Below, one piece after another: positions 1 through 64,000 of a stretch of 64,000 nt of DNA. The notes beneath the pieces were generated by a model. It ran no database searches. It was not told the origin of the DNA and saw only the letters and a program-made list of their open reading frames with translations. The stretch is from NCBI GenBank assembly GCA_965112155.1, contig OZ218106.1. The stretch is one strand, 5' to 3'. This DNA comes from Podarcis liolepis (taxonomy: Eukaryota). The position numbers were made by a program, and so were the translations under genes. Positions within the stretch are counted from its first letter, which is position 1. Every line of letters begins with the position of its first letter.

Positions 1-612
1 TCTAACATATGTTGGGATTCTGATGCCAGGTTAAAACATATTGGTTCTCTCAGACCTTTGGAGAAAGTTAATTGAAGCCTTCCAATGTCCTAGGATTATT
101 CTGAGTTCTTGTTTCATTGCCTGTGATGGCTTAATTGGTTTTAATTGATTTTTAATTGTGGCTTTATTCTGTACAATATGTTGTTTTATATATTGTTTAT
201 GGAAACCACTCTGTGATTGCTACACGATGAAGGACAGTCTGGAAGTCTGGTAAATAAATAGATGGAAGCTGTTCATGTAAGTGGATATCACATTAATCTG
301 CTGTGAAAAGCGTGTTGTGTAAAGATTTGCCTTCAGTAGTTTCAAACTGGTAGCATATCAGTGTCAGAGGATAACATTGCATCCACTGAAGTGGGCTCAA
401 GTCCACAAAAGCATGTAATAAATATATATATTTGCCACAGTAAAGGTGTCCCAAGACTCCTTGAGTAGATGGTGCTGAAGGTTTTTGCATTTTGAGAGCA
501 GCTATTTCCCTATTCAGTCCTCTCCATGCTACTCACAATTTTAATAACATGTATAATATTCCTGCTCAGCATTCTGAAAAAATAAAAACAAATTCCAAAG
601 CTATATGTAGTA

Positions 613-855
613 CAGTGGTACCTCGGGTTAAGAACTTAGATTTTCCTGGAGGTCCGTTCTTAACCTGAAAACTGTTCTTAACCTGAGATATCACTTTAGC
701 TAATGGGGCCTCCCACTGCTGCCGTGCCACCACCGCATGATTTCTGTTCTCATCCTGAAGCAAAGTTCTTAACCTGAGGTACTATTTCTGGGTTAGCGGA
801 GTCTGTAACCTGAAGCGTCTGTAACCTGAAGTGCCTGTAACTCGAGGTACCACTG
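613..855 (-). mobile_element. Non-autonomous Tc1/mariner (Tigger/pogo-like) MITE, family A
   Basis: TIRs CAGTGGTACCTCGGGTTA / TAACTCGAGGTACCACTG flanked by TA on both sides; same family at 37586, 56126 and 61846 in the opposite orientation. Confidence 0.88.
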
Positions 856-1598
856 TAGTTGGCATTCATCTGTCGGGAGACAATGGAGGAGTGTGCTTTT
901 GGGGGTGAAGTCAATTTGTTGGAGAGTTACATTACCTGCTGTGGCTGTAGAGACAGATAAAGGAGAGACATGTTTTGTTGCAGCTGGGGCTGATGAATGT
1001 GTCCAGTTGTGCCTATCCTGATATATCAACATATCCTAGTCCCAAAGAGAACTACCCTGTATTTTCTGAACTGACCCCCAAAGACTGGCTCTTTTGTGAC
1101 ATTTTGGAGATGCATACGTCAGTGGAAAATACACACAAAATCCATCAAGAGTGAAAGACACAATGACATCCTGGAACAAGGGGGCATTCCTCATTCCATA
1201 TCACGAGGGGATGCGCTCATGCGTTCCTCTCTACTCCACTGATGCCGCTAAGAAGAGGAGTTTGGAGTTTTTGGCTTCCATTATTGATTAGCCGCAACTT
1301 GCTGTGTTGTCCAAACCTGACATACTGTGGTGCATTTTAACAATGGTTTATTTTATACAACCCTTCTTCAACCACGGTTTGTGAAACAGGCATGCTTCAA
1401 CAAACAATAGTTAAGATTAACCATAGTTTGTATGTAACACTCAACTTCCGTTAGCTGAAATTGGAAGCAGATGTGACCATGCTGGAGAAGGAGAGGTCTA
1501 TGAGTCTAGGAGAAGGCAATGTTCATTCTCATCATAATAAACCATAGTTTATTGTGGCACCTGAACACAACTATGATGTTTGTTTTAACTTTAACATT

Positions 1599-1792
1599 AT
1601 CATAGAATCATAGAGTTGGAAGAGACCACAAGGGCCATCGAGTCCAACCCCCTGCCAAGCAGGAAACACCATCAGAGCACCATCAGAGACATATGGTTGT
1701 CAAGCCTCTGCTTAAAGACCTTCAAAGAAGGAGACTCCACCACACTCTTTGGCAGCAAATTCCACTGTCAAACAGCTCTTACTGTCAGGAAG
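1599..1792 (-). mobile_element. CR1 LINE 3' end fragment
   Basis: ATCATAGAATCATAGAGTTGGAAG (reverse of the CR1 ATTCTATG tail) followed by CR1 ORF2 C-terminal sequence (ACAGCTCTTACTGTCAGGAAG). Confidence 0.85.
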
Positions 1793-4005
1793 ACAATATT
1801 GTTTAAGAAATAATAACATGGATATGTTCAGTGGTCTTTTGTATAAACCGATTAGTGGGTTCTATATTAGAATTTTCTTTGAAAATATCTAACAACAAAG
1901 GGCACCTTGCTTTTTAAATGTCTGTGAATTGCCTATTGGGGGGGGAAGGTCTCCCTAGGAGCGCATGTAATATGTTTTGCATGTGTTTGTCTTTCAGGCT
2001 TGACAAGTGGCACACATAGTTTGCATTTGGATATCCATGCTGATGGACTAAGAGTAATCAATGATGCAGTTTGGTAATTTCAGGCCCTGGAGTTAATGGT
2101 CATATGGAGTCCACCCGAGCCCCCGAAGCTAATTTGCTTCAAAATGTGGCAAAATAGCCCTCCTGCCTTTGGGGACCCTTCAGCTCATATTGTGAAGTAG
2201 GGCCTTGGACTTCTGCCCCACAGTCCTGCCCTAATGGCGCCACTGGGAGTAATTGTGCTTTATCACATTCTAAGAGCCTTACTTATGCTGGCACAGGAAG
2301 CTTTATGATGGATCTGGTAGAATCGCAGCAAGAATGCATGATGTAAGCTAGGACCCTATTCTTGCCAACAAAATGACAGATGAGAGAGGTGGGGCATAAA
2401 TGGAAACTGGAGCCAGACCTAAATAGCATTTAGCTCAGATTATTCACAATCAATCTAAAGGCTAAAATGTATTCATAAACTGATTTATGAAAAAAGGCTT
2501 TGATTAATGAACTAATTGCCAGCCATGTTTGCTATTAATTCATGAACTGAATACGAGCCTGGCTAAAAAGTCTATCATTTTAAAATGCAGCTTTCATTAT
2601 AATATGTTGACTGGCGCAAGATAGTTAATCACAAAGCTGGGAAACAATCAAATCATGCTCATTTACTTATTGTTCCATTTCAGACAGTTCCCAAATGAAG
2701 TTCTTCCAAGAATAAGCTTCTTTTTGTTGGAAATGCTCAAGGAAGATTGATCACAATGAAGCTGTTCTAGAGTGTGCCAGGTTGGGCTAACTGACCACCA
2801 TCTTTGAAGTTAGAGAGTTCAGTGGCATAGCGTGGGTTGGACCCTGGGCTCAGAATTCTTAGGGGTGCAAAATTTCAGAAGAGAAAAAAGAGAGTGTTGA
2901 AGTAATAAATAAAAAACAGTGTATCCTCCCACTCCCACAGAAAATCTCCCAGTGTTCACGTGAGTAGACTAAAGAGCAGATTTGGGGGACGGTTGGTTGC
3001 TAGGGCACCCTCTGCACAGGCTTTAGAAAGATATCCTCTCCTGAGCAATCCCTTGTCTCACTCTCTGCTGTGTTTGACGCTCACAGGGAGCTGCGGCTGC
3101 CACTCAGGTAGGTTGATGACCTATTGCCTCTTCGTTCCAGCCTATCAGCATGTAGTGCTGAGGATACTTGCTTTGTCCTGGATGCTGGCAAACCACACTA
3201 CACCACAGTCTCCCCACCCCCACCCCTGCCATAGGCTGCAGTGTTTAGGGCAGTGTCAAAGCCCAAAGTACAAATGGTGATAATTACACCAGGTTTTTCA
3301 ACAATGACTGTTCTGTGAATATCCACTGCTAATAATGGCTTGTATTGAACAAAGTCATCCCATTGGCACAAGAGCTTCCACTTGTGTAATGGAATTTCCT
3401 TTCCCTTTTCTCCTCCTGCACACTCCCCTAATCCCCCCCCCCGAAGCATCCCAGGGAGCGTAGAGGGAAGGGAAGCTCTGTTGCAGAAGTGGAAGTCCTT
3501 TCACTGGTGGGATGACTTCACTCGATGCAACCTGGGCACAAAGGCTTTGCCTCAAGATTTCTGCATATCAGGCTGCTTGGGAAGGCTAGGCTGATTCCCC
3601 CTACCTTTTTCTTTTCTGTTGCATTGATAACCCTGACTATACACACAGTTTCACTTGCACTAGATATGCCAGAATTAGGGATGTGGCAAAAAGAAGTTTA
3701 AATCCAAAAATAAAAACTAGGAAGGTGGAAGGTCTTTATAAAAACTTAATAAGTTTATAAAACCTTAATTTTGCTTCTCAAAAAAATCAAACAGAATATT
3801 TACAACATACAGACTATGCTACGAGAGCACATAATATACATATACAAACAATTCTGGAAAGCTCAGCTGATGACAAGCAAAACACATTTCAAAAACTCCC
3901 TTAAGAAACATGTTGTTGGGCCCATATAAGCCCGCTTGACCACTTGGATCTGTGGCACTGGCACTATTACAAATGCCACATAACGTCCATTCTGTTCTTG
4001 TAAGG

Positions 4006-4044
<39 letters not shown>

Positions 4045-4270
4045 TATTGACTGCCTTTATATCCTGCCTTTTCCTCCAAGGAGCTCAAGGTGGTGTACAA
4101 GGTTCTCCCTGTCCGCATTTAATCCCGACAACAATACTGCAAGGTAGGTTAGGCTGAGAGGCAGTGACTGGCCCAATGTCACCAAGTGAAGTTTCATGGC
4201 TGAGTGGGGATTTGCACCCTGTTCTCCCAGTTCCTAGTCCAACTCTCTAAACACCACAACACACTGGCTC
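4006..4270 (-). mobile_element. Squam3-like tRNA-derived SINE with (AATC)n tail
   Basis: Reverse of GAGCCAGTGTGTTGTGG head, box-B-like region and CTCAGCCTAACCTACC core; (AATC)n microsatellite 4006-4042 at the 3' end; homologous copies at 21175, 32113, 42060. Confidence 0.8.
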
Positions 4271-6487
4271 CTTTAGTGGGGCATCTCCTAAGCTCTGGAA
4301 CTCCCCATCCACTGAAATTAAGGAACCACTTTTGCTGTCTTCTTTTTGGCACCTGCTAAGAACTTTCCTGTTTAGGAAAGTCTACCTAGACATGTAAAGC
4401 TGACACATATTTTGATATATATATATTTTAAAAATCAAACAGTCAGACTATTTGCAATAAGGAAAGGGGTGTGGAATAACATTTGCTTTGAGGGAGCATC
4501 ACCTAACCTCCTTACAAACAAATCAGAATGACTGATTCTAATTAAATATCTCATTAAATAGTGCATAAATGACAGGGTGAATGCTCAATAAACAGCCCAT
4601 CTTGAAGCACCTGCAATTATTATTTATTAATTTTATGAGCTCTTGTGCTCAGGCGATGCTTATGGGATTCCCACAAGCATCTGCTTGGCCACTGTTGAGA
4701 ACACGATGCTGGAGTAGATGCTATGTTAAGGTGAAATATATGTGAGATTACCTGTTCTGGATCTTAGTGTAGGCTGAAGGGACACTTCAGTTATTTGCCC
4801 TTCTGTTTGCATAATCAATAAAACTATACCAATCCACTCCCCACAAAACAAAACAAAACCCAAGGTGTAATTGCATTTCTGTCCTATTAATGACTCGAGG
4901 AAGTGCCCACAATTCTATAACCAGGAGCTGATCCTCTGGGAAGCAGGGAATTCTCTATCCAAGCAAATGGAGATGCTAAACTGATTCTTCTCAACAAGAA
5001 ACAGCCACCCATTGCTTAGTGAACAGTGGCTCTTATTTTTGCCTTTCTTTCTGCCTTTCTTTCCTGGCTGACTTCAAGTTGGTCCAGCTTGGACTGATAG
5101 GTATTGGTACAAGGGAGGCATGGTCCCATCAGCCTGAGTCTAGGGAAAAGGGAAAAGCGATTTATATGTGTTCTATATGCGACATAACATTGTGCCACCA
5201 GGTGGCAATGTGGAGCCCCGTTTTTCTCCACCTGTTTTCCCTGTTTAAATTTATAGCGCTTTAAACTGAAACGCTTCTTTGATGTGTTTAGATCCAGCCT
5301 AGGACTCTTTTGGGATTTCAGAGTTCTGTGGGGGGGGGGATGGTAACTGAATGGGCAGCCATTGAATTTTGTTATCCCTGCTTTGTATCTCTGGCTGATT
5401 TACACATTCATGACCAAATTGTTGTCTTTTGCGCTTTTGGAACAATGGAAAGCAACGTGGAGGGGCCACAAACTGCCTCAGCATTAGCTTTCCATTCCTC
5501 AAGAAGACTAAGGAGAGGCAACGGGGGACACATGTTTATACACATTTTCAAAGCATTTTTATTTATAGCAGCTAATATGTACTTTGGCTAACCCTACTGT
5601 AATAATAAAGAGGGGGGAAGCTGGGGTGGTCTTTTCTCACACAAAAGGAGAAGTTAATTGGCTGTGTTCACCGAAGAGTGATGTGCTCGGCAGCAGTTCC
5701 ATGCTAGTGAATGGAAAAGCTACAAAGACAAATGAGCTGGACCTCAGGATGGGGGTGGGAGTGGGAACCCAGAAAAAGAGGGAGTAGGGGCTGAGGTGGT
5801 GTGAAATTGGCACTGGTACTAAACGAGAACGAAGTTAAAATGCAAACTTGAAATACCCTTAGCAACACTACCCTTTAAAACAATCATTGCAGTTATTTTC
5901 AGCCAGGACTGCTGCTTTAGGTAGTCATAGCTCTCTCTTTCTCTCTCCTTCTTTCTACAAGTATAGTTAAATAGCTCCTAATCCAGGAAAAAAACATTGT
6001 TAAGATGGAACAGTTGATGTATTTGTGATCCCCCCCCCAATTGTAAGAATAATTATTGGTAAAGTCTATCATTCCCTGACCTAGCTGCCTGATGGGAGTT
6101 GTACCCCAAAATGTTTGGAAGGTACCAGTTTCTGGAAGGGTGGTCTAGTTTGAACCTTTATATTTGGATATATACAAGGCATTTCTGAAAATTCCACCAA
6201 TTGTCACACCAAAGAACTATTGATATGTCCAGAAGATTATGGGGACCTTTGCTAATGGGCCTCTCTGGAGCACCATTGCAGAGCCTTGGTCTACTGCTGG
6301 AGTCCCTTCCTTGTATCATAAATTACGTTAATAGTATCAAAAAGATGAGCTCCGCTGTGCTATTTCCCTGTGCAGAGAGAATGGCGTGCTTTTCAGAAAA
6401 CGGCTTGAAGCAGTAGCTATTGTTCGTGGTTACCCCTCTTCTCTTGCAAGTCTTCTAGAAGACTCAGAAAAGGCAAGGAGCCAGGCT

Positions 6488-7318
6488 CAGTGGCATAGCG
6501 TGGGGGGTGCCAGGGGTGCCGGCCGCACCGGGCGCAACATCTGGGGGGGTGTGAGTCCAGAGGGAAGGGACAAGTTCCTTCCTCCGCCGGGCTCCCCGCC
6601 GCCACCGCCAGCCTTGCGCCCTAGCGCGCGCGCCCCGCCACCGCCGCTGCGGCTGCGCTCCACTCACTGCTCGCAGGAGGAGCAGCTGCTGCAGCAGCGC
6701 TGATGCCGCCACCGATGCCTGGCCGGGCACGGGCAGCCTCCGCACCCCGACGCCACCGCCATCCCCTTGGCCCAGCCACAGGCGGTGGCTGCTTCTGCCG
6801 ACTGGGAGGGAGGAGAGCTCCGAGGGGCCTCGCCGCGCCTAAACCCTCCGAGAGGAAGCCGGCAGGCGGGCGAGGGTCTCCCGGCAGAAGGGGGCGCCGC
6901 TGGCTCCGGCTCTCAGCGCAAGTCTCAGCCGCGGGGGGGGGGGGAGGACGGAGCATGGCTGGAAGCCCCCGGACCCGGCCGGGAGGAGGAGAGGCACTCG
7001 CCAAGCCCGGATCTGGAGCTCCACCTACAGCCCAAGGAGAGGAGGGGGCGGGGAGGCGCCTGAGGGGAGGTGGCTTCGGCTGCTTCAGCCCGCGGGGGCT
7101 CCACAAATAATAAATTTAATAAATTCCTGCTGAGCCTTTGGGGGGGGTCCTTGGCTCCTTCGCGCGCCCCCAGCCCCAGTGGCATAGCGTGGGGGGTGCA
7201 GGGGGGCGGGCGCATCATCTGGGGGGGCGCGCTCGCACTCGAGTGCTAAAATCCACGGGTATGGGGGCGCAAATTACTTGCCTTGCCCCGGGTGCTGACA
7301 ACCCACGCTACGCCACTG
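6488..7318. mobile_element. Non-autonomous hAT-superfamily DNA transposon with GC-rich internal cargo
   Basis: 17-bp TIRs CAGTGGCATAGCGTGGG / CCCACGCTACGCCACTG (1 mismatch); perfect 8-bp TSD GCCAGGCT at 6480-6487 and 7319-7326. Confidence 0.88.
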
Positions 7319-10300
7319 GCCAGGCTTCCTCTTTTCCTGTCCACCCGTCCCTCACCCTAAGGTCCCAAAGTGCATTACAACATTTAAACACAATATTAAA
7401 TTCAGTTTTCAAAAGGTGCTTCTCTCTTGGATCTGATCCTCTCTTGGATCTGCTCCAGCACCAAGATTATCTCAGGTTGCTTTTGAGTGCCTCTGAAGAC
7501 CACAGAGAAGCAAGAGACTGGCCTCTTCCTTTCCCCCACATAATCCACACATGCCAGAGATCTGGGAGTGGGTCAGCACCTCTCTCACACAGCATGTAGT
7601 GAGAGACTCCTTCTGCCTCTGCCTGCTCTGCAATGCAGAAATAAATTGGGGAAGAGTTAATACACTTGATGGTTGGCAGCAGGGAGAGAGGATGGTCATT
7701 GAATGCATTGTGAAACCCCATCCTGCAGGCTGGGTATAGTCTAATCAGAGAGTGGAAGAGAGCCAGTCTTCTACATCATTCCATGAGTACGCCAAAATGA
7801 AAGCTTCCACTAGGCTCAGAATGGGTTTACAATGCCCATAGTCCAAGCAATTCCAGAACAAATCCTCCTCTGTGCTCCTTAATTTGAGTCTGCAGCCATC
7901 CTGGATGAAATTAGCAGAGATGGCCAAGTAGCTGGAATACAGAAAGTCAGTGATTCTCACTCTGCAATTCTCGCTCATTGCAATTCTCACTCTGTAGCCC
8001 CATTAAATTCAGCGCAAATTACCACACCTTTTAGCTGTTGCTTAGCAGCCTTTTAACATCATATGGAGACACAAACCACTTTAGAGCTGTAAGCCACTTT
8101 GAATGGGCTTTGCCTGGAAAAGCAGCATATAAAATATCTGCTATCTCATCAGTTCACAGGTCACATTTTCACACGTAGGTAATTGCATATTCTGTCATCC
8201 CATAGGCACCCATCAATTAGTGACCATAAGGCTGCTTCCGGATGATCTATTTATTCAGCACCCATCCTGATTTGTTTCTACAAAGTTTGTGAAGAGGTTA
8301 TATGATGGCTGTTTATTGAGCTTATGGAGATGATAACATGTTTTATGCCATTGTTTTTCTACCCTGTGCATTTCCCCATCACTGGAGCACCCAGTCTGTT
8401 TTAACCATGCAGCCTGAATTCAATGGTATGTGACTGAATACCTCCTGCAAAAGAAAGGTTGCCTGGACTGGAAGTACCCAAAGTCACAACTAGCTAAACC
8501 TGATTCTGATTTTTTTAAATAAAAAAATAAGCATCTTGCAGTCTTACAAGAGAACCATTTACATTCATCTGATCTATCCAAACCTCTTTTGGGGAACCAC
8601 TAAAAAATGTTTTTGACAATTGAAGTAGTGCCTCCATGGATTTGGTTCACTCAGATGAGAGATATGATTGATGCATCTTGAAATGTCAGAAGGAAGTTTT
8701 CAAGATGCATATTACTGACAAAGGTTTTGCTCCCTTGTTAATTTTCAATTAAAAGAGCATTTATGGATTGACAAACACCTTTTGGACTGAGCTTCAACAA
8801 ATGATTTAGAGCCCAATCTGCAAGTTGAAGTGCTTATATGGAACACTCTTCAGGTTGATTGAAGTCAGTGGGACAAGCAGACAGATCCTTTGGCACCACT
8901 TTGGCTGCTGGTGTGCAAGCAGATGTTTACACATCTGTTGTGCTCTTGCATTTCAAGTGGCATCCTAGTCTCAGCTGAAAGGCCTGAAACTACAACCAAA
9001 GCTGGAGTGAATGGTGTGTGTGTTTTTGGATGACATGTAAATGACAGAAAGAGGTCCGTGATGTCTTGAGCACAACAGTGGGATTTCTGGGAATGCTTCT
9101 CTTGGAAGAGCAGCCGCCCCTCGTGCCATTTTGAAAGGGCAACCAAAATGTTCAGGGGTCTGGAGCGACTCCCCAGTGTCACAAGGGCCACAATATGTGG
9201 GGCTTTTCTTTGTTTAGGAGTGGGGAAAAGGCAAGTAGAGTAGGGGCATGGTGAAGGTCTATAAGATTATGCATGGTATTGAGAAAGTGGATAGAGAATG
9301 TTGGAAGATCCAGGGAGAGACAAAAGGTGAGTCACAGCTGCTTACCAGGTGGGGGAGGGGGAAGTAATGGTGAGGTCAGCATGGTGCAAATGCGCCAGTG
9401 GAATCAATCCAGTGCACTAGGCCACCCTCCCCAATGTCTTGCCCCTCCCATTTCCAGTAAGCAGCAGTGACTCACCTGCCAGGAGTGACAGGTATGCACC
9501 TGCGCTCCACCATGCTGTCTGTTTCTGGTAATGGTGTTGAATTTGTTTGTCAAGAGTGTCTCCAGGCTTGCTGAGCTGGTTACATGGGCTTTTGGATTGT
9601 GGCCATTGTTTCTGGGAATTTCTATTTTTCTTGATCCATAAACTTCTCAATACAAATCTGACCCTGAGGCTAATTAGACAGGATAAATTGCAACAACAGA
9701 AGGCCTTTTATCCATAGGCTTTCCTTTTAAGTTTCGTCCAGGATGACAGGAGGTAAATGCCATTTCTGTAACAACAGCTGCTTGACAGCAAGATATACAG
9801 GAAAATGTCTTATAGCAATCCCAAGACAGAGGCATTAGCGAGCTCTTCCCCCTTATTTAAATTCTTGCAATTAAGGTTCTAATCTACACTTTACTGAAAT
9901 CAGCAAATGATTTCCTACCCCCAGCCCCCTTGAATTTCACGGCAGCCTGGATTTTTAAGATGCTGTCTACAAAATCTATATGAATAGAATTGAGTTTTAC
10001 TAGGAAAATGCCAGAAGCCAGTAGAGTTAATCAAATGTATTAGTGCAAACAGACTAACATTCTGTATTTTAAATTCAATGAAGAGCAAAATGGTTCAGAC
10101 ACATGCAAAACCTTCCTTTAATATTAAGTCTCTCTCTTGCCCCTTTCAGTAATCCCCTGTTGCTCACCTTATTTGCAATGCAGCCACCTTTGTATTCATC
10201 CCAACTCTTCATGCCCAGAATTGTAAATACAGTACATGATTTCTGCAGTCCACCACAGGACCATTCCAGGAACTTTGTGTCCTTCTGAGCAAGAGTCCTG

Positions 10301-10436
10301 CAGTATCAGCACTATTACTACTGCTAGGTTCAACCCAAACTAAGTTCTTCTTTGGTGAGCACCTTAACTCTGTTGAAATCAACATGAAAAGTGAGACATG
10401 TATTAAGTCCTGTTGATTTAGATCAAAGGTCTATTA

Positions 10437-10649
10437 CAGTTGACGCTTGGGTTGCGAATGCGATCCGTACGGGAAGCACGTTCACAACCTGCAGTGCCAC
10501 ATCACGATTCAGTGCTTCTGTACATGCACAAAGCACGATTTAGCATTTCTGTGCATGCGCAAGCGCTGAAACCCAGAAGTAACCCATTCCGGTACTTCTG
10601 GGTGCGGTGTGGTGCGCAACCCGAAATCGTGCAACCCGAAGCATGACTG
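10437..10649 (+). mobile_element. Tc1/mariner-type MITE, family B
   Basis: TA|CAGT...ACTG|TA termini, imperfect TIRs (GCTTGGGTTGC / GCAACCCGAAGC), internal palindrome CCAGAAGTAACCCATTCCGGTACTTCTGG; second copy at 33526-33786. Confidence 0.82.
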
Positions 10650-11339
10650 TATAGTGATAGCATCCTCTTCCACACCTGAGGCAACAGGCCAGTTTAGGAG
10701 GCCCAGGATGGACCACATGGCAACAAAGTTGAAAGGTAGAGGGCTTAGGCTGAGGGTGTTGCTGCTCACCAGCATCTACTGCCAAAGTCACCTCGCTTTG
10801 CCTAATGCTAGGGGCGGCCCTGGCTGAACAAACATTGCACAAAACCTCAAAATCTTGGCACAAAGAATGTGGCTCATTCAAGGTCTGAAGCTCATTAGAT
10901 AACCTGGGGCAGGTCACTGTCACTCAACTTAATCTACTCCACAGTAGGGATGTTTGAGGAATTTGATTTCTGTGAATTCCGGAGGAAACTGACTTGATCA
11001 GTACCTCTGTGGCTAATGTGTGGATCCAAAGGTAATTATCCTTCAGATTTTGCACTTCTCTGAATTTTACAATCTAGCTCTTAGCTCAAGAAACATACCC
11101 AAAGGCATTAAAATGTATTTGAGGGTAAAGGATTTGAAGATAAAATATATATCAAAATGGGAATTTCCATAAACAATTTTGTTTTTTAAAAAAACAAAAT
11201 CAATGTGGAAACACAGTATGAGTATAATGAATGAACATGTGTGAAATTGCAGCTAGTCCCTGTTGAGCTGAGGGAGTGGACCATGCTAACGGACTCTCCC
11301 CTTGCCTAGTGGTTTGAATACTGCCACAAATCAAAGATG

Positions 11340-11490
11340 CAGGAAGCTGCTTTAGGAAGAGTCAGCTCATATTTGACCAGTCTCTGACAGTGGCTTTACA
11401 GGGTTTCAGAGACAGAGTCTTTCCCAAACCTATGCAGAGATGCTGGAGATTGAATTTTGGACCTTCTACATGCAAAGCATATGCTCTACA
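11340..11490 (-). mobile_element. Degraded tRNA(Ala)-derived SINE
   Basis: Reverse-complement similarity to the copy starting at 11716 (TTGCATG anticodon loop, box B, CAGCTTCCT tail). Confidence 0.6.
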
Positions 11491-11715
11491 AACTTTCCCT
11501 TATTAGACTTCTGGCCAACAGAGGTGTGCCTCCCCTTCTAGCTGTGGGCACTGTTAGATACCTAACACAGGCCTATGATGCAAATTTGCCTCTGGGCTTT
11601 TTTTAGTGCTCTAGCAATAAGCTTGAGAAGCAGGGAAAGGTTAGGAGGTGCAGGGTGCAGGGCAAGACACTGCATTGGTTCACTAACAACATGCCTGCTT
11701 TCACTGACTTTAGGA

Positions 11716-11862
11716 GGATGAACTGCGGATCAGTGGTAGAGTGCTTGCTTTGCATGCAGAACACCCCAGGTTCAATCCCTGACATCTCCAGCTAAAGCTG
11801 GGGGGGGGGGGAACAGCCTTGTCTCAAAGCCTGGAGAACCACTGCCAGTCATTGTAGAATAC
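11716..11862 (+). mobile_element. tRNA(Ala)-derived SINE, 5' part (continues at 13485-13545)
   Basis: TCAGTGGTAGAG box A, TTTGCATG loop, GGTTCAATCCC box B; body interrupted by a CR1/BovB insertion and resumes with TAGATGGACCATTGGTCTGACTC...TATGTTCCTATG at ~13495. Confidence 0.68.
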
Positions 11863-11895
11863 TAGAATTATAGAGTTGGAAGGGACATCAAGCAT

Positions 11896-13012
11896 TTGTG
11901 GTGGTTTAGTCGTTTAGTCGTGTCCGACTCTTTGTGACCCCATGGACCAGAGCACGCCAGGCACTCCTGTCTTCCACTGCCTCCCGCAGTTTGGTCAGAT
12001 TCATGTTTGTAGCTTCGAGAACACTGTCCAACCATCTTGTCCTCTGTCATCCCCTTCTTCTTGTGCCCTCAATCTTTCCCAACATCAGGGTCTTTTCCAG
12101 GGAGTCTTCTCTTCTCATGAGGTGGCCAAAGTATTGGAGCCTCAGCTTCACGATCTGTACTTCCAGTGAGCACTCAGGGCTGATTTCCTTCAGAATGGAT
12201 ACATTTGATCTTCTTGCAGTCCATGGGACTCTCAAGAGTCTCCTCCAGCACCATAATTCAAAAGCATCAATTCTTCGGCGATCAGCCTTCTTTATGGTCC
12301 AGCTCTCACTTCCATACATCACTACTGGGAAAACCATGGCTTCAACTATACGGACCTTTGTTGGCAAGGTGATGTCTCTGCTTTTTAAGACATTGTCTAA
12401 GTTTGCCATTGCCTTTCTCCCAAGGAGCAGGCGTCTTTTAATTTCGTGACTGCTGTCACCGTCTGCAGTGATCATGGAGCCCAAGAAGGTAAAATCTCTC
12501 ACTGCCTCCATTTCTTCCCCTTCTATTTGCCAGGAGGTGATGGGCCCAGTGGCCATGATCTTCGTTTTTTTGATGTTGAGCTTCAGACCATATTTTGCGC
12601 TCTCCTCTCTCACCCTCATTAAAAGATTATTTAATTCCTCCTCACTTTCTGCCTTCAAGGTTGTGTCATCTGCATATCTGAGGTTGTTGATATTTCTTCC
12701 AGCAATCTTAATTCCGGTTTGGGATTCATCCAGCCCAGCCTTTCGCATGATGAATTCTGCATATAAGTTAAATAAGCAGGGAGACAATATACAGCCTTGC
12801 CGTACTCCTTTCCCAATTTTGAACCAATCAGTTGTTCCATATCCAGTTCTAACTGTAGCTTCTTGTCCCACATAGAGATTTCTCAGGAGACAGATGAGGT
12901 GATCAGGCACTCTCATTTCTTTAAGAACTTGCCATAGTTTGCTGTGGTCGACACAGTCAAAGGCTTTTGCATAGTCAATGAAGCAGAAGTAGATGTCTTT
13001 CTGGAACTCTCT
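11896..13012 (-). mobile_element. BovB (RTE-clade) LINE, 5'-truncated; RT C-terminal half (open frame 12047-12916)
   Basis: Translation GVRQGCILSPCLFNLY, NLRYADDTTL, GLKLNIKKTKIM, YGSESWTIKKADRRRIDAFELWCWRRLL, QYFGHLMRR matches BovB RT; 3' end GAGTCGGACACGACTAAACGACTAAAC. Confidence 0.96.
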
Positions 13013-13484
13013 CCAATTCCTGCAATGCAGTAATCTCAGCTAAAGCATCCATGACAGATGGACACCCAACTTCTGCTTAAAAGCCTCCAACAAAGGAGAG
13101 TCTGTTCCACTGTCGAACAGCTCTTACTGTCAGAAAGGTCTTCCTGATGTTTAGTTGGAATCTCCTTTTTTGTAACTTGAAGCCATTGGTTTGAGTCCTA
13201 CCCTCCAGAGCAGGAGAAAACAAGTTTGTTCCCTCTTCCATGTGACAGCCCTTGAGATATTTGAAGATGGCTATCATATCTCCTCTCAGTCTCCTCTTTT
13301 TCACGCTAAACATACCCAGCTCCTTCAAATGTTCCTCATCAGATTTGGCTTCTAGGCCCTTGATCATCTTGGTTGCCCTCCTCTGCACACATTCTAGCTT
13401 GTCAATATCCTTCTTAGATTGTGTTACCCAGAACTGGATGCAGCATTCCAGGTGCGGTCTGACCAAGGCAGAATAGAGTGGTAC
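13013..13484 (-). mobile_element. CR1 LINE 3' fragment (extreme tail displaced to 11863-11895 by the BovB insertion)
   Basis: ORF 13077-13466 [12 protein letters not shown]...[21 protein letters not shown]...[16 protein letters not shown] is CR1 ORF2 C-terminus. Confidence 0.93.
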
Positions 13485-16244
13485 AGTACAAAGGTAGATG
13501 GACCATTGGTCTGACTCGGTACCGGGCAGCTCGCTATGTTCCTATGAAGAACACACTCACTGCACATCAAGAGTCAGCTATAACTGTCCATGGACATGCC
13601 TTGGTCCTTCTCTTGAGTGATCATGGGTGTGTAGCTTCCTACAACTTGGAGCCCATTTCCATTGTGCTATTGCAATCTCATTTTGGATGTTGGAGCAGAC
13701 TAGAATAATTTTATGGTTTTGACAAATCTTTCACAACTCAAAGCAATCTTAGCATGTGCTACATGACCCAGTTTCCTGATTTTCTTCTGTCTTTCTCTCG
13801 CTCCTTTGCTGTGCTTGTCGTTATGCTAATAACAGCATTTTTACACCCACCCTCTTATACATATTCTGTATTGCTTGCATTAAGGAAGCTTAATAGTATT
13901 AAGTATGATTGATTTATCAATCGGTGCAAGATTTATGGAACCATTGTGAATTAATACAATGGCTAACATCAGCTTTTACATACAGAAGTGCTGTCTACAC
14001 TTAAACCATACATTTATTCTGTCACTACCTCAACTGGGTGAGAGCAAAGTTTAGGGGATTTTAAGCTTTACATTGTAAATAATCCTCATTTAAATATGAA
14101 CATAAAAGAGCCCTAAATTTAAGGAAATAGGCCATTATTTGTTTGTATTGACTTCCCCCTGCCTGTTTAAATGATCAGTGTCAAGATTCTTTAAACAGTA
14201 TTATTGACTCATTTTGATAAATTTCAAAAGTACTCTAATAATATTTCTCCTTTACTGCAGCCACATTAGTTGGATTGTGTTAACATTTCTGAAAATAATG
14301 TCATCAAACTCGCTTAAAGCAGGTGTTAAAGCAGGTTAACCCCTTCCCCCCCTTTTTTGGCCCAAGGAAAAAGAGTTCATCCTTGCCAAAACACTCTAGG
14401 AGTCATGTACCATGATAACACTTTTAAAACCATCATGACTTGCCCCAAAGAATTCTGAGAACTAGTTCCTAGGAAAGACTGGATGAGCAATACTGGATGA
14501 GATGGTAATGGCAAGTTTGTGTGTATATATCTTTCATTGGGGGCTACTGCCACCCCCATCAGTGCTGCCCTTACCTGGGTTGCGCGGTGGTGCCTGCGAA
14601 GCAGTGGCAGCGGCAAGATCTCATGAGATCTTGCAGAACTGTCATGAGAGCTTGTGGAACACATGATACCTCACAAGATTTTGCCAAGATTCCAGCAGGA
14701 TCTCCCTCTGGAAACTGCAGCAGCTGCTGCTGGCACTACTTCTCCACCAGTGGTGGAGGCGGCAGGGAAGGTGGGGCAGCCTCATGGGCTTACGCCTCCT
14801 GAGGTGGGCCAGCCCTGCTTTCAGTCTACACCTCTAGAATTCTGCCTAGCACTGGAACTTGGTAAGAAAGAAACTTGCTGCACTCTGGATATACAGTTGA
14901 ATCCAAGATAACCTGGCACATGCAGAGAAGAAAACTCTAGGTAGAAACTTCCACCAATCCATGGCTGCCTTAGTGCCATACTGAGTAAGCAGCATGGAGA
15001 TTTTAATAACAAAAAGTGCAGAAAGTTCATAAGTCCCTCATTCTTCTCAAGTGGTTGCTTTTATACTTTCTCTATTGCAGTTCATTGGCCTTGAAAGGGA
15101 AGGGAACAGTCATATCCATAGTGAACTATATATTCTTTTATTTAGCATGAGCGGAGGATAGCTTTTATACATAAGTGTACACATTGACAGTATGATGTTT
15201 CAGGGCAAAAATGATGGTTGCAACTCTAAGCATCATCTTGTTTCCTCTAGAGCAGTTCAAAGAAGGTGGATGACACTTAACCAGCAAATGAAATGACTCA
15301 GCTTCACAGACATCCATTTGCACCTGGGCCTGCTGTGTTGTTGCCAAATGAATATTTCATATTCATCACTGCTTTTTTTCCAGACAAAAGAATGATTATT
15401 CACAAAACTTGTGTAGAGAGAGCCGGCATTGTGCAGTGGTTGGACTATTGAATTCAGTGGCATAGTTAGGTGATTTTAGACCCTGGACTTAATGTTCTTA
15501 TTGGATAGCTGGAGGTGGGTGGGCTTTAGACAGCCTTGTATATGACTTCAGTTATGATGCACACAATTAACATTTCTCTTCCCCACACCCTGCTACCATT
15601 ACATGTTTTACAGCTGCAGCTACATTTCTGATATGTTAGAGCAACAACAGTTTGCCTACCTTGATGAAGAAGGAAGACTCTGAGCACATGTAATGTGACA
15701 TATTAAACTCACTTTAATCATAGCGTCATACATTGCACCATCACGAACGCAGGAATAACATGGCATTTGCTTCTGCTGCCATGATGCAGAACACATATAC
15801 CTGGCAATAACCATCATTGTTGTAGAAACGGATAATGTATTTTAAAACACAAATAATAAAATGAACACCTGCAACCATGTACATGCCTAACCAGCCTTCC
15901 CTTATGAATGTTGCTGATAATGGGAAGGGAGGAAGCTGTGGCAGTCGGTGCTGGACCTGGTGGGCTTTGATATGCTCATAACAACTCAGGTGCTGATGCA
16001 GGGCCTGTTTGCCACTGACCTCATCATCTCCCACTCTCTCAGTAGGTTCTCCTGGACTGTGGAATCTTGGACTTCAGTCGTGAAGACCAGCCCTAACTAC
16101 ACCACTGGCTGGATTGGTATTGGAGAGGTACAGTTTCCACCCTTAATTCAGCTATTGACATGGGAAAATAGTAGTGTAGAATCATAACTAATGCCTTCAG
16201 AAAGGGTCAAACATCCAGATATTGGTGGTGTAAGAGAAAGGCTT

Positions 16245-17140
16245 CCATATTGTCTCCCTGCTTATTTAACTTATATGCAGAATTCATCATGCGGAAGGCT
16301 GGGCTGGATGAATCCCAAGCCGGAATTAAGATTGCTGGAAGAAATATCAACAACCTCAGATATGCAGATGACACAACATTGATGGCAGAAAGTGAGGAGG
16401 AATTAAAGAACCTTTTAATGAGGGTGAAAGATGAGATCACAAACTATGGTTTGAAGCTCAACATAAAAAACCCCGAAGATCATGGCCACTGATCCCATCA
16501 CCTCCTGGCAAATAGAAGGGGAAGAAATGGAGGCAGTGAGAGATTTTACTTTCTTGGGCTCCATGATCACTGCAGATGGTGACAGCAGCCATGAAATTAA
16601 AAGACGCCTGCTTCTTGGGAGAAAAGCAATGACAAACCTCGACAGCATCTTAAAAAGCAGAGACATCACCTTGCCAACAAAGGTCCGTATAGTTAAAGCT
16701 ATGGTTTTCCCAGTAGTGATGTATGGAAGTGAGAGCTGGACCATAAAGAAGGCTGATCGCCGAAGAATTGATGCTTTTGAATTATGGTGTTGGAGGAGAC
16801 TCTTGAGAGTCCCATAGACTGCAAGAAGATCAAACGTATCCATTCTGAAGGAAATCAGCCCTGAGTGCTCACTGGAAGGACAGATCCTGAAGCTGAGACT
16901 CCAATACTTTGGCTACCTCAAGAGAAAAGAAGATTCCCTGGAAAAGACCCTGATGTTGGGAAAGATGGAGGGCACAAGGAGAAGGGGACGCCAGAGGAAG
17001 AGATGGTTGGACAGTGTTCTCGAAGCTACCAGCATGAGTTTGACCAAACTGCGGGAGGCAGTGGAAGACAGGAGTGCCTGGTGTGCTGTGGTCCATGGGG
17101 TCACAAAGAGTCGGACACAATTAAACGACTAAACAACAAC
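16245..17140 (+). mobile_element. BovB LINE, 5'-truncated, frameshifted
   Basis: SPCLFNLYAEFIMRKAG...YADD; frameshift near 16470, premature TAG near 16815; (CAA)n tail at ~17131-17140. Confidence 0.96.
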
Positions 17141-19550
17141 ACTCATATCTATTTGGTGGATTTGGACATTTGCTTACAATACTCAGTGCATTTACTTAAG
17201 AGCAAACTCTATAGAAATTAACAATACTCTAAGGAAAATGCTTTTAGTACTGGGTTGCTCATAAACTAACTCTACACAAGTGCAAATGAATTCTCAAGGC
17301 ATTGTTGTTCACAGTCCAGTATCTTCCACTAGAAGTTTCCCAAGGTTTATTATACTCTTAGAAAATGTTTACTGCCTTTTAAATTTAAAATTATCGTACC
17401 AATTATCCAAGCTTTGTAATGCTGTGCTGAATGGAAACTCTGAACTGAGACCTGTTTAGAGTACATATATAATTAAAATGAATTAAAATGTGATTAGATG
17501 GGATATTAAGTCTTGATAGTAGGTTTATAATTTTCTGAGAAGGGCAATAAAGACAATTGGATCACAGAGATGTTCACACAACTTGAAGCTTAGTGTACTC
17601 TGATATTTATTAGCCAAAGAATATGGGTTTTACTACATGATATAAATGTAAAGCATATAAACAAAGCATGTGGCCTTGTATAAACATATAACTAGTTCAT
17701 ATAAATGTATGCATTCATTGTGTCTGAGATCCTATTATGCTAGTGTAGCCTAATTGAAAATACTAAGATTACTCCCGAGTAATGGATTTTAGGATTACAA
17801 TATGGCAATCAAGTTAAACATGGAATACTTTGATGTAAGTAGATGAAATCAAGTGGGCAATGGGACTTAGACCACATCTTCAAGATACCTTTAAAGCACT
17901 ATGATACCACTTTAAGAAGTGATTTGCCCCAAAGAATCCTAGAAACTATAGTTTGTACAGGGTGATAAGAGTTGTTAGGAGACTTTTGCAGGGCTACAGT
18001 TCCCAGAACAGTTTAACAATCAATCCTTCTTCCCAGGAAAGCCATCAGTTTTGCATACCACCAAAAGCCACCATTGCAGATTGCTGTTTCTGGCCATTTC
18101 CATTCATGGTGAATGGAATCACAGGGATGATTCACCAATTCCAGGCAGCCGTCACAGGCGAAAGAACAAAATTGGTGTATCCGATGTATGAATTTGCTCC
18201 CTGATAATGAGGCCTCGATACTAGAAGCTTCTGCAAGTACAACTTTTGTAGACATGAAAGCAGAATAACCTTAGTTTTCCTTAAGTTACACTTGGGCTAT
18301 CAACCACAATCTGTGAAAGAGGTAATGTAGGGAAAAATGTAATAACAGTGTATGAGCTCTCTTCTCGGTTTCACTGCCTAACCATGCACCAGTGGTATCA
18401 GAGACTAGTTTATCACACAGTGTATGTTAAATGATGTTCCAGTTGATGCAACCCCCTCATGCTGTGAATACATTAAAATGAAAGCAAGAGCTACGCTTAG
18501 GGAAGGGTGAAGAACAGCATTTCCCCTCCCCAATAAACCCCCCCTCCAAGGTTTCCGTCAGAATGTAGTGAAATTGATTCAGATGCATTTTTTGCTTTCA
18601 CATCAGAAAATATTGAAATATGCTCCCCGGACAAATAGCTGCCACTTTTAAAGTCTACTGTGGCTTTTCAAGTTTGATGTGGAATCCATCAGCCTGAAAA
18701 TGGGAGTGAGTAGCCATTTGTGGGGAAGGAGGAGGGAAGGAGGAAGGAGGCAGCAGCGGAAGAATCATAAGAAAAAACAGAACCTCAATGATACCATGCA
18801 TGACTAACAGAGCTTTCTCATTCATGAAGAAACTGGAATTTAAATTTCAGATCAGGAGTGATCTTTACTCCAAACCTTTTTGTAAGGAAGAGAGAGAAAG
18901 TCAACTCTGCATTTCCATGGAGATAGTTTGTGAAGCATAACGCAAACTATTGTTATGTTCGTTTCACTTCTCCAAGTGGTGAGAAGTTCAGTGTTGATCC
19001 AGATTTGGTTTCCTTTGGAATGAGATCACTGGGCACTTTTGTAATTTTTGTGGGTATTTACAACTATGTATAGGTTGATCACTGCTGGAGGCCCAAATTT
19101 CAGCTCTGTCTTTCTCTGCTTGCCTCTAGCTCAGAAGTACAGCTTGTCTTTTGCAGGGCTGCGATATTTCAAAAAGTGAAAACCCAAAGTTGTTGAGGGG
19201 AAAAAAAATGAAGGTTTTAACCTATCTTTTAGGAACAGCGCCAAAATATTGACACTTCCAATATGGGTTGACACTTGGGTTTCCATGGACATTTTAGCCT
19301 CTTTTCGAATATTCCGCCCGGACACCATTTTCAGCGAATGAATCCCGGCTATGTCTCAGACATAAGGCAGCCCTATCTTTCATTTCCTTCACCTACATTA
19401 GTTGATTCTAGGCTGGGAGGTGGCCATGTCTACCCCCAGCTCTGATTGGGCTTTCCTATTCAGAATATCACCAAAATAGTCCTGTAACAAAAAGCTGTTG
19501 TCTGGCAATGTAATTCCCATGGCAATATATCAGCTGTAGTTTACCTAATA

Positions 19551-19850
19551 GAAGAAGAAGAAGAAGAAGAAGAAGAAGAAGAAGAAGAAGAAGAAGAAGA
19601 AGAAGAAGAGTTGTTTGGATTTGCTATCCCGCTTTATCACTCCCCTTCAGGAGTCTCAAAGTGGCTAACATTCTCCTTTCCCTTCCGTCCCCACAACAAA
19701 CACTCTGTGAGGTGAGTGAGGCTGAGAGACTTCAGAGAAGTGTGACTGGCCCAAGGTCACCCAGCAGCTGCATGTGGAGGAGCGGAGACGCGAACCCGGT
19801 TCCCCAGATTACGAGACTACCGCTCTTAACCACTACACCACACTGGCTCC
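19551..19850 (-). mobile_element. Young Squam3-like SINE subfamily with (TTC)n tail
   Basis: Reverse of GAGCCAGTGTGGTGTAGTGGTTAAGAGCGGTAGTCTCGTAATCTGGGGAACCGGGTTCGC; (GAA)n run 19551-19609; homolog at 51860. Confidence 0.85.
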
Positions 19851-19964
19851 TAATAATAGGATTCATCTGGCCAGAAGGTTTGAGAAACTTCAAGAGGTTC
19901 TTCTGGCCCATTAACTCTCTCCTGTTTGCCCCCTCCCCCCATTTATAACAGTATGTTTAGAGGC

Positions 19965-20365
19965 TGGGGGGGGGGGAATCAATTCAGTTCATGATTTCAA
20001 TGTGAAGCTGCTCAACTTGCACTTCCTCAAACAACATACAACCTGAAACACAGCTATCCTTTGAAATTCACATTTGTCTGAATTTTGCAATGCAGTTATC
20101 CAAACAAATAATGTCTACCAATACATTCATATCAGGGAACAGCATGCATATAAATGCACATATTCATGACAATAACATATGCGTATGCATTTTATGAGAG
20201 AAAAATAGCTAATAAAAAGTGTGCATTAATGACTCACACAAAAATGCTAAATAATTTTGTGATGAGTTGTTTGGAAAATGATGGAGAGATCTGGATAATT
20301 GAAATTAAGATGGGGAATGTGAGAAACTGAGAAAAACTGAAGTTGACAGATTTGTCCATCTCTGT
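19965..20365 (+). repeat. Old AT-rich interspersed repeat (probable non-autonomous DNA transposon)
   Basis: Shared blocks (AATTTGCACTTCTC...GAATTTTGCAATGCAGTT...AATGCATATATTAGTG...GAGAAACTGA) recur at ~11020-11230, ~26355-26770, ~28740-28925 and ~46570-46760. Confidence 0.55.
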
Positions 20366-21174
20366 TTACAGTGGGTGTAATTTTCTGGTATAAAGCCTTT
20401 TAGTTAACACCAAAATATACATTAGTCCTTTAAAAGAATGCCGCAACTTCTGAAAGCAGTGTTCATTTCCTGCCTGTTAGCTCATCTACCTTTTCATGTA
20501 TCAGCAAAGGATGGGCATTTCAAAATGTGATTGTTAAATGTTGCCGTGCACAGAATCATCCCAGCTTTCTTATTTTTGTGTGCGTCATCCTCTTTAGCTG
20601 CTGTCGTTATGGACATGACTTATCTAAATTTAGGGAGAGTCATGAGTGGATTTCATTTAGGATCCTCTTACGTAGCCCCGTCCATAATCTTGCCTACAAG
20701 GGCATGAATAGATTCTTAAAAAAGGCTTTCACACCTCTTTAACCTTTCCCCAGAATGTCTTTTGCTGTGCTATGCAGTTGATAGCTATGCTTTTGAAGAC
20801 ACACCTCGAGGTGGCAAGGCATATTCTCTATTGTGGATAAATGTCTCAAACACACAAACAGCTTTGTGGATAGTTTCTTTTTTTCTGGATCAGGGGAAAC
20901 TGCTGCTTGATGAGCAACAACACATTGGGCTGGTGGCTTAAACAAGGAACCGAGGAGGAAACTCTCTGAACACAGTGGAGAGTGTGTGTGTGTTTTAAAT
21001 GAGCATTTGTTAGACTAGAATGATGCACTGTGTCTAGCTGGCATTTGCTGTGACAGCTAGCTAGTGTTTAAATAGTGAATGTGGTGAACACTACTGTTAC
21101 CATATCCATGCATAATAATTGCCTAGTCTTTGCTTAGCCAGTTATTAATCAGGCTTGGCCCATGATTTTGTTTT

Positions 21175-21389
21175 ATTTTAATTACATTTCTATCCCAGCT
21201 TTTCTCCGAAGAGCTCAAAGTGACACACAACTTTCTCCCCTTCTTTGTTGATCCTCATAACAATGCTACGAGGTAGGTTAGACTGAGAGGTCCAGAGTAA
21301 CCCAGTGGGCTTCATGACTGAGTGGGGATTTGAATCCTTGTCTCCCAGGTCCTAGTCCAGCAATCTTAAGCAGTGCCCCACACTGGCTC
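21175..21389 (-). mobile_element. Squam3-like tRNA-derived SINE
   Basis: GGGGATTTGAATCC (reverse box B), GGTCCTAGTCC and CACACTGGCTC ends, as in the 4006-4270 copy. Confidence 0.78.
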
Positions 21390-22366
21390 TCCAAAATAAA
21401 ATAAGCAGAGAATGGTTTCAGTCCATTGACTTCTGGGCTATGGGCCCAATACACTTTCACTGGCACCACTCTGCTTGTTGTACAGTCTCAGAGGCAGAGT
21501 TCAGACCTTGCATAGATCCCTTGGGAGAAAAATCTATGAGACCTTGATTTTCTTCAATGAGATTAAAAGGAAACATAGAGAGCAAGTCAGTGATGGTGTC
21601 TATAGATAAAGGAGTGTGTCCAGATACAGGAGATGCACACAATGGAGACTGGTCTATTAGAGCAAATGGGGAACTGCCTATCAGTCAACCTCATTCCGCT
21701 TCCAGCCAGATCCCACTTACCTGTCTTCTGATTTACAACCAGTCCAGGGAATGGCAGTGGCTATCAGCTTCCACCTTAGGCGGCTTTGCTTGTCTATGGC
21801 TCTAACTCTGCTGCTGTTGGCCCTTCACCCTACCAGTCCCAGTATACACCAGCCACCATTGTGTCCATCTATAAGAACCTAACAGGACAACAGTTGCATA
21901 ATCCATTTAGGATGGAAAATCAAGAACAGATTTTTTTTCCTGCTTATTGCAAATATAACAGATTACTTGGTCATCAGTCTGGACAATGTGCAGAAGTTGC
22001 AGAAGCTCTTTATTTTCAAAGCACATGAGGGAAGAATAACTTTCATTTAAATCGGCAGAGGGGAATTTTAGGTAAAAAGGACCTAATTACCTGTTTGGAT
22101 TCAATCCAGGACACCAAGGTTAAGTTAACATTGCTTCTCTTGGAAGAATGCCAAAGATATACTAATGGCCACAAGTGCTGGAGGATCTGATTTCCTGTTC
22201 TAGCTGAAAAGAAGCAGTGCAGGGTCCCTGAACATCATGTTGGGGGCACTACCTGTGTACTAACTTGGAAAGGAAAAAAATCAGTGGGATTATTCCAAGG
22301 AATCAACATGACTCCATGGAGGAACTTGGAAGAATTTGAAGATCACCTACACAGGTCAGAACACAT

Positions 22367-22655
22367 TCATAGAACCATAGAACTGTAGAGGTGAATACAT
22401 CTGAGGGTTATCTAGTCCAACTCCCTGCAATGCAAGAATCTCAACTAGATCACACATGACAAATGGCCATCCAACCCCCACTTTAAAACCTCCAAGGAAG
22501 GAGAGTCCAACAACTCTTGTGGGAGTCTGCCTCACTGCCAAACAGCTCTTACTGTCAGAAAGTTCTTCCTGATGTTTCCTTGTAACTTGATTCTATTGGT
22601 TTGTGTCCTAGCCTCTGTAGCAGGAGAAAACAAGCTCGCTCCATCCTTCATGATT
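22367..22655 (-). mobile_element. CR1 LINE 3' fragment
   Basis: CATAGAACCATAGAACTGTAGAG tail and AACAGCTCTTACTGTCAGAAAGTTCTTCCTGATGTTT body, homologous to 13013-13260. Confidence 0.82.
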
Positions 22656-22751
22656 CCAACTCTCAACAGCTCTAATCAACTTGACCAGTAGTCAAGAATG
22701 AAGGGAATTGTAATACAACAAGATCTGGAGAGACACAGGTTTCCAATCCCT

Positions 22752-23133
22752 GTACTCTTGAACTGCTAGGTTGGCAAAAGCTGGGACAGAGCAACGGGAG
22801 CTCACCCCATCGCGTGGATTTGAACTGCCAACCTTCCGATCAGCAAGCCCAAGAGGCTCAGTGGTTTAGACCACAGCACCATCTGTATCACAGTGTAAGT
22901 AGATAAATAGGTACCGCTGCGGCAGGAAGGTAAATGATGTTTCCATGCGCTCTGGCACTTGTCATGGTCCTCCGTGTGCCAAAAGTGGTTTAGTCATGCT
23001 GGCCACATGTCCCTGAAAGCTGTCTGTGGACAAACGCCAGCTCCCTCAGCCTGAAGCAAGATGAGTGTCGCACCCATAGTCACCTTTGACTGGACTTAAC
23101 TGTCCTGGGGTCCTTTACCTTACCTTTACCTTT
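22752..23133 (+). mobile_element. Sauria SINE with inverted 5' third
   Basis: 22752-22890 is the reverse complement of the Sauria head; 22892-23133 is the forward 3' part ending in the (ACCTTT)n tail; compare with the intact copy 30907-31260. Confidence 0.85.
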
Positions 23134-23422
23134 TGCTATGGAGTAGAAGTGAGGGATCATTGACCCACTGGACTACAACTCCTCCATCCTAGTTACTAGA
23201 ATTCTCAGAGTGGTTTAACAATCAATCCCTCTTCACAGAGAACTTTGGGAACTGTAGGTCTAGGAGTGGAATAATGTCAGGGACTGGGCAAAGGAGGAAC
23301 GGTGAAGACTGCCTCCCCAGCCTGACCTATCCAGAGAAGAAGAGGACAGTTCAGAATTACAGCAGGGGTTTGAGGGAGGTTACAGCTCAGAAGCAGATGA
23401 GGGGAAAACCTGGGAAATAATG

Positions 23423-23472
23423 GGAGGAGAGGAGGAGGAGGAGGAGGAGGAGGAGGAGGAGGAGGAGGAGGA
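23423..23472. repeat. (GGA)n microsatellite
   Basis: Direct observation; it generates the spurious poly-P and poly-S ORFs in the track. Confidence 0.95.
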
Positions 23473-25364
23473 ACCACCACCAGAAGGGCAACAACTGACG
23501 GACACAGTGTCTTTAGAAAGCCGCAGCCTGCATGGCCAATGATCAGAGAAAATGAGACAATATCTGGAGGATTCCACATCCCTTCTGCAGCTATCCCTGT
23601 TCAGCCATGAATTGTGTAGCTGTGGATAAATGAGTCCCTCAATGATATTTAACAAACTGTAAAATGGGGGAAATAACGAGCACCTCCCTCACAGACCTAC
23701 AGGGCATGCCCTTTTCATAGTTAGGTTTTCATCTAATATGTTAAACGTTATTAAAGATTAGCTAGATCTTATGCAATGCTTTTGAGAAGAGCTGCTTTTT
23801 TATGAACACCCCATTAACAGTTCACAATAAGTGCTCATTTGCACTGGAATTCTACAATCTTCCATTTAATGTCAATACATATTTCTCTGTAGGAGCCACC
23901 AGCTAGTTCTCCTTTCATTCTCTTTTTTCCATTTGGTTTTTCAATGCTGCCATTATGTTAAGATCAGAATTTGTGCTGGCAAAAAGGAAGCTGCATACAA
24001 TGCATATGTGATGTGAACAGCACAAATATAATTCTATGGTGTAAACAGAACCCACAGTCTCCATCTTTTCTGCTGGGCAATGTTCTTGGAACTCCTCATT
24101 GTGTTGCCTTTGTGCACACCCCCTCCCCTTCCTCAAGCTATTTTTATTTCTACCTATAACAACAGTGATGGAGCACATCCACTCTGTTCCTCGTAGCACA
24201 GCATATCAGCATGCGTTGTCAGAGGGAAAGAAAACAATGCTTACATCATCCTCACCTAGCTTGCTGTACTGTAACTCCCCATACAACAACTGATTGAATT
24301 TAAATTGACTCTGTTGGGGCTTTATTGCTCTTGCAAATTCGGGTCTAAATGCTACTAAAGCCAATAGGAAAACTTCTAGTGACCATAACAGACTGTAGAT
24401 TGGATCTTGGCCACTTCTACCTTGTGCTTATATTCATGCTTGTTATATTTCCTATTAACATTTGCCCTTCGGGGGATTTTGTTTTATTTTTTTTAGTACT
24501 GTGCTTCAGATTGAAAGAAAGTTGGGAAATAGCAAGCTTCAACCTATAGGTTGTATCCAACAATGCTGAATGTATTGGAGGACCCTCTGAAGTAGGTTTA
24601 GCGGGGCAAAGGTAAGCACTTCTATATGCAGACATATGGAATAATCCATAGCTGATCTAAGTCCCCAGAACTCTTGAACTACAAGACATCTTAGATGAGC
24701 TCTGTGAAGAAACCCCCAGGAAAATTAAAACAAACTCCAAAATCAGAGTAGCCCCACTGAAATTAGCAAACATAACTAAGTTAGGTCCATTTATTTCAGT
24801 AGGTGTACTTCTAGTAAAACTTAGTTGGATATAGCTGAGTATTCTTCCTCCTGTTTCCTTTTTGTTTGATTATCTTGAATACTTCAAGATATGCATGTTC
24901 GGGTACTTTACAATTTCATTTCTATTTATCTAACCACAACAACAAACAACTTTTTTTAAAAAGAGCCCATTGGACTTAACTTTGGCTGGATCATGCTTTA
25001 TGTAGTTCTTTGTTATGCCACCAATTATGACTCTCTCTAACAGGGAACACCATGCCCTGTGTCAACAAAAATGGAGCCAATGGGTTAAGGCGAGGGAGGT
25101 ATCAGCATGCTCTGATGAACTCCCAAGGTCTGAAGAAGTATAACAAGCTCCTTTAAACCTCCCTACAAAACAGTCGAATAAGAACTGAACATGCTCAGTG
25201 GCTACCATGAGTCGGAGCATATTGAGTGTCAGGAAATGGAAAAGAATAATGGAAAACAGAAGAAGATGGGAGGAAATTGAATTGTCCTGCTTGAGCTTGC
25301 TACTGCTTATACTGTAGTATCCTGGGGGAGGATATGCCTGGCTGGCTGGAAAGCAGAATTCAAG

Positions 25365-25580
25365 AAAGAAGAATTAGACTAAACATTAGGAGGAACTTCT
25401 GAATGGTACATACTGTCCCACAGTGGAAAAGACTGCCTTAGAAATGGAATTTCCGTCATTGAGGTTTTTCAGCAGAGCCTGAATGATCATCTATCAGAGA
25501 TGCTTCAGTGATGGATGTGCTGCATCAGCAGAGGTTTGGATAAGATGACCTTTGTGGTATCCTCCAGCTCAATGATTCTA
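25365..25580 (+). mobile_element. Old CR1 3' fragment
   Basis: AGACTAAACATTAGGAGGAACTT...GAGGTTTTTCAGCAGAG...AGATGACCTTTGTGG...TGATTCTAT. Confidence 0.7.
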
Positions 25581-28500
25581 TTACTTTAGGCCCCACTTGT
25601 GTATTCTAATAGGAAAAATACAGGAGTGATTATAAAGTCATAGCACAAAATAGTTGCTATAGCTAAAAGAACATCTGAAATAACAATCTGGTAACAGCAT
25701 GTAGGCAGCTTACAAATGGTGGTGGTGGTTAATTTTGCTATGTAATATAACAATATTTCAGGATCAGAGTCATGATAAATTTGAAAGGTTGGATATGGAG
25801 GTTGAAGGGAAAAGAGCTCTCTGAAACCAAGTGAAAGTTCCTCTAGTTTTAGAATGAGAAATGTCTCGATGAAACCAAATTTAGAATTTTCCATTTGCTT
25901 CTGTCTGGGCCTATGGCGAGGTATATATATAAAGCAGCCATACAGTCTGAGGTCTGGCTGTATGTATTTTCCTAGCAGTTCTTCTTTATTTTCCTGATAT
26001 GGCTTTCAAATACAAGTTAATAATTTAGCAGCCTCATGTCTGTGTTACCTGACTTAGAAGATCATCAGCCATTCACATTCTGACTGACCCTTCTGGCTGT
26101 GTTAAGTGCTGACAAAGCTCATGCTCAAAATCACCCATATTTGATAAAAGATTTAAGGGCCAAAGAACATTAGGAAGAGTGTAAGTTCTAACATGGGAAT
26201 AACTCCACTGCTAACTTGGGGATACCATGCTACATTATCCCACCTCTTCTAATTAATATTTACCATGTGCCAATAACATTCCCCACTCAGTCCATGTACC
26301 AGGAAGCAGGGGTGGGAACATGCATCATGTTAAAATGGCACAGAGCAAGTCAGAGGTCCGTGGAGGTGGGAGAGAAATTCAGCTCAGGTCACATCTAAAG
26401 GTGAGCTTACCTATTTTGCGGTTTCTGAAATAATATGCAAATCAAACCACAACCATTCTTCAAAATTTGCACTTCTCCAAATGTTGTGATGTAGTTCTCC
26501 AGTTAAGCAATTTGTACAAAAAAATTTGTATATTAAAGTGGGCATATAAATGTATATATTAGTGGAAATAGCACACAAAAATTGTTTACTATTAGGAAGA
26601 ATTGCTTTGCAGAAATATGTATATTAGGAAAAAAAATGCATATGGAAATGTGCACTGTAGGAGAATTTCAAGCAAAGATTCTGATGAACTTTCATGAGAA
26701 CGTTAAAAAAATTCACAAACTGTTGTGGAAATGTGGCAAGCTGAATTTGAGACTGAGAAATCGAGAGACACTGATTTCTAGAGGTGGAGAATACTTTTTA
26801 ACTCAAGGGCTACATTCCCTCATGGGCAACCTTCTGGGGGCCATATGCTATTGGAGAGCAAGACAGAGGAAAAGTGGGTGGAGAAACAGAGATGACTCTT
26901 ACATTTGTACAATAAATTACTTCTAGTCATGCAGAAGTGGTGGCGCTAGAAAGGCCATACAGAAGCCCCCCTCAGCAGCACTGAAACATTCTGCTGTGAA
27001 TTCATGCATCCTCCAGCTCTGTACAGGAGAAATGTTGAACCTAGGAACAGAAGCATAGTGGTACAGTGACTGAAGAATTTTGTTAAATATGGAGAAATTA
27101 GGTTGACATTCTCTCCAAAGTATGAAGCTCCCTAGGAAGCCTTGGGCAAGTCACTATGTACAGCACAGATACTGTAATGCACATTCAGCTACAGGGGTAC
27201 TGGCTTTCTGTTGCATTATGGCTACATGTTGAGTAGACTTTTACAATGCTTATGTTGCCCATAAGCAGGAACTACTAGTTTTCCTGACCTGGATATAAGT
27301 ATGCTCAGTATCTCCCAACCTGCCACTACTACTCTTTAATCAAGCATCTTGGTAGAGGATAAGACTATCAATGTTTACCAACCACTCTGACTATGTTCTA
27401 TCTCTACCTCCACAGCTGGAGGCAGTATGCCTCTGAATAATGTCTCTGTCAGAGACCATCTTACCTAAGAGTCCTGAAAGACCCACTCCCTGGTTTGCTA
27501 GCCGATTTCCAATTGGACTGGGAGAGTCAACTGACTACATGTTGTGTACTAAAACAAAGGGGGGGAAAGGAGATATGCCAAATTAAAGCATACAATAATA
27601 TTTTCTTGCAACATGAAAGCATCTTCTGTTTTTCTTTTGAGTAAGATTTCCCAATGCCTGGATTTAAATTTGGTAGGGCTTCTAGAGGAAATATTAAATA
27701 GCTTGGTGGGGGTAAAATCACTGTGGACTGGCCAGTCCTGCTGTAGGTATAAGGTGTGTCTTAGTGCAGGTGATGAATCTTTGTGATCCAGCGGGTGTCT
27801 TTCAGCTTTATGGTTTCATTATTGTATAATAAACCAGTCCTTCTCTACCAGACCCAAGAGATGAAGATCCTTTAGCAGATTTGCTGACGTGGTAGAACTG
27901 CTCTTCCATAATGATTGATTGCAGTTAACACACAGTCTGCTCCATCCCACTCAATTGTAATTAAATTAACAGCAAATGTATTTAAGGACATCTAACTTCT
28001 CTGAGATTGATAATGAAAAATTAATAAAGTATTACAGCCTTTAGTCAAAGTCTTACCTGAGGTTGTTCACACAAGGTTTCCATCGATTACCGTGGGAGCA
28101 AAACATGCCATTTCAATGATACTGTACAAAATGTAACCTTTCAACCCAAGCATGCTCTCCGGCAAAATGCGCAGACCATTTTGATTTTTAATACAATATA
28201 ATTTAGCAATCCCATCTATTTTTTTCAATTGGAAGGAGAAAATGCAGCACATGATGTTCGCAAAGCCACAGAGTGTCTTTTGTTCTGGAACCAGACAGAA
28301 TAATTACATAATGTTGTATCTATTAGGATTTAGAGAACATTTTGTAAATTTCAAGTGCAGATCAAGTGCATCTGTCCCAACAGATATGCCACATGAGGAT
28401 ACAGAACTTGCCTCACCTCCCTGAGTTTTGCTGGTGACATTCTTTACTCTTCTTCACAATGGAGGTCATGTTTACATGTTTGCGTATGTGCAAACAATGT

Positions 28501-29224
28501 GCAATTACTCTCAAGTAGTGTTCTGGTCCATGTTTCCTCACATGGGCTTCACACAACCAGAAACCCATGGCCCTTCCAGATATTTTTGGCTGTGCTGGGA
28601 CTGATAGGAGCTGGTGTCCAGCAATAGCTGGAGGGACCCACACCTGGTCCGATGGCTTGAAAATAACAGGAAACTATGGTTTATCTGAAGCTGGTTTGTT
28701 GTTAGATCTGAATTGACGAGTGTTTTCAACCTTTTCTCAGGAGCATAATTTTCCTACATATGAATTGTAGTTGTCTTTTGAAATAGAATATGCTTAGAAA
28801 TATGCATTTTGAGAGAATCTACATACTTAAATGTGAATTTTCATGCAGATAAAAATGTATGGAAATGGTAGGGGAATGACTTAGGAGTGAAGAAGTGTGG
28901 AAATGAATTGGAGCAGAAATTCACTCATTGATCAAACTCTAGTTCCAAGCTTTGAAACTTTGGGAAACACCAAGTGACCTGAAACTTCAGTGGTTAACTC
29001 AGTGATTTTTAAATGGTCTCGGTTGAGGGAACCATTTGCATATCAACGTATCCCCTGACAGGCCTTCAGGGTCTACCAAGAAGACCCTGCATGCTGAAGA
29101 GAATGTCGGCAAGGGTTCTGATAAAGCACACGCAGTTTATGTAGGTGGGTGGCCAAGCTCCAGGGTCATACCATTGCTCCTTGCACTGAGACCAAATCCT
29201 AATGCATGCCCTGTGATTCTATAG

Positions 29225-29431
29225 CAAGGGTTCCTAACTTGTGGTCCACGGGTCCATGGATGAGCTTCAGGGAGTCTGTTACGCAGGCAAGAAAAATATG
29301 ATTTCCCCGACACAATAAAATAAATTGTGCTCGAAATTTTTGTGTTTTTGTGTATTCTTGGGGCGGTGGTCCATAGCTTTCACTAAAGTCTGAAAGGGGT
29401 CTGTGACCCCAAAGAAGTTTAAGAACCATTG
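29225..29431. mobile_element. hAT-Charlie-like MITE
   Basis: CAAGGGTTCCTAACTT / AAGTTTAAGAACCATTG ends; degenerate 8-bp TSD TTCTATAG / CTCTAGAG. Confidence 0.62.
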
Positions 29432-30906
29432 CTCTAGAGCAACCTCTGTTTTGGGCTTCCAAGAGGTATTGGGTTGGCCACTGTGGGAAGCCAGATTCTA
29501 GACTTGGTCTGATTGAGCTAGGTCCTTATGGCTGCACATGGCTGCAGGGATAGTCAATGAGGTATTCTCCAGATACTGTTGGACTTGAACTCCCATCATC
29601 CCTGGCTGGGGCTGATGGAAATTGGAGTTCAACATGAAGGCCACCATGTTGGCTACCCCTGTTTAAGAGGATGATGGTAATGAGGGGACAAGTCTCATTT
29701 CAGTGAGGCTTGCCTACCATTTCTGAACCATTTCACTGTGGGATTCCTGATAAGCTTCCAAGGAATATTGGAGTACCCCAGACCACCTGCCTAGCTGATA
29801 AAGAAGAAAGGCAGGCAATAGTGGTTTCTTAACTTCTGCCCTGGAATATAGATCTTCCTATATTAAGGTGCTTATGGAGTTTTGCATCAGATAGACATTT
29901 CCTCTCATTCCACAGTTCCATTGTAGTATAGATAGAACAAAATTTTGGCTTCCTTACAAACTCTTAAAAATCCCAAATCTCAACACTTGTATATTTTTCT
30001 CCAGTTCCTTGTTTGTATTGCAGTTTCTCCAGTGCAGGTGCAATTAATTTATGATGGCTATCATTATCCCCTGAACTGCAGCAGAACTTCTCCCACTCCC
30101 ACTCGTTCTTGTTGCGTGTGACATTTTAGTCTCATGAGCAAGCCTTGTAATAATGCTGCCGGCTTCCAGCTCATCAGATAGGATTTTTATTCCTTTCAAA
30201 TTGTGAAACAAAGATAGCTGGGAAAACAGTAATAGACACCAGTGAGAGAAATAAGATGTTTTCATCCAGTTGATGTTTCAGTAAACCGAGAAAAAAGGAT
30301 CTTTTGAACAAACTGTCACTGCTGAGTACTCGTGATAGTCATCAAAATCATCATTAGACGCTTTCAAAGAGTAATTAGGTATATAGTGGAAATAGAATAT
30401 TCTACAGCTTATTATTATTTCAGTATCAAAATGTGTGTCATTGTGTTGGGTTGGGTATGTGTAGAGGGAGGGCTGGCATGTTGATGTGGCCACTGGACAA
30501 TGCACAGCACATTGAATTAATAAATCTGGGATGGGGACGTGGCTGTGGTTCCCTCAGATATTGGATTCTAATGCCCATCTCCCACTGTCAAAGGTAAAGC
30601 ACAGGTAGAGCATGGCGGATGAGAAAAGTATCCATAGATTAAAAACCAATTCTGGTCAACAGAACAGTACGTTTCTCCAAAGATAAGCCAGCACCAATTC
30701 CTTAGTCTCCCCACCAGGTAATCTGCTTCTTTTCTGCAGGCTTCATTAGTTTTCTGCAAACTGTTTTTCCATCTCCCATGGAGGTAAGACATGTGTTGGA
30801 TAGAGAAGGAGTGCCCACCTAAGAAACACCTTATTGCCATTACAGTCCGTTGAGAAAATACCACTTGACCGTCAGAGAGTATTAGCAGGCAAGTAAGTAT
30901 ACAAAA

Positions 30907-31260
30907 GGGACACGGGTGGCGCTATGGGTTAAACCACAGAGCCTAGGACTTGCTGATCAGAAGGTCGGCAGTTCGAATCCCCGTGACGGGGTGAGCTCCC
31001 GTTGCTGGGTCCCTGCTCCTGCCAACCTAGTAGTTCGAAAGCACATCAAAGTGCAAGTAGATAAATAGGTACCGCTTTGGAGGGAAGGTAAACGGTGTTT
31101 CCGTGCGCTGCTCTGCTTCACCAGATGTGGCTTAGTCATGCTGGCCACATGACCCGGAAGCTGTACGCCGGCTCCCTCGGCTAATAAAGCGAGATGAGCG
31201 CCGCAACCCCAGAGTCGGTCATGACTGGACCTAATGGTCAGGGGTCCCTTTGCCCTTTAC
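30907..31260 (+). mobile_element. Full-length Sauria SINE
   Basis: GGGACACGGGTGGCGCT head, GTTCGAATCCC box B, GTGCAAGTAGATAAATAGGTACC core, GGGGTCCCTTTGCCCTTTAC tail; TSD TATACAAAA at 30898 and 31265. Confidence 0.93.
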
Positions 31261-32112
31261 TAACTATACAAAAGTTGGTCACTTAAGAGTCATTCCAGTA
31301 CTATGCAGGGATGGAAGAATTCACTAATCTGCCCTATTTCCCTCTCTCCCTCCCTCTCTCTTTGTGTATATTTAGGAGGCAATGAGCTTTCAGTCCTGAT
31401 GTTCTGTGAGACAAGGCTCGGACTACACAAAGAGCAGGCCACCTGGCATGTTGTTCCCATACTGGCCAACCGTAAGTGGGCAAATGGCCTGCCAGAACAT
31501 GCCTCCACAAGAAGTATTTTTATAGATGTAGAAAACTAATTGATGGGGGGCGGGGAGAGAGTTTCTCGCCTACACCTGTACATAACCTCTTGGATACAGG
31601 CATATACAAATACTGTCTCTGCAGCGAGAGCTGACCATGGGGTTAGACCAGCCACATTTCAGAATATAGGGGAAAGGGTCGCAGTATTATAGGCTATTAA
31701 AAGCAAACACTATCTGTGTAAAATTAAATATTAAATATTAAACTGTGTGGGTTGCTTGGCTTACACACATACCCAAGCAGTAAAACGTAGAAAGCTGCCT
31801 TATGCTATTGCTTCGATATATTTGGTTTTAAAGGATTGTCAAGCTGGGTTTTTTTATTTTATGGATTTGTAAGCCCACATTGAGATGTTTTCTTATGGAA
31901 AGTGACGAATAAAGACAATAAATAAGAGTCATATACCAATTTAGACCAGGGGTCCATCTAGCTAGTAGCTGTCTACTCAGACTGGTAGTAGCTGTCCAGG
32001 TTTTCAGACAGGGGACATTCCCAGCCAGGGATTGGACCTGTCACCTTCTGCACTGTGATGCAGGTGCTCTGAGCTATGGACCTTTCCTGAAAAAATATGT
32101 GGCAAAGTGTAG

Positions 32113-32690
32113 CTAGTATAGTGTAGTAGTCAGAGCATGGGACTAAGACCTGGGAGACCAGGGTTCAAATCCCCACTCACCCATGACTCACTGGGTGATC
32201 TTGGGCCAGTGACTATCTCATAGCCTAACAGGCCCTCACAGGGTTGTCTTGAGAATAAGGTAAAGGTAAAGGGACCCCTGACCATTAGGTCCAGTCGTGA
32301 CCGACTCTGGGGTTGCGGCACTCATCTCGCTTTATTGGCTGAGGGAGCCGGCGTACAGCTTCCAGGTCATGTGGCCAGCATGACTAAACTGCTTCTGGCG
32401 AACCAGAGCAGCACACGGAAATGCTGTTTACCTTCCCGCCGGAGTGGTACCTATTTATCTACTTGCACTTTGTTGATGTGCTTTTGAGCTGTTAGGTTGG
32501 CAGGAGCAGAGACCGAGCAACGGGAGCTCACCCCGTCGCGGGGATTTGAACCGCCGACCTTCTGATCAGCAAGTCCTAGGCTCTGTGGTTTAACCCACAG
32601 CGCCATCCGCGTCCCTGAGAATAAGGTGGGGAGAAGCAAAACAATGTATTCCACCCGGAGCTCCTTGGAGGAAAAGGGGGGATATAACTA
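32113..32690 (+). mobile_element. Squam3-like SINE interrupted by a Sauria SINE
   Basis: Head (GGGTTCAAATCCCCACTC) at ~32113-32250; body resumes after 32616 (GAGCTCCTTGGAGGAAAAGGGGGGATATAA). Confidence 0.75.
32262..32615 (-). mobile_element. Full-length Sauria SINE (nested)
   Basis: Reverse complement of the 30907 copy; TSD TGAGAATAAGGT at 32250-32261 and 32616-32627. Confidence 0.93.
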
Positions 32691-33525
32691 TAACAAACAA
32701 CTAAACAGCATAATAAATAAATAAACAGAAGTAAGTGAAACGTAAGCTTTAAAAATGCCTCACTAGTAGCAGAAGCCAGATAAAACTTTGAGGAGTGCCT
32801 TTCTTTGCAGTAGCTCAGCAAGCTGCAGAGCTTGTGCTTTCTTCTTAGTTCTCCACCCTCTCTCCCTCCAACTCATCCTGCCTCTAGTAAGTATCCTTTG
32901 GAATCTAGGGAACAAACCTCCCCTTTTATTTTCTGGGTGGCTGCTTGAAAGGTGTACAAATCTGGCAGCCGGAGTCATCTCAGTTTTTCACTACAGGTGC
33001 TGGAACATCTAAGGCTGCCACAGCGTTTGGTTATGTGTGTACGAAAAGTAATAACGGGCAGAATGAAGAGAAATATCTTCAGTGTCTATGAACTGAGCCA
33101 CAGTTGCCTGTGCTGCGCCGCCTCACTGGAAAAGCAGTCCCAAAGGCTGATTTCCATTGCTGGTTTGCCTATGGCCAAAATCAAAGCAACTTCGAGAAGA
33201 GAACGTGTGCCAGTTGCTCCCCTGAGGTCATAGTTGTTGTTCTCTGTTTATAGCCAGAAGGTCTCAGCAGAATGTGCTGCAGTCTGGGGAGCAATTTGTT
33301 TATTCCACAAGAATGTGTGAGTTTGTGCTCATTTAGCTGGGTTTTTTTTTTTAAATGAAAACTAACACTCCTACTACACATGCTAATTTCAAGCAGAGTA
33401 AATGCAGATAGACACCAAGGTAGGTCAATTCAGAAGAGACAATCATTTACCTATGCTAGGTAGAGCGACGTTATAGCAAAGCTCCTGGGCAATGTATATT
33501 GTGAAGTAATAATAATAATAATTTA

Positions 33526-33786
33526 CAGTGGACGCTTGGGTTGCGAATGTGATCCGTGTGGGAGGCACGTTCGCAACCCACAGCATTCACAACCCACAGC
33601 GCCGCGTCTGCGCATGCGCAGGTCAAGATTCAGCGCTTCTGCGCACGCGCAAAGTGCAATTTAGTGCTTCTGCACATGCAAAAGCGCCGAAACCCGGAAG
33701 TAACCCATTCCGGTACTTCTGGGTTCAGCGCGGGGCACAACCCGAAAACACGCAACCTGAAGAGTCTGTAACCTGACGTATGACTG
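33526..33786 (+). mobile_element. Tc1/mariner-type MITE, family B
   Basis: TA|CAGTGGACGCTTGGGTTGCG...TGACTG|TA; inserted into a (TAA)n retroposon tail. Confidence 0.85.
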
Positions 33787-33941
33787 TATTATTTATACCC
33801 CGCCCATCTGGCTGGGTTTCCCCAGCCAATTTGGGCGGCTCCCAACAGAATATTAATAATAATAATTAAAAAGTGATAAAACATCAAACATAAAAAATTC
33901 CCTAAAGGCCTTCAGATGCCTTCTAAAATTCAGATCATATA

Positions 33942-34110
33942 CCGTATTTTTTGCACCATAACACTCACTTTTTTCCTCCTAGAAAGTAAGGGGAAATGTC
34001 TGTGCGTGTTATGGAGGGAATGCCTACGGGTGGCATGCCTACAGATTTTCCTCCTCTAAAAACTACGTGCGTGTTATGGTCGGGTGCGTGTTATAGAGCG
34101 AAAAATACGG
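33942..34110. mobile_element. Tc2/pogo-like MITE, family C
   Basis: TA|CCGTATTTTTTGCACCATAACAC ... GTGTTATAGAGCGAAAAATACGG|TA terminal inverted repeats with TA TSD. Confidence 0.85.
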
Positions 34111-35385
34111 TACATTGCGAGGTGGATTTTTTTCAAAGGATCAAAATTAAGAGATTTCAGGATATATATATAGATTTTCTGAAAAATGTGTTTTACCATG
34201 TTTCTATGCTACTATGTTACTCTATACCACTTTTGGGCCAACAAGGGGGGGCACCAAGATGACCCATAAAGAATCAACACGCATATACAAATAACAATAA
34301 AAATGATAAAAAGTCAAAACTAAATCAAAAATATTAAAAACCCAAATATTTCATTTCTGGATTTTGGATTCTGTTTGGACTTCGGCTTACTCTCTGTGCT
34401 TGACCTTCGTTTGTTTGGACTGTGCTTCACCTGCAACCTCTCCTTATTAGCAAGTACGAGGCTTAGATCTCCTGTAACTGAGATCCTAGTCCCCCTAGGC
34501 ATCCCCTGGAGCATGACAATTGATCAAAAAGTGCAAATCCTTTGAGGAATTGACTAGGTGTGTAAATCTATATTTTAAAGTGGATGGAGGAAATACAGAA
34601 GTTAGGTCAATTGCTCATATATTAAGGTGGCAAAAGGGTTTGATTCCCCTCTGCTGTGTGAGCATACAAAAATGTTGTAGTTGGTCTTCTATATTCCCTT
34701 CCAGAATAGCTACCATGAACAAAATGGCCTCTGTAAGTAGGTGAAATTGACAATTCTAAAAATACCTCTTTTGCAAGAATTAAAATTGACTCACTCTTCC
34801 CCTCTTCAGTCTTTGAATTAATGCTATTAATGAAATACCCAATCAAAACACTTATTAAATTGTCAACTTCCCATTAAAATTTCAACAATAATTTCATAAA
34901 AAGTTAAATATCACAAAAATGTACTAAAGGAAAAACTTTCAATGAACTTGGCATATGACAGCAACAAAAATATATTCTTATCAAGCTCTCTCCTGGTGTG
35001 CTACCACGGTTGATTAATATGTGTCTTATATGGAACTCTTTCACATTTTGAAACGGTAGTTCTTTAGCTTCTGGGCTAGTGAATTGCTAGTCTTAATTTA
35101 TTTGAACCATTATCTGAAAGTAAGGTTCATCAATTTAAGTTGATCCACACTGGCAAGAACACTTGGGGCTGGTTTACACAAGAGCTTGCAACTGAGTACC
35201 ATGACTCCAGGGGCTAGATCCCTATCTTCAAAGGATGTGACCATGGATTTTTGGATTGGGAGTTACCTGCTCCTGGATATTCCTATTGCACTGGAAGCTC
35301 CACTGCAAAAGAAGCCCATTTTGTTAGCTCCTCTCCATCCTGAGTATTTAAGGATGATTGTTGCTTAAGCAACATTTCAGTCTTG

Positions 35386-35637
35386 CAAGGGTCAGCAAAC
35401 TTTTCCAGCAGGGGGCCAGTCCATTGTCCCTCCGGTCCACTGTGGGGGGCCGGACTATATTTTGAAAGAAAGAAAAAATGAACAAATTCCTATGCCCCAC
35501 ATATAACCCAGAGATGCATTTTAAATAAAAGGACACATTCTACTAAAAACACGCTGATTCCCAGACCACCCGTGGGCCGGATTTAGAAGGTGATTGGGCC
35601 AGATCCGGCCCCCCAGGCCTAGGTTTGCCTACCCATG
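35386..35637. mobile_element. hAT-Charlie-like MITE
   Basis: CAAGGGTCAGCAAACTT / AGGTTTGCCTACCCATG ends with internal GGGCCGGA/TCCGGCCC motifs; TSD not clear. Confidence 0.68.
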
Positions 35638-36516
35638 GTTTTGAGACTAGTATGAATTCCCTTTGGAGCTGTCCAAGGTGCTATCCATACTGAACCTCTT
35701 ACCTTCTTTACTTTCTTTACTAAACTAATGGAATGCCTGCACTAATGAGGCTTGCCTGATACCTATATTGCAATCTTTTATTTACCCAGGCATTTTAAAA
35801 ATGTTCTTATATTATTATTTGCATATTTATCCAATTCAAGGTGAAGGCTTAAAGTCCTAAATGACCTTCTACCCAGATACATAATATCAGCACATCTACC
35901 TATATCATCCTGCTTGTATCTTTACATCTGTGGTCGAGGCTCTTCCTAAAAGTACCATCTACTCCTAATGTGTCAATGAGGGAGTCTTCTCCCTCATATT
36001 GTCCCAGTTTTGGAACATCCTCCTCGGTGGTGTGCAACTGGTGCCAGCTTCATTAACTTTTTGGCTCCAAAAACGTTTTATATTTGCTCAGGATTTTGTT
36101 TGTTTACCAGTATGTTCTGTTCTGTTCCTGCTGCCTTCTTAAAGTTGTATGTCTGCTATAGCTTTTATATTTTAAGGTTGTATTCTATAGTTGCATGACT
36201 ATGTTTGATTCTTCTTTGGACAGCAACCAGATATATAATTGATGAAAGCTGATTTGAAAACAAATTGAATAACTATATTGATATGGACATGGTGGACACA
36301 TTTTATTTCATTGTTGTTGTTCAAAAACCCTAAAGTGGGTGAAAATTATCAAAGGCAAAATGGACTGGGTTCCCCTACCTAAAGGTTAGGGAACAAGCTG
36401 CACATGTTACCAGTCCTGTCTTTATCTGGCTATTACAGGTGACTTAGCTCTGTCCTCCTTTGTAACTCATCACCCTAGAAAATATTGCACATCACCATGC
36501 AGTGAAATCAGATGTT

Positions 36517-36549
<33 letters not shown>

Positions 36550-36587
36550 AAGAGGGAGGGAGGGAGGGAGGTGTGTGTGTGTGTGTG
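36517..36587. repeat. Compound (TG)n(AG)n(GGGA)n(TG)n microsatellite
   Basis: Direct observation. Confidence 0.9.
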
Positions 36588-37585
36588 TTTATGTCTATAT
36601 GATTGCTTCTGTGCTCTTGCTGCATAAGTGCAGATAAAGAACATGTAGTGATATAGGCTTGTAGTTCAGCATGGGGTTGTCAGCTGTTACACATAAAAGT
36701 CTAATCTGAATCAGCTGCTCATAAGAAAAACAAATCTACATTCTGTCACAATGAAGGAAAGGTTAGTTTTGGGTGTGACTGTACTTTTCCACAGTAACAA
36801 GCAAGGATTAGCACACCTGATTTTACTGCACGGTGATGCAGTAAAAACAAACAAAAACCCCTCCTTAATTGCAGTGAAATCTGTTTCTTTTTGGGAAACA
36901 CAACACCTTGAAAATGAAGGGAAATTAAAGGGAAATGTTGGAGAAAATATTACTTGGATTATGTTTGCATCTTGAAACTGGTGCTCTCATGGAACGGTCT
37001 TGTTCTGAGTCCATCGGATCAGCCACCATGCAAGCTTTTTGTAGGTTTCAATATAAATTCTTAAAGCAAACTAACAGAATGCGTACATTTAGGGCAAAAC
37101 TACATGATGTGAGAAAAACAGACCTGCTCCTAAGATGTGTTGGGTTGTCCCCCTTCTGCCCGACAACGTATAATAAAAGTTGGCCTGATGCCATTGTTCC
37201 ATTCCTTATGGCTCAGTTCACATTTAGAGTACCATGTTCAGCTCCAGGTTTCTGAAAGATGGTGACCAAATTGAGAGTGTCCAGAGGTGAGGAGCCAAGA
37301 TGCTGAGAGGTATTTAGACTAAAATCAAGTGCAGTATTTAAAGTGCAATCAAGGTAGGCAGTGGGGTGTGATACAGCACAATGGAGCGACCTCTACTCTA
37401 CTCTGGCAGCCCCAATGCTCAAAGCAGCTGGAAGGTGGAAGAGTCAGGCAAATTGCCATGCCAGCCTGGAGCCTCAAATCAAGTCTGATGTTGTCAAATG
37501 ATGGAATTGATCCAAGGCCACTTTAGCTCATCCCTGCTCCCACACTGTCCTATTTTGAGGCTTTCTGCAGGCTACCACAGGTGTG

Positions 37586-37811
37586 CAGTGGTACCTTGGG
37601 TTACAAACACCTCGGGTTACAAACACTTTGGGTTACAGACTCCGCTAACCTGGAAGTAGTACCTCGGGTTAAGAACTTTGCCCCAGGATTAGAACAGAAA
37701 TCGTGCGGCAGTGTGGCGGCAGCAGGAGGCCCTATTAGCTAAAGTGGTACCTCAGGTTAAGAACGGTTTCAGGTTAAGAAAGAATTAAGTTCGTAACCAA
37801 AGGTACCACTG
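37586..37811 (+). mobile_element. Tc1/mariner MITE, family A
   Basis: CAGTGGTACCTTGGGTTAC ... GTAACCAAAGGTACCACTG|TA; left flank TG instead of TA. Confidence 0.87.
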
Positions 37812-37954
37812 TACTTCCATCAACCCACATACCTGTGAAGTAGCAGAGGAGTCACTCCAGGAGTGTCAGCTGGCGGGGCTAGGTGGTAACACAACTTCAT
37901 TCAATCTCCCCACCACACATCTAATGGGATTTGGGTTGCAACCAAAGTCCTATA

Positions 37955-38310
37955 TGGACTGGGTATGTTTAACCTGGAGATGAAAGTGGTCTTTAAATAT
38001 CTAAAAGACTATCATGCCAAAGATGGAGCAGGCTTGTTGCCTGTTGTTCTAGTGCCCAACTAGAATCAATGGTGGATAATGGCAGGGAAGCAGACTGTAG
38101 TTAAATGTTAGGAAAGACTAGCTAATGGTAAGAGCTGTTCAACAGTGAAATAGACTCCTGAGGTGGCAAACTCTCTTTCTCTGGGGATGTTTAAGCAAAG
38201 ACTAATTCATCATTGGTTGCAGACACTGTAGTTACACCCTTGTTACAGATCATGCATTGACAGAGATTTGGAGTAGATGACCTTCCAGGTCCTTCCAGAT
38301 TCTATGTTCT
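37955..38310 (+). mobile_element. Old CR1 3' fragment (upstream piece at ~37215-37320)
   Basis: GGGTATGTTTAACCTGGAGA...TTTAAATATCTAAAAG...GTAAGAGCTGTTCAACAGTG...TAGATGACCTTCCAGGTCCTTCCA...TTCTATG. Confidence 0.72.
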
Positions 38311-38600
38311 ACAACTCATTCAAATACAGATTGCAACCATAAAATAGAAAAATCCTAAGATACAATCAAACAACTTCAAAAGGCAGTAGGAATGCGAATA
38401 CCTCAGTTCTGAAAGTTTTTAGGCAGCTGTGGTTTAATGTAGCTCCATTCAGGGACGTGCCAGACTGAAATGTTAATGAGAATATTTGTAGTCTATGATG
38501 GAAGAAGTTGCATTGCGGTTCGAGGACCCGACCCCCGTGTGGTGAAATAAAGACACAAGGACACGTGATATATGGTTAATGGGCAAGAAAAGGCCACAAC

Positions 38601-38606
38601 TTTATT
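38601..38606 (-). terminator. Polyadenylation signal AATAAA of the element
   Basis: CCAATAAAGTTGTGGCC followed ~45 nt later by GT/T-rich GTGTCCTTGTGTCTTTATTT; a second AATAAA at 38658-38663 lies inside the structured domain. Confidence 0.6.
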
Positions 38607-38911
38607 GGTTACAGCAATGAAAAGGTATTGGCTTAGGCATTGGATCGAAGCAAGTGGTTTATTCACCAGTAGGTGGAGCCTGTCGATGCTAATCCGACTC
38701 TAGGCTCACCCCTGTTGTCACCGAGGGTCGTGCCAAGGCCTCCCGCCAAGCAGGCATCGGACGGAATACACGACCCCCAGATTCCTTTAACGGAATACCC
38801 CTAAAACATTGAAGGCATAGGCGATGGCCAAACCTAGCACTTCGACACACCACAACACATTATTCCAATGCCTAACCGCCACCCGAGCCAAAAGGCTCGC
38901 CGCCAATACCC

Positions 38912-39484
38912 TCACTGCTGCAACCAATCCCAGATGCTTTTGCTGACACTAGCTAGCCAAATGTCGTTCCCCGAGTCCGATAAGTGAACGCCATCATTCC
39001 GGTATAGAGCTTGGTCGTTAATACGGATACGATCATGCCGGATGACACGGCCAAACATAAAGCGCACCCAACGGGCTACCGCCCGATTTACGAGTTTCCT
39101 GGTTCTTTCAATGGCCAAACAACTTTGCGCACCGCGCCACTCAATTCTTTTCAGGAAGGAGGACCAGAAAACCGTCGTTCTGGGGCACAAGGCTGCCAAT
39201 GCATTCAAGTCTCTTTTTATGCTCCCCAACAAGTCTGCACTCTTTCTGCTGGTTAGGTCATTCTCTCCCAACTGTATCACAATAGCGTCGGGAGGGCCAA
39301 AGTTGGCTACTTTCTCCCGCAGCAAAGGCATCAGCTCTTCCCATCGCATGCCTCTTCTCGCAAACCAGGAAACTCGGACATCATTTGGGAGGCCAAGATT
39401 AGGTGCCAGGCCGCATCTTGCTGCACGTACGTGGGCCCAATGAACAATACTGTGGCCACAGATCCACACATTTCTTCTGAGCAA
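38912..39484 (-). CDS. SGNH/GDSL hydrolase (esterase-like) ORF of the YR retrotransposon
   Basis: Block I VWICGHSIV (Ser), block II RRGMRW (Gly), block III QLGENDL (Asn), block V NDGVHLS (Asp/His); 190 open codons; starts at TTG just after a splice-acceptor consensus. Confidence 0.92.
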   Translation of the reverse strand: MLRRNVWICGHSIVHWAHVRAARCGLAPNLGLPNDVRVSWFARRGMRWEELMPLLREKVANFGPPDAIVIQLGENDLTSRKSADLLGSIKRDLNALAALCPRTTVFWSSFLKRIEWRGAQSCLAIERTRKLVNRAVARWVRFMFGRVIRHDRIRINDQALYRNDGVHLSDSGNDIWLASVSKSIWDWLQQ

Positions 39485-39486
39485 AG

Positions 39487-39523
39487 CTAGGGGTAAAGAC
39501 AGAGAAGACGGCAGGTAAGTGAG
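39487..39523 (-). promoter_or_regulatory. Predicted 3' splice acceptor of the hydrolase ORF
   Basis: Minus strand: CTCACTTAC (branch-like) CTGC CGTCTTCTCTGTCTTTACCCCTAG|CT TTG CTC; phase-1 entry. Confidence 0.7.
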
Positions 39524-39543
39524 GCCCAGCGACTGGTCGCGTA

Positions 39544-40344
39544 CTAGCGAATGTAAGACTTATAAGCATTAGATCTCCACCGGCCCATCTCTTTGATCCT
39601 ATCCGCTGGTAGACCTAAGTGCGCAGCCGTGGTTGCGGCACCAATCCTAAAAGAGTGCGCAGCGTACTCCTGGGCAGATAGTCCACAGGCCTCGATCGCC
39701 TTGCGCAGTACTCTGGTGAATTGGTATCTCAACATGGGCGACCCGTCCTCATGAATCAAAAACGGACCTGGGCCAGGTGGCCTAAGGTCGAGATACCGCC
39801 TAGTGTCCTTTACCGGACATGGGCCCTGCTGTGTTGACGCTGAGAGTTTGATCAGGACACCCTTGCCAGCCTGATCGGTCTTGGACTGTCGTATGAGCAC
39901 TGAAACGGAAGAGCTAGACAGCTGCACATCCTTGCAAAGGAGTCCGTGGTTTGAACCCCGTGCACTAACTTCAAACACAACCTCCCCAACCCTCAGTGCG
40001 CCAAAAAAGGCGATAGCATATGCTGCAGAAAAAAGGCGTGCTTCGAATCTGGACCAGCAAATCAACCTGAGTTTTTTGCGAATTTGAGACAACAACCCGT
40101 AAGAAATCGGCTTACGGCCTTCGTCCCTGGGAGGCTGTAACCTGCTCCAACCCTCGATTGCCCTACGTATCATGAAGTCGCTACACGGGTCATGAGCAAA
40201 TGTAGCTTTTGAAAAGAAGCTGATAGCTGCTACATGAATCTTTAAAGTTTTTGGGGCACGTCCCAGGTCGTCGAGATGTGAAAGATACTGCAAAACGTCA
40301 TTAGGAAAGATAACTTGGTTTTGGGTTGTACCAATGTACCTCAA
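39544..40344 (-). CDS. Tyrosine recombinase (DIRS/Ngaro integrase), N-terminally truncated, no start ATG
   Basis: Catalytic motifs FFGALRVGE (R), RQSKTDQ (K), CPV, HSFRIGAATTA (HxxR), MGRWRSNAYKSYIR (W,Y); 266 open codons; track start codon is TTG. Confidence 0.93.
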   Translation of the reverse strand: MRYIGTTQNQVIFPNDVLQYLSHLDDLGRAPKTLKIHVAAISFFSKATFAHDPCSDFMIRRAIEGWSRLQPPRDEGRKPISYGLLSQIRKKLRLICWSRFEARLFSAAYAIAFFGALRVGEVVFEVSARGSNHGLLCKDVQLSSSSVSVLIRQSKTDQAGKGVLIKLSASTQQGPCPVKDTRRYLDLRPPGPGPFLIHEDGSPMLRYQFTRVLRKAIEACGLSAQEYAAHSFRIGAATTAAHLGLPADRIKEMGRWRSNAYKSYIR

Positions 40345-42059
40345 GACTAAATGAAAAGAAGTATCATGGAAGTCATAGCAGTTTCTAAATATGCAATTCT
40401 GAATCTAAATGCTGAGATCAGATGGTTGCATGTGATCTGCTTGCCTGCCTGTATCTGAGTTGTGATGAGACTACAGAATATGTGCATATAGCCCTCAAGC
40501 CTCAAGGAGATACTGTCAGCAATAGAACACTGGCAAACAATGCAAATTCAGTGAGTAAGGTGAGAGGTCAAGTTGGTTGTGGGGGGAAAACCCAACCATA
40601 CAGGATTTGGGAACAGGAGGAATGTGTGCTGTGCAGGTAGACAAAAAGAAAGTTAAGCAGATATTTTAAGTCCTGCCTATCTAGTTTAAGCATCTATTTC
40701 ACCAGAGGTGGGGTTTTTTTGGAAGGCATTTACTGTATTTCCAACATAGTGTGTATTGCCTGTGTTTTAAATATTCTGGAGTCTTTCATGTGGTGGTGGT
40801 AAAGTCTCCCCATCAAATTTATTAAAAAAATTAAATTCCATACCTTGCCAGCAATTATTTTTACAGGACGCAAGACTCATTTTAGAGACCTGTTATAAAC
40901 CAATCTGAAAATATGGCTTTATAATGGAAAGCAAGAGAAACCTTTAATTGGTGCAGTGTTAGTGAGCACTGTTATGACACTGAGCCCATCCATAGGGTAA
41001 GACTTTCCTGTACAGTTCTGCTGACTATACACCTGCTCGGTCAAATGCACTCTGAACAAAATGTCAAAGAATTTCTTTTGACTTAACGATGTTTAATCTT
41101 TTTTTTTTAATCTGTGTGGCCTCCGTATATGATTCTGGTACATGAGTTATACATATAAGTGGAGAAATGATAAAAGATGAGCAAAAACCACTGGCTAGGA
41201 AGTATTTTCTGCTGATGTATTAATTCATTTCATCTCATACGTGGTATCACCATCAAGGCTAACTAGATTTTATGAGTGGAGTCACTGAAGTGAAAATCAA
41301 GCCAATGAATCGTTTAATATGAACTAATGAAGACCAGATATAAAAGGCTTTAGTAACTGGTTTGGTACTTTAATTGTCAGGCTGATGGAAATTCAGAGCC
41401 TTCGTAAAGTAAAGCAGTGGGACTACAGAGGAGAAAGTGGAATCGCTTCACGATAATTGGTTTTAATTAAATAGCCTTATAAACAGCTCTGGTTTATGTA
41501 ATGTAAGTGCAAAAGGAGGAGTTTTTCAAGGTAAAAATAAATTGCATTTGCAAAAGGTTATAAGCAGGGCAGAGACCACCGTCATGTTTGCATTTGAAAA
41601 CATTTCTCTTTTGCTTATCACAACTAAGAACCTAATTAATGTTGCCTGGCTTCTATGAAATAAAGTAATCCTGCGGGGGTCTGAATAAAAGGATAAATAC
41701 ACCATGCTGAACAGCCCATTCTCCAGTGCAGAATTCAAAATTGTTGACTGCTGAATGTCCCCCCTCCTCGCCATCTTTAGAGCCTTCATATATTTTGTTG
41801 AATTCAAGGGATTTCTGCCCAAGTTGAGAAATGAAAACCTTCTGTCTCCTTACTCTATTAATCTTTCATGGTCCTGTGTCCAATTACCCACACATGCATC
41901 CCACTGTGAAATAATGGGGTTGTTTCATGTCCAACAAATGCCAGGATTGCTTCCTTGGAGCCTTTGAATATTAGGAGCACCACTACCTGTTGCAGATGAT
42001 CCCCCAAAGTGTTACTTCAAGTCCATTTTTTAGGTGTCTGGGTAATGTCTGTTTGGATT

Positions 42060-42285
42060 CAGTGTGGTATAGTAGTTAGAATGTCAGACTAGGACTTGGG
42101 AGACAAGGGTTCGAATCCCCACTCAGCCATGAAGCTGGCTGGCTGATCTTGGGTCAGTCACAGTCTAACCAACCTCAACCGAACCAACCTCACAGGATTG
42201 TTGTGATTATAAAATTGGGAGGGTGAGAATCATGTGTGCCACTTTGAACTCCTTAAAGGAAAGGTGATATATAAATGTAAAAAAA
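42060..42285 (+). mobile_element. Squam3-like tRNA-derived SINE
   Basis: CAGTGTGGTATAGTAGTTAGA head, GGGTTCGAATCCCC box B, GAACTCCTT...GATATATAAATGTAAAAAAATAAA tail. Confidence 0.8.
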
Positions 42286-44604
42286 TAAAGTGAATGAAAC
42301 AAATTCAGGGACTGCCAAACTTATGAGGCCCATTTGGATATTTCAGCAAGTAACATGGCTACTACCCTGTCTAGACACTTCAGTGGTATTAATCTGAGCC
42401 TTTAAAACTCTTCCAACTTAAGCTTTTTGTTTTTCAAATGAAGAAAAAGGCTGCAATGCTGCAATTAATGGTCATGACTAACTTAGCTCCAGTAATTTTA
42501 ATGAGTCTACTCTTGAGTAAATGTTAGTTGAACACACTCCCACTATCTATAATATCACATCAATATATTCTGAAATATCTAGCTGTGCTGACCAGATGTA
42601 TCTTTCAAGTGCTGACTGCACCAGAAGGATGAGATAATAGAGATATTTAGTCCCAAACCTTGCTGTCTACAGCTCCTTAGAAGAGTTCTAGGCAGGGAGG
42701 TGGAGCAGAGAGATGGAAAAGTTCACTTTTGATGATCAATGCATTCCTACTGATATACAATTAATATTTCAGAAACGACTGTGCCGCACATTGAGGGAAA
42801 CCTTCTTATGTGGAAATGTGTTCACAGTAGGTGCCTAAACTTCTTGGTGCTGGACGCCTGTTTAATTCCAGCTAGCAACTGATTCCAGAGGGCTGGGGAT
42901 GCAGCCCCCAAAACCCACATTCTACTACAATGCCCTCTGGGCATTACTCTCAGTATCACTCTCAGACATTACTCTCAATAATGTCCCATTTAAGGAGTGC
43001 AGTTTTTGAGTAGAGATAAATGGGGCAAAGTGATCCCCTCGGGATATAAAGCCCTTAGGGCTTTATATGCCAAAAGCAAAACTTTGAATTGTACTCAGCA
43101 GCCATATTGGCAACCAGTGCAACATTCTCTGCCGAGGTATTATAGGATGTTGAGGGGATATCTCAATCAACAACCCAGCTGCTGCATGTCTTACCCAGAT
43201 ATTGTGTAACTCATCCAAAACAAAGTACAGTTTGGGCTGCAAAAGACTGGGTCATACTTCAAGTTCTTTCTTTGCCACATGACGGCTATTTGACATGCAG
43301 TTTCTTTCTGGGAAATGAATGGGCTTAGCGCTTTCCAAAGCGCTCCTCTGCCCCCACTTTCTCTCTAAAGGGGAGGCAGAAAAAAAATGAAATGAATGTT
43401 CTTAGCCTTTCATGCTATTTTGTTTATATATATCTATATATGTATACATATGAAAGGAGCTTGCTTGTTTCCAAACAGTACGTTTGTATGTTTCCAGTTT
43501 TCAGGCAACCTGCTATTCTCCTTTTGTACAGAAACGACCATCATCCATAATTGCAGTAATAATATTTACCCCACATGAACAGCTCTGCGGCTTGAAAGCA
43601 ACATATATTATTTTCGCTTCACAACACCCCAGTGATGGAGGCTCCTTGAGTCATTCACTCTCTGTAGATGGAGAAACTGGAGTAGGCAAAGACTTCTAAT
43701 GAGTTAATCTTGAGGAGGAAATACATGAGTCGAAAGCTTTTGGCTCCAAACTTCAAGCCCACTTAGACTTACTTTTCCACCCACCCCATGCTGCATTTAC
43801 CACTGTGTACCTTTTCTTGTTCCTTTTCAAGTTTCTAAGCCCAGCTTTCCTCTTTGTTTTTTCCCTAAAAAGCACATTTTGTACTTCGTTTTATCATGAA
43901 CTGTGCTAAAATTGTTCCCCAGCTTGTATTTCAAAGCAAGAGTTTTTCCCCCCAATGCTCTGCTAAAAGAAGGTTTGTCTTGCTGATACCGTTTCCTGCA
44001 CTTCAAAGCAGAGATCCTCTTGCTTGGTATAGTTCAAAGTATGGCTATTCAGCTTAAAATAAAAATAAATATATTGCAATGTTTGATTTACTTTAGCACT
44101 GGACACGTTGAACAGCCATGTGGCTTCATGAAGTTTCGACCATCTTGCATTCCCACCAATTTATTTATTTAAGGATTTTTGGCCCTGTCCTTCAGCTAAA
44201 GGAAGTTCCAGAGTGGCTAAAAGATCACTTTAAAAAGACACAAACCCAAAATAGTTCCTACCCTCAGGCATGCTGACACAGTACAAAAGGGAAAATGGAT
44301 TGAGAGGGAAGAGGAAATAAGCAAACTCAGATACAATCCCAATTTGGAGAAACTTATTGAATAAATAAGTTTTTTCTGATGTACTGAGGTTAAAAAGCTG
44401 CGCCATGATGTTGAATGAGCAAGCTGAAGACTGAAAATTCCCTTCCAAGTCCTACGGAAAGTTTTAGCAGTATCCTGTAATGGTATGGTTCATTAAGGGA
44501 CATCTTGGTGGCTGTTTTCCATTTGTGGAATGCCCTCCCTAGAAAGGTGTGTGTCTCTGTCAACCTCATTCTTAATTTTCAGGAATAATTTTAAAACATG
44601 CATT

Positions 44605-44757
44605 CTGCGATGGCTCAGTCAGTAGAGCATGAGACTCTTAATCTCAGGATTATAGGTTCAAGCCCCACATTGGGCAAAAGAGTCCTACATCTCAGGGATG
44701 TAGTGCAAGATGAGTCTTGTGGTCCCTTCTAACTCTACAATTCTCTGTTTCTATGAT
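44605..44757 (+). mobile_element. tRNA-Lys(CTT)-derived SINE with CR1-type tail
   Basis: GCTCAGTCAGTAGAGCATGAGACTCTTAATCTCAGG...GGTTCAAGCCCCACATTGGGC closely follows tRNA-Lys-CTT; then GGTCCCTTCTAACTCTACAATTCT CR1 3' end. Confidence 0.8.
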
Positions 44758-47700
44758 CCTGGGATTTGGTGGCTTTCAGATACTATTCCTGGCAACCTTG
44801 AAATTATTAACTGTGAGAGTATGTGATTTCCCCCCATGTTTTTAGATTATTTTTTTTTTAAAAAAATAGATTTTAAAATAGATTGTATTGCCAAAACTAT
44901 AGGAGAATCAGTTCTGCCTAGTGACATTTGCAGGAGGCTACTAACAGCCAAATCCTCCTCTTGACTGCAAATGCAAATGACAATTGTGCCATGACTCTGA
45001 AGCAGCTGGAACCCAATGCATGCAGCCCTTTGCCGTACCATCTGCATGTGATGAAACAGGCCCTTCATTGCCCCTAACTGATCCAATATAGAGAGGGGCA
45101 GTGATGCTACTAAAACAATTGAGTTTTGTAGGCTCCCAAGGCCATGGAATCTTTTGTTGTCCTCCTATCAGCTTGTGTTCTCAAAGTTCATTCTCCGAGA
45201 AAGCTCAATTTCAGTATCACGATGAGTGCTTCTGCCATTCTCCAGAAGGAAAACAGAAATGATTTCAAGTGAAATGGCTACACATTCAGCAGGATTTCCC
45301 CTTTCCCCCTCCAGAGAAATACATTTTAGTCATGGGAGTGGAGCTGATAATGGCTCAGGAAATAACACTTCAGCTCCGAGTTTCTCTGAGCATTACTTGG
45401 TCTGCCTCCCAAGTACTCTCCTGGGTGAAAATTATTATTCTGTTGACTTGGAGAGAACGAATGCTTCCAAAGACATCCCACATAGATTACTTAGCTCTTT
45501 TGAGCGAGAAGGAGGAACTACTTCGATGCTGTTAAATGTTCAGTAATAGATTCTTCAGTGTAAATATATGTGCATGCATATATTGTGAGTTTGTTTGTAT
45601 GTGCTCTCTCTTTCTCCCCCCCATCACACAGAAAAAAAATCTAATATTGTAGCTTCTCTCTCTTTCTTCCACCCTGCACTCAAACTCTATCTTCTTTCTA
45701 TGTGCCCACGCACTCACATATTCATCCTCTTGTGAATGCTGATATGTGTCTGGTTAGAGATTACTTATTTCTGACTGTATAACTGCTTTTACTTACTGGC
45801 AGTTCTAACCTGTACAACAAGTAGTGAGTAATAGAGAAATGGTATGGGCTTTAAAATAATGCATAGCACTAAAGAGCTACTGTGGTGTAGTGGTTAGAGT
45901 GTCAGAACACGTCTGAGGAGACACAGGTTCAAATCCCTGTTTGGCCAAGAAGCTCCTTTCAAATAAACTATCATGCTTATTTTTGAAATTAAGCGCTGGC
46001 ACTCACTATCCCTCACAGCTCCACCCATGATGTATAACAGAACATTTTAGGGTGCATCCAGATGCTTGCTATTTTTGAGTAGGATTCAACATAACAAAAA
46101 TATCAGGTTGCGCATTGTGATGGAAAAAAGAACTGAAATGTGTGGGATAGCATTTGTGTGACACAATATGATACAACCTCCCTGCAAAGAAGCCAGAATG
46201 AACATATCCGATATGGCCTAGCCTCTCTGCAGACTTTGTGCAAAGAAATCGGAATGAATGCTCAAGAAACAGGTCATTTGGAGGCAACCAAATTTGTTTC
46301 ACAAGTGTATATGCTGACTTTTAGGGCAAAACTGTCCCAATGCAGCTCATATAAAAAATACAATACACAATGTCAATGAAACAGCAACATAATACGAAAA
46401 CAGCAGTGGAGAACCACATATACACAGAACCACCACATTTTCTTTTTGAAAAGCAGTATACTATGTGTCTAGGAAGGAAATTCCACAAGCATGGGGCCAC
46501 TACTAAAAAGACCCCATCTTTCATGCTAACCATCCTAATTGAGTCTTTTCAGTAGTGGCCTCATGCTTGCAGAATTGCTTTGCAAAAGTGTGTATATCTA
46601 GCAAAAATGCAGGAAAAAATGTGTATGGTAGGAGAAATTTGCACTCAAATGCTTATGAATTTTCATGAGAACTTTTTTTAAAAAATCACAAACTGAACTT
46701 AAGAATTGAACTTAAGACTGGAAAATTTAGACGCTGAGAGAGTGACAGACCTGCCTTTCCCTACTGGCAACCCATTTGACCTGCTATTTAACCAGTCAGG
46801 TAGCATCCCAGTGGGACTCATTGTTAAAGCAACAATAAAATCAAGAGATTCAGGTTAGGAGATATCAAGGAAATGTACAGATCTTTCCAGCTAGGCTTCC
46901 TGATATCCTTTTAGCCAGAGATGAGATTGAACCTAGGACCCTATGAATGCAAAGCAGTTTCTCTGCTACTGAGTCAGTGAAAGCCATCAATATGCACATA
47001 ATTTTTAGGATAGGGTATCATTATCTATTTCAATACATCATCTTAGTGGGTTATAAATACATTCGGTAAAGAACTAAACACAAATGCAGGAAGTGATTGT
47101 ATATTATCCAGTGTTCACACATTCACAAGAAAATATCAGGAGATTTTGTGAGCTGAGCTGCAGTATGTTTGACTCATGAATACGTGGTTCAGGCACAAGT
47201 CTAACATTGATTTTACACTAGGTAGGGTGGGGGGAATAATGAAATGTGTTCCTCACCCCTTTTGTACAATACTGATCATTTGCTTTGTGGAAAGGTTTTT
47301 GTAAAGGGGAAAAAACTGATAATGAGTCCTTTTTACAGAAAAGAAGCAAAGTCAGAAGGGAAAAATATATTCCTTACAGATGGCAGCAACAGTTGTGATG
47401 TAATCTGTTGGTCCTAAAGGTTGAATTGAGAGCTGATATGCAACATGGTGTAAATTAAGGCTATCTTGCTGTCACCTTTCTATTTAAACACACTCTATCA
47501 CTGGCCTGTATTGGCATTCACTCAGCTAAACAGAGAACATTAAAACTGCTGATATTTCTTCTCAATAAGCTAGATGGAAAGGCAACTTGCTCATGCTCCA
47601 TTAGCTGAAACTTTGTAGTCTGCATTACACTAATGAAGATAACGTGTGCTACTTGGGATATGTGAAAATTCTGAAGGTGTATCTGTCCATGGGGTTGCTA

Positions 47701-50334
47701 AGTACACTGTTGCATTTTTTATTTTTTATTTTGGTGTGAAATTGTAGGCATTATTCTCAAATGAAAATGTGTATGAAATGATCAAGGTAGCATAGAGCAG
47801 GTTACAACACAGGCAGCAAATATGGTGCTTTTTATATATTGTTAACAACTGCTCACATAAGCCCCAGCCAGAATAGCCAATGGTCAGAGATGATGGGAGT
47901 TGTTATGCAACAGCATCTGGAGGGTAGCACATCTTAGATCACAACAACACAAAACAACAGAAGCAGCAAATAGCTGCCTTTCATCTTTTGACTGGTGAGA
48001 AGACACCATGTGAGAATAATTGATGGCAGACTACCCAGCCTGGTCCCTCTAGATGTTGTTGGACTCCAGCTCCCATCATTGTCTGTCAGCATGGCCAATG
48101 GTTATAGTCCATTGGAGTTGTAATCCAAAACCTATGGATGGCACCATGTTATGGAAGTCTGATGTAGTGTTACTGAAAGAAGTGCTGCTTTCATACACGG
48201 CACTTCCTATCGACACTGAACCTCATCTGATAATTGTTAATGCAGAAGATAAAGCAGAATAATAGCATTCATAAGCAACTTAGCATTCAGACTAATATAT
48301 TTTATTAACTTATTCCTTTTCTGAAGAGCACATCTCCCACTTTTCTTTATAAAATGCAATCCTAGGGTTGATTGGGGTGTGTGGAGTTGGGGTTCATTCA
48401 AAGCCCTGCTGGAGGATGGGAAAGATGCTTTGCATTCCTCTGTCCCCTTCTTGGTTTTGAATTGTTTTTAAAAAACTTTAGAAATGTTACCTCCACCCAC
48501 TGGAAACCAAGGGAGGGGGAGAAGAATGAGAGATTAGTGCATGCGTATGTCCACATTTCCCCTTAGTTTGGGGAAATGACAGGGACCTTTGAATTCCAGT
48601 CCATTCCCAAAATGCCCTTCCCCCTTTGAAATCCAGTCTCTTCTGATGTCAGAGCACTGATATTGGTTGGTCCAGGACCTTAGAGAAGCCATCACTGTTG
48701 GAGAAAGGCTGTAACATGAGATTAATGGCATGGAGAAAGTGGATGCAAAAAAGTTTTTCTCCCTCTCCCCCAACACTAAAACTCATAGATATCCAAGGAA
48801 GATGAATGTTAGATGTTTCAGGAGAGATAAAATACTTGTTCAAGCAGTTCATAGTTACACCATGCCACTCACTCGCTTGGGAGGCAGTGATTCCACCAAC
48901 CTAGATGGCTTTAAAATTCAGACATTTTTAAAAATAGCATTAAAATATAGGCAACTTCATGGAGGACCAGTCTATGGAAGCCATGATGGTGCTGGTCTCC
49001 TCAACAGTTCTTCTGAATACCAGTTGCTGGAAACCAAAGGAGGGAAGAGTGTTCTTTTTCTCGACTTGCTTGTGGATTTCTCATGGGCATCTGGTTGGCC
49101 ACCGTTAGCACAGGATGATGAACTAGATGGGCCAAATGGCCCGATACAGCAGGCTCTTCTTATATTCTTATGTACTCCCTTTCTGATGTTGGAGGTCTCT
49201 GTCTCTCTGTCTCATGCTCTTTATGTATCTTATGCATTCATAATACATTGTGGGAAATTGAAGAAGAACAAAAGCTTCACCTAGGAGGGTAACAGACAAG
49301 TACATTCTAAAAGTTAGCTCAGACAACCCCAGCACACAAAAGAACAAAATATTCCTGACAATTCAGAGAACTGGAATGACCCCACAATGTGAATCAGGAG
49401 CACTGAAACCAGTGCAAATCAAAACTACATGAGTATAGACTGAATATTTTAAAACTGCAGACATAGTCAAAGTCTACAGAGAGCCTAAAGTGGTGTAATA
49501 AAAACATTAATGAGCTTGGAGGAGAATGCAATTTATAATTCCACTGGAGTATAAACTTAGTGTATAATATGAAGTGTTAGCCAGTGAACAGCAACTGCCA
49601 TGAAAGTTAGCATCACATGAGGGCATTATCTAAAAGCTGAAATCTTTTGTCAAGAGACAAGTTAAGCCCACAGTCCCTTCAGGAATCTATTCTGAGTCTT
49701 CATTGATCTAACCTTCTGCTAAGGCCACTCTGGGAGAATCTTCACAAGCAACAGCCAAATAATTGGGTAAAGTTTCATGAACACTGATAACTAACTAAAC
49801 AAAAATATCCCTGGAGATATGTCATACCGTATTCACCTGCACCCTAGTTCATTTCCAGTTGCAAGCAAAAATGCATGATGAGCTGAGGGTGTAAATCCAG
49901 ATATGTATTCCACTGGAAGCAAAGGAAGACATGCAACTGGATGAGAACCTAGGTACAACAGTTGCTCTTTTGTGGATCTAGATTGATATAGAAGAGGGGT
50001 GGAGAACATTTTACAGTCTGATCAAATTGCCTTAGGTGATATTGCGATGAAGAATGAAATCAAGGAGGCATTCAAATGAAGAAGTGTTGTGGTCCTAGGT
50101 GACTTTCATTACCCCTACATAGACAGGGTAAATGCTCACTCTGGTAACAACAAATTTCTAGATAAACCTATTGTGCTCTAGAACCAGCTGTGGCCCATAA
50201 CTGTGGTAATGGAACCAAGCAGAAGGGAGGCAACTCTGGACTTAATCTTACATGGCATATTGGGCTGAAACATACATGGTGCAAGTTGTTAAGTGCTGTT
50301 TGGGCTGATGGGAGTTGCAGTCCGAAACATCTTG

Positions 50335-50731
50335 GGCAACCAAGATGATCAAGGGTCTGGAAACTAAGCCTTATGAGGAACGGTTGAAGGAGCTGGCAAC
50401 GTTTAGCCCGGAAAAGAAGAGACTGAGAGGAGATATGATAGCCATCTTTAAATATCTCAAGGGCTGTCACATAGAAGAGGGAACAGACTTGTTTTCCCCT
50501 GCTCTGGACTCGACCAATGGTTCAAGTTACAAGAAAGGAGATTCCGACTAAACATATGAAAAAATGTTCTGACAGAGCTGTTTGAAAGTGGAACCTTGGG
50601 AGGTTGTGAAAGTTTTTAAGCAGAGGTTGGATGGCCATTTGTCTTGTATGCTTTAGCTGAGATTCCTGCATTGCAAGGGGGTTGGAATAGATGTCCCTTG
50701 GGGTCCTTTCCAGTTCTACAATTCTATGATT
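50335..50731 (+). mobile_element. CR1 LINE 3' fragment
   Basis: [20 protein letters not shown]...[18 protein letters not shown]; tail TTCTACAATTCTATGATTCT. A separate, more degraded CR1 endonuclease-like piece lies at ~50040-50250. Confidence 0.9.
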
Positions 50732-51686
50732 CTTTCATCTAGAGGGCAATGGCTGAGATAATCTATAGTCCTTGATATGACCTCTTCAAATCTCTTTCTT
50801 GCCCTGAGCAGCACAAGAGTTTATCTAAAGCCCAGAGAGTTGAGTAATCTGCAATGAGTAATTTAGCAAATTAAGTTGCTTTTTCCTGTTTAATAAGCTT
50901 GGTTTTTTTAAATAATAATCCTGATTTAATCAGAGGTTCGTGCATTCATCCCTGTGTTGTGTGGGTGTTTTCTTTAATTTGGCTGAATTCCTAAGTCATC
51001 ACGAACTCTAATAAACAGAACACTGGTTAGAAAACGGGAATTTTAACAGAGTTCACTGCCTGCCCACAAAATCACACATAACATCTCAACATTTCACAAC
51101 AAAGCATACATACCTTCCATTATTTCTTTGTAGTTTGCACCAAAAAAAAAAAAGGTGATTTCACCCTCTATCTCTCTTTTTAATCCAAACCATTTATATC
51201 CCACTCTTCTACTGGAAAGACTCCCAGAGTGGCTAATAGCTCAATAAGCAAAACACAATCCTTGCCTTTCATTTTAGAAACTAAAAGGACATGATAACAC
51301 AATGGAAAAAGGCATGTGGGTGGTGGGGCAGAGGAAAGCAAACAGACACCCCCTTCTTAAATGTTATCAATGGGATGGCAACAGGTTGTGTAAAGGTAAA
51401 AAAAGGGGGGGCTTATTAGTCTCCTGAGAAATAGCCCTTTCCTCTTGGAAGCAGATGTAACGCAGCTGCAGGTGGTTCACCATAATGGATTGGGTCCTTG
51501 GCCTTCCTGGGTCTAGCTGGAATGTGCTGGCTCATATGAGAAGTAGATTCACAGAGGCCCAGTTGATACCATCAACCCCAGAACAAGATGGTCTGGCTGG
51601 TCTTTCTCTGTGGGCACTTCCAAAAACCTTTAAAAGAGAGGTGGAGAGGCTAAGCCCAGGTGCAGAAAGCAGCACTGAGCCTAGAT

Positions 51687-51822
51687 CAGGCATGGCCAAA
51701 CTCAGCCCTCCAGATGTTTTGGGACTACAATTCCCATCACCCCTGACCACCGGTCCTGTTAGCTATGGATGATGGGAGTTGTAGTCCCAAAACATCTGAA
51801 GGGCCAAGTTTGGGAAACCCTG
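51687..51822. mobile_element. Palindromic hAT MITE
   Basis: Arms CAGATGTTTTGGGACTACAATTCCCATCA / TGATGGGAGTTGTAGTCCCAAAACATCTG; TSD GCCTAGAT / GACTAGAT (7/8). Confidence 0.8.
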
Positions 51823-51859
51823 GACTAGATGATTCTTGTGGTCCCTTCCGACTCTACAT

Positions 51860-52081
51860 GAGAGCCAGAATAGTGTAGTGGTTAAGAGTGGTGGACTCGT
51901 AATCTGGTGAACCGGGTTCGCTTCCCTGCTCCTCCACATGCAGCTGCTGGGTGACCTTGGGCTAGTCACACTTCTTTGAAGTCTCTCAGCCTCACTCGCC
52001 TCACAGAGTGTTTGTGATGGGGGAGGAAGGGAAAGGAGATTGTTAGCCGCTTTGAGACTCCTTAAGGGGAGTGAAAGGTGG
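51860..52081 (+). mobile_element. Young Squam3-like SINE running into an assembly gap
   Basis: Reverse complement of 19610-19850; its expected (TTC)n tail falls in the N-run. Confidence 0.82.
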
Positions 52082-52210
52082 NNNNNNNNNNNNNNNNNNN
52101 NNNNNNNNNNNNNNNNNNNNNNNNNNNNNNNNNNNNNNNNNNNNNNNNNNNNNNNNNNNNNNNNNNNNNNNNNNNNNNNNNNNNNNNNNNNNNNNNNNNN
52201 NNNNNNNNNN
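52082..52210. other. Assembly gap
   Basis: N run. Confidence 0.99.
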
Positions 52211-53019
52211 TGATATGGAGAATGGTCCCTACAAAGGAGGAGTAATGGCTAGACTAGCAGTACAAGTGGAGACAGCAGTTCTTCACTAAAACCACAAACT
52301 GATTTGAGGGGTGGGTAAGAGAAAGGAGGGGAAAAGTTAGCTTGTGTGCATTGTTCCAAGAGGGAGGGAGTGTGCATACATTTTGGCAAAGCTTAGAATG
52401 TTCATTTTAAAAGGAACTAGTTCTAGTTCAAGTTGCCCATGTCCCAAAAGCTACTAATTCCAGTTCATGCCGGTCCTTTTACTAAATAAATTAGTTTGGT
52501 TCATGTTGCATTCACAGTTCAGTTCCAGTTCATCTAAATTGATCTAAGTTGACACACACACACACACACACACACACCCCATGCCCAACATTCTGAATAT
52601 GACAAGTTGCTGTGCTGAAGTATAAAATAGATTTAAGAAGACTGAGAAAACTGTGTGTGTGTGTGTCAACATTATGAACCAGGAGAAAACTTTTGGAAAC
52701 TCTTTTCTCCACTCAAATCCTCACACAGGAAGTTCATAGTTACTGAGCTGATTCCGAATTAAGCTGGAGGGAGTTTACCAATCCTTATTTTTGTGTCAGC
52801 AGAAATTGACATCTCTGACATTTAAGAGAACTACTTTTAAATTAAAAAAACCTTTAAGGAATTCTCTTATACCCCCAGCCAACCTATAAGGCATTTTTAA
52901 CGAGGTTTTTGCTGGATTCTAAATATATCTGGGTGAGAATTTTCGAGTGAATAATGATCCTTAAGAAATCAGTGAGACAAGTTATTAATTCAAGTGCTAA
53001 CAGTCCTATTACAAGGTAA

Positions 53020-53280
53020 NNNNNNNNNNNNNNNNNNNNNNNNNNNNNNNNNNNNNNNNNNNNNNNNNNNNNNNNNNNNNNNNNNNNNNNNNNNNNNNNN
53101 NNNNNNNNNNNNNNNNNNNNNNNNNNNNNNNNNNNNNNNNNNNNNNNNNNNNNNNNNNNNNNNNNNNNNNNNNNNNNNNNNNNNNNNNNNNNNNNNNNNN
53201 NNNNNNNNNNNNNNNNNNNNNNNNNNNNNNNNNNNNNNNNNNNNNNNNNNNNNNNNNNNNNNNNNNNNNNNNNNNNNNNN
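53020..53280. other. Assembly gap
   Basis: N run. Confidence 0.99.
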
Positions 53281-53702
53281 ATGCATGCTGATAGAGGACT
53301 TTTGTGTGCCTGTTTTGGGGTGTATGTGTTTTACCTATAATCAACACTACAACCACACATAACAGAGTGTCATTTAAGATAACCTGCTACCTTTATTTAA
53401 AATGATGATCCTTCATATGAGAATTTCACAGGTGTGGTGACAATAACAGACAACTCTTATTTAAAAGTATAACTTCTCATTAACACCATCATTCTGCAGT
53501 TCATTATGCTTCTTGGGGGGGGGGTTAAAAAAAGGTTTCTGGCAATAAGGACATATTAGACAAATTGTGACCTGAGAAAAAGACAAAGTAAAAAGCTTCA
53601 TTAAATTGCTATTGGAAGACATGAACAATCACCAGAAAAGAAGGGCTGGTGTGAAGGTGCTAATTTAAACAAAATGTACAAAGAAGAATAGTCATCACTT
53701 AC

Positions 53703-53857
53703 CCATTTTAAGGTAAGAAGCAGCAACACCTGCTCCCCCGGTAGGAGATTATTGAAGAAATTCAACCTGATTTATTTTCCTTGTAAAAGACCCCAGACTT
53801 GTCCATCTGAACTTTGCCAGGCTTAATCAACTCTAGAAGCACTTCTTTTCCATCAAC
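53703..53857 (-). other. Candidate exon (mostly untranslated, ATG at its 3' edge) of an unidentified minus-strand transcript
   Basis: Minus strand CCTTTCCTCCTTTTGACAAAG|GTTGATGG ... TTAAAATGG|GTAAGT; unique, non-repetitive sequence. No homology support available. Confidence 0.3.
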
Positions 53858-54282
53858 CTTTGTCAAAAGGAGGAAAGGTTATACCCATTTGAAGATTTCC
53901 CCATTTTAGCTTCATCTAATAAAGAGTGGCTTGGAACCCAAAACACAGACTCAAGATGAGAGCACACAGTAACTGAGGAACTGATTCTATATATTCTTCT
54001 CTCATAAAACACCCACACCCACCCCAACAACGAAGAACCAGATAGACACAAGATGACTGATGGGGCCCATCCATACCCCTAATGTACATGATCCAAACCT
54101 CTCAGACCTCATGTGTGGATCAGACATGAGTAATCCACTGACTTTCACATACTCAAAAAGTTCTGTCACGGTTCTGATCTCAAAAACAGTATCAAAATAT
54201 GTTTCAAAATATGTGTCTTGAGGAAAAAAATGTTTAGAAATATTAATTTTAAAACAAAATACATAGAAGTATGTATTTAGCA

Positions 54283-54521
54283 NNNNNNNNNNNNNNNNNN
54301 NNNNNNNNNNNNNNNNNNNNNNNNNNNNNNNNNNNNNNNNNNNNNNNNNNNNNNNNNNNNNNNNNNNNNNNNNNNNNNNNNNNNNNNNNNNNNNNNNNNN
54401 NNNNNNNNNNNNNNNNNNNNNNNNNNNNNNNNNNNNNNNNNNNNNNNNNNNNNNNNNNNNNNNNNNNNNNNNNNNNNNNNNNNNNNNNNNNNNNNNNNNN
54501 NNNNNNNNNNNNNNNNNNNNN
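54283..54521. other. Assembly gap
   Basis: N run. Confidence 0.99.
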
Positions 54522-55335
54522 GTACAACTGGGGCAGAAGAGACCTGTGGTCAAATGGTGCAGAAGATATTATAGAAATTGAAATAAATTGTAGAATTTCA
54601 GAGGCCATATGGTAGTAATAAGATATATATATACAATCCGGTTGACTACAGAATTCATTATGTAAAACAGCTGACTCTTAGAAAGATAAAAATATGTCTC
54701 TAGTGGTTACTACTGAGCTTAAAAAAACAATCTGGAATCTAAAGCTGCAAAAATAAAAATCAGGAGTATAGTCCCACCAGTCCATTTAAGTGTTTAGATC
54801 CACCTCACGGTATATTTATCTGCAGACTTCAGATTCACTATGGAAAGGTGTTGACTGGAGAAGTGGCTGCAGATATTTGGAGTGAGAGGACCAAATCACT
54901 TATGACAAAGAAAGTGCAGAGGGGGATGTGAAACCCATTAGCATCTTAGCCAAGTTGACGCTACATTTGTGTGTGTGTGTGTGTCTGAGTGTGCGTCTGA
55001 TTCTTCCTGAACTGTAACACGAGTCTCTTCATGTATTAAGATCTTCTTCAGGGGTCCTTCTTCCTTCTATCACAGGTAAAGTGAACTGGAGACAGGGCTT
55101 TCTCTGTGTGGACAGTCCAGCTTTGAAACTGTCTCCCCATAATAATAATAAAAAGATGGCACCAAGTTTTTTGTGCTTTGGGCACCTGGTGAAACCCCAT
55201 TTATTTCCACAGACCTTTTAGATCTGTGGTTTTTAATTGCATTCTATCTGGTCAAGCTGTTGCTGTTTAAATTAAGGGGAATGGCCATAGCTCAATGATA
55301 GAACATTCAAGCCCCCCAAAGAGACAAATGGCTCT

Positions 55336-55480
55336 GAGCTACTTAGCAGTTGGTTAGAACATGGTGCTGATAATGCCAAGGTTGCAGGTTCGATCCCTGT
55401 ATGGGACAGCTGCATATTCCTACGTTGCAGGGAGTTGGACTAGATGATCCTCAGGGTACCCTTCCAACCCTACAATTCTA
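55336..55480 (+). mobile_element. tRNA-Ile-derived SINE with CR1-type tail
   Basis: CAGTTGGTTAGAACATGGTGCTGATAATGCCAAGGTTGCAGGTTCGATCCCTGTATGGG resembles tRNA-Ile; then TTGGACTAGATGATCCTCAGGGTACCCTTCCAACCCTACAATTCTA. Confidence 0.8.
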
Positions 55481-56125
55481 CAGCTACCATCATCCCTGAC
55501 TGTTGGGCTGAGCCTGGGAGTGATGGGCATTGGAGTTCAACAATATATGGGAAGATACAAGCTAACCACCCTGGCTGTAGCCCATCACCCTGTTTATCTG
55601 TGCTAAAATACGGTGGAACACAGTTTTATTTTTCTACAGCCCTTTCCGGTTGTGTGCCTGAATGATTTATAGAGCTAAGTTACACAGCTGAAGCGCTAAA
55701 TAATAAATAATTGCAGAGGAAGCGTGAAATCAAGAGACGTACAGTCAAGAGAGTGTGAGGGAAAGGTATGCTTTCTGCTGAGATTTGAAAGTAGATGGCG
55801 ACCAGACAAACCGCAGGGTGATAGGAAAGCTGTTCCAGATGGCAGCAGATTGTATATATATATATATATATATAAATCCCCTCTCTAACCACAGGTGGTC
55901 AGTTGTGTGCAGGGACGATGTGTACAGCCAAAGGGTTAGACAAGCAGAACATGCAAGGAGCAAAGTAACATTTCATAAATGAACGAGACTGATTTTGGAT
56001 CCCATCCTGAAATTGGAAGAGGAAGGGAATTGGGGCCTGATGCATGTTTTCCCCCTACAAAGATGCTGGAAAAAAATTGCTTCCCCCACTTCTTTCTATG
56101 CAGTTTTGGAATAAAAGAGACAGTA

Positions 56126-56333
56126 CAGTGGTACCTCGGGTTACATACGCTTCAGGTTACATATGCTTCAGGTTACAGACTCCGCTAACCCAGAAATAGT
56201 GCTTCAGGTTAAGAACTTTGCTTCAGGATAAGTACAGAAATCGGGCTCTGGCGGTGCGGAGGCAGCAGGAGGCCCCATTAGCTAAAGTGGTGCTTCAGGT
56301 TAAGAACAGTTTCAGGTTAAGAATGGACCACTG
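56126..56333 (+). mobile_element. Tc1/mariner MITE, family A, with internal deletion near right end
   Basis: TA|CAGTGGTACCTCGGGTTAC left end; right end reduced to GGACCACTG compared with the 61846 copy. Confidence 0.85.
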
Positions 56334-58365
56334 TTATTTCATAAAACAGTTGCAGATTTGGGGGAAAACAACACTAAAGCTAGAAAAATTACCTTTCCTT
56401 GCTTTCCAGAAGAGTAGATGAACTGGGCTGCTGCACTATATAGTTAAAGCATTATCATACCACTTTAAACTGTCATGGCACCCCCAAAGAATTCTGGGAA
56501 CCAAAATTTGTTAAGGGTGCTGAGAGTTGTTATGAAACCCTTATTCCCCTATTCCCTTCACAGACCTACAACTCCCAGAGTTCCCTGGGAAGGGAGAGTG
56601 ACATTTAAACTACTCTGGGAATTGTAGCGATGCAAAGTGAATTTGAATGTTGAAAATGGCACCCTTGAAGTCTCAAATCTCAAAATAAGATTGTAGGGAG
56701 GGCTCCACGTTTTGCTCTTAAATTCTCTGAGTCAATCCGTTCTGCAATTAAAACTGGTCATAGCTGGCCTATTCTTTATTAAACATTAATCCTTGACTGC
56801 CGCTTCTTGCGTCAGTGAGCTCAGGACTGGCTCTCCCTTTGAACCAGCCAGCGCTGCGCTGTTAAGCAGTGAAGTGGGAGAAACACAGTCTACCTCTTGC
56901 TCAAACTGGCAGGTATAATGTGACAGGCAAAACTTATGGAACACTAAATTAAAGGGGAGCTGGTAGTTGCAGTCTGCTGCCATTGACAGTGCCCCAAATA
57001 TTAAGACCTCTGCCGGTAAACCCTGGAGTATGGACATCACCTTTCAGGAACCACTCTGGTGCTGAAACTCTGAATTTTATATCAGCGGATAGAATATGGT
57101 TGGCTGAAATACCTCAGTTTATAAAAGCTCAGCATTTATATTGTCTGCTATGTGTCTGACATCTAACCTGAAGGATCTTAAAGCCTTTGAGCAGGGAATT
57201 TGAAGAGAGGTGGCCAAAAATATTTTGGTACCTGAGAGAGAAATTCAAAATGGCACTCTTATATAGTGGGTAATAATAAACCGTTTGACGATGTGCTGTC
57301 CTTGAAGGATGTCTCAGAATCTCAACTCTAGGTACTGTATCCAACTGACGGATTGGTTCTGATTCTTAATATTTGGAGAGTGCTCTTCTAGCTTGTTTTA
57401 TGGGATGACACTTGTATATATAAGAATTTCAGGATGTTTCAAGATACTCTGCTGACTGTCTTGGGGCAGCCACTTGCTCCTGTATGAAGTTGTGGAGCTC
57501 AACTCCCCCCCCCCCCAAAAAAAATGAGCCGGATTATTGTTTTCATGGACCTTCCCTCCTGACACTGCTTTAATTAATTATTTTTTTTAAAAAAGAGATT
57601 GCTCCATTACTACATTTGCTTCCAACGGGTATCAGCCGTTGCTCCTGAATCAAAGAGAGAAGATTCATGAATTGCAGATGATCGTGCCAGGGGCTATTGA
57701 TTTTCTTTCACTTCTCTTCGATGTCCTCTGAATCACCCCTTGCATGTTGTGGGATTGCGACCTAAGGATAACTGATTGTGCAAACAGAACCTTGGAGAAC
57801 TTGAAATGAGAGCGCTCACATGGACCTTCGGCCGCAAACTGGATATGATATAGGGGGTGTACGATTAAGATCTCCTGCAGTTTTTTGTTTAAAAAAAACT
57901 AATTAGCTAATGTGATTGCTTTGAAGGTTGGGGAAGTAGGGCTGGGGTGTTGAACTGCTCCTTTGTAGGCCGTTTCCCAAAGCTAAATTGCACCCACCCT
58001 GCGCGTTGCTGTTAGCTTTGTGGGAGAAAATATGAAGTGCCATGTGTGTACCTATGGCATTTAGATCAGGAAAGGGTTTGGGGGATAATAAATCATCATC
58101 ATCATCATCCCCTGCCAGTGTTGCCACTGCTGAGCGGGGGGGATGAGCCGGAGCTTGTCCTGAGCAGTGAAGGTGACAGTGAGGGAGCATTCCATGGTCT
58201 TTCCATGGCCTCTGCATGGCTGCTGCTGCCAGCTTTCTCCCTTGGGCTGCTATTTCTGAGGCCCTGCCCCATGCGATGTGCCAGCTCTGAGGGGCAGGCA
58301 GAGAGCAGGGCCACCCTGGGTGGGAAGAAATGGGGAAGGGAGCAGAGCAGAGTGCAAGGAGTCTA

Positions 58366-58440
58366 TCCTTCCTTCCTTCCTTCCTTCCTTCCTTCCTTCC
58401 TTCCTTCCTTCCTTCCTTCCTTCCTTCCTTCTTTCTTTCT
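58366..58440. repeat. (TTCC)n microsatellite
   Basis: Direct observation. Confidence 0.95.
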
Positions 58441-60306
58441 TAAAATGCTTTATGCATCTAATCTTGCCCCCTTTCTAAAAGTTATTTATTGGTGTGTGTT
58501 ATTCTTTTTGTAAATTTACCAAGGAATAAAATAAAATAAAATTTGGATTCAGAGATTTTCTCAGGACGGCAAAGGGTATGTGTGCTGTGTACTGCTGGTG
58601 TAATTGTGGCAGCACTCACCTTCTTCTGATAGGAAATGTTCTGCAATGGGGGGGGGGGGTTTGACAAAATGAGGAGGAGTTGAGGAGGATTAGTTGTGGG
58701 GGAGAAAAAAATGTCCCCATTTTCATCTGTGAAATGTTGGAGGGTATGGACCTGTGTTCTGATATGTTCCCAGTGCCGACTACACTGATGGTGCTTTATA
58801 AGGAGTAAATATTTGAAAACGTTTTATGAAAAGAGTGGGGCAAATGTGCTCATGGTAACATCAACAACAAACCCAGAGCTGCTTCTATCTTTTGAACAGC
58901 TGCCAGAAATATCTGTTATGTCTTTGCAATTTCTTCTTAAAAAGAAATAGAACATCCCATCGTTGCGTGATAGATACTGAGAGCCCTGTCTAACTCTGGC
59001 TAGCTAAGAAAATTTTTCAGCAAGTAACAAAGTTTGACTGCTCCCTCCCTTTCTGATGTTGCTATCAGGCATGCCTCTTTCTAAAGTGATTATCACTGGT
59101 TTTCTGCCACCACCACCCTACCTCACTTGGCATACTGGCGTGAAATGATTGGCTTATTAGACACGTCTGGTTATTGCCAGCTTGGCATGTATTAACCATA
59201 TCAAGTGGATAGAGGAAAGCCATCAAGCCAGGAATCAAACCGGATTGCAAACCAGCACAGTGAGGCAGGTTTAGGCATTCAATTTGCTGGCTTATGCTTT
59301 GGCCTTGTCCCTATTACTTACGTTCCATGCTAAGATTCTGCAAGACAGCACAGCTCTCGAGTGCCCCATCAAATCTGAAACTGTTCTGTTTAGAATCATC
59401 AGATATTATTCTCTACTTGTTATGGGATAAGTAAAGCATAAGTATGCGAGGACAGACAAAAATTCCTTTATAATAGTACTACTGACATATTTTTTTAAAT
59501 TTGACTGTATCAGATTGATGACTAATAAAGCCCATTTTCTCTTTCCCACTTTCTATCATTAATTCTTCCTTTGTCCCCCACCCCCATCTCCATCAAGTCC
59601 TGTCTCATTAAAAGCACTTATTGGACTAGCTGGCCTGAACAACCGAGGGCTTATCCAAACACTTACCATGGTTTAAAGCTCTATTTCCAAGCACTCTTTT
59701 TCCCTCTCTTTGCTCCAGAGCTTTCCCCATCAAAACCCACTCTTTAAAGCTGAATCAGAGCAAATGGCAACCCACGAAAAATTCTAATTGCAGTTTGTTG
59801 CTCCTCAGCTTTAAGTATGGATAAGCCCTTAATGGGAGCTCAGCAATCTAATAGTTTGCTCCTATTCTTGCACTTAGGGAAGCTTGTGGAAAGATATGAC
59901 CTTATATCGAAATATAGCGTTAATAATAGTAGATGTGTTGAAGTGGCTCATTTAAACACAGAACTATTTACGGGGTATAGAATGCTGGCAAGTTCTATTC
60001 GACTCAGTGGGACATAATTCTGAGGAAACATGCCTAGGCGTGCACTGTAAGACAATTATTTTATTTTTTAAATTCTCATTTGCACTTGCAAAATTTGGCT
60101 TTGCACTGCACATGTAGTAGTTCTGCGTACTGACAGTTTACTGTTGGTGCGCATTCTCTGCATTTGTGTATTATTTTTGCCATCTGTGTGGCATATGAAA
60201 TGCACCATCTAAAATAGGTGATTTTGTGCAGGTTAAAGTCTTGGTGAGTTGAAATGAACACAAAAGACAGATGGGTCTTGCAGGTTATTGGAAAGCCTGA
60301 ACATGC

Positions 60307-60309
<3 letters not shown>

Positions 60310-60357
<48 letters not shown>

Positions 60358-60371
60358 GCTCACACACACAC
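60310..60371. repeat. (CA)n microsatellite
   Basis: Direct observation. Confidence 0.95.
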
Positions 60372-61845
60372 CGTTAGGGCAAACTATTAATGCATATTGA
60401 GTGAGGAATATGTGTCTTACATAATGCCCGTCATTTTGACAGGTGGAGGGACTGTGGTGGAAGGCTTGTATATTGCAAGGGCCCTGGGATATGGGTCACG
60501 GGGATCACTGTACACAAGGTAGTGCATCTCTTTTGCAGAATCCAGAAGGCCACAGGTGACAATGTTTGCTTTCACCAAACCAGTGGATTAGAAGAAAGCA
60601 TGTTCCATTGTACACTGGGGGTGGTATGGTGGGTCCTTTTAGCAGCAGCCCCTTGCACAAAGGATGAGATGCTGGCAAATGCCTCTAAGAAATACTGCAT
60701 ACACCTGTATACACCATTCAACTATCGAGGAAAACACCCCCAGTGCTCTGAGTCTAAGGGAATGCCATCAGTGCAAAGGCTATGCCAATGCTGGTGACCC
60801 TTGTCACCGAGAATAAGACCTAAATGCATCCACATAGCTCCACTTTTTCATCTAGTTCTATGCTGGGTTGAATGTTCCCCTGTCTATATGCATGGTGTCC
60901 AAGGGATCTTGTAGTTGTGTGTTGCTTACCCTCCTTCCTCCTTAAGGTCCCAGGGTCTGTTACAGCAGTTAAAAAAAAAGAAGTATTAAAAACAGTTGAA
61001 AGCAACTTAGAATCACAGAAATATGGTAGGCCCTAAAAATATACACCCCAAATGTCAAAAGCCACAGTAAAGAGGAGCCTCTTCAGTATTTGCAGGAATT
61101 GTATAATGAAGGTGCCAGACACAGCTTTTAAAGGTCTTACACTTTTAAGACTTCCCAACCTTCCTATAAACCTTCCGAAATTAAACAACACCGAAAAGCC
61201 AGAAAAGCTCCCTCTCATTATAGATAATGCTATAAATACAGACTTCCGTCAAGACAGCCTAGCACATTTTTTGGTTCAAGAAACACAACCTGCTTATGTA
61301 TGTAAATATTCTTGCCTAACTTTCCAGGAGTGATAGCAGAATCATCCACTTCTCGCACACTCTCCATAAGCAGAGCGCAGAGTTCCTTCCATGTCATGTT
61401 TGTTACTGGTTGCCCGGAAAATGAAATGGATGAATATGATCAACAAATTTCAAAAAGTTTAGCTAAGGTCATTGTGGCTTATGAGCACAATGCATTTTAT
61501 GTGCAAAGTCAGTTATAAAGCAGTCGGGATATTTTGAAAGTTGATTGGCTCTCAGTCCTTACTGAAGGAGATTATTTTGTTCCTAAGGGCCAAGCTACAC
61601 ATTATGCAGGAGACCTGTGATCAATATCCTGATGTATGTATATATTTGTAACTGAAATGCAGCCACATAGACTGCCGGTATCTTTGAGGCAATGGCAGAG
61701 AGGAGAGGGTGCTTAACCCTTTCTCTCCCTGCACAATTTATTTTTTCTGATGACATAGACCGATTTCACATAATTTTGCTCCCAAAAGCGGGCATATCTG
61801 TTGTTTAAGAAGGGCAAGACCGCAATTATTAAAATATCAGTGATA

Positions 61846-62071
61846 CAGTGGTACCTTGGGTTACATACGCTTCAGGTTACAGACTCCGTTAACCCAGAAA
61901 TAGTACCTCGGGTTAAGAACTTTGCTTCAGGATGAGAACAGAAATTGTGCTCTAGCGGCATGGCAGCAGCAGGAGGCCCCATTAGCTAAAGTGGTGCTTC
62001 AGGTTAAGAACAGTTTCAGGTTAAGAACGGACCTCCGGAACGAATTAAATACTTAACCTGAGGTACCACTG
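61846..62071 (+). mobile_element. Tc1/mariner MITE, family A
   Basis: TA|CAGTGGTACCTTGGGTTA ... TAACCTGAGGTACCACTG|TA. Confidence 0.9.
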
Positions 62072-63342
62072 TATGTGATTTCATCTGTAAAACAAAATTA
62101 TCAAGTGGTTTTTCTGAGGCCCCCAGCAATTTTCAAGTGGTCCACAGGGGGGAAATAGTTTGTGAACTGGTGGCTTGGGCCATCATGCAGGAGTGATTCT
62201 TCTCTGGAAATGCTTGCAATTCAATAAAATGAAGTATATCAAACTCAGTTAGAGGTGAATGAATTGTCACAAGGTGATTTTGACGAGGTGCCAACTTCTG
62301 CCTCAGGATTCCAATTTTTTCCTCCAGTGCAAGCCTAAAAATAATTCTTATAACAAATATAAATACATATACTGCTGCTTATGTTAAACATCATCCTATA
62401 AAGGATAGGTTCGATATAAATCCAATTAAAGCCCACAGTTTAATCCCATAATTAATAAATTAAATCTACACATTAACTTCTTGTTATTATAGATTCTTTT
62501 CTACCATTGTGAAAAGCATTTTTTTTTCTGAGAGCTTTTGCTTTTTTATTGCTGTATGTATTTTTGTTTCATGCTACCCAAAATGTTTTCCCCTTGGATA
62601 ATTCATGAATCTGAAGAAAATTCTTTGTTGGAGAGAATAAGATAGGGTAGGTTTATGGATAATACTGTGTGTTGTATTTTTCTGTTCAACATTAGCAGAG
62701 AATGATTCTTAGCTCTTATCACTTGACAGGAATTATTCCGCTTTTATCCACAAATGGGTGTCTCATTCATTCCTAGCTCAATCATAAGCAATGTTACTCA
62801 ACTTTTCAGTTCTGTAGCTTATCTAAAACTGTTTCTAGCTGAAATGGAATCACTACCGGGACCCTGCATAAATCTGCATTTTAACCTGAAAGTTAAGGCT
62901 GTTTCGCAAATTCTAAGTTGTGTAATGAAGGAAGAGACATATCCCGTTCTGGGACTATCATTAGTTTTACATGTTACTGTAATATTAGACAAAAGAATGT
63001 CTTTAGGGATTATAAAAAGTTTGCTAGAGTTTTCAGTATTATATGTGCAACTGAGAAGATTAATCATTTCAAGATGGTTAATATTAAGTAAGTGTTAATT
63101 AGAATTGGTGTGCTATGATAGATAAATTAGCAATCATTCAATGAATCAGAATAAAAATTAACCATGATCTCTAGAAAATAAAATACTTTTACTTAAGATT
63201 CTTTGGGCTTTCACAATGAAGCTCTTGTTAGCATTTACTGAAGAGGTTTAGAACACACACACGACCATAGATATAAGAGACAATTTGTCTCAGTTAGTTT
63301 TAGGTAACATACATGATTTCACGCAACTTGAACGTGAGATGC

Positions 63343-63897
63343 TGTCAGGGCTGGAGTCAGATGCAGGTCAGCAAGCAGAAGCAGAGTTTGTCATTCAAAG
63401 AAATGGCATACAACTCAGCAACCCTTCTCAGTAAGTCTTGCCCCTATAGAACAGTTCCCAGGACTGACAGTCCTCACCTTCAACCCACTCTAAGGCTCTT
63501 CCACTGCCACATGTTTCCCAAGTAGTCTCAGACTGTGGCGGGGCATCTCTAATCTCTGTTCTGCGCTATGCATCACTCTGAGGGTCACTGGAAACAAGGA
63601 GGGAGGGGAACTTGTCACAGTTGGAGAGGCAGGCTCCCTATATTATTCTGCAGCCTCTTGCCCCTCTTCCTCTGCTTCAGCTGAGTTGGAACTGCTCTCT
63701 GTCACAGGCTCTCCCTGCTCACCAAATCCTGTTGCCCATTCAGCATCCAACAATTCCTTGCACTCTTCTTCCTCTGACCCCTCTTCAATGTCCCACCACC
63801 AACCCCCTGGCTCTGAGCCTTCCTCCTCTGGGGTTTCTCTTGGAGGTTCCCTGGCTGGTGTCTTCCACCACTCCTCTTCACCAGCCAGTCCCTGACA
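63343..63897 (-). mobile_element. Probable solo LTR (Gypsy-like)
   Basis: TG...CA termini with inverted TGTCAGGG / CCCTGACA; its minus-strand start TGTCAGGGACTGG recurs at ~23275. No TSD recognised. Confidence 0.5.
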
Positions 63898-64000
63898 TAC
63901 GTTAACCAAATTTCCAAATACCACAATCCACCTAGAAATTAGCAAAGAAGGGTGTGTGAGTGTGATAGAAAAATAACAAAAGGATTCTTAAATAATCAAT

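Follow-up and report, generated by a model that had tools for sequence, protein, structure and literature searches.

The insertion at positions 38515–40298 of the window (by which we mean the whole stretch of DNA analysed, 64,000 nucleotides of Podarcis liolepis contig OZ218106.1) is very young, and it belongs to a known superfamily, the Ngaro-type tyrosine recombinase (YR) retrotransposons, rather than representing a new kind of element. Among the nearest named proteins of the window, 297 matches in all, Podarcis muralis models at 92, 86 and 81% identity come first, in keeping with lacertid lizard DNA. The explanation that best covers the evidence as a whole, to which we assign a probability of about 0.6, is that this copy is a truncated Ngaro-type fragment that was shortened during its insertion, and that in whole elements of its family the hydrolase is likely expressed by splicing.

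Boundaries, empty site and age of the insertion

The region 38170–40750 was compared with contigs of three DNA runs, carrying three organism codes, and of one RNA run, and the following limits emerged:

38515–40298, minus strand: the insertion proper, the 3' part of a Ngaro-type YR retrotransposon (from empty-site contigs)
38511–38514, no strand: 4-base motif, 3'-side copy, CATT on the plus and AATG on the minus strand (from contig joints)
40299–40302, no strand: 4-base motif, 5'-side copy (from contig joints)

The insert thus measures 1,784 bases between the two motif copies, or 1,788 counting one of them. The original prediction had proposed an empty-site comparison, and the site proved to be empty in all three DNA runs, exactly so in two of them (X1 and X7), in each of which a single contig joins 38510 to 40299, skipping 1,788 bases, with 4 letters fitting both sides and with zero flank bases lost. 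In the third (X4), the contig passes from 38514 to 40312 with 10 other letters in between, resembling diverged flank. The X1 contig is nearly identical to the flanks of the window, with mismatches at 0/218 and 1/452 positions (1/670 in total), and the insertion is therefore polymorphic or limited to a very close lineage. No flank-to-element joint was present among the contigs listed for the runs; contigs drop rare variants, so the insertion may still exist in the animals sampled, and X1 could represent the other allele of the source animal. As had been predicted, the insert is CpG-rich within CpG-depleted flanks, the observed/expected ratio being 0.79 inside versus 0.20 and 0.19 in the 2 kb on each side.

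On the 3' side, the depth contributed by the family stops at 38513–38517, copies differing past a terminal AA, and loose contig ends fall at 38513 (X23) and 38542 (X7); the AA of the 3'-side motif copy likely doubles as the terminal bases of the element family. On the 5' side, contigs of the family from X1 and X4 align as far as 40299 and then diverge from the window, as does one loose end of X7, and base 40299 is the only one within that motif copy shared with the internal sequence of the family. The limit originally placed at 40346 needs correction to 40299–40302.

Coding frames

The two adjacent stop-free minus-strand frames of the original prediction are present, at 39544–40404 and 38912–39559, overlapping at 39544–39559. 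The former matches Phage_integrase (E 2.6e-4) and the latter Lipase_GDSL_2 (E 1.7e-6), both below the Pfam cut-off, and within them we define the following coding segments:

39544–40299, minus strand: tyrosine recombinase frame truncated at its 5' end, 251 codons and a stop (Pfam match, alignment, residues)
38912–39486, minus strand: SGNH hydrolase (esterase) coding segment, with its stop at 38912–38914 (Pfam match, residues, predicted fold)

The recombinase frame had been counted as 266 codons, of which only 251 derive from the element, the remainder being host flank open by chance. All of its predicted R-K-HxxR-W-Y residues were located (R 39993, K 39882, HxxR 39657/39648, W 39579, Y 39555), and it differs from the nearest model, P0270, at 6 of 251 residues. 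The original description of the recombinase core as intact is right for the catalytic domain, which is whole, but not for the gene, which is truncated at the 5' end: the alignment with the nearest whole protein, P0001, begins at residue 97, the equivalent of residues 1–96 being missing, so that the core-binding domain lacks its conserved first helix, and the frame has no start codon, its first in-frame Met being at 40173.

The hydrolase frame retains, as proposed, all five SGNH residues (S 39451, G 39352, N 39262, D 38995, H 38986), and it differs from the nearest model, P0122, at 5 of 186 residues. No Met precedes the domain, the first one (39349) lying within it. The domain is net basic (28 K+R versus 17 D+E), and its AlphaFold model (pLDDT 97) matches SGNH hydrolases at TM 0.7–0.78. 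With a profile of 35 hydrolase sequences, the best solved match was the esterase of the LINE ZfL2-1 ORF1p (PDB 4C1B, E 1.5e-11; the next match, 5.2e-7), but in the fold search this structure ranks only 17th (TM 0.47); the 4C1B crystal form is domain-swapped (PMC3905857).

Among 40 of the 198 listed differences, 13 of the 21 coding ones are synonymous, in excess of the 28–29% expected, which shows that selection acted on the family. The open frames of this particular copy need youth alone, as the protein divergence from the nearest models is 2–3%, at which open frames are expected.

Source family

No match to gag, RT or RNase H was found in this copy, in agreement with the original prediction, and host flank starts at 40303. 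As the gag-like ORF1 and RT/RNase H are absent, we file the copy as a fragment of a Ngaro family and not as a whole member. The Ngaro-type origin itself is supported: the Podarcis muralis model P0270 has RT/RNase H at its N-terminus (E 1e-73 to ORF2 of locus L011), joined to a YR that is 98% identical to the one here. This identity, along with the site being empty in the three DNA runs, also supports the proposed recent activity of the family.

Further relatives come from 80 related metagenome loci. RT is found upstream of YR in 48 of the 51 loci with at least 1.6 kb upstream, and the hydrolase follows YR in 16 of the 80; it is also present in a lacertid lizard, the one described here, and in gecko models. 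Two loci, L011 and L012, display the order gag-like ORF1, RT/RNase H, YR and SGNH hydrolase. Their ORF2 ends just past RNase H, with no adenine methyltransferase (Dam) match in either of the two scanned; lack of this domain sets Ngaro elements apart from DIRS-like and PAT-like ones. The Ngaro plan is described as A1-ORFs-B1-A2-B2 (PMC9210276), the gene plan being also given elsewhere (PMC3783388). Both the A and the B split direct repeat pairs were detected in 6 of 45 related loci of at least 4 kb, none of these six with a hydrolase match, and the hydrolase-bearing L011 shows an A1/A2 match of 55 bases only. A hydrolase is placed in amphibian Ngaro elements by PMC9210276, which assigns it no proven function.

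The 3' segment

The portion of the insert that follows the hydrolase contains three features:

38513–38911, minus strand: 3' non-coding segment, a putative single B terminal repeat (depth; no internal direct repeat)
38601–38606, minus strand: AATAAA, a predicted polyadenylation signal, followed by a GU-rich stretch (sequence)
38623–38911, minus strand: predicted folded RNA domain with a long outer closing stem (folding z-score)

Summed depth relative to the flank is approximately 10–85 over YR and 56–198 over the hydrolase, and it reaches 4,500–5,200 over the last 350 bases. The 3' segment is thereby marked as a very abundant repeat, its depth in the three DNA runs exceeding that of the YR part by 61- to 451-fold, a step that does not translate into a copy number. 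Solo AB repeats, known from Cafeteria Ngaros (PMC8547959), can account for this excess. The 3' end of the insert is the natural end of the element family. The segment starts at the hydrolase stop, holds the AATAAA, contains no internal repeat and ends where the family depth ends, and from these features we infer that it is one B repeat (B1). The original prediction saw no repeated terminal segments; indeed, no internal direct repeat was found in the 3' 400 bases, nor any repeat pair (A1 ... B1-A2-B2) in or around the insert, but the segment is better read as a lone B repeat that is present.

The AATAAA lies about 90 bases before the end of the element, and the junction carries no poly(A) tail, so the end of the insert is not the end of an mRNA; a processed, LINE-mobilised mRNA copy was rejected on these same grounds. 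Folding of 38623–38911, a region picked after its arms were seen, gave a z-score of -4.3, reached by 0 of 200 shuffles, and the whole 405-nt 3' segment gave -2.7 (2 of 100 shuffles). The segment matched no Rfam family, a search with E up to 10 yielding one chance match, and inspection by eye found no hammerhead or HDV-type ribozyme in it.

Predicted splicing of the hydrolase

In whole elements, the hydrolase would likely be translated from a spliced RNA, fused to an arginine-rich ORF1 leader. This is suggested by the following sequence feature, conserved in relatives:

39487–39512, minus strand: predicted splice acceptor, a pyrimidine tract plus TAG, phase 1, the predicted exon starting at 39486

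The TAG lies 29 bases ahead of the glycine of the GxS motif. A blind rule, taking the best-scoring AG within 60 bases, was applied to the window and 15 loci (L045, in which no GxS was located, was dropped), and phase 1 was obtained in 13 of 16 cases (binomial p 0.006), compared to 76/147 and 47/111 at control positions inside coding frames; composition-matched shuffles reached the result once in 5,000. A phase-1 YAG open to the domain is present in all 16, which do not amount to independent hosts, some assemblies contributing more than one locus. In 10 of the 16 loci, an in-frame Met lies no more than 50 codons ahead of the hydrolase, the window having none. When the same rule was applied ahead of YR, phase 1 was obtained in 43 of 64 loci versus 160 of 335 control positions; we take this as a hint, since the conserved C-terminal residues of RNase H are encoded at that very site.

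A second line of evidence is provided by 19 longer proteins with the hydrolase, all of them automatic gene models and not transcripts. In 12, the leader is homologous to that of a YR-bearing model while their own YR motif is absent, the pairs P0006/P0129 and P0034/P0132 sharing their leaders; 3 others contain YR parts, 1 is a fusion with a host zinc finger and 3 are of other kinds. An arginine-rich motif and then serines form the end of the ORF1 leaders, and lizard gene models attach one such leader to either the recombinase or the hydrolase. P0122, the closest hydrolase model, is predicted to run through the acceptor without splicing. From the RNA run, 140 reads fell on the stretch; most of them cover the 3' repeat, and one orientation prevails (31 versus 5). 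Nearly none lie at the acceptor, and none of those listed is spliced at 39487 (depth there 0.14–0.18, in 12% of one RNA run).

The ZfL2-1 esterase hydrolyses esters and binds acidic lipids, and the ORF1p of which it forms part also has an arginine-rich motif and a coiled coil (PMC3905857). By likeness to this esterase, the hydrolase here may possess an ester- or lipid-directed activity, and in whole elements the leader-hydrolase fusion would act like a LINE ORF1 esterase, its putative role being membrane targeting of the ribonucleoprotein of the element. Other retroelements carry esterases as extra, typically spliced ORF3s (PMC5408684). For downstream Ngaro genes, a ribosomal frameshift has been proposed (quoted in PMC13003380), and PMC9210276 contains no mention of splicing. 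In the copy at hand, leader, donor and promoter are gone, so its hydrolase could be made only if a host transcript were spliced into it, and the fragment is in all likelihood dead, not expressible as it stands.

Mode of integration

YR-retrotransposon integration has been modelled on whole circles, without direct test, and the cDNA of DIRS-1 is mostly linear and of mixed size, its RT acting in trans (PMC7192593). The original prediction offered three explanations for a 3'-only copy, and of these the capture of partial cDNA fits best, plain later deletion being disfavoured by the fact that no flank was lost. In the version that we consider on balance probable, a whole copy would supply recombinase in trans to an unfinished reverse transcript; the recombinase would cut this cDNA at the internal B1/A2 junction and join the natural end of the B repeat to the chromosome; and host repair would close the other end, inside the recombinase gene, using one base of microhomology. 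That the recombinase made the 3' joint and cut at the B1/A2 junction is our reading of the ends, and such a cut would explain in one event why A2-B2 are absent and why the 5' part was lost. In RNA, the true terminus occurs solely where transcription passes from B1 into A2, a stretch that copies the recombination junction, and a reverse transcript holds it only through such read-through; hence our reading that an unfinished cDNA was cut and joined there.

This integration reading is drawn from one copy. The B/A junction in 4 repeat-bounded relatives reads AA and then TG, equal to the 4-base motif here; the same four whole relatives share approximately 0–2 bases between their ends and flanks, and in 3 RNA reads that extend beyond 38513 the next letters are not TG, so the 4 bases may be a plain target duplication. 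As an observation in its own right, a 4-base duplication with 1–2 bases of microhomology at each end is also compatible with repair capture at a staggered break. Two of the 51 relatives with room upstream (L045 and L064) also begin inside YR, at other positions, and L064, though 5'-truncated, keeps both B copies.

Alternative explanations

One alternative, which we regard as unlikely, dispenses with the recombinase: host repair would have filled a staggered break with an incomplete cDNA or with sequence copied from another element. The short duplication, the microhomology of the 3' joint (AA) and the 5' joint (G) and the lack of a shared 4-base core in whole relatives all agree with this, but such a process offers no reason to end at the natural terminus, whereas the 3' end is exactly that of the family, beyond the predicted polyadenylation signal and with no foreign flank attached.

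Quite improbable, in our view, is the insertion of a whole element followed by a 5' deletion and by the loss of A2 and one B through B1-B2 recombination. There are precedents: Ngaro copies of Xenopus have commonly lost repeats (PMC9210276), and Cafeteria Ngaros include solo AB repeats and ORF1 deletions (PMC8547959). The TG at the left joint could also represent the start of A1. Yet two extra events would have to be fitted into an insertion that is absent from three of three samples, and the deletion would have to end within about 2 bases of the edge of the element without losing flank.

It is highly improbable that the copy belongs to a recurrent, non-autonomous family of YR+hydrolase elements or that it is a Crypton-like DNA transposon with 4-base direct repeats. 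Repeats of this length bound Cryptons (PMC3212892) and both termini carry them here, but target duplication explains these equally. The two frames are conserved and have stayed open, but openness is expected at the observed 2–3% protein divergence; the YR has neither start codon nor first helix, and of the 51 relatives with enough sequence upstream 48 have RT there. In each of the three DNA runs, contigs of the family extend across 40299, and loose letters of X7 beyond this point match upstream YR residues of P0001, indicating that the 5' break is, as far as seen, private to this copy. No cluster of ends at 40299 was noted among the loose ends listed, and thus neither the suggested non-autonomous derivative nor breakpoints shared among copies found support. 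The complete YR gene in an RT-less family that a Crypton would have is absent, the YR being truncated and the family RT-linked. As to host genes, none was identified: the window holds 275 stop-free stretches of at least 62 residues; 42 of them were chosen for Pfam, and 41 had no match, the remaining one giving a weak match to Peptidase_C98 (E 0.005).

Implications and comparison with known systems

The copy is of interest as the clean product of a recent integration, known together with its empty site, in a class for which integration is modelled on whole circles. A large set of such junctions from a lizard genome would tell whether the recombinase joins one end only. For the orphan hydrolase, the conserved phase-1 acceptor would point to a definite product, the esterase fused to the ORF1 leader, splicing being an alternative to the frameshift proposed for downstream Ngaro genes, and a portable unit of acceptor, hydrolase exon and polyadenylation signal could explain the models of host-hydrolase fusions in reptiles. 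More tentatively, and with doubts prevailing, one may generalize that hydrolase-bearing Ngaro elements routinely integrate unfinished cDNA one-ended at the B1/A2 junction and make a spliced ORF1-leader esterase convergent on LINE ORF1p.

Among known systems, the hydrolase-bearing Ngaro elements DIRS-53_XT and DIRS-54_XT of Xenopus (order DIRS) have the same YR, an overlapping SGNH frame and a 3' repeat region, while the copy described here is without A1, ORF1, RT/RNase H, the start of YR and A2-B2. Another comparison is with the solo AB repeats of Cafeteria Ngaros and with SIRE, the A2+B2 part of VIPER (PMC6681497), in which the terminal-repeat segment is likewise far commoner than the coding part; unlike these, our copy has coding sequence ahead of the repeat and no A repeat. 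With Cryptons it shares a YR without RT and short direct repeats at both ends, but the YR here is incomplete and comes from an RT-linked family, and nothing indicates movement as DNA. Finally, the ZfL2-1 ORF1p esterase has the same SGNH fold, with an arginine-rich motif just ahead of the domain as in the predicted fusions; the difference is that here the hydrolase is encoded last, behind YR, and would likely be joined to its leader by splicing.

The probable terminal repeat and other truncated copies

Two observations bear on the 3' non-coding segment of the element (window 38513-38911), which we interpret as a single B terminal repeat. Depth over this repeat in three DNA runs, a measure that does not translate into copy number, is 61- to 451-fold that of the YR part, and 15 RNA reads exit the repeat at 38877, running into different upstream sequence. 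Together, these point to a likely solo or non-autonomous form of the repeat, abundant and transcribed in these lizards. Further 5'-truncated copies are found among the related metagenomic loci, the second retaining two B repeats:

L045, 2342-3258: YR starting mid-domain, preceded by unrelated DNA
L064, 6001-7480: YR starting mid-domain, preceded by unrelated DNA

Possible splice acceptors and predicted hydrolase fusions

In related loci, the last codons of RNase H repeatedly hold a phase-1 CAG with a pyrimidine tract, approximately 95-115 bases 5' of where the first helix of YR is encoded, and the corresponding position is where the automatic gene model P0004 connects its leader with YR. Four other such models (P0127, P0139, P0143, P0198) fuse host proteins to the same SGNH hydrolase domain, the host parts including zinc finger protein 638-like and 318-like proteins (by name) and a UEV-domain protein (Pfam), as would be expected if the predicted acceptor directly before the hydrolase receives splicing from host transcripts. 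Six very long models (P0121, P0123, P0124, P0126, P0137, P0138) contain the hydrolase domain four to six times, perhaps representing tandem or nested elements.

Other features of the window

A GC-rich CpG island at 6500-7200 is probably a host promoter, and a weak Pfam match to Peptidase_C98 at 61306-61515 (E 0.005) is possibly a host exon or chance. Other repeats are as follows:

11897-13039 and 16247-17141: two LINE fragments, presumably RTE/BovB-like, mutually inverted, 93% identical, one with an open RT frame of 330 codons
611-857, 37583-37814, 56123-56329 and 61827-62073: four copies of a MITE-like element of ~230 bases with terminal inverted repeats
33523-33762 and 10434-10641: another short repeat, CpG-rich

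Follow-up and report, generated by a model that had tools for sequence, protein, structure and literature searches.

What is the segment of about 290 nt with complementary ends that lies beside a hydrolase reading frame in the lizard Podarcis liolepis, and does it matter as RNA or as DNA? The window analysed here is a stretch of 64,000 nucleotides (GenBank assembly GCA_965112155.1, contig OZ218106.1), and all positions are given in its plus-strand coordinates. A first-pass annotation, made from the letters of this DNA, had drawn a multi-stem domain at 38624-38910 between a hydrolase stop codon and a poly(A) signal. A cis-acting RNA or single-stranded DNA element was suggested, with an unrecognised ribozyme among the options. 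What stands of this interpretation is a closed structured domain, beyond chance, that belongs to the 3′ untranslated tail of an element of the Ngaro type. The ribozyme reading gained no support.

On the minus strand, YR and GDSL/SGNH hydrolase ORFs lie directly upstream of the structured domain (Table 1). In Ngaro elements of vertebrates, the YR is followed by an additional ORF for an SGNH/GDSL hydrolase (PMC9210276), and from this shared arrangement we assign the element to the Ngaro type. Homologues of the hydrolase, 97 to 44% identical overall, all come from squamates, mostly Podarcis and other lacertids, the lacertid ones spanning 97-48% identity. Neither Gag nor RT/RNase H was found in this copy, and no further Ngaro protein similarity was detected anywhere in the window. 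Searches of the window by blastn, by arm patterns and by tblastn with 17 proteins returned no further copies of the domain. The split direct repeats of Ngaro have the order A1-ORFs-B1-A2-B2 (Goodwin and Poulter, as far as relayed in PMC9210276 and PMC8547959). No such A1 ... B1 A2 B2 arrangement was found here; a single unit is present, with no internal direct repeat in the window. The copy is cut off 5′ at about 40346, inside the recombinase region, and unique flank begins at 38513. Since RT, gag and the A repeat are missing and B is single, we regard it as a truncated or collapsed derivative, and the missing Gag and RT read as truncation of a family member rather than as another kind of element.

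Table 1. Features of the structured domain and of its host element. Positions refer to the plus strand of the window; the sense strand of the element is the minus strand.
Feature	Position	Strand	Description	Basis
Distal repeat B	38514-38603	-	Part of AATAAA; predicted cleavage region (poly(A) site predicted from the sequence); GU/U-rich at about 38545-38565; unit end at 38514	
3′ arm (sense) of closing helix	38604-38644	-	Three CCAAT	Pair table and folds
Variable interior	38645-38863	-	P3 at about 38669-38714, P4 at 38721-38780, P5 at 38781-38796; remainder weakly structured	
5′ arm (sense), inner half	38864-38875	-		Complementarity script and pair table
26-nt insert within 5′ arm	38876-38901	-	Carries the CGAGCC-loop-GGCTCG hairpin, 38884-38899	
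5′ arm (sense), outer half	38902-38928	-	Stop codon at 38912-38914; probable 5′ edge of the high-copy unit	
Outermost helix as first listed	38624-38632 / 38902-38910		GGTATTGGC / GCCAATACC, perfect Watson-Crick	Script check
Inner closing helix	38633-38644 / 38864-38875		TTAGGCATTGGA / TCCAATGCCTAA, perfect Watson-Crick	Script check
Side hairpin	38884-38889 / 38894-38899		CGAGCC / GGCTCG, perfect Watson-Crick	Script check
Long-range 6-bp helix	38645-38650 / 38840-38845		TCGAAG / CTTCGA, perfect Watson-Crick	Script check
P3 helix	38672-38681 / 38702-38710		GGTGGAGCCT / AGGCTCACC, one-base bulge	Script check
P3 inner pairing	38682-38685 / 38695-38698		GTCG / CGAC	
P4 core helix	38725-38732 / 38769-38776		GGGTCGTG / CACGACCC, perfect Watson-Crick	Script check
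P5 helix	38781-38785 / 38792-38796		ATTCC / GGAAT, perfect Watson-Crick	Script check
GDSL/SGNH hydrolase ORF	38912-39484	-	190 codons, no ATG; Pfam Lipase_GDSL_2, E 1.2e-6	
Tyrosine recombinase ORF	39544-40344	-	266 codons; Pfam Phage_integrase, E 2.3e-4, a weak match (21.4 bits against a curated cut-off of 27.1)	

The complementarity of the proposed stems was checked with a script. Every helix that had been claimed is present at its position, six of them as perfect Watson-Crick pairings, and the sequence ACGGAATAC is found twice, at 38761 and 38790. The domain had been placed just after a TGA and shortly before AATAAA. This is correct on the minus strand, where the 287 nt start right past the UGA (plus 38912-38914) and stop 16 nt ahead of AATAAA (plus 38602-38607); as a plus-strand statement it fails, the sense of the element being minus.

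An excess of folding energy over shuffled sequences, the check that the first-pass annotation had itself named, was observed on both strands. For 38624-38910 (287 nt), the minimum free energy was −106.8 kcal/mol on the plus strand (z −6.57) and −123.0 kcal/mol on the sense strand (z −4.10), and in neither case did any of 200 shuffles do as well. Most of this signal is carried by the closing helix. Without it, the interior at 38645-38863 folds with −80.0 kcal/mol on the sense strand (z −1.48, 18 of 200 shuffles as good) and with −67.6 kcal/mol on the plus strand (z −2.92, 1 of 200). Folded singly, P3 (about 38669-38714) and P4 (38721-38780) each gave a z of −3.3 and each were better than 199 of 200 shuffles, with z −2.4 for the CGAGCC hairpin and −1.9 for P5; the single-hairpin shuffles showed no significant folding in the rest of the interior. 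No excess over chance was seen for the 6-bp TCGAAG/CTTCGA helix, which is disrupted in relatives by indels and a 9-nt deletion. The claim that so many compatible helices would not arise by chance holds for the closing helix, P3 and P4, but was overstated for the interior.

As a local control, 41 segments, each of 287 nt and taken from 33.6 to 43.9 kb, were folded. Segments in the Ngaro ORFs gave z values of −1.5 to +1.9, thus about 0, so that the folding excess is confined locally to the tail of the element. One other control segment, at 33624, was equally extreme (z about −7) and is unrelated to the Ngaro domain. This segment, 33624-33910, is GC-rich, contains short palindromes (gcgcatgcgc, and a ttcgcaaccca inverted repeat at 33537-33580) and has a z of about −7 on both strands; it does not resemble the Ngaro domain and is probably another repeat element. 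A little downstream of the Ngaro fragment, at 37583-37814, tandem 16-nt units (ACCTYGGGTTACAAAC) and 25-26-nt inverted repeats look like a separate hairpin-forming repeat (z −4.6 on the minus strand).

The closing helix is real, but it had been drawn too short. Wider folding of the sense strand showed that it runs 17 bp further past a 2-nt bulge, pairing plus 38604-38620 with 38912-38928. The chance of a 17-bp run adjoining an existing helix is about 0.375^17, roughly 6e-8. Counted on the sense strand, the interrupted closing helix has 39 bp, in which plus 38604-38644 is paired to 38864-38875 and 38902-38928, and it closes a domain of about 325 nt. The extended domain, 38599-38930, folds with −152.1 kcal/mol on the sense strand (z −7.50) and with −125.4 kcal/mol on the plus strand (z −7.93). 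P4 grows on the sense strand as well, from 8 Watson-Crick pairs to 13 bp via G·U pairs. The final five and two-thirds codons of the hydrolase ORF, with its UGA, fall in the 5′ arm, and the 3′ arm terminates in AAU, the first three bases of AAUAAA. Lacertid homologues with as little as 48% identity still end in the C-terminal DWLQ(Q/L/V)-stop of the hydrolase (38912-38935). These C-terminal codons, which also form the outer closing helix, may be under a double constraint.

The extent of the repeated unit was read from one RNA run and from DNA contigs and runs of three organisms (lizard samples). At 38514 the single-copy flank contigs of all three organisms end and the depth jumps by orders of magnitude. 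At 38928 similarity is lost in a contig of single-copy depth, and in each of the three DNA runs the bin 38916-38959 has about 13/44 of the depth of the bin beside it, which fits an edge near 38928. The flank ends and bin depths together delimit a repeated unit at about 38514-38928 (about 415 bp), and the extended helix ends just at the 5′ edge of this unit. Summed over 38520-38915, the depth is 10-100 times that of the hydrolase ORF in the three organisms, a ratio that is not a copy number. Thousands of gene-less copies carry the structured unit. From position, abundance and edges we identified the structured domain as the core of repeat B, one of the split direct repeats of Ngaro.

As in Ngaro repeat B, the lizard unit directly follows the last ORF, which is an SGNH hydrolase as in amphibian Ngaro, contains a poly(A) signal and is far commoner than the genes, comparable to the solo AB repeats of Cafeteria. 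It differs in size, since repeat B of Xenopus has 152 bp, against about 415 bp here, and in that the lizard copy has one B and no A. An excess of copies over genes can also be obtained by recombination-made solo repeats, which are known for Ngaro in Cafeteria (PMC8547959), and can stem from 5′ truncation, too. The structured module is family-wide in a known type of element and new as a described feature. The searchable literature, mostly in non-subscription journals, holds no description of a secondary structure of repeat B or of a structured 3′ domain in YR retroelements, which within this scope bears out the supposition that the domain had not been described for this group.

Three further observations concern the copy itself. 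Its other end lies exactly at the repeat edge at 38514, and the read depth of the family climbs toward the sense 3′ end. Copies truncated at the 5′ side are a poor match to integration of a closed circle by the recombinase; incomplete linear cDNA, which is discussed for DIRS-1 (PMC7192593), fits better. At 39238-39600, contigs of two of the organisms (B and C) have roughly single- to few-copy depth and 2-7 differences in the ORF region; the sampled lizards may thus have this insertion, or one nearly identical to it, in common. The hydrolase ORF also carries a 20-nt inverted repeat (39085-39104 / 39363-39382), which is 90% complementary with its arms 258 nt apart.

Relatives of the unit retain both arms while the interior is replaced or shortened. 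In one RNA form, 38644 is joined to 38861 via 33 unrelated bases, and one contig skips 217 of the bases that separate the arms. The side hairpin is missing from one subfamily (loose end at 38877), and the length of its loop differs among relatives (deletions at 38890 and 38893). Among the best-supported differences listed in the domain, a selected subset outside of which there are another 219 substitutions and 9 indels, the only change in a solid stem is 38696 G>A, and the indels are located in loops. The A at 38696, which is the family majority, would form a G·U pair on the sense strand and a C·A mismatch on the other strand if the partner is unchanged.

Conservation of the arm sequence fits a protein-binding DNA site equally well as an RNA helix. 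The first-ranked rival is an inverted repeat that works at the DNA level without any RNA role, the fold being a by-product of the palindrome. Variants of this explanation are NF-Y-type CCAAT promoter or enhancer boxes of the B-A junction, accessory sites of the recombinase, or fixation in repeat B of an ancient MITE-like insertion. From subfamily to subfamily both arms retain their sequence while the interior is replaced, and each arm carries three ATTGG (or CCAAT) pentamers, compared to a density of 1.9 per kb in the window. The z values are equally strong on both strands, −7.5 for sense and −7.9 for plus, so that thermodynamics does not favour the sense strand, and they are equally strong under DNA parameters. 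Even the unrelated palindromic repeat at 33624 reaches a z of −7. On the other hand, no target-site duplication is found at 38624/38910 (AAAA against CTCA), which argues against an insertion of the MITE kind. The 17 bp past the perfect repeat need G·U pairs, a property of a single strand and of the sense strand, and a bulge as well; the 26-nt hairpin splits one arm; and P3 and P4 each beat 199 of 200 shuffles. Three pairs of the 39-bp helix are not Watson-Crick; each is a G·U pair in the sense strand and would become A·C in the opposite one. G·U pairs number 14 on the sense strand and 3 on the other strand, a count that is confounded by the G+T-rich sense strand. On balance, we consider a DNA-level origin of the fold unlikely, though it is the strongest of the competing explanations.

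RNA reads cover the domain to a depth of 30-40 in one orientation and of 3-4 in the other (about 10:1), the library type not being on record and the sense assignment following the usual convention. Most of the RNA reads are less than 90% alike and hence derive from other copies. Together with the G·U pairs that exist on the sense strand only, the strand-biased RNA weakly favours RNA over DNA. At 38591-38643, about 270-300 RNA reads have the orientation opposite to the remaining coverage of the domain. They match only these 53 nt; to the left and right of the match they run into a single, well-defined sequence that is unrelated (agreement 0.96). This fragment of repeat B, consisting of the 3′ arm and the AATAAA region, has been incorporated into an abundant transcript from another place in the genome.

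The position of the helix foot at the poly(A) signal raises the possibility that the structure regulates polyadenylation. As the AAU of AAUAAA is base-paired to the beginning of the 5′ arm, the foot would bury part of the signal, and B1 would be read through while B2 is used. The A1-ORFs-B1A2B2 scheme indeed needs read-through of B1 (PMC9210276, PMC8547959), and past the predicted cleavage site the RNA depth stays at about half (16 versus 27-36) up to the unit end. However, the extension of the 5′ arm seems to lie within the repeated unit (edge at 38928), so that B1 and B2 would be masked alike; we have down-weighted masking of the poly(A) signal for this reason. Only one B is present in this copy, in which a contrast of B1 and B2 is invisible. 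We rank this explanation third among the rivals and judge it improbable.

Ribozymes are known in retroelements such as Penelope-like elements and R2, and a compact multi-helix RNA in a retroelement might be self-cleaving. The interval 37000-40500 was compared with the Rfam covariance models, and no family was matched on either strand at E values up to 1; the classes without a match in this interval include hammerhead, HDV-like, twister, hatchet, pistol and the retroviral cis elements. The first-pass annotation had already noted that a hammerhead core is missing, and CTGANGA (CUGANGA in the RNA) is indeed absent on both strands. In the one RNA run, there was no position where many molecules start or end, at a coverage of only 30-40. 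Additionally, the would-be catalytic interior is the least conserved part of the domain. A self-cleaving ribozyme is thus hardly credible.

Other origins were considered as well. No tRNA-like head, as expected of a SINE, was found. A search for the arm motif in metagenome, viral and prokaryote-genome collections gave 126 loci, all of them chance matches, and blastn of the domain against them gave matches of 28 nt at most. These collections do not contain lizard DNA, and two of the chance contigs, named 'human gut metagenome', are microbial. A protein-word search with a spurious 54-codon ORF of the interior revealed no translated copies.

Structured 3′ ends of template RNAs have precedents outside the YR retroelements. 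LINEs of the stringent type have 3′ tail stem-loops in common with their partner SINEs, such as UnaL2 and UnaSINE1 of the eel. Passengers that keep the 3′ structure of the template are a classical sign of cis recognition by an RT supplied in trans. The lizard domain resembles these tails in being a structured 3′ end of a template RNA that is kept by non-autonomous passengers. LINE hairpins, however, comprise a few tens of nucleotides next to a terminal repeat and serve target-primed reverse transcription, whereas the lizard domain is closed, has about 325 nt, lies upstream of the poly(A) signal and belongs to an element thought to be integrated by a recombinase. Among YR retroelements, the only precedent in the searchable literature is DIRS-1, for which Poulter and Goodwin suggested that a 3′ hairpin at 4792-4805 primes reverse transcription (cited in PMC7192593). 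Both structures belong to the same order of retroelements, both are positioned at the 3′ end of the RNA, and both pose the question of how the first strand is started. The DIRS-1 hairpin, on the other hand, consists of 14 nt at the very 3′ end, while the foot of the lizard helix precedes the poly(A) signal and therefore cannot provide a 3′-OH itself without processing.

In simple retroviruses, the constitutive transport element forms a long stem with imperfections. Both of its arms contain repeated motifs, and it follows the last ORF and precedes the poly(A) signal. By analogy, the lizard domain could be a nuclear export or stability element for unspliced genomic RNA. Both the transport element of Mason-Pfizer monkey virus and the poly(A) hairpin of HIV-1 are RNA structures that lie in this interval or surround the poly(A) signal itself, in retroelements with identical terminal signals. 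The location between the last stop codon and AAUAAA and the long stem with symmetric repeated pentamers on both arms agree with this comparison. In contrast, neither sequence nor Rfam model similarity to known transport elements or to the HIV-1 hairpin is seen, and the lizard stem has hardly any imperfections and lacks the internal loops to which export factors bind. A differential masking of two copies is unsupported in the lizard element, and the retention of the arms in ORF-less copies is left unexplained, except as part of the repeat. An export role, which we rank second among the rivals, therefore appears doubtful and is assigned a low probability.

A further analogy leads to single-stranded DNA. 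In the integron attC site and the attP site of CTX phage, paired boxes are conserved, some bases are unpaired and the terminal structure varies. In a similar manner, a folded single-stranded cDNA might serve as substrate of the tyrosine recombinase of the element. The conserved arms with a variable interior are compatible with this idea, and the plus strand, which has the sense of the first-strand cDNA, folds with a z of −6.25 under DNA parameters, with the three G·U pairs becoming mismatches. DIRS-1 reportedly amplifies via linear single-stranded cDNA (PMC7192593), which provides a precedent. The end of the element at 38514 is, however, 90 nt outside the helix, and the crossover point would thus be located outside the arms. 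As an explanation of the domain in its own right, a recombinase substrate is very improbable.

Our preferred, still tentative reading is that the domain, as the folded core of the lacertid Ngaro repeat B, a 3′ untranslated and terminal-repeat module, acts as a cis RNA handle; it would probably be a signal needed for copying the element. That RNA rather than DNA is the active form, and that its job is recognition for reverse transcription, we infer from the evidence above. The RT and/or Gag of the element, acting in trans, would bind the closed helix, each arm of which bears three ATTGG/CCAAT repeats, and recognition at the 3′ end of the template would select the template or start copying. Recognition by trans-supplied proteins would account for ORF-less relatives that keep the arms while the interior drifts. 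On the other hand, the interior alone barely beats shuffles on the sense strand, which counts against an RNA handle. The RT of DIRS-1 acts in trans, and no primer has been identified there (PMC7192593). A more specific proposal, to which we give only a minor share of belief, is that the B domain is either the initiation site of the RT, which would act in trans on the 39-bp helix, or a folded single-stranded cDNA substrate of the recombinase. As an initiation site, it would offer ORF-less A-B elements a signal to parasitise, much as SINEs do with LINE tails.

If the structure should instead be a palindrome at the DNA level, it would be only an annotation detail of repeat B. As an RNA signal, it would have wider meaning. 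With its conserved arms and its retention by gene-less passengers, the B domain is a concrete and mutable candidate for the signal by which YR retrotransposons start reverse transcription and choose their template. The structured domain is, moreover, a prospective marker of non-autonomous Ngaro derivatives in squamate genomes.

What the first reader, a model, noticed from the sequence alone, without database searches (positions are those of the whole stretch)
39484..39543. Hydrolase ORF has no ATG and is entered through a strong splice acceptor
Seen: the ~57-nt spacer after the YR stop holds a small palindrome (GCGACTGGTCGC), a branch-like CTCACTTAC and a pyrimidine tract ending CCCCTAG|CT TTG. 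The first in-frame ATG (GMRW) lies after the catalytic block-I serine, so it cannot yield an active enzyme. Inference: the hydrolase is made from a spliced subgenomic mRNA, fused in phase 1 to an upstream leader or gag-like exon, similar in logic to retroviral env expression.
Basis: partly seen in the sequence, partly recalled or inferred. Interest (0 to 1): 0.7.

Follow-up and report, generated by a model that had tools for sequence, protein, structure and literature searches.

The report
Jumping gene splices Gag onto esterase
This broken lizard retrotransposon copy has an esterase gene with no usable start codon behind a splice-acceptor sequence, and gene models of related elements indicate that intact elements likely make the enzyme by splicing it onto the first half of their Gag-like protein, which would explain how this long-unexplained gene is expressed and likely why host genes such as TSG101 have captured it.

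Summary
Observation confirmed, except the palindrome, which is chance-level. The locus is a 5'-truncated Ngaro-like tyrosine-recombinase (YR) retrotransposon remnant in a wall-lizard-like genome (best hit 97% to a Podarcis muralis model). Its intact SGNH esterase ORF has its first in-frame ATG after the catalytic serine. The AG at 39488-39487 is the best acceptor-like site of 113 in the element and enters in phase 1.

Relatives support the splice. Of 26 proteins sharing one Gag-like N-terminus, 16 continue as Gag and 10 switch, at the same invariant glycine, into SGNH at the residue matching the window's G|CT. Read-through models show a pyrimidine-coded tract there. The YR-to-SGNH frame varies and no Met is conserved, against frameshifting or a fixed start.

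The likely product is GagN-esterase, fused unlike env and resembling ZfL2-1 ORF1p. Limits: all junctions come from automated gene models, not reads; the window's own subfamily shows no clean Gag fusion; this copy has lost its donor. Not found in ten literature searches. Side finding: a squamate-wide, catalytically altered TSG101-SGNH isoform.

The parts
39544..40300 (-). 5'-truncated tyrosine recombinase ORF (RVGE 39993, KTD 39882, HSFR 39657, GRW 39585, tail AYKSYIR*); homology starts about 40300
   Evidence: Phage_integrase E=2.6e-4, below the curated cut-off; 77% identical to the YR part of P0021
39487..39543 (-). 57-nt spacer between the YR stop and the acceptor; inferred 3' end of the intron
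39529..39540 (.). interrupted 5-bp inverted repeat; chance-level, no role assigned
39515..39523 (-). branch-point-like CTCACTTAC (candidate A at 39520 or 39516)
   Evidence: motif match only
39490..39519 (-). polypyrimidine tract, 25 of 30 pyrimidines, equal-highest 30-nt window in the element
39487..39489 (-). TAG 3' splice acceptor, phase 1 (G|CT); first AG after the branch motif
   Evidence: position matches junctions in relatives
38912..39486 (-). SGNH esterase terminal exon (2 nt + 190 codons + stop): GHS 39457-39449, GMRW about 39349, GEND 39268-39257, DGVH 38995-38984
   Evidence: (Lipase_GDSL_2 E=1.7e-6, below cut-off)
38510..38911 (-). 3' untranslated/terminal region with AATAAA at 38663-38658 and 38606-38601; lower boundary judged by eye; no split direct repeat found

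Best explanation
The 57-nt spacer behind the recombinase stop holds a branch-like motif, a pyrimidine tract and an AG that likely act as the element's 3' splice site, through which intact Ngaro-like elements likely join the first half of their Gag-like ORF1 in phase 1 to the ATG-less esterase exon, giving a predicted GagN-esterase fusion protein. Shown: acceptor anatomy, intact S-G-N-H motifs and fold, no in-frame ATG before the nucleophile, and in a sister family two classes of annotated protein (full Gag about 505-565 aa; GagN+SGNH about 413 aa) that diverge at one invariant glycine. Inferred: the donor is xCA G|GT A(C/T)G T inside gag (residues [S/T/A]-G-[T/M]-S); the intron removes the rest of gag, RT/RH and YR; translation uses the Gag ATG; the window's subfamily uses the homologous donor. 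The fusion keeps Gag's N-terminal helices and Arg/Lys-rich tract but drops the Gag core and Cys/His knuckle. By analogy with ZfL2-1 ORF1p (coiled coil + Arg-rich motif + SGNH) it likely tethers a lipid-binding esterase to the element's RNA-protein particle for membrane targeting (speculative, about 0.35). This copy has lost promoter and donor and is likely silent unless a host donor uses it.
For: (1) Acceptor ranks 1 of 113 in the element; the model is disordered for residues 1-24 (pLDDT<50) and the SGNH fold begins just after the G|CT codon. (2) Searching with only the N-terminal 222 aa of one fusion gave 26 proteins: 16 Gag, 10 SGNH fusions (query included); G at the junction in 26/26, S/T/A before it in 26/26, T (15) or M (1) then S (16/16) after it in Gag; matched pairs are up to 89% identical over the N-terminus (P0190/P0196, P0181/P0180). 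Six more fusions have G at the same place (P0013, P0045, P0047, P0202, P0203, P0241; four lacertid species in all). (3) Read-through models from the same 90% clusters as fusions (P0204 with P0190, P0044 with P0241) carry a pyrimidine-coded tract and S-G/P-G there; 8 of 9 hand-picked read-through N-termini, the window's included, have implied pyrimidine content 0.66-0.83 against background mean 0.48, 95th percentile 0.60. (4) No conserved Met: at most 4 of 129 at any position from -22 to -6. (5) The Mets of read-through models are off-frame ATGs in the YR tail, +2 in 5, +1 in 3, no signal in 10 of 18 tested, so the YR-SGNH frame is not conserved. (6) Isoform pairs with different upstream exons meet SGNH at a C/G residue swap, which implies phase 1, in Podarcis raffonei (Ser-12) and Bombina (Ser-11); TSG101-SGNH X1/X2 pairs differ by one codon, as at a tandem acceptor. 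(7) A model in the window's clade (P0006) holds a fragment of the same Gag core (E 4e-5).
Against: All junctions come from automated gene models whose read support I could not see, and models can propagate by homology. No intron-less (Logan) prediction shows a Gag-SGNH junction: the 3 Logan hits are read-through, the 3 are Gag, the 30 proteins looked up are NCBI/UniRef, and their one Logan cluster member starts downstream of block I. The window's clade (7 other models) has no clean GagN+SGNH model: 5 of 7 switch at Ser-12, four of them from YR-frame donors (two at YR's last Arg codon) and one from an unidentified exon; the 97% relative P0003 uses an AG further upstream; one is partial. The documented family's SGNH is only 45-50% identical to the window's (31% for one frameshifted model). 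Donor bases are back-inferred from amino acids in a Ser-rich tract. One Logan relative (P0018) has Met just after the junction where the window has TTG. The ORF1 fold was not confirmed as capsid-like (pLDDT 37).
Confidence: 0.78

Rival explanations
1. The acceptor is real but its main donor lies in YR (last Arg codon, a 62-nt intron removing the YR stop, or the DQG donor), giving a YR-esterase fusion.
For: In the window's clade two models join at YR's last codon (P0021, P0038) and two at DQG (P0005, P0006), all in phase 1. The window has C|GCTAGT at 39548.
Against: Implied last-Arg introns in relatives are 41-68 nt for the five whose junction is best placed (P0204, P0044, P0048, P0018, P0008) and 29-83 nt over all eight, mostly below the usual vertebrate minimum of about 65-70 nt (recalled). 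YR donors differ from model to model, as expected from patching of degenerate copies, whereas the gag donor is at one place in 16 models. The window's site is a weak GC donor.
Confidence: 0.08
2. The esterase is translated alone from unspliced or internally started RNA, using a near-cognate codon (TTG 39484, CTG upstream) or an ATG in the YR tail, or by reinitiation after the YR stop.
For: Eight read-through models have an in-frame ATG inside the YR tail; P0018 has Met one residue after the junction; 15 of 129 relatives have some Met within 20 residues of the Ser; the window has in-frame CTG/TTG/GTG.
Against: The frame of those ATGs differs between close subfamilies (+1 or +2); the window has two stops in its +2 frame before 39559; such models are found only because an ATG happens to be in frame. 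It does not explain the tract or the Gag fusions.
Confidence: 0.07
3. A programmed -1 frameshift at the end of YR carries ribosomes into the esterase frame, as a review proposed for RT-to-YR in Ngaro (quoted in PMC13003380).
For: The esterase frame is -1 to YR and overlaps its last 5 codons in the window; ORFs overlap in Xenopus Ngaro-like families (PMC9210276).
Against: No X XXY YYZ heptamer in the last 67 nt of YR; no stable downstream structure; frame not conserved; the spacer-encoded peptide is predicted disordered and is not conserved.
Confidence: 0.03
4. The junctions are annotation artefacts: predictors join any upstream ORF with an ATG to an ATG-less domain through a chance AG.
For: No read-level evidence seen; several models are plainly patched (P0003, P0019, P0032, P0034); RefSeq models can copy each other.
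Against: One fixed donor and one fixed acceptor across four species and more than one pipeline; conserved tract signature; one-codon isoform pairs and several isoforms per locus normally need transcript support (recalled).
Confidence: 0.04

Closest known systems
Ngaro-like YR retrotransposons with Hydro-SGNH ORF (Xenopus DIRS-53_XT, DIRS-54_XT; PMC9210276, passages read)
   Same: SGNH ORF directly after YR, overlapping frames, hydrolase of unproven function
   Different: No splicing mentioned (0 hits for 'splic' or 'intron' in the main text; supplements not readable); the hydrolase is treated as a fourth ORF, here as a second exon of ORF1. Split direct repeats not found in this truncated copy.
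ZfL2-1 / CR1 / RTEX LINE ORF1p esterase (PMC3905857, passages read; PDB 4c1b)
   Same: SGNH fold (4c1b rank 10, E 2.3e-7); predicted layout of N-terminal helices, Arg-rich motif and C-terminal SGNH
   Different: There the fusion is one continuous ORF1 in a non-LTR element; here it would be made by alternative splicing beside a full Gag. Lipid binding and activity are shown there, untested here.
Retroviral env and LTR-element ORF3, including the GDSL ORF3 of bdelloid Vesta elements (PMC5408684, passages read)
   Same: 3'-most accessory ORF; that paper says ORF3s are typically expressed from spliced messages
   Different: Env has its own start, signal peptide and membrane anchor (recalled); here the product is an in-frame Gag fusion, closer in logic to foamy virus Bet (recalled, not checked).
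LAP2alpha / ZNF451 DIRS-gag exon co-option (PMC4495291, passages read)
   Same: A YR-retrotransposon ORF captured as an alternative exon; the authors inferred it carried a splice acceptor and poly(A) signal
   Different: That is the gag ORF of DIRS1-like elements in mammals; here it is the esterase exon (TSG101 in squamates, a cold-shock-domain gene in teleosts, ZNF638-like in lacertids), and the acceptor is seen in the element itself.

Membership tests
Ngaro-like YR retrotransposon | tyrosine recombinase ORF with catalytic motifs | tested here: met
   RVGE, KTD, HSFR, GRW, AYKSY present; Pfam Phage_integrase E=2.6e-4, below cut-off
Ngaro-like YR retrotransposon | SGNH hydrolase ORF after YR (vertebrate subset) | tested here: met
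   feature as described in PMC9210276
Ngaro-like YR retrotransposon | split direct repeats A1...B1-A2-B2 | tested here: inconclusive
   No direct repeat over 15 nt in 38300-39000; the 5' end is missing and the 3' end is unmapped. DIRS-54_XT also lacks them.
Ngaro-like YR retrotransposon | RT/RNase H grouping with Ngaro; gag-RT/RH-YR order; no methyltransferase | not testable with these tools
   No gag or RT of this element in the window; no eukaryotic DNA collection was open. Filed as Ngaro-like by architecture only.
SGNH/GDSL hydrolase | blocks I (Ser), II (Gly), III (Asn), V (DxxH) | tested here: met
   GHS, RRGMRW, GEND, DGVH
SGNH/GDSL hydrolase | SGNH alpha/beta fold | tested here: met
   pLDDT 87.7; top natural matches are SGNH enzymes, TM about 0.7
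SGNH/GDSL hydrolase | esterase activity | not testable with these tools
   needs an assay
U2-type 3' splice site | YAG, pyrimidine tract, AG-free zone, branch motif 18-44 nt upstream (consensus recalled) | tested here: met
U2-type 3' splice site | used in transcripts | not testable with these tools
   only gene models of relatives
env-type expression | own start codon after a spliced leader | tested here: not met
   no in-frame ATG before the catalytic Ser; no conserved Met in 129 relatives
env-type expression | signal peptide and transmembrane anchor | not tested
   no predictor run; the model is one soluble-type alpha/beta domain
Gag (ORF1 partner) | capsid-like fold and Cys/His knuckle | tested here: inconclusive
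   weak zf-CCCH matches in 14 of 16; model pLDDT 37; Atlas look-alikes are unnamed eukaryotic clusters. 'Gag' is the conventional name for ORF1.

The most novel reading that the evidence does not exclude
Vertebrate Ngaro-like retrotransposons run a retrovirus-style splicing programme: one donor in the middle of gag yields a GagN-esterase accessory protein that converges on the LINE ORF1p-esterase design, and possibly a GagN-YR protein too. The same self-contained phase-1 acceptor exon makes the esterase a plug-in domain that hosts have domesticated repeatedly, including a squamate-wide TSG101 isoform in which the ESCRT-I core-binding half is swapped for a catalytically dead transposon esterase, a candidate decoy against viral or retroelement budding.
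Probability: 0.4. Interest if true: 0.85.

Novelty: new variant of a known kind. Interest (0 to 1): 0.62.

Why it matters
The Ngaro hydrolase has been listed for about twenty years as an extra ORF of unproven function, and the only expression route I saw proposed for a downstream Ngaro ORF is frameshifting (for YR). If the enzyme is the C-terminal half of a spliced Gag fusion, the protein to clone and assay is defined, two unrelated retroelement classes have converged on helices + basic tract + SGNH, and repeated capture of this domain by host genes (TSG101 in squamates, a cold-shock-domain gene in teleosts) has a simple cause. One RT-PCR or one look at existing long reads tests it.

Tried and rejected
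Palindrome as a functional element: chance-level; no Rfam match in 38300-40500. Frameshift signal: none. Split direct repeats: none found. Second AG at 39478: lies behind the first AG and would need phase 2. Host gene around the copy: a crude exon scan gave nothing recognisable and a Pfam scan of the window's other ORFs was not completed, so it is unknown whether the copy sits in an intron. Fold of full ORF1: too poor for a fold search. No complex prediction was obtained, so co-assembly of GagN-SGNH with Gag is untested. My tree labels 'ZNF318like' for P0104, P0123, P0146, P0170 and kin were guesses and are wrong: these carry cold-shock domains. DNA of relatives stayed unchecked: metagenome and viral contigs were closed, and the prokaryote, phage and plasmid collections were not searched for this lizard element. 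Literature: ten searches found no account of spliced Ngaro hydrolase or TSG101-SGNH. [quoted passage not shown]

Full report
What is there. The minus strand holds a YR ORF remnant (about 40300-39544) followed by an intact SGNH ORF (39486-38912). The best protein hit is a Podarcis muralis model at 97%, so the window is from a wall-lizard-like genome. No gag or RT of this element lies in the window: it is a 5'-truncated copy. YR followed by SGNH is the layout described for Ngaro-like elements, whose hydrolase has no proven function (PMC9210276, passages; PMC6681497, passages; PMC7192593, passages). Split direct repeats were not found, so I call it Ngaro-like by architecture only.

The observation. 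The first in-frame ATG (39349) follows both the block-I Ser and the block-II Gly. The site ranks first of 113 minus-strand AGs in the element, and 13 of 8868 AGs in the window pass a filter set at its values. The AlphaFold model is disordered over the 24 spacer-encoded residues and folds as an SGNH domain from just after the junction; ZfL2-1 esterase is among the matches. The palindrome is an interrupted 5-bp repeat seen in 6.9% of shuffles and is dropped.

Testing the splice. No eukaryotic DNA or reads were available, so I used annotated and predicted proteins of relatives. A profile search found 2989 relatives, of which the best 150 were returned. Many lacertid models are about 413 aa: a basic, Ser-rich N-terminus plus SGNH. 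Searching with that N-terminus alone returned 26 proteins in two classes. Sixteen continue as ORF1/Gag towards a Cys/His knuckle (two are truncated; three are intron-less Logan predictions). Ten, the query included, switch to SGNH. The switch is at one glycine, present in 26 of 26, which is 12 residues before the catalytic Ser, the position of the window's G|CT. In Gag the context is [S/T/A]-G-[T/M]-S, compatible with xCA G|GT A(C/T)G T; the T/M exchange points to ACG/ATG and so to G at +5 (inference; donor consensus recalled). Pairs such as P0190/P0196 are 89% identical up to the glycine. Read-through models from the same clusters complete the picture: P0204 reads LFCLFIS-G-SAEVRIW where P0190 reads SYT-G-STDVRIW. 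Eight of nine read-through N-termini that I chose by hand, the window's included, have codon-implied pyrimidine content above the background 95th percentile.

Alternatives. No Met is conserved upstream of the Ser in 129 relatives. Of 18 short-N-terminus models tested, 8 begin at ATGs that are off-frame readings of the YR tail, five in +2 and three in +1 (P0204 matches 13 of 13 positions), and 10 gave no signal. The YR-SGNH frame is therefore not conserved, which counts against a programmed frameshift or a fixed overlapping start; the window also has no slippery heptamer or structure. Implied spacers are 24-78 nt (36-63 nt for the five best placed), about the room needed for branch point, tract and AG. 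Isoform pairs in P. raffonei and Bombina meet SGNH with a C/G swap, and a caecilian locus has one donor with three continuations (Y/L/C); all imply phase 1.

What weighs against. Every junction is an automated model; I saw no reads, and no Logan protein shows the fusion. The well-documented family is a sister group with 45-50% SGNH identity. In the window's own clade 5 of 7 other models switch at Ser-12, but four come from YR-frame donors and one from an unidentified exon; two of them imply a short intron removing the YR stop (62 nt here). The 97% relative uses an upstream AG. One clade member carries a fragment of the same Gag core, and P0021's Gag-like N-terminus has T-G after its basic and acidic tract, which supports but does not show the same donor. 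The Gag fold is unconfirmed.

Mechanism. Most likely (0.78): full-length RNA gives Gag and the enzymes, and a spliced RNA joins the gag donor to this acceptor, giving GagN-SGNH from the Gag ATG. The retained part has two predicted helices (residues 35-69, the most confident part of a poor model) and an Arg/Lys tract, the layout of ZfL2-1 ORF1p, whose esterase is active and binds acidic phospholipids (PMC3905857, passages). A membrane-targeting role for the element's RNP is an analogy, not a result. The env comparison fits only the spliced RNA (PMC5408684, passages). This copy is probably inert.

Side results. The same exon type ends host gene models. The clearest is 'TSG101 isoform X1' of 408-409 aa, an 18-member cluster (15 listed) spanning iguanians, snakes, geckos, an anguid, an amphisbaenian and a skink: UEV and Pro-rich region joined in phase 1 to SGNH in place of the Vps23 core, SGNH parts 78-100% identical to each other and about 33% to the window's, catalytic His replaced by Leu in 15 of 15, and X1/X2 pairs differing by one codon. 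It parallels LAP2alpha/ZNF451 (PMC4495291, passages). A teleost cold-shock-domain + SGNH clade has 100/100 support.

Novelty and verdict. Ten searches found no description. A 2026 newt paper (PMC13003380, passages and sections 12 and 17) quotes frameshifting for Ngaro YR and does not mention the hydrolase; PMC9004415 (passages) has nothing on it. The primary Ngaro papers and Repbase were not readable.

Noticed in passing
proteins P0129, P0214-P0227; not in the window: Squamate-wide TSG101 isoform ending in an Ngaro-type SGNH domain instead of the Vps23 core; catalytic His replaced by Leu in 15 of 15; one-codon X1/X2 pairs. Likely an old domestication; not found.
   Followed up: partly
proteins P0104, P0106, P0123, P0126, P0136, P0141, P0146, P0150, P0163, P0170: A clade of mostly large proteins ending in SGNH; cold-shock domains in 4 of the 5 scanned; the three looked up are teleost (arowana, pupfish, goby). 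Second likely domestication.
   Followed up: partly
proteins P0022-P0029, P0033: ZNF638/SRRM2-like lacertid models, a gecko ZNF318-like model and newt RNF31 isoform X3 end in SGNH exons; the lacertid ones fall in three places on the tree, suggesting repeated capture.
   Followed up: partly
proteins P0020, P0035: Gecko genes with several tandem, degenerate SGNH domains (4 and 6 matched stretches) and several isoforms.
   Followed up: no
proteins P0184, P0186, P0188, P0194, P0201: Five of 16 Gags have a partial tandem duplication; in four the first copy ends at the inferred donor and restarts at an upstream Ala-Pro motif, as if the donor had joined an upstream AG (back- or trans-splicing, or microhomology).
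   Followed up: partly
proteins P0021, P0050: Models join a Gag-like N-terminus to the start of YR, hinting that YR may also be reached by splicing, not frameshifting; could be predictor patching.
   Followed up: no
window 6488-7318: GC-rich insert with 17-18-bp terminal inverted repeats and an 8-bp target duplication GCCAGGCT: hAT-like non-autonomous DNA transposon (class recalled).
   Followed up: partly
window 11897-13039 and 16247-17141: Two inverted, 93% complementary LINE fragments; the first has an RT ORF (RVT_1 E=6.7e-27).
   Followed up: no
window 52000-55000: AT-rich stretch (GC 27-34%) with many short inverted repeats.
   Followed up: no
window 39559-39560: An upstream AG inside the YR tail appears to be the acceptor chosen by the 97%-identical model P0003; it has no pyrimidine tract before it.
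   Followed up: partly
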